21,170 bases of DNA. It comes from Thermodesulfobacteriota bacterium (lineage in GTDB: Bacteria > Desulfobacterota_D > UBA1144). Positions 1 through 21,170 of the stretch are shown one piece after another. The stretch covers positions 1-21,170 of the forward strand of contig JAYYZJ010000010.1 of the NCBI GenBank assembly GCA_036340075.1, read 5' to 3'. Every line of letters starts with the position of its first letter. The stretch's first letter is position 1. Below the pieces are notes generated by a model. It searched no databases. It had not been told where the DNA came from and saw only the letters and a program-made list of their open reading frames with translations. The translations under genes were made by a program, and so were the position numbers.

Positions 1-37
1 AATTGTATCAAAAATGTGAGTTTTTAGGGAAAAAGTA

Positions 38-1567
38 TTACTCCCATTCTATTGTGCTAGGTGGCTTGTTTGAAATATCAAAGACAACTTTATTAATACC
101 CTTAACATTATTAATAATTTCAGAAGATATTAAATCTAAAACATTGTGAGGAATTCTTGACCAATTAGCTGTCATACCGTCTACGCTGTTAACTGCTCGT
201 ATAGCAATAGTGTTTTCATAGGTCCTCTCATCTCCCATAACTCCGACTGTTTTAATTGGTACAAGAACACAAAATGCTTGCCAAATTTTATTATATAAAT
301 TTTTAGATTTAAGAATGTCTATAAAAATTTTATCTGCAGCCTGTAAAAGTTGAACTCTTTCTTTTGTAACAGCGCCTATAATTCTTATAGCAAGACCAGG
401 TCCTGGAAATGGATGCCTTCCTACTAAATCTTTATTTATTTTTAGAGCATTTCCAAAAACTCTAACTTCATCTTTAAACAAATCTCTTAAAGGTTCTACT
501 AGTTTTAGATTCATTTTCTTTGGCAATCCACCAACATTATGATGAGATTTAATAACAGCAGAAGGACCACTAACATTTACACTCTCAATTACATCTGGGT
601 ATAGAGTTCCTTGAACTAAAAACTTAGCTCTACTCTTTCTTGCTTCCTTTTCAAAAAGTTCGATAAAAGTTTTCCCTATAATTTTTCTTTTCTTCTCTGG
701 ATCAACTACATTGTTTAATCTTTTATAAAATAAATTTGATGCATTTATAACTTTAGGTCTAACTCCTAATTTTTTTAGACTTGGCAATATATCTTCAACT
801 TCTTTATATCTCATTAGTCCTGTATCAACAATAAAGGATTGCAAGTTCTTACCTATCGCTTTACTAACTAAAACTGATGAAACACAAGAGTCCACTCCTC
901 CAGAAATTGCAGATATAGCGATTTCTTTTCCTATTGTTTCTTTTATTTCCTGAACTTTTGATTTAACAAGTCTTGAAGGTTTCCAGTTAGGCTTGCAACC
1001 TGAAATATCTAAAAAGTTTTTAAAGAATTGCTTTCCAAAGGACGTGTGCATAACTTCTGGATGAAACTGTGTACCAATTATTTTTGAATCATTTGATGCA
1101 AAAACTGATATTGAACCAAATTCAGATTTCGCAAGAATTTTTAATGTCTTTGGTAGTTTTACAATTGTGTCACCATGTGACATCCAAGAAATTTGATTAT
1201 TAGAAATATTTTTTAATATTTTTGATTGTGAAAGCTTTTTTAGCTTTGATGGTCCAAATTCTCTTATCTTTGATTTTTCTACCCGTCCTCCGAGCATTTT
1301 AGAAATTATTTGTGCTCCATAGCAAATACCCAATACTGGAATGTCTAATTCTAAAATTTTAGAATCTATCTTTGGAGCTTTTCGGTCATGAACACTAGCA
1401 GGGCTACCAGATAGAATAATGCAATCCGGATTTCTTTTTATAATCTCGTCAATTTTAGTATCAAAGGGAAGTATTTCTGAGTAAACGTTAAGTTCTCTAA
1501 TTTTTCTCGCTATTAACTTTGTTACCTGTGATCCAAAGTCTAAAACTAGAGCATTACTTATATTCAT
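38..1567 (-). CDS. guaA: GMP synthase (glutamine-hydrolyzing)
   Basis: N-terminal LDFGSQ, class I GATase motifs GICYGAQ and QFHPEV, PP-loop SGGVDS, IKSHHNVGGLP, RHPFPGPGLAIR, C-terminal KPPSTIEWE. Confidence 0.98.
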   Translation of the reverse strand: MNISNALVLDFGSQVTKLIARKIRELNVYSEILPFDTKIDEIIKRNPDCIILSGSPASVHDRKAPKIDSKILELDIPVLGICYGAQIISKMLGGRVEKSKIREFGPSKLKKLSQSKILKNISNNQISWMSHGDTIVKLPKTLKILAKSEFGSISVFASNDSKIIGTQFHPEVMHTSFGKQFFKNFLDISGCKPNWKPSRLVKSKVQEIKETIGKEIAISAISGGVDSCVSSVLVSKAIGKNLQSFIVDTGLMRYKEVEDILPSLKKLGVRPKVINASNLFYKRLNNVVDPEKKRKIIGKTFIELFEKEARKSRAKFLVQGTLYPDVIESVNVSGPSAVIKSHHNVGGLPKKMNLKLVEPLRDLFKDEVRVFGNALKINKDLVGRHPFPGPGLAIRIIGAVTKERVQLLQAADKIFIDILKSKNLYNKIWQAFCVLVPIKTVGVMGDERTYENTIAIRAVNSVDGMTANWSRIPHNVLDLISSEIINNVKGINKVVFDISNKPPSTIEWE

Positions 1568-1569
1568 CT

Positions 1570-3036
1570 TTAATCTAGGGAATAGTTTGGTGCCTCTCTG
1601 CTTATAGCAATGTCATGAACATGACTTTCTTTTAAGCCTGCACTGGTTAGTTTTAAAAATCTAGCAGATTTTAGTTCTTTTAAATTTTTAGAACCAGTAT
1701 ATCCCATTCCGGCTTTTACCCCACCTACTAATTGATAAACAACTTTACTTATTGGACCTCTATATGGAACCCTACCTTCAATACCTTCTGGAACCAACTT
1801 GGAGTCGATTAAGTCTTCCTGGTAATATCTATCTTTGCTTCCATCTCTCATTGCTTCCACTGAGCCCATTCCTCTATATGTTTTAAAAGATCTTCCTTGA
1901 TAAAGCACAAGGTCTCCTGGAGTTTCATCCGTTCCGGCTAGCAAGTTTCCTATCATTACACAATTTGCTCCAGCCGCTAAAGCTTTTGTTATATCTCCAG
2001 AATATTTAATGCCACCATCTGCTATAACAGGAATCTTGGCTCTTTTAGCAACAGTGCAAACATCTAATATGGCAGTTAATTGTGGAACGCCTATGCCTGC
2101 AATTATTCTTGTAGTGCAAATAGAGCCTGGCCCTATTCCTACTTTTAATCCATCTGCTCCTGCTTTTATCAGATCTCTTGCTGCTTCAGTTGTAGCAATG
2201 TTCCCAGTAACGATGTCAATTCTACTAAATTTTCTTTTTAAAAGTTTTAATGAGTCAATTACTTTCTTTGAATGCGCATGAGCTGTATCTATAAAAATAA
2301 CATCCAAACCATTTCTAACTAATTCCTCTGTTCTCTCAACCATATCTCCACTAACACCAACCGCAGCTCCTGCAAGAAGTCTTCCATCTTTGTCTTTGGT
2401 AGCATTTGGAAATTTTTTACTTTTTTCTATATCTTTCATTGTAATTAAACCCTGGAGTCTAAACTTTTTATCTACAACTGGTAATTTTTCTATTTTGTAT
2501 TTGTTCATTAATTCTCTAGCCTCGTTTGCAGCAACACCTCTTTGAACAACTACTAAATCCTTTTTCTGTGTCATTAGTTTATTAACTTTATAATGAAGAT
2601 TTTTTTCATATCTTAAATCTCTCATTGTTATAATCCCAAGCAATTCTGAATTTTCCTCAGTAACAGGAAGTCCAGTAAAATTCTTAGTAGTCATAATCTC
2701 CAAAGCTTGTTTTCCAGTAGCATTAGGAGAAATAGTGTGAGGCTCAATTATCATTCCACCTTCGTATTTTTTTACTTTTTCAACCTCTTCTGCTTGTCTT
2801 TCTATGCTCAGGTTTTTATGGATAACGCCAATTCCTCCCTCTTCTGCCATTGCAATAGCAGTTCGCGCCTCAGTTACTGTATCCATTGCAGCACTTATAA
2901 TTGGTATGTTTAAAGTAATTTTTTTGGTTAAGTTTGTTTTAACATCTACCGATGAAGGCATCACCGTAGAATAGGATGGTGCTAAAAGCACATCGTCAAA
3001 AGTTAATGATTCTTGGATTCTATCTTGTTTTGCTAT
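1570..3036 (-). CDS. guaB: IMP dehydrogenase with CBS pair; start probably extends beyond the ORF-track start (2991) to an ATA at 3036
   Basis: SAAMDTVTE, catalytic loop [30 protein letters not shown]. The conserved N-terminal [10 protein letters not shown] motif lies in frame upstream of 2991. The exact start is inferred. Confidence 0.95.
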
Positions 3037-3590
3037 TTTTTAGACCTCTTCTTTGTATTAGTTTTTTTTGCTTTAGCTTTTACGGGTGATTTTTTTACCT
3101 TTTTAGCTATAGCTTTTTTCTTTACTGCAGAAGCCTTAGTTGTTTTCTTTACAACTTTTTTCTTTGCGGGTGACACTTTTTTAGCTGCAGCTTTCTTTAC
3201 AGGCTTAGCAGCTGTCTTTTTTGCTTTTGTAGTCTCTTTAGTTTTTTTAGCAGATTTTGATTTAGCAGTCTTTTTAGGTTTAGGTTCTTCTACAACAGGT
3301 GGTTCGGGGATTACAAATTCAAGTAGACTTGCTTGATTTACAAAACTTACAACTTTCTTTCTAAAATCAGATACAGCACCAACTTCAAATTCTATAATTT
3401 GTGTTTTTTGATTTGTAGTAATTTTTACTGGCATAACTCCAGCAAAAACAGCATCATCAATTTTTTCAAAACCAATAGATTTTAAAATTTGTTTTTGAAT
3501 TACAGGTAGAAAAATAGTACCCAATACAGTAACTTCTTCTGGTAAAAGTCCATCTTGAGTTACACTTATCTTGACTGTTGTCTCTTTCAT
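3033..3590 (-). CDS. Hypothetical protein: about 95-aa N-terminal domain plus histone H1-like Lys/Ala/Pro-rich basic tail
   Basis: C-terminal ~85 aa dominated by KK-A/T/V repeats (KKTAAKPVKKAAAKKVSPAKKK), separated from the N-terminal domain by a PEPPVVEEPKP linker; AGAGG upstream; stop overlaps the inferred guaB start. Confidence 0.8.
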   Translation of the reverse strand: MKETTVKISVTQDGLLPEEVTVLGTIFLPVIQKQILKSIGFEKIDDAVFAGVMPVKITTNQKTQIIEFEVGAVSDFRKKVVSFVNQASLLEFVIPEPPVVEEPKPKKTAKSKSAKKTKETTKAKKTAAKPVKKAAAKKVSPAKKKVVKKTTKASAVKKKAIAKKVKKSPVKAKAKKTNTKKRSKK

Positions 3591-3701
3591 TCTTTATTTT
3601 AACCTCTAAATCGCTGAAATATAAACAAATTTTTAAGTCATTCTACTTAATTAAACTTTAAAAGACAAATGAATATACAAAATCTATTTATTTTTATTGA
3701 T

Positions 3702-3731
3702 TTGTCCAAATTCAATTTTTTATGCTATATT
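3702..3731 (+). promoter_or_regulatory. Putative sigma70 promoter for moeB/moeZ
   Basis: TTGTCC-N18-TATATT with extended -10 TGn (tgc tatatt), 26 nt upstream of the ATG. Confidence 0.5.
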
Positions 3732-3757
3732 GTTCCTTTTACAATTAAGAGAAGAGA

Positions 3758-4876
3758 ATGGGATTAACAAAAAGTCAAATTGGTAGATACAGCAGGCATT
3801 TGATAATGCCTGAAGTAGGTGTAAAAGGCCAGGAGAAATTAGCTGACTCTAAAGTTCTTTGTATTGGAGCTGGTGGTCTTGGTTCTCCATTAGCCCTTTA
3901 TCTAGCTTCTGCAGGGATAGGGACGATAGGTATAGTTGATTTTGATGTAGTTGATTTAAGCAATCTTCAAAGACAAATTCTTCATGCTGAAGATCGAGTT
4001 GGTGAGCTCAAAGTAGAATCTGCAAAAAAAAGGTTACTCGAGCTTAATTCTGACATTAATGTAAACACTTACAATTTAAGACTTACTTCTGATAATGCTT
4101 TAGATTTGTTTAAAGATTACGATGTAATAGTTGATGGAACTGATAATTTTGCCACGAGATACCTTGTTAATGATGCTTGTGTTTTATTAAATAAACCAAA
4201 TGTTTATGGAAGTATTTTTAGATTTGAAGGGCAAGCAACAGTATTTAATTATAAAGGAGGTCCTCACTATAGGGATTTATATCCTGAGCCACCCCCACCT
4301 GGAATGGTTCCGTCTTGCGCTGAAGGTGGTGTTTTAGGAATTCTTCCTGGGATTATTGGTGTAATTCAAGCAACAGAAACTGTTAAAATACTCCTAGATG
4401 CTGGAACAACATTAAGTGGGAGACTTTTACTCTATGATTCTCTCCAAATGAGTTTTAGAGAAATAAAATTAAGAAAGAGTCCTGACACTCCTAAAATTAC
4501 CGAACTTATAGATTATGAAGAATTTTGCGGTATGAACACTTCTGAAGATAATCAGGGAGAAGTAGAAATCAATGTAGAAGACTTGAAACAAATAGTTGAA
4601 TCAAAACAAAAAATAACTCTATTAGATGTAAGAGAACCGGGTGAATATGAAATTTGCAACTTGGATAATTCTACACTAATCCCTTTAGGGGATTTGACAT
4701 CAAGAGTTCACGAGCTAGATACGGCAGATGATATAATAGTTTATTGTCACCATGGAATGAGAAGTCTTCAAGCTACAAGAATTTTAAAAGGCATGGGGTA
4801 TTCCAAAGTTAGGAATCTTGCTGGTGGTATAGATGCTTGGGCTGCAAAATTTGATGATAAAATGCCAAGATATTAG
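3758..4876 (+). CDS. moeB: MoeB/ThiF E1-like adenylyltransferase fused to a C-terminal rhodanese domain (MoeZ-type)
   Basis: RYSRHL, GAGGLG, DFDVVDLSNLQRQ, DGTDNF, YRDLYPEPPPPGMVPSCAEGG; rhodanese motifs DVREP, CHHGMRS and GGIDAW. Confidence 0.92.
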   Translation: MGLTKSQIGRYSRHLIMPEVGVKGQEKLADSKVLCIGAGGLGSPLALYLASAGIGTIGIVDFDVVDLSNLQRQILHAEDRVGELKVESAKKRLLELNSDINVNTYNLRLTSDNALDLFKDYDVIVDGTDNFATRYLVNDACVLLNKPNVYGSIFRFEGQATVFNYKGGPHYRDLYPEPPPPGMVPSCAEGGVLGILPGIIGVIQATETVKILLDAGTTLSGRLLLYDSLQMSFREIKLRKSPDTPKITELIDYEEFCGMNTSEDNQGEVEINVEDLKQIVESKQKITLLDVREPGEYEICNLDNSTLIPLGDLTSRVHELDTADDIIVYCHHGMRSLQATRILKGMGYSKVRNLAGGIDAWAAKFDDKMPRY

Positions 4877-4883
4877 ACCCTAG

Positions 4884-5360
4884 TTAAGGCTTAGGTCCGT
4901 ATTTATTATCTCCTTCGTCTCCTTTTAAGAAGCCAGCATTTACAAAAATCCAAACATTAAAACCGAAAATAATCCATACATAAAATTGAGCGACATCTTG
5001 TGGGATTAATTTGAAATATTGCGGTATTGCTAACAAATAAGGTACCACTGCCAATAGACCTGTTATTGATCTATCCTGTAATCTTTTTGCATCAAGAAAA
5101 ACAGAAAAAGCAGAAAAAATTAAACTAAAAAAAACAATTACCTTTGCAAGGTCATTTTGATCAAAACTTAATGCAGAAAACAACGCTCCAATTGGAATCA
5201 TGAATAAAAATGCAACAATATATAAGTAGAGCTTAGAATACCACCATGTTTTTCGATCTATTCTTCCATCTAAAGAAAAAAAGATATATTTTAAGAAATC
5301 AATCTTTAAAAACTTTCGAAAATCATAAGCAAAAAAATTTTTAATCTCTTCTGAATTCAT
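4884..5360 (-). CDS. DUF805 family membrane protein
   Basis: FSLDGRIDRKTWW, KRLQDR, hydrophobic helices and a C-terminal GDEGDNKYGP motif typical of DUF805/YhaH. Confidence 0.85.
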   Translation of the reverse strand: MNSEEIKNFFAYDFRKFLKIDFLKYIFFSLDGRIDRKTWWYSKLYLYIVAFLFMIPIGALFSALSFDQNDLAKVIVFFSLIFSAFSVFLDAKRLQDRSITGLLAVVPYLLAIPQYFKLIPQDVAQFYVWIIFGFNVWIFVNAGFLKGDEGDNKYGPKP

Positions 5361-5368
5361 AACAACCT

Positions 5369-5452
<84 letters not shown>

Positions 5453-5464
5453 TACTATTATACT

Positions 5465-6016
5465 CTACTTTATTTTATGTCTCATTCTATACCAATAAAT
5501 AGCGTTGATGACTAGGGAATGTGTGATTTTTTTATTGATAATATATTTTTCTACCTTGCTTAAAGGTATAAGTTTAACTTTTGTATACTCGCTGCCATAG
5601 TTCATTGGATCTGATACTTTTTTAACCCCTGATGCAAGAAATGTATGGCAATCATTGTTTAGTATTGCGGGATTAGGATGAACAGTGCCAAGCTTTTTCC
5701 ATTTTGTAGTTATATAGCCTGTTTCCTCTTTAAGTTCTCGTTTTGCAGATTTTAATGGTGTTTCTCCTTTATCTATCATTCCTCCAGGTAACTCCAAGGT
5801 TATCGAGTTTGTTCCAGGCCTATATTGTTCAACAAAAACAACTTGATTGTCTGATGTCACTGGGAGAATGTTTACCCAGTCAACAGAATCAATTACATAG
5901 AAATCATATAATTTTTTAATTGATAAACTATATGGGGACCTGGCTGTGTACTGAAACAAATCAAAAATCTTTAGATTTTTTAAAAGTTTTTTCTTTGTTA
6001 TTTTCCATTTCTTCAT
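5465..6016 (-). CDS. Nudix hydrolase (ADP-ribose pyrophosphatase-like)
   Basis: Nudix box GGMIDKGETPLKSAKRELKEETGY, upstream QYRP and LELP motifs. Confidence 0.9.
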   Translation of the reverse strand: MKKWKITKKKLLKNLKIFDLFQYTARSPYSLSIKKLYDFYVIDSVDWVNILPVTSDNQVVFVEQYRPGTNSITLELPGGMIDKGETPLKSAKRELKEETGYITTKWKKLGTVHPNPAILNNDCHTFLASGVKKVSDPMNYGSEYTKVKLIPLSKVEKYIINKKITHSLVINAIYWYRMRHKIK

Positions 6017-6098
6017 ATCAATTTCAATCTTAACTGGATTGACAATTAATTGAAAATGTACAGAATAAAAATTCTGAAAATGTTAATATTAAATAATT

Positions 6099-6185
6099 GG
6101 AGAGTTGGCCGAGTGGCCGAAGGCGCACGCTTGGAAAGCGTGTAGAGGTTCAAACCTCTCGTGGGTTCGAATCCCACACTCTCCG
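6099..6185 (+). tRNA. tRNA-Ser (GGA), CCA not encoded
   Basis: Acceptor stem GGAGAGT/ACTCTCC, anticodon arm CACGC-TTGGAAA-GCGTG, long variable arm AGAGG..CCTCT, T arm GTGGG-TTCGAAT-CCCAC, discriminator G. Confidence 0.97.
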
Positions 6186-6191
6186 TAGTAG

Positions 6192-6258
6192 ATTTCGTCG
6201 GCTTTGCGAATTCCGCCAGGACAGAAATGTAGCAACGGTAGCTTAGCCGGCCGTAAAT
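6192..6258 (+). ncRNA. ffs: Signal recognition particle RNA (4.5S, small bacterial type), very short
   Basis: Helix-8 signature CCG-CCAGG-ACA-GAAA-TGT-AGCA-A-CGG (CAGG/AGCA symmetric loop, GNRA tetraloop), closed by TCGGCT/AGCCGG and ATTTCG/CGTAAAT; located just upstream of dnaX-ybaB-recR, a common context for ffs. Confidence 0.88.
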
Positions 6259-6261
6259 ATT

Positions 6262-7812
6262 ATGTCGCATTTAGTTTTATCAAGAAAATATCGTCCTAAA
6301 ACCTTTGACAGTATTCTTGGGCAAGAGAATGCCTTACAAATTTTGCAAAGCTTTATAAGTAATGACTCAATACCTCATGCTCTAATTTTTTGTGGATCTA
6401 GAGGTGTAGGGAAAACTTCTATGGCTAGAATTTTTGCTAAAACAATAAACTGTGAAGAATTATTAAAATCTAACAATTGCTCAAATTATGAAAACTGTTC
6501 ATGTAAAGAAATTGATGAAAATAAATCCATCGATGTTATTGAGATTGATGCAGCATCAAATAATGGAATCGAACAAATTAGAGATCTTATCGAGAGTTCG
6601 AATTATTCTTCTATTAAATGTAAATTTAAAGTTTTCATAATAGACGAAGTACATATGTTATCTAAAGCAGCATTTAATGCATTGCTTAAAACTTTAGAAG
6701 AACCAAATAAAAATACAATATTTGTTCTTGCAACAACTGAGGTTGAAAAAATTCCTCTAACTATCATTTCACGTTGCCAAACAATTAATTTTAAAAATAT
6801 CAAAAAAGATGAAATAAATGATTATATAAATTTAATTGCTAAGAAAGAAGATATTGAAATCGATACTGAGTCTACGCTTATGATTAGTGAGGAAAGTAAC
6901 GGATCAGCGCGCGACGCATTAGGGTTTCTTGAACTTTTATCTACAACACTTAACAAGAAAATATCATCAGATAAAGCATCTAAGGTTTTAGGAAGAACAA
7001 CCAAGCAAGTATTGTTAAAAATTTCTACTAGCATTATGGATGGAGATATAGAAAGCACCTTAGACCAGTACAACAACATTTATATTGGAGGCTATGACTC
7101 CAAAAAATTTGTTTTATCTTTAATGAATTATTTTCGTGCAATGATTTATTACAAGTTAGGACTAGAGAACAAAGTAGAGGATATAGACACATTAGGTTCT
7201 GATGATATAAAACAAATTCAAAGCTATGATCTTGAAACACTAGAAAATCTATTTGATGAATTGATCAAATTGTATGATTTAGCATCAAAATCAGAAAATG
7301 TTAGATTTGTTGTAGAGTCCAATCTTGTTAAATTGTGCATGGTATCAAGTTTTCTAGATTTTAGTATTACTGACAATCTAAATCCTGATTTTAAACTATC
7401 TTCTGAAAAACAAACCAAAAAAAAAAGACCAATAGAGAATAAAAAGACTTTTGATTCCGCATATTTTCTTAATAAATTAAAAGAGATTGAAAATGAGAAT
7501 TATAAATTAATCAAAGATGCTGAGATGTCTTCAAATAATTCAAAAGTTCAAATTGGTATAAAAAATAATATTATGTTTGAACTTTTAGATAATGAAGAAA
7601 GAAAAGAAGAGCTAGGAAACTTAATTAATGAAATTTTTCATAAAAAATACGAGATAGAACTTATTAAAGTAGTAGATTCCGACAATGATTTACGTAATGG
7701 TGAAGAATTTAAATTTAAAGAAAAAAAAGATAAACTATTAGAATCTGAATCTGTAAAGAATCTTTTTGATGCTTTTGATTGCAGAATACAAGATGTAGAG
7801 GTAGAAAATTAG
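6262..7812 (+). CDS. dnaX: DNA polymerase III subunit gamma/tau
   Basis: LSRKYRP, Walker A GSRGVGKTS, EIDAASN, Walker B IIDEVHML, FNALLKTLEEP, SRC motif. Confidence 0.97.
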   Translation: MSHLVLSRKYRPKTFDSILGQENALQILQSFISNDSIPHALIFCGSRGVGKTSMARIFAKTINCEELLKSNNCSNYENCSCKEIDENKSIDVIEIDAASNNGIEQIRDLIESSNYSSIKCKFKVFIIDEVHMLSKAAFNALLKTLEEPNKNTIFVLATTEVEKIPLTIISRCQTINFKNIKKDEINDYINLIAKKEDIEIDTESTLMISEESNGSARDALGFLELLSTTLNKKISSDKASKVLGRTTKQVLLKISTSIMDGDIESTLDQYNNIYIGGYDSKKFVLSLMNYFRAMIYYKLGLENKVEDIDTLGSDDIKQIQSYDLETLENLFDELIKLYDLASKSENVRFVVESNLVKLCMVSSFLDFSITDNLNPDFKLSSEKQTKKKRPIENKKTFDSAYFLNKLKEIENENYKLIKDAEMSSNNSKVQIGIKNNIMFELLDNEERKEELGNLINEIFHKKYEIELIKVVDSDNDLRNGEEFKFKEKKDKLLESESVKNLFDAFDCRIQDVEVEN

Positions 7813-7814
7813 CT

Positions 7815-8138
7815 ATGAAAATGCCAGGCAACATGAAAAACATGATGAAACAAGCTGAAAAAATGAAGGCTGAAATGGATAGACTTCAGGAAGAGGCTGG
7901 AAATAAATTGCTAGAGACTGTATCCGGTGGTGGAATGGTTAAAGTAACTGCAAAAGCCAAAGGTGAAATTATCGCAATAGAAATAAATGATGAAGTAGTT
8001 GAATCAAAGGACAAGGAAATGATTCAGGATTTAATTCAAGCTGCAGTAAATGAAGCTTTAAGAGAAGGACAAGAGGCCATTAAAGAAGAAATGTCTAAAG
8101 CAGCAACAGCTATGGGTATTCCACCTGGCTTACTTTAA
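7815..8138 (+). CDS. ybaB: YbaB/EbfC nucleoid-associated protein (start corrected to ATG 7815)
   Basis: NMMKQA, SGGGMVKVT, DKEMIQDLIQAAVNEA; lies between dnaX and recR. Confidence 0.93.
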   Translation: MKMPGNMKNMMKQAEKMKAEMDRLQEEAGNKLLETVSGGGMVKVTAKAKGEIIAIEINDEVVESKDKEMIQDLIQAAVNEALREGQEAIKEEMSKAATAMGIPPGLL

Positions 8139-8139
8139 T

Positions 8140-8745
8140 ATGAAGAAAAAATTACTTGGAAATGAAATAACTCGTTTAATTGAATCCTTATCAAAATTGC
8201 CTGGAATAGGACCTATAACTGCCTCGAGACTTGCACTATTTTTAATGAAAAATCCTTCCCAATTAAGTATGGAAATAGCTAGATCAATTGTTGAAGCTAG
8301 GAAGTCTGTAAAAATTTGTCCCACATGTAATGACTTTATGTTTAATAATGATTGCACCTGTAAAGATGAAACAAGAAATAATAAAATACTATGTATAGTT
8401 GAAAATACTATGGATTTGATATCTATAGAAAAAAGTCAAGAATATTCTGGGAGGTACTATGTCCTCCAAGAGCTTCTATCTATATCTCAAGGAACCAACC
8501 CAAAGGACTTAAACATTCAAAAGCTAATAAAAAGAATTGAGCAAGGAAAATTTGAAGAAATCATATTGGCAACTGATCCTACAAGTGACGGTGAGTTTAC
8601 AGCACAATTTATATATGAAAAAATTAGAGGCCATTGTAAATTAATTACAAGAATTGCAATAGGAGTTCCCATAGGCTCAGAAGTTAATTACATAGATAAA
8701 AATACTCTTGCAAAATCATTACTAGATAGAAAAAAGGTCTCATGA
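8140..8745 (+). CDS. recR: Recombination mediator RecR
   Basis: HhH motif LPGIGP, Cys4 finger, Toprim CIVE and EIILAT, TRIAIGVPIG; synteny with dnaX-ybaB. Confidence 0.94.
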   Translation: MKKKLLGNEITRLIESLSKLPGIGPITASRLALFLMKNPSQLSMEIARSIVEARKSVKICPTCNDFMFNNDCTCKDETRNNKILCIVENTMDLISIEKSQEYSGRYYVLQELLSISQGTNPKDLNIQKLIKRIEQGKFEEIILATDPTSDGEFTAQFIYEKIRGHCKLITRIAIGVPIGSEVNYIDKNTLAKSLLDRKKVS

Positions 8746-8750
8746 GATTC

Positions 8751-8778
8751 TTGACTTAACATCTATTTTACGTAATAT
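8751..8778 (+). promoter_or_regulatory. Putative sigma70 promoter for etfBA
   Basis: TTGACT-N16-TAATAT in the recR-etfB gap, followed by SD AAGGGGGA and a TTG start. Confidence 0.45.
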
Positions 8779-8813
8779 TTCATAGTTACTTTTCTATTTA
8801 AGGGGGATTTGAA

Positions 8814-9650
8814 TTGAAAATATTGGTAATAGTAAGACAAACTCCTGATACAGAAGCAAAAATTCAAGCAAATGCTTCAGGCAATGGAATAGAAACTTCA
8901 GATATGAAATGGATACTAAATCCTTTTGATGAATTTGCTGTTGAAGAAGCAGTTCAAATCAAAGAAGCTTTAGGTTCAGAACTAGTTATTCTCACAGTTG
9001 GCCCCGAAAGATCAGTTGAGGCACTAAGAACAGCCTTGGCAATGGGTGGAGATTCTTCAATTCACATTAGAGACGAAAATTTTGGAGATATGGATTCTTT
9101 TGCTCTAGCTAAAGTTATAGCATCAAAGATTAAAAGTATGGGTGATGTTGACCTTATTTTGGCTGGAAAAAAATGGATAGATGAAGAATCTGGCCAAGTT
9201 GCAATTCAAGTAGCAGAAGAGCTTGGCATACCTCAAGCCACTCTTGCAACCAGAGTTGCTGTTGATGAAGGAGCAAGAAAAGTAAAAGTACAATCAGAAA
9301 TAGAAGGTGGTCAAAGAATTGTTGAATTAGCTTTTCCTGCATTAATTACTTGTGAACGAGGTCTAAACGAACCAAGATATGCATCACTCCCGGGAATTAT
9401 GAAGGCAAAGAAGAAACCTTTAGAAGAAGTTTTGATTGATTCTATTAATCTTGAAGAGATTGGATTAACACAAGAAGGTCTAGGTGTTGGCGGATCAAGA
9501 ATGAAGGTTGATAACATTGATATCCCAGTAATAACAAGAAGTTTGAATATTATCAAAGGAGAGAAAGCCGATACAGTCGAAGCTGAAGAGGTTCAAAAAG
9601 CCTCTGAAAATCTCGCAAAACTTTTAAGAGAAGAAGCAAAAATACTTTAG
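8814..9650 (+). CDS. etfB: Electron transfer flavoprotein beta subunit
   Basis: QTPDT, NPFDEFAVEEA, ALAMGGD, DLILAG, NEPRYASLPGIMKAKKKP. Confidence 0.95.
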   Translation: MKILVIVRQTPDTEAKIQANASGNGIETSDMKWILNPFDEFAVEEAVQIKEALGSELVILTVGPERSVEALRTALAMGGDSSIHIRDENFGDMDSFALAKVIASKIKSMGDVDLILAGKKWIDEESGQVAIQVAEELGIPQATLATRVAVDEGARKVKVQSEIEGGQRIVELAFPALITCERGLNEPRYASLPGIMKAKKKPLEEVLIDSINLEEIGLTQEGLGVGGSRMKVDNIDIPVITRSLNIIKGEKADTVEAEEVQKASENLAKLLREEAKIL

Positions 9651-9659
9651 GAGAAAAAA

Positions 9660-10634
9660 ATGAGCGAAATTTGGGTTCTGGTAGATACAAGTCAAGACAA
9701 AATTAGAAATGTAACATATGAGGTCTTATCTGCTGCAGCTAAACTAAAAGAGAAAAATGGTGCTACAGTAGCAGCAGTATATGTTGGACATAGTGGCGCT
9801 GGGATTGAAGGGGATCTTTCTAAATATGGTGCTGACAAAGTTTATAAAATTGAAAATCCATCTTTAAAAGATTTTAATCCATCTAGCTATGCTCATGTTC
9901 TATCTGAAGTTATCAACAAGCATAATCCAGACATTATATTAGCAGGAAACACTCTTCAAAATCAGGACTTTCTTCCAAGAGTTGCATCTAGAACATCAGC
10001 GGGACTTACTCTTGATGCGATAGATATTGACATCAGTTCATCGTCTACGTTACAAGTTAAGAGATATAGATATTCAGGAAAATCTATATCAACTATTAGT
10101 TACCATGATGTAAAGCCTATGATTGCCACTGTAAGACCAAATGCTTTTAAGGCAGTTGAAAATGCAGGCGCAGGTGAAGCAGTAAATGAGAGTATAGATG
10201 TTCCAGCTGATGAAAGCTTAAAAATATTAGATACTAAAATTATTCCAAAAGAGAGACCTGAGCTAACAGAAGCAGACAAAATTGTCTCGGGCGGAAGAGG
10301 TATGGGAGACGGTGACAGTTTTAAATTAATTTATGATATAGCTGATAGTGTTGGTGCTGCCGCAGGCGCATCAAGAGCTGCAGTTGACTCTGGATTTGTT
10401 CCTTATGAAATGCAAGTTGGACAAACAGGTAAAGTTGTATCTCCAAATCTATATGTAGCTGTAGGAATATCCGGATCTGTTCAACATTACGCGGGAATGG
10501 GTTCTTCTAAAGTAATTGTAGCAATAAACAAAGACCCTGATGCTCCAATTTTCCAAAAATGCGATTATGGCATATGTGGAGACTTATTTGAAGTACTACC
10601 TGCCTTAACAGAAGAATTTAAAAAACTTGGATAA
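9660..10634 (+). CDS. etfA: Electron transfer flavoprotein alpha subunit
   Basis: LTEADKIVSGGRG, GASRAAVD, QVGQTGK, GISGSVQH, AINKDPDAPIF. Confidence 0.96.
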   Translation: MSEIWVLVDTSQDKIRNVTYEVLSAAAKLKEKNGATVAAVYVGHSGAGIEGDLSKYGADKVYKIENPSLKDFNPSSYAHVLSEVINKHNPDIILAGNTLQNQDFLPRVASRTSAGLTLDAIDIDISSSSTLQVKRYRYSGKSISTISYHDVKPMIATVRPNAFKAVENAGAGEAVNESIDVPADESLKILDTKIIPKERPELTEADKIVSGGRGMGDGDSFKLIYDIADSVGAAAGASRAAVDSGFVPYEMQVGQTGKVVSPNLYVAVGISGSVQHYAGMGSSKVIVAINKDPDAPIFQKCDYGICGDLFEVLPALTEEFKKLG

Positions 10635-10635
10635 A

Positions 10636-11424
10636 CTATTTTATATCAACGAGCTTGATTTTTATTTTTAAATTTTTAAATATTTTTTTAATTGCTACCT
10701 CAAAATAAGATGATTGATCTGTAACATAGATTTGTCGTTTTCTTTTATCCTTAGTAAATTCTTTTGGATGATGTGCTTTAAGATATGCCAAGAGAGATTT
10801 TGATATTTCTTCTGCTGAATCAATTAAAATCACTTTTTTGCCTAGAAATTTTTGTATATGTTTTTTTATTAGTGGGTAATGAGTGCATCCCAAAATTAAC
10901 ACCTGTACTTTATTTCTTTTGAACAATTCCAAATTTTCTTTAATTATTATTTTTGAATAACTTTCTTCAGAAAGTCCTTGTTCAATTATTGGAACGAATA
11001 TTGGACAAGCTTTAGAAAAGATTTTAGTAGACTTACTATTTCGTTTCAAACTTTTTTGATATGTTTTGCTTTCTATAGTTGAAGATGTTCCTATTATCCC
11101 AATACGATTGGAATCTGTTTTTAATGAGGCTGTAACTCCTGAAGATAGTACATCAAATATTGGAATTCTAAATTTCTTTTTCAGCAAACCAGTTGAGTAA
11201 GAAGAAGCTGTATTGCAAGCAATAACAATTACCTGACAACCTAATGATCTAAGAAACTTTAAATTGTTCTCGGAATATTTATCAACAGTTTTCTTGGATT
11301 TGATTCCGTATGGGAGCCTTGCTGTATCACCTAAATAAATTATCTCAAAGGAAGGAAGTCGCTTAGATATCTCTTTAAATACCGTTAACCCCCCTATTCC
11401 TGAGTCAAAAATGCCTATTTTCAT
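10636..11424 (-). CDS. murI: Glutamate racemase
   Basis: IGIFDSGIGGLTV, GDTARLPYG, catalytic ACNTAS and LGCTHYP. Confidence 0.97.
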   Translation of the reverse strand: MKIGIFDSGIGGLTVFKEISKRLPSFEIIYLGDTARLPYGIKSKKTVDKYSENNLKFLRSLGCQVIVIACNTASSYSTGLLKKKFRIPIFDVLSSGVTASLKTDSNRIGIIGTSSTIESKTYQKSLKRNSKSTKIFSKACPIFVPIIEQGLSEESYSKIIIKENLELFKRNKVQVLILGCTHYPLIKKHIQKFLGKKVILIDSAEEISKSLLAYLKAHHPKEFTKDKRKRQIYVTDQSSYFEVAIKKIFKNLKIKIKLVDIK

Positions 11425-11581
11425 AACTCATTGAATTATAATGTATTTCTTTTTATTTTCTCTATAAAAATTTAAATACAAAAAAATAAAATTAGTTATA
11501 TTAAAAATTGGGCTCCTAGAGATGAATTTTTTACGGGGTGCCATCTTGATAAAGGAGCTCTTTTTATTGTAATCTTACCTT

Positions 11582-11779
11582 GTGGAAAAATTTGAAGTAG
11601 TTGAACCTATATCCGCTTACCATGTAAATTGCACTAATTGTGGTAGCAAGCTTTTTCCTATCAGTAATAACAGCTCTTCCGCGTCTGACGAAGAAGATGC
11701 TTCGATTGCTGAAGACAAAAAAGCTGACAAGGAATGTCATTGTTGTGGTAAAAAATTTATGGTTCTTTTTGGATGTTGA
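11582..11779 (+). CDS. Small Cys4 zinc-ribbon-like hypothetical protein
   Basis: CTNCG and CHCCG knuckles separated by a Ser/acidic linker; stop is 1 nt before the tautomerase ATG; promoter-like hexamers upstream. Confidence 0.65.
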   Translation: MEKFEVVEPISAYHVNCTNCGSKLFPISNNSSSASDEEDASIAEDKKADKECHCCGKKFMVLFGC

Positions 11780-11780
11780 A

Positions 11781-11966
11781 ATGCCATATATAAATGTAAA
11801 AGTAGCAGGAAAGTTAACTCAAAAACAAAGAAAAGAGATAGTAAAAGATATTACTGATACTATGCTTAAAGTTGCGGGGAAACCCGCCTCATCAACTTAC
11901 GTTCAAATAGACGAGATTCCCCGAAATCAATGGGGTGTTGGTGGAAAAATGCTTTCAGAAAAATAA
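11781..11966 (+). CDS. 4-oxalocrotonate tautomerase family protein (61 aa; start corrected to 11781)
   Basis: MPYINVK gives Pro-1 after Met removal; size and pattern fit the beta-alpha-beta fold (QKQRKEIV..IT..M, GKP, VQIDE, WGVGG). Confidence 0.9.
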   Translation: MPYINVKVAGKLTQKQRKEIVKDITDTMLKVAGKPASSTYVQIDEIPRNQWGVGGKMLSEK

Positions 11967-11982
11967 TCTTCTGATTGTAAAA

Positions 11983-13221
11983 CTATTCAGCGCTATATGC
12001 TTTTTCGCCATGCTCTGATAAGTCTAAGCCACTTTCCTCTTCATCACCACTAACCCTAATAGGAACAATGCTTTTAGCAACTAACACGATTACCGTAGTA
12101 ATAACAATTGTATAGATGCCAACAACAGTAACTCCAAATAATTGTTCATACCATCCTGCATAACCAAAGAATGCTACAGAGAGAGTTCCAATTATTCCCC
12201 CTACACCATGCACAGCAAAAACATCCAATGAATCATCTATATTAAATTGATTCTTAACTACTGAGCACATTTCTTGACATGCAATTCCAACAAAAGCACC
12301 AATCAAAATGGCTTCCATTGGTGAAACAGAACCAGAAGCAGGTGTTATTGTTGCCAAACCGGCTATTGTACCAGTTGCCAAACCTACTAGTGATGCCTTT
12401 CCATGTTTAAAATATTCATATCCGGCCCATGATAAAGAAGCTGCAGCGGCAGACAAGTGAGTAACTAAAAGAGTAGTTCCTGCACTACCGTTTGCGGCTA
12501 ACTGGGAACCAGCATTAAAGCCAAACCATCCAACCCAAAGCATACAAGTTCCGATCATAACGTATGCTGGATTATGTGGGGGCTTGTTCTTATCTTTTCT
12601 AGAACCTAGAAAATATGCAATAACTAAAGCAGCCAGACCAGCTGTTTCATGAACTACTAGACCTCCAGCTAAATCAACTGTACCGAGGTCAAGCAAGAAT
12701 CCTCCTGTTCCCCAAACCCAATGAGTAACAGGTGCATAACATAAAAGCATCCATAAGCTTGAAAAAATTAAAACAAATGAGAATTTAATTCTTTCTACAA
12801 ATGCACCAATAATTAAAGCTGGTGTAATGACAGCAAAGGTCATTTGAAAACCAGAAAATACAGTTTCCGGTATTGTGCCAGCCATACTATCAGGACCTAC
12901 GCCATTCAAAAATAATTTAGAAAGACCTCCCCAATATGGAGTCATATCTGCGCCATCTCCAAATGCAATTGTATACCCAGCAATAACCCAAAGTACAGAC
13001 ATGAGACAAGCCACTGCTATACAATGCATTAAAACTGAAAGAACGTTCTTAGATCTAACAAGTCCGCCATAAAACAAAGCCAAACCAGGCAAAGTCATAA
13101 AAAGAACAAGGGCTGTTGATGTTAAAATCCAAGAAGTATCACCACTGTTAAGCTCATCAGCGAAAGCGCTGGTGGGTAACATTAACAGAATAAAAACTAA
13201 AATTTTGGTAAAAATTTTCAT
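11983..13221 (-). CDS. amtB: Ammonium transporter (Amt family), downstream copy
   Basis: Signal peptide ending SAFA, PGLALFYGG, FQMTFA, DLAGGLVVH, GWFGFNAGS, DDSLDVFAVHG (twin His intact), GLDLSEHGE; SD AAGGAGG. Confidence 0.96.
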   Translation of the reverse strand: MKIFTKILVFILLMLPTSAFADELNSGDTSWILTSTALVLFMTLPGLALFYGGLVRSKNVLSVLMHCIAVACLMSVLWVIAGYTIAFGDGADMTPYWGGLSKLFLNGVGPDSMAGTIPETVFSGFQMTFAVITPALIIGAFVERIKFSFVLIFSSLWMLLCYAPVTHWVWGTGGFLLDLGTVDLAGGLVVHETAGLAALVIAYFLGSRKDKNKPPHNPAYVMIGTCMLWVGWFGFNAGSQLAANGSAGTTLLVTHLSAAAASLSWAGYEYFKHGKASLVGLATGTIAGLATITPASGSVSPMEAILIGAFVGIACQEMCSVVKNQFNIDDSLDVFAVHGVGGIIGTLSVAFFGYAGWYEQLFGVTVVGIYTIVITTVIVLVAKSIVPIRVSGDEEESGLDLSEHGEKAYSAE

Positions 13222-13260
13222 GTAATTTTACCTCCTTATACCTATCCTTAAACTATATAA

Positions 13261-13277
13261 GGCAATTTTCATGCCAA
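13261..13277 (-). promoter_or_regulatory. Sigma54 (-24/-12) promoter of the downstream amt
   Basis: Minus strand reads TTGGCATGAAAATTGCC: GG-N10-GC matching TGGCAC-N5-TTGC, about 40 nt upstream of the ATG. Confidence 0.85.
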
Positions 13278-13286
13278 ACATATATA

Positions 13287-13318
13287 GATAAGCCCTATCC
13301 CGTTAGGTAGGGCTTATC
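13287..13318 (-). terminator. 11-bp perfect hairpin, probable terminator or stabilizer of the upstream amt transcript
   Basis: GATAAGCCCTA-N10-TAGGGCTTATC, followed on the minus strand by TATATATGTTT (weak U tract). Confidence 0.7.
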
Positions 13319-13376
13319 GTTAAGGAGGTAGTGTTGTTAGGTATAAAGATGCGAACTGTTAAATTTCGCTTAGAAT

Positions 13377-14669
13377 TTATTTAAAGTAAGGATATGCTTC
13401 AATTCCAACCTCACTAGCATCGGACCCTAAGACCTCTTCTTCTTCTGATGGTCTTACTCCGATAACAATTTTTAAAATAAACCATACGATCGACGACACC
13501 ACAAAGACAAATAGAATTACTGATAAAGTACCTATAGTCTGAGTAAGAAATGATGTATCTGAATTTGATATAGGAACTGCGATGGTTCCCCAAATTCCAG
13601 CTAAAAGATGAACTGGAAGTGCTCCTACTACATCATCGATTGTTAAACTTTCAATAAATTTCGTTCCAAAGACTGCAATCACACCACCGACTCCACCTAT
13701 AAGAACTGACGTCATCATCGAGGGAGCTAATGGTTCAGCTGTAATCGATACAAGTCCAGCTAGTGCACCATTAAGTGCAAAAGTTACATCTACTTTTCCA
13801 AACATCATCTGTGCCAAAACCACAGCGGCAAGTAGACCAGAGCATGCTGCAAGATTTGTATTAACAAAAATATTTGATACCGAAACAGCATCATCCATAG
13901 TGCCTATAGCCAGCTGAGAGCCTCCATTAAAACCAAACCATCCAAGCCATAATATAAAAGTTCCCAGGGTTGCCAATGGAATGCTAGATGCAGGTATTGC
14001 ATTAGGTGTACCATCTGATTTAAATCTTCCCATTCTAGGTCCTATAATTATCGCTCCAGCAAGAGCTGCTGCTCCCCCAGCTGCGTGAACCAAAGTTGAT
14101 CCTGCAAAATCAGAAAATCCCATTGCGGATAACCATCCTCCTCCCCATTGCCATCCCATTTCAATTGGGTAAATAATTCCAGACAAAATTATTGCGAAAA
14201 TAAAAAATGTCCAAATTTTAACTCTTTCTGCTATTGTTCCAGAGACTATAGATACAGTAGTGGCACAAAAGACCATCTGAAAAAACCAATCAGAATTAGA
14301 TGCATATCCAGTGCTAATATCTTCCGCGGGTTCAAACATAGTGAAAGAACCTATGTATCCACCTTCTGGGATTCCATAAGCCAAGTTGTAACCAACTAAG
14401 AAAAACATAATTCCGGAAATTGAATATAAACCTATATTCTTCAAACATATAGTAGAAACATTCTTAGTTCTTACCATGCCTGATTCCAACATTGCAAATC
14501 CTGCTGCCATCCACATAACCAAAAAGCCACAAATAAGAAACAGGAGTGTGTTAAAAATAAAAGCGGTTTCTTCTGGACTGTTAGAAGCAAATGCATTATC
14601 AGTAAAAAGCAAAGTTAAAGAGCCAAGCATTAAAAAACATAAGAAATTTTTTAACTTTGATTTAATCAT
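13377..14669 (-). CDS. amt: Ammonium transporter (Amt family), upstream copy (start corrected to ATG 14669)
   Basis: SD GGAGG 8 nt before the ATG; signal peptide ending NAFA; MAAGFAMLESG, FFQMVF, SGTIAER, DFAGSTLVH, GWFGFNGGS, NGALAGLV, DDVVGALPVH. Confidence 0.96.
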   Translation of the reverse strand: MIKSKLKNFLCFLMLGSLTLLFTDNAFASNSPEETAFIFNTLLFLICGFLVMWMAAGFAMLESGMVRTKNVSTICLKNIGLYSISGIMFFLVGYNLAYGIPEGGYIGSFTMFEPAEDISTGYASNSDWFFQMVFCATTVSIVSGTIAERVKIWTFFIFAIILSGIIYPIEMGWQWGGGWLSAMGFSDFAGSTLVHAAGGAAALAGAIIIGPRMGRFKSDGTPNAIPASSIPLATLGTFILWLGWFGFNGGSQLAIGTMDDAVSVSNIFVNTNLAACSGLLAAVVLAQMMFGKVDVTFALNGALAGLVSITAEPLAPSMMTSVLIGGVGGVIAVFGTKFIESLTIDDVVGALPVHLLAGIWGTIAVPISNSDTSFLTQTIGTLSVILFVFVVSSIVWFILKIVIGVRPSEEEEVLGSDASEVGIEAYPYFK

Positions 14670-14704
14670 TGTTATATCCTCCAAGTAATATTTATTTCTT
14701 TGTT

Positions 14705-14721
14705 TGCAAAATCTATGCCAA
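14705..14721 (-). promoter_or_regulatory. Sigma54 (-24/-12) promoter of the upstream amt
   Basis: Minus strand reads TTGGCATAGATTTTGCA: GG-N10-GC near-consensus, about 36 nt upstream of the ATG. Confidence 0.88.
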
Positions 14722-14758
14722 TTAATAATTGTCTATTTTTTGTTGTATGCTTAATGCA

Positions 14759-16282
14759 ATGAATCATCCAAACAACCTTCAAGAACTACTTAAAAACTCA
14801 GCTGAAAAGTTTGGTGAAAGAGTAGCATTAAGTGAATTTGTTAATGGAGCTTTGTCTGAAATAACATATAAGACTCTTCATGAGTACGCATTGATAGGGG
14901 CAAATAATATAGTCAAGACAGGCTTGCAACCAGGTGAAAACATCGCCATTAAAGGTTCTAATTCAATTAGTTGGGTGGTTAGATTTTTTTCAATACTTTA
15001 TTCGGGATGTACTGTTGTCCCAATAGATCCAAAACTAAATAAGAAATCAATTGATTTCATCTTGAAATTTACAAATTCTTACCTTCTTGAAGATGTAATA
15101 AAAGAACAGGATAGAGATAAAATTAGCAATTTAAAAACAATAGATTCGGGTTCAGTGGCTGAAATATTGTTCACTTCAGGGACGACAGGAGAGCCAAAAG
15201 GTGTAATGCTTACACATAAAAATTTAATCTCAAATTTGATTGATATAAACAAAATTATATATTTTGATTATCCCGTAACTTCTTTTTCCATACTTCCTCT
15301 TCATCATGTTTATGAATTAACTGGAGGTCTTCTGAATAATATTTATAATGGAAATAAAGTTCATTTTTGCTCCAAAATAGATATATCTACAATGACAAAA
15401 GAAATGCAGATTGTTAAACCTGCTATATGGCCAGTGGTTCCATTAATCCTTGAGAAAATTTTTAAAGGTATCAAATCTAGTCTTCAAAAATCTATAATGA
15501 GACAAATTATTTTTAATATAGCACCAAAGATTTTTGGTAGATTAGTAAGAAAAAAAATGGGCTTAGAAAATGTTAAATTCATACTTTGCGGTGGTGCTCC
15601 ATTAAATCCAGAGATAGAAAAATTTCTTGATAGAATCAATATACAGATAATACAAGGATATGGTTTATCTGAAGCCTCTCCATTAATTACTGTAAACCCT
15701 CCAGAAAAAATTAAATTTGGTTCAGTTGGTAAGGTCATAGATTCTTGTGATGTAGAGATAAGGAAAAAGAATGAAGATGGTCATGGGATTATTTATGCCA
15801 AGGGCTCCAATATTTTTAAAGGATATTATAAAAACTTGGAATCCACTCAAGAAGTTTTAGAGAATGGCTGGCTAAATACCGGCGATATAGGATATTTTGA
15901 TTCAGATCAATATTTATATATAACAGGAAGAGAAAAGTTTGTAATTGTAAATGCTGGTGGAAAGAACATCTATCCAGAAGAAATTGAAGAAAATATCAAA
16001 ACTTCTAATCTAATTAAAGATGTAGTAGTTTTCAGCAACGATGATAAAAATATAATAGCTATAATCCAACCTGATGAATTTATATTTAAAAATACTGACA
16101 TTGATGAATTAAAAAGAGTAATTTCGAATTATATTTTGGATTCTAATAAAAATTTTGAATCATACAAAAGGATTAACAAAGTATATTTAACCAATAAGGA
16201 TTTCAATAAAACTTCTACACAAAAAATTAAGAGAGACTTTCTACGTAATTTTAATCCTAGTGATTATGATTTAGCATATTAA
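14759..16282 (+). CDS. Long-chain fatty acid-CoA ligase (AMP-forming); likely start ATG 14759
   Basis: FTSGTTGEPKGVMLTH, ILPLHH, CGGAPL, QGYGLSEASP, GWLNTGDIG, ITGREK, GKNIYPEEIE. Confidence 0.88.
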   Translation: MNHPNNLQELLKNSAEKFGERVALSEFVNGALSEITYKTLHEYALIGANNIVKTGLQPGENIAIKGSNSISWVVRFFSILYSGCTVVPIDPKLNKKSIDFILKFTNSYLLEDVIKEQDRDKISNLKTIDSGSVAEILFTSGTTGEPKGVMLTHKNLISNLIDINKIIYFDYPVTSFSILPLHHVYELTGGLLNNIYNGNKVHFCSKIDISTMTKEMQIVKPAIWPVVPLILEKIFKGIKSSLQKSIMRQIIFNIAPKIFGRLVRKKMGLENVKFILCGGAPLNPEIEKFLDRINIQIIQGYGLSEASPLITVNPPEKIKFGSVGKVIDSCDVEIRKKNEDGHGIIYAKGSNIFKGYYKNLESTQEVLENGWLNTGDIGYFDSDQYLYITGREKFVIVNAGGKNIYPEEIEENIKTSNLIKDVVVFSNDDKNIIAIIQPDEFIFKNTDIDELKRVISNYILDSNKNFESYKRINKVYLTNKDFNKTSTQKIKRDFLRNFNPSDYDLAY

Positions 16283-17011
16283 TTCTATCTTTCTAAATCT
16301 TGTATTTTGTAATTTGTATTCATCTTTTAGTTGCCTTGGTCTTAGTATTAATTTGCTTTCTAGCATCCTGTAAGGTATTTCAAGGATAATACTTCTTGAC
16401 TTAAAAGATCCAGGAGCAAATTTATAAGCAGAATCTGCTATCTTTTCAATTTTTAAATTAAATTCTTTTTTATTAAAAGAATATACTGTAGGAACAAGAT
16501 TTGAATCGACATCTCTTTCTCTACAGATTATCAATGAAATCAAATCGCATACCTGAAGAAACTTTAACTCCATAGTAAAAGTTGGATTACTTACATCAGG
16601 CATAGTTGTTTTTCTGAAAGTATTTTTAAGTATTTGATTAGCTTCATCAACAAACTTGCTTTCTTCTTTTCTGCTTTTTGAATTTAGATAAAGCTTTTTA
16701 AAATGCTCAGCTATTAAAAGTTGAGAATAAGGATTTAACGAGGAAGCAATGCTTTTAAGCCATAGTTCTTCTTGGAGTGATTGCTTCATATTTTGAAAAG
16801 TGTAAATCTCACGATTATCAGATACCTTTGGAACTTTGTCATATTCAATCCAACCAACATCATGATTTCTGATAGCATACTTTAGGCTTTCATTTTGGCT
16901 AAGTTCACCAACAATATCCTCATGGAAACACATAAAAAAATCTAAGGCTATGCTTGCATGATCATGCTGAGTAATAAAGCATATATAGTCCTTATATTCT
17001 TTCGTAATCAA
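16271..17011 (-). CDS. DUF3891 family protein (start corrected to TTG 17011)
   Basis: ITQHDHA and AIRNHDVGW motifs as recalled for DUF3891; SD AAGGAG 6 nt before TTG; corrected start removes the overlap with purE. Confidence 0.75.
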   Translation of the reverse strand: MITKEYKDYICFITQHDHASIALDFFMCFHEDIVGELSQNESLKYAIRNHDVGWIEYDKVPKVSDNREIYTFQNMKQSLQEELWLKSIASSLNPYSQLLIAEHFKKLYLNSKSRKEESKFVDEANQILKNTFRKTTMPDVSNPTFTMELKFLQVCDLISLIICRERDVDSNLVPTVYSFNKKEFNLKIEKIADSAYKFAPGSFKSRSIILEIPYRMLESKLILRPRQLKDEYKLQNTRFRKIELIC

Positions 17012-17037
17012 ATTTAGCTCCTTTGTAATTTTATCTC

Positions 17038-17066
17038 TTGAAATCTTATTATAATCAAGATAACTT
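17038..17066 (+). promoter_or_regulatory. Putative sigma70 promoter for purE, positioned for a leaderless transcript
   Basis: TTGAAA-N17-TAACTT-N6-GTG; no SD before the GTG. Confidence 0.5.
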
Positions 17067-17072
17067 ATTTCT

Positions 17073-17561
17073 GTGGCTAGAGTAGGAATAATTTGTGGTA
17101 GCGATTCAGATTTAGAGAAAGCCTCTGATGCATGCAAAATTCTCGACGAATTAGGTGTTGCTTATGATTTAAGAATTGCTTCGGCACATAGAACTCCAGA
17201 ACTTTTAGAAGAGTACATGAGCACAGCTGAGGAAAGAGGAGTTGAAGTAATAATAGCTGCTGCTGGTTGGGCTGCTCATTTACCAGGAGTGGTAGCGTCT
17301 TATACGACTTTACCCGTAATTGGCATACCAATAGATTCGTCTTGTCTTAATGGGATGGACTCGCTTCTTTCCATAGTTCAAATGCCTCCTGGAATACCTG
17401 TCGCCACAATGTCTATAGGAAAAGGCGGAGCAAGGAATGCTGGAATTTATGCAGCATCGATTCTTGCAATTAAATATCCTGAAATAAAAGAATCCTTAAA
17501 TAACTTTAGACAAAGCTTAAAAGATAAAGTTAAAAAAGCTGCTGAGAAACATAACAAATAA
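17073..17561 (+). CDS. purE: N5-CAIR mutase
   Basis: GSDSD, SAHRTP, AGWAAHLPG, PVIGIP, GMDSLLSIVQMPPGIPVAT. Confidence 0.97.
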   Translation: MARVGIICGSDSDLEKASDACKILDELGVAYDLRIASAHRTPELLEEYMSTAEERGVEVIIAAAGWAAHLPGVVASYTTLPVIGIPIDSSCLNGMDSLLSIVQMPPGIPVATMSIGKGGARNAGIYAASILAIKYPEIKESLNNFRQSLKDKVKKAAEKHNK

Positions 17562-17562
17562 G

Positions 17563-18189
17563 TTGGAATTAATAAATACCAATCAAGTTAACTATTTTTC
17601 ACTTTCCAATTCCATTAAAAATGGAAAAACTATTTGCTATCCTACAGAAACTCTCTATGGCTTAGGTTGCGCTATTGATAATGATCAGGCAATTGCGAAA
17701 CTTTATGAAATCAAATCAAGAGAAAAAGAAAAAAAATTTTCTATCTTATTTAAAGATATCAAAATGTTAGAAACATATTGTGAATTTAATGATACAGAGA
17801 AAGACTTAATTTTACATTTTATGCCAGGCCCTCTTTCAATGTTGCTTACAATAAGAGATAAAAATTTAATTAAAGATAGTTTAATAGGGTCAAATAACAA
17901 AATTAATTGTAGGGTTTCCTCTCATCCGTTTATTATTAATCTTTTTCAGCATCTAGATGTTCCTATAATATCAACTAGTGCTAACATTAGTGGAGAAAAG
18001 AATATGTTTACATTTAAAAAAATATATAATACATTCCATGATTTAGTAGATATAATCATTGATGATGGCAATATAAAAAGCTCATCAGGTTCAACGATTA
18101 TAGAGTTAAATGGTAAAGAAATAAAAATAATAAGAGAAGGCGATATTAAAGAAAAAGATATAATGGTTTTTCTTCATGGCAGAAATTAA
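17563..18189 (+). CDS. tsaC: L-threonylcarbamoyladenylate synthase (TsaC/YrdC)
   Basis: YPTETLYGLG, KSR, PGPLS, STSANISG, STII. Confidence 0.92.
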   Translation: MELINTNQVNYFSLSNSIKNGKTICYPTETLYGLGCAIDNDQAIAKLYEIKSREKEKKFSILFKDIKMLETYCEFNDTEKDLILHFMPGPLSMLLTIRDKNLIKDSLIGSNNKINCRVSSHPFIINLFQHLDVPIISTSANISGEKNMFTFKKIYNTFHDLVDIIIDDGNIKSSSGSTIIELNGKEIKIIREGDIKEKDIMVFLHGRN

Positions 18190-19363
18190 ATCTTTTAAAG
18201 CACTTAGATATAATTCAGAGACTATAGATGACATAAGTACTGTAATAGCTCCACCTTATGATGTAATCAACAAAGAGCAACAAGAAAGTCTGTATGAGTT
18301 AAATGAAAAAAATGTAATCAGGATTGATTTAAATAAAGAGCCTGGTGATAAAAAATACGAGACTGCAAGAATTATTTTTGAAGCCTGGCAGAATGAAAAT
18401 CTCTTAGTTAGTGAAACTGAGGAATCTATTTATCCATACTATCAAAAATTTAATTACGAAGATAACGAGCATGAACGTATCGGTATAGTAGCACTTGTAA
18501 AGCTACACGAATTTGAGGACAAAATAATTCTCCCTCATGAAGAAACATTCAGCGGCCCCAAAGAAGACAGACTAAAGCTAATGAAAGCATGTAGGGCTAA
18601 TTTAAGTCCTATATTTGGTGTATTTGAAGATTCTAATGATTTAATTCAAAGAACTATAATCGATTTTATTGCTTCAAATAAACCAATTATAGAAGCTGAA
18701 TCCTTAGACGGCATACTGAATAAAATTTGGAAAATTACTGATAAAAATATAATTGCTGATATTGCGTCCTCTTTTGCTGAGAAACAAATTCTAATTGCTG
18801 ATGGTCATCATAGATACGAAACTTCACTAAATCTAAACAAAGAATTTAAAACTCCTCAAAGTGAATTTACCATGTTTTATTTGGCCCCATCAAACCAAAA
18901 GGGCTTGCTAATTAATCCAACTCATAGGGTTCTAAATAATGTTAAAGATTTTGATCCAATCTATAGTTCAATTAAAGATAATTTTATAGTAGAAAATTGC
19001 GATAAGATTAACGAAAAAGATTTGGCGCCGAACGAATTCTTTGTGGTTTACAAAAAAAGCAATGTACTTATTAAATGCAAAATAAAAAACAAAGATTTAG
19101 ATAAATTTTACAATATGAGTGTTTTTGCGGTTCAGAGCAACATTATGAATCCCTACAAAGATCTATATTCTGATATAAAATTTTTTAAAAATTTTGAGGA
19201 TACTAAAAGCTCTCTGAAAAATGACTCAGTAGGCTTGATTCTACCTAAATTTCTACCTCAAGACATAATGAATGTTGTTTTAAGTAACACAAAGATGCCT
19301 CAAAAATCCACATATTTTTATCCTAAAGTAGCAACAGGACTGTTATTTAACAAATTATATTAA
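18176..19363 (+). CDS. DUF1015 family protein
   Basis: APPYDVI, ILPHEET, NLSPIF, IADGHHRYET, PTHR, MPQKSTYFYPK. Confidence 0.9.
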   Translation: MAEIKSFKALRYNSETIDDISTVIAPPYDVINKEQQESLYELNEKNVIRIDLNKEPGDKKYETARIIFEAWQNENLLVSETEESIYPYYQKFNYEDNEHERIGIVALVKLHEFEDKIILPHEETFSGPKEDRLKLMKACRANLSPIFGVFEDSNDLIQRTIIDFIASNKPIIEAESLDGILNKIWKITDKNIIADIASSFAEKQILIADGHHRYETSLNLNKEFKTPQSEFTMFYLAPSNQKGLLINPTHRVLNNVKDFDPIYSSIKDNFIVENCDKINEKDLAPNEFFVVYKKSNVLIKCKIKNKDLDKFYNMSVFAVQSNIMNPYKDLYSDIKFFKNFEDTKSSLKNDSVGLILPKFLPQDIMNVVLSNTKMPQKSTYFYPKVATGLLFNKLY

Positions 19364-19392
19364 ACTTTTATAATGATTTATAATTCAATCTG

Positions 19393-21170
19393 ATGGATAG
19401 AAACAATATAAGAAATTTTTCGATTATTGCTCACATTGATCATGGGAAATCTACACTTGCGGATAGGATTTTAGAAATCACGAAATCTGTGACCAAGAGA
19501 GATATGACAAATCAATTCTTGGATAATATGGACATAGAAAGAGAAAGAGGAATAACTATCAAATCACAATCAGTAAGAATTAGCTATAAGTTAGAAAATG
19601 AAGACTATGTATTTAACCTTATTGATACGCCTGGCCATGTTGATTTTAGCTATGAAGTATCAAGAAGTTTGATGGCATGTGAAGGAGTATTGTTGGTTGT
19701 TGACGCAACACAAGGAGTTGAGGCGCAAACTTTAGCTCATGCATTTTTGGCTGCAGATATGGGTTTAGAGATAATCCCGGTTATCAACAAAATAGATCTC
19801 CCAGCATCTGATCCAGAAAGAGTATGCAAAGAAATAGAAAGCACTATAGGCATTGATTGTAGTGATGCAATCATGGTAAGTGCTAAAACAGGAGAAGGCG
19901 TAGAGGATATTCTTAGAGAAGTCATCAATAAGATACCCTCTCCTAGAAAATCAAAAAATAATAATCTTAGAGCTTTAATAATTGATAGTTGGTTTGATTC
20001 CTTTTTAGGAGTAGTTCTTCTAGTAAGAATATTTGAAGGGGAAATTAAATTTGGAGAAAAAGTTAGATTGATGTCAACCAATAGAGATTATGAAGTTAAA
20101 AATTTAGGGATTTTTAATCCAAAACCAACAAACGTCTCCAAATTAAGTTCTGGGGAGGTTGGATTTGTTACTGCATCTATTAAAGAAATTAGTGATGCTA
20201 AAGTAGGAGATACCATTACTCAAAGCATAAAACCCGCAGATCACCCCTTAAAGGGATTCAAAGATATTAAACCAATGGTTTTTTGTGGACTATACCCTGT
20301 TGATACAAATTTTTACTCACAACTCAAAGAAGCGTTAGAAAAAATTGCCCTTAATGATGCTTCAATAAAATATGAACCAGAAACATCTGCTGCCTTGGGT
20401 TTTGGGTTCAGATGTGGCTTCCTGGGATTACTGCATATGGAGATAATCAAAGAAAGGCTTGAAAGAGAATTTAATTTGGTATTAATAGCAACTTCCCCAA
20501 CAGTTGTTTATGAAGTTGTTCAAACTAATGGAGAAAAGATTATAGTAGACAATCCAAGTTCTCTTCCTGAAAGAAGTAAGATTGAATCCATTATTGAACC
20601 TTTTGTGAATATTAGCTTACATTCACCTAAACGATTCCTTGGTGGCTTATTAGATTTATGTGAATCAAGGAGAGGGGTTCAAAAGAATATTAATTTTATC
20701 TCTGAAGATAGACTCATTTTGGAATATGAACTCCCTTTGTCAGAAATGATTTACGATTTTTATAATAAAGTAAAATCAATAACAAAGGGTTATTGCTCAA
20801 TGGATTACGAGCCCTCAGAATCTAAAGAATCAGATTTAGTTAAATTAGATATTTTAATTAATGCTGAAATTGTAGATGCTTTATCAATTATTATTCATAA
20901 GAAGAATTCCTACTATAGAGGAAGAGATATAACAGAAAAATTGAAAGAGATAATACCTAGACAACAATTTGAAGTAGCAATTCAAGCTGCAATAGGAGCA
21001 AAAATTATAGCAAGAGAAACTGTTAAGGCATTTAGGAAAGATGTTACAGCGAAACTTTATGGTGGTGATGTAACAAGAAAAAATAAACTTTTAGATAAAC
21101 AAAAAGCAGGTAAAAAGAGAATGAAGAATGTGGGCAGTGTGGAAATACCACAAGAAGCTTTTATGGCTGT
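19393..21170 (+). CDS. lepA: Elongation factor 4 (LepA), 3' end beyond the window; absent from the supplied ORF track
   Basis: Translation from ATG 19393 gives [60 protein letters not shown] and, in the same frame, GGDVTRK..GKKRMK..EIPQEAF at the window edge. Confidence 0.97.

Follow-up and report, generated by a model that had tools for sequence, protein, structure and literature searches.

In ocean bacterioplankton, the genes for ammonium uptake rank among the most highly expressed. The window analysed here, a 21,170-nucleotide stretch of DNA from a Thermodesulfobacteriota bacterium, carries two ammonium transporter (amt) genes arranged head to tail on the minus strand, and raises the question of whether the 3′ end of the upstream amt transcript governs translation of its neighbour. 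Both ORFs belong to the Ammonium_transp family, their products share just 28% identity, and a spacer of 155 nt separates them.

Tandem amt genes and their sigma-54-type promoters

The genes and their putative promoters are as follows.

14706..14720, minus strand: sigma-54-type promoter of the upstream amt, TGGCAT-N5-TTGC; the motif lies ahead of the orthologue in all 17 relatives' loci displayed
13377..14684, minus strand: upstream ammonium transporter gene, ORF as listed (PF00909, E 9.1e-98)
13379-13377, minus strand: stop codon of the upstream amt
13263..13277, minus strand: sigma-54-type promoter of the downstream amt, TGGCAT-N5-TTGC, between the complementary blocks described below and the Shine–Dalgarno (SD) sequence; kept in relatives
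11983..13221, minus strand: downstream ammonium transporter gene (Ammonium_transp, E 1.2e-102), with its ATG at 13221

An alternative ATG of the upstream gene, with an SD ahead of it, lies at 14668 (minus strand). The sigma-54 consensus comprises GG and GC elements at a fixed spacing (TGGCAC-N5-TTGC). The pattern TGGCAY-N5-TTGC occurs at five sites in the 0.96-Mb genome, three of which precede nitrogen genes, namely both amt genes and the gene for P-II, and as a control the pattern read backwards gives one site. The genome encodes rpoN, one true Sigma54_activat protein and one P-II, and the motif stands ahead of both amt genes in relatives too. At the downstream amt the elements and their spacing, together with the rpoN and activator genes found, match what is expected of a sigma-54 promoter. 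The P-II gene (contig C8 of the source genome, approximately 88186-88293, minus strand) is preceded by a sigma-54-type site and has a leader of some 90 nt, whose match to the anti-SD element of the amt spacer is limited to the SD core. Elsewhere in the window are two tRNA genes and a small SRP RNA (5369-5452, 6099-6185 and 6188-6265), the latter barely reaching its gathering threshold (40.6 vs 40 bits).

Complementary blocks in the spacer

The RNA read from the spacer contains two stretches complementary to the 5′-UTR of the downstream amt, located between two hairpins.

13351..13369, minus strand: small hairpin GCGAA/UUCGC, 5 bp with a 9-nt loop, at the start of the upstream amt 3′-UTR
13338..13349, minus strand: first complementary block UCUUUAUACCUA, pairing with 13244-13233 over 12 bp including one G.U
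13321..13330, minus strand: anti-SD UACCUCCUUA, immediately 5′ of the 11-bp hairpin; perfect complement of the SD UAAGGAGGUA at 13238-13229
13287..13318, minus strand: 11-bp terminator-like hairpin with UACCUAAC in its loop; -19.1 kcal/mol
13222..13253, minus strand: downstream amt 5′-UTR, the pairing target, carrying UUAAGGA, UAGGUAUAA and the SD UAAGGAGGUA

The positions given in the first-pass annotation for the hairpins, blocks and SD are every one correct on the minus strand, and the 10-nt pairing that it proposed between 13321-13330 and 13229-13238 is one of perfect complementarity. Its 9-nt pairing of 13338-13346 with 13236-13244 also holds (UUAUACCUA, 13346-13338, is complementary to UAGGUAUAA, 13244-13236) and extends to the 12 bp listed above. 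UACCUAAC, a motif said to recur in the large hairpin, is indeed present twice, at 13343-13336 and again at 13309-13302. The 3′ part of the anti-SD has an alternative partner, the UUAAGGA at 13253-13247. Overall, the anti-SD is situated between the stop codon (13377) and the hairpin at 13318-13287, a layout that is the same in 16 family loci.

Two properties of this arrangement bear on its possible function. The 11-bp hairpin is followed by a tail, TATATATGTT, with a weak, interrupted U run, at which a terminator scan made no call; owing to this poor U tail, run-through of the hairpin is likely here. Additionally, since both blocks sit upstream of the well-supported promoter of the downstream amt, an mRNA begun at 13277-13263 lacks them; the earlier assertion that they are absent from the sigma-54-initiated mRNA is thus supported.

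We consider it probable, at roughly 0.6, that the 3′ tail of the upstream amt occludes the ribosome site of the downstream amt. The proposed module would comprise a single-stranded UACCUCCUUA, another complementary block (13338-13349) 5′ of it and a hairpin 3′ of it. This tail would pair with the 5′-UTR and SD of the neighbouring amt paralog, itself driven by sigma-54, keeping ribosomes off, and a transcript that passes the hairpin would contain both partners and hence fold on itself. The second transporter would then be translated only from mRNA begun at its own promoter, which is free of the module. The tail, whether on the full-length upstream mRNA or on a processed fragment, could also pair with the promoter-started mRNA in trans, and the cis and trans modes would rely on identical base pairs. 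The analysis establishes the sequences, their conservation and covariation and where the promoters lie; from these we infer the translation block, the read-through and any trans action.

Predicted folding and chance expectation

Folding predictions are in part consistent with such masking. A 171-nt RNA of the locus has a predicted fold of -51.2 kcal/mol (z = -6.2), equalled by 0/200 shuffles. The predicted fold of the read-through RNA contains two helices, 13349-13338 with 13244-13233 and 13326-13320 with 13253-13247, both nested around the hairpin and the promoter, and leaves the SD only 2–3% unpaired. When the 3′-UTR is folded alone, both blocks are predicted to be 98% unpaired, and, as a point against the masking model, in the promoter-started mRNA the SD is already partly paired in the prediction (17–21% unpaired). 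A fold-based test of cis masking gave a probability of SD pairing with the 3′-UTR of 0.63 vs 0.50 for shuffled 3′-UTRs, with 13/22 loci exceeding their control (0.57 vs 0.48 shuffled at this locus); this test does not discriminate, partly since shuffling destroys the hairpin.

These control values are in keeping with a reading in which the region has no regulatory role, being an ordinary terminator region whose C/U-rich flank owes its match with a strong SD to composition and common ancestry: shuffled 3′-UTRs, too, pair with the SD in folds, and 43/5000 dinucleotide shuffles of the 3′-UTR at this locus give a 10-nt match to the -25..+3 region (37/2000 for a match of that length to the whole 5′-UTR). 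Counted over the two strands of the genome (0.96 Mb), the 10-mer occurs five times, this pair making up two of those occurrences; AAGGAGG is rare (73 sites, 18 of them ahead of ORFs of at least 50 aa); and CCTCCT is found in the sense 110-nt tail of 6/790 long ORFs in this genome, the other tails that bear it having the motif within coding sequence or within an apparent tRNA. The pairing at this locus alone is only moderately improbable, and the weight of the argument rests on the relatives.

Conservation of the element in the source family

The source family comprises 19 species genomes of about 1 Mb each, which as relatives are not independent of one another. An upstream-type amt is present in 17/19 of them, the source genome included, and orthologues 79–89% identical to the upstream amt occur in 16/18 of the other family genomes. 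The relatives' loci retrieved comprise 12 tandem pairs, three with the upstream gene only (L016-18), one with the downstream gene only (L003) and one at a contig end.

Across the aligned 3′-UTRs (n=16), mean column identity is 47% and the anti-SD is the sole conserved block; its consensus, TGCTACCTCCTTG, abuts the 5′ side of the hairpin, and the motif columns are invariant or at least 90% conserved. CUCCU is present in 13/16 family 3′-UTRs, one further 3′-UTR has CCCCCUU and two are degenerate (L006 and L010). The structure of the 11-bp hairpin is kept in relatives despite different sequences. The small GCGAA/UUCGC hairpin is not conserved, several relatives having a GUAGCA...UGCUAC hairpin instead. 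For the first block, a same-genus relative has a weaker counterpart, UCCUUAU : AUAAGGA. That the anti-SD is a conserved block inside an otherwise diverged 3′-UTR argues against the absence of a role.

The motif is also retained where no suitable target follows, which counts against masking of a neighbouring SD, as in L016-18, which have no downstream amt, and in L013 and L015, where the downstream gene is without SD or promoter. In the latter two, both of genus g4, the downstream amt directly follows the hairpin, lacks the sigma-54 motif, the SD and a signal-peptide-like N-terminus, and has an in-frame TGA immediately ahead of its ATG; it may be expressed by read-through alone. In genus g5 (L004, L014 and L016-L018) the 3′ arm of the terminator hairpin doubles as the downstream amt sigma-54 promoter, TGGCATGCTTATTGC, and in the three loci without the downstream gene this arm reads GGGCATGCTTTTAGC or GGGCATGCTTTTTGC, i.e. 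a decayed promoter. The converse arrangement is seen at L003 (genome G008), where no upstream amt is present, yet 91% identity is kept over the sigma-54 motif, the SD and the hairpin, here ATAAGCCCT...AGGGCTTAT. This hairpin, which precedes the downstream-type amt by about 100 nt, terminates nothing obvious, since there is no upstream amt and the next gene up, beginning about 90 nt further away, is divergent.

Persistence of the motif in single-amt genomes is one of the points in favour of self-regulation of the type known for icaR (see below), in which the anti-SD would bind the SD of the upstream amt mRNA that carries it, its match to the neighbour being secondary. A GGAGG-type SD does precede every upstream amt, and in genus g2 the motif has a 7-nt fit to its own SD (in L012, ACCUCCU : AGGAGGU), exceeding its fit to the neighbour's. 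At the present locus, however, the predicted duplex with the upstream gene's own SD has a 5-nt core and an energy of -9.3 kcal/mol, vs -21.2 kcal/mol with the neighbour's SD; and in 6/6 genomes of genera g1, g3, g5 and g6 the longest match to the own start region is 5–7 nt and lies off the SD, vs 8–10 nt for the downstream SD. We regard self-regulation as distinctly improbable. An 11-nt match, CCUUUUAAGAU : AUCUUAAAAGG, between the terminator tail and the upstream amt's own 5′-UTR beside the SD was noted in L016; it is found in 1/3 single-amt genomes and may be due to chance.

The first-pass annotation had itself named a small plus-strand ORF as a competing explanation of the sequence; we reject it, as this ORF is not conserved across the 16 loci. 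Behind TAAGGAGG a start codon follows at 4–12 nt in just 6/16 loci, encoding peptides of 6–16 aa, of which only those of L013 and L015 (one genus) are alike and none resembles that of this locus.

Covariation of the 3′-UTR with the downstream SD

Alignment of orthologous amt spacers, one of the checks that had been proposed, reveals that the complementary block is not only conserved but covaries with the downstream SD. In genus g5, L004 has the motif AUAUCUCCUU opposite a downstream SD of AAGGAGAUAU, a 10-nt match, and genera g1, g3 and g6 have matches of 8–10 nt at GGAGGU. Searches of metagenome and genome contig collections, which exclude near relatives and in which the best matches are at most 69% identical, extend this comparison: the upstream Amt is 57–69% identical to Amt of Pelagibacteraceae, an unrelated lineage whose genomes often carry tandem amt pairs. 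In these the complementary sequence lies in a hairpin loop or terminator loop and tracks the downstream SD, as in the following pairs.

L142: 3′-UTR AUCCUCCAUG; downstream SD region CAUGGAGGAU
L238: 3′-UTR UCCCUCCAUG; downstream SD region CAUGGAGGGA
L235: 3′-UTR CCCUCCAUG; downstream SD region CAUGGAGGG
L071: 3′-UTR UCCCCUUAAUU; downstream SD region AAUUAAGGGGA
L150 and L240: 3′-UTR UUCCCCC; downstream SD region GGGGGAA

The correspondence was assessed by permutation, reassigning 3′-UTRs among start regions, with the downstream start codons picked by eye. For 31 pairs the observed value was 220 vs 184.8±6.6, reached in 0/20,000 permutations; for eight hand-picked distinct pairs it was 67 vs 52.5±4.4 (p = 0.0019); and for the 24 pairs left when near-duplicates were removed from 38, it was 176 vs 151.5±6.5, with 15/50,000 permutations reaching it. 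Shuffles of single loci give equally good matches in 8–43/5000 cases (L001, L004, L071 and L142). A perfect match of at least 8 nt on the SD is present in 10/24 de-duplicated pairs and lacking in 14/24.

That long matches occur in under half of the pairs would fit a region with no regulatory role and weighs against the preferred reading. Set against this reading are the permutation result for the de-duplicated pairs, the seven distinct sequence pairs that match, and the rarity of the motif among other 3′ tails of this genome; we judge the absence of a role to be improbable. The complementarity is probably under selection, in our estimation from these sequence comparisons, and the matched changes in related ocean bacteria suggest that the pairing controls the second transporter.

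Further features were observed in the Pelagibacteraceae spacers. L233, from a genome of that family, has AUCCUCCAUGG, the terminator-loop motif of L142, in the 5′-UTR of its second amt, 13 nt upstream of the SD GGGAGGA, where it could form a local SD-masking hairpin. L113, L114 and L226-L237 have within the first 60 nt past the amt stop a conserved hairpin of about 47 nt, AGAGGCTCTTCG...GAAGAGCCTCT, which precedes the CU-loop hairpin and the terminator. Other Pelagibacteraceae spacers (e.g. L142, L235, L238 and L239) have a TATGCATTTAAA-type motif between the terminator and the second amt.

Strong terminators and a different pairing site in genus g2

In four genomes of genus g2 the 10 nt that follow the hairpin include 8 T, which marks the hairpin there as a terminator. 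Here the anti-SD fits the downstream SD poorly (5–7 nt), a point against the preferred reading, and the terminator loop, (UU)CCUAGCUUU(UAC), is instead complementary to the beginning of the long downstream 5′-UTR over 9, 9 and 14 nt. The 14-nt match is that of L012 (1819-1931), in which the loop UUCCUAGCUUUUAC is perfectly complementary to the first bases of the sigma-54 5′-UTR, GUAAAAGCUAGGAA, and the SD is not complementary; 1/2000 shuffles is equally good. The 9-nt matches are those of L009 and L011. Taken together, a long SD match tends to accompany the lack of a U run and a short match accompanies the strong U run of g2, which fits masking of the SD on read-through transcripts.

One arm in g2, AAAGCUAGG, is conserved, not covarying and away from the SD, as might be expected were the arms a DNA-level feature, namely inverted copies of a binding site for a protein (activator or repressor) around the sigma-54 promoter that overlap the SD incidentally. 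Wherever a family genome has the promoter, the arms do lie on either side of it. Their sequences vary freely among lineages, but in 10/24 de-duplicated pairs the SD core falls within the downstream arm; their spacing is variable, which would be intolerable for a protein site; the upstream amt promoter is without such arms; and the Pelagibacteraceae pairs pair likewise with no TGGCAY-N5-TTGC in the displayed spacers, as read by eye. From these sequence relationships a protein-binding role of the arms is highly unlikely.

RNA contigs and possible action in trans

RNA data were available as assembled contigs from four metatranscriptome runs of four studies, in which DNA carry-over is possible. 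These contigs cover both amt genes, with none over 13170-13298, and one spans 13299-13475, the anti-SD included. The contigs yield no usable transcript ends. Compared with the assembly, natural populations show variants at three positions: 13356 and 13358, seen in four RNA runs, and 13333, seen in one.

The contigs of three of the studies break off at 13333-13335, immediately 5′ of the seed. Such ends are of interest for a purely trans-acting 3′-UTR-derived sRNA with an anti-SD seed, for which adjacency of the target would merely reflect tandem paralogs: the tail, released from the upstream mRNA or forming its end, would be a stable regulator and pair through its seed with the downstream amt mRNA and perhaps with other mRNAs. 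The polymorphism at 13333, seen in the fourth run, coincides with the contig ends, however, and may by itself be sufficient to break the assemblies. The position of the element within the 3′-UTR, where it shares the parent mRNA's 3′ hairpin/terminator, is that expected of a 3′-UTR-derived sRNA, and the element has a conserved, accessible seed complementary to a target mRNA; in the prediction the seed is 98% unpaired beside the 3′ hairpin. Action in trans is also compatible with the seeds borne in loops, with the strong terminators of g2 and one Pelagibacteraceae group, and with retention of the motif in genomes without an adjacent target. Pelagibacteraceae present their tailored sequences in hairpin or terminator loops, in some cases followed by 8 U (the L113 group), and the g2 loops just described, with 8 of 10 T behind them, match the 5′ end of the downstream 5′-UTR. 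CU-rich runs are found in 115/152 amt tails vs 272/622 tails of other ORFs.

Several results weigh against an exclusively trans-acting sRNA. No short RNA was seen among the contigs, Hfq was not found in the genome, which is 92.9% complete, and the U tail at this locus is poor. In this genome the 10-mer lies ahead of just two gene starts, those of the downstream amt and of one 115-aa ORF, such that the claimed repression of other AGGAGG-type mRNAs has little support. Among three single-amt genomes, 18/35 motif-complementary sites were inspected and none lies at the start of a long ORF, and among five g5 genomes, where 30/53 AAGGAGATAT sites were inspected, the sole long ORF start was that of the downstream amt of G015. 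An sRNA acting solely in trans is, in our view, somewhat unlikely.

The original proposal of an anti-SD switch or sRNA that could silence the paralog is partly supported: the block is conserved, covaries and lies upstream of the promoter, while the small hairpin is not conserved and other targets are little supported.

Comparison with known systems

A scan with Rfam models returned no match to the element at gathering thresholds and none on 13150-13450 at E<=10; the 16 related loci gave sub-threshold matches only. Neither the glnA RNA nor the Downstream-peptide model matched at gathering or at E<=10. No account of an amt 3′-UTR anti-SD was found in the literature, nor in the accessible parts of PMC2704228, PMC5069720 and PMC9438474, supplements aside.

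The alphaproteobacterial ar14 sRNAs (RF02344; also named cuckoo, CcsR and NfeR1) carry the loop motif CCUCCUCCC. They resemble the amt element in having one or more hairpins that present a C/U-rich anti-SD, followed by a terminator, but place the motif in the loop, whereas here it is single-stranded and attached to an amt gene. Some alphaproteobacterial amt 3′-UTRs (L038, L064 and L084) do have CCUCCUCCC in a loop; the ar14 model has no match on 13150-13450 at E<=10, and the best related locus, L038, scores 28.8 bits vs a gathering threshold of 58.8.

Glutamine riboswitches (glnA RNA) ahead of amt genes provide, in the part of the source available, a precedent for RNA-level control of these genes involving the ribosome site (PMC2864571). 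In contrast to those riboswitches, the amt element lies in the 3′-UTR of the preceding gene and upstream of its target's promoter.

A closer parallel for cross-regulation is NarS, an sRNA derived from the narK 3′-UTR that represses nirC; such sRNAs of Escherichia and Salmonella are described, in the accessible text, as Hfq-associated products of RNase E decay (PMC7038943). As proposed for the amt element, the 3′ end of one transporter mRNA there regulates the mRNA of a related transporter. The NarS type is Hfq-associated, whereas for the amt element Hfq was not found, a full anti-SD serves as the seed and the gene immediately downstream is the target.

As a still more ambitious proposal, these elements may form an undescribed class of 3′-UTR anti-SD modules on the major amt of the source family and of Pelagibacteraceae, two streamlined and very abundant ocean lineages, acting in trans either as part of the mRNA tail or as a processed sRNA and setting both the Amt hierarchy and a post-transcriptional nitrogen response; this we regard as rather doubtful. 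Were the preferred reading true, the choice of transporter would be set at the RNA level, beyond sigma-54/NtrC-type transcription. The covarying pairs amount to natural compensatory mutants for tests, and the design recurs in Pelagibacteraceae, of which cultured strains exist. The principle itself is known; what would be new here is a 3′-UTR anti-SD, or 3′-UTR-derived cross-regulation, aimed at an adjacent amt paralog.

The nearest precedent for that principle is icaR of Staphylococcus aureus, in which, according to the available part of the report, a C-rich 3′-UTR motif pairs with the SD region of its own mRNA and blocks translation initiation (PMC3868564). Both are short, C-rich 3′-UTR anti-SD sequences that form part of an mRNA, with no separate sRNA gene. 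Pairing in icaR is with its own SD and creates an RNase III substrate, as that part describes (PMC3868564), whereas the best partner of the amt element is the SD of the adjacent paralog (10 nt vs a 5-nt core for its own). Unlike icaR, so far as the available text of that report describes it, the amt arrangement has an internal sigma-54 promoter that would let the target escape, and would thus extend 3′-UTR anti-SD control from a gene's own mRNA to a neighbouring gene across an internal promoter.
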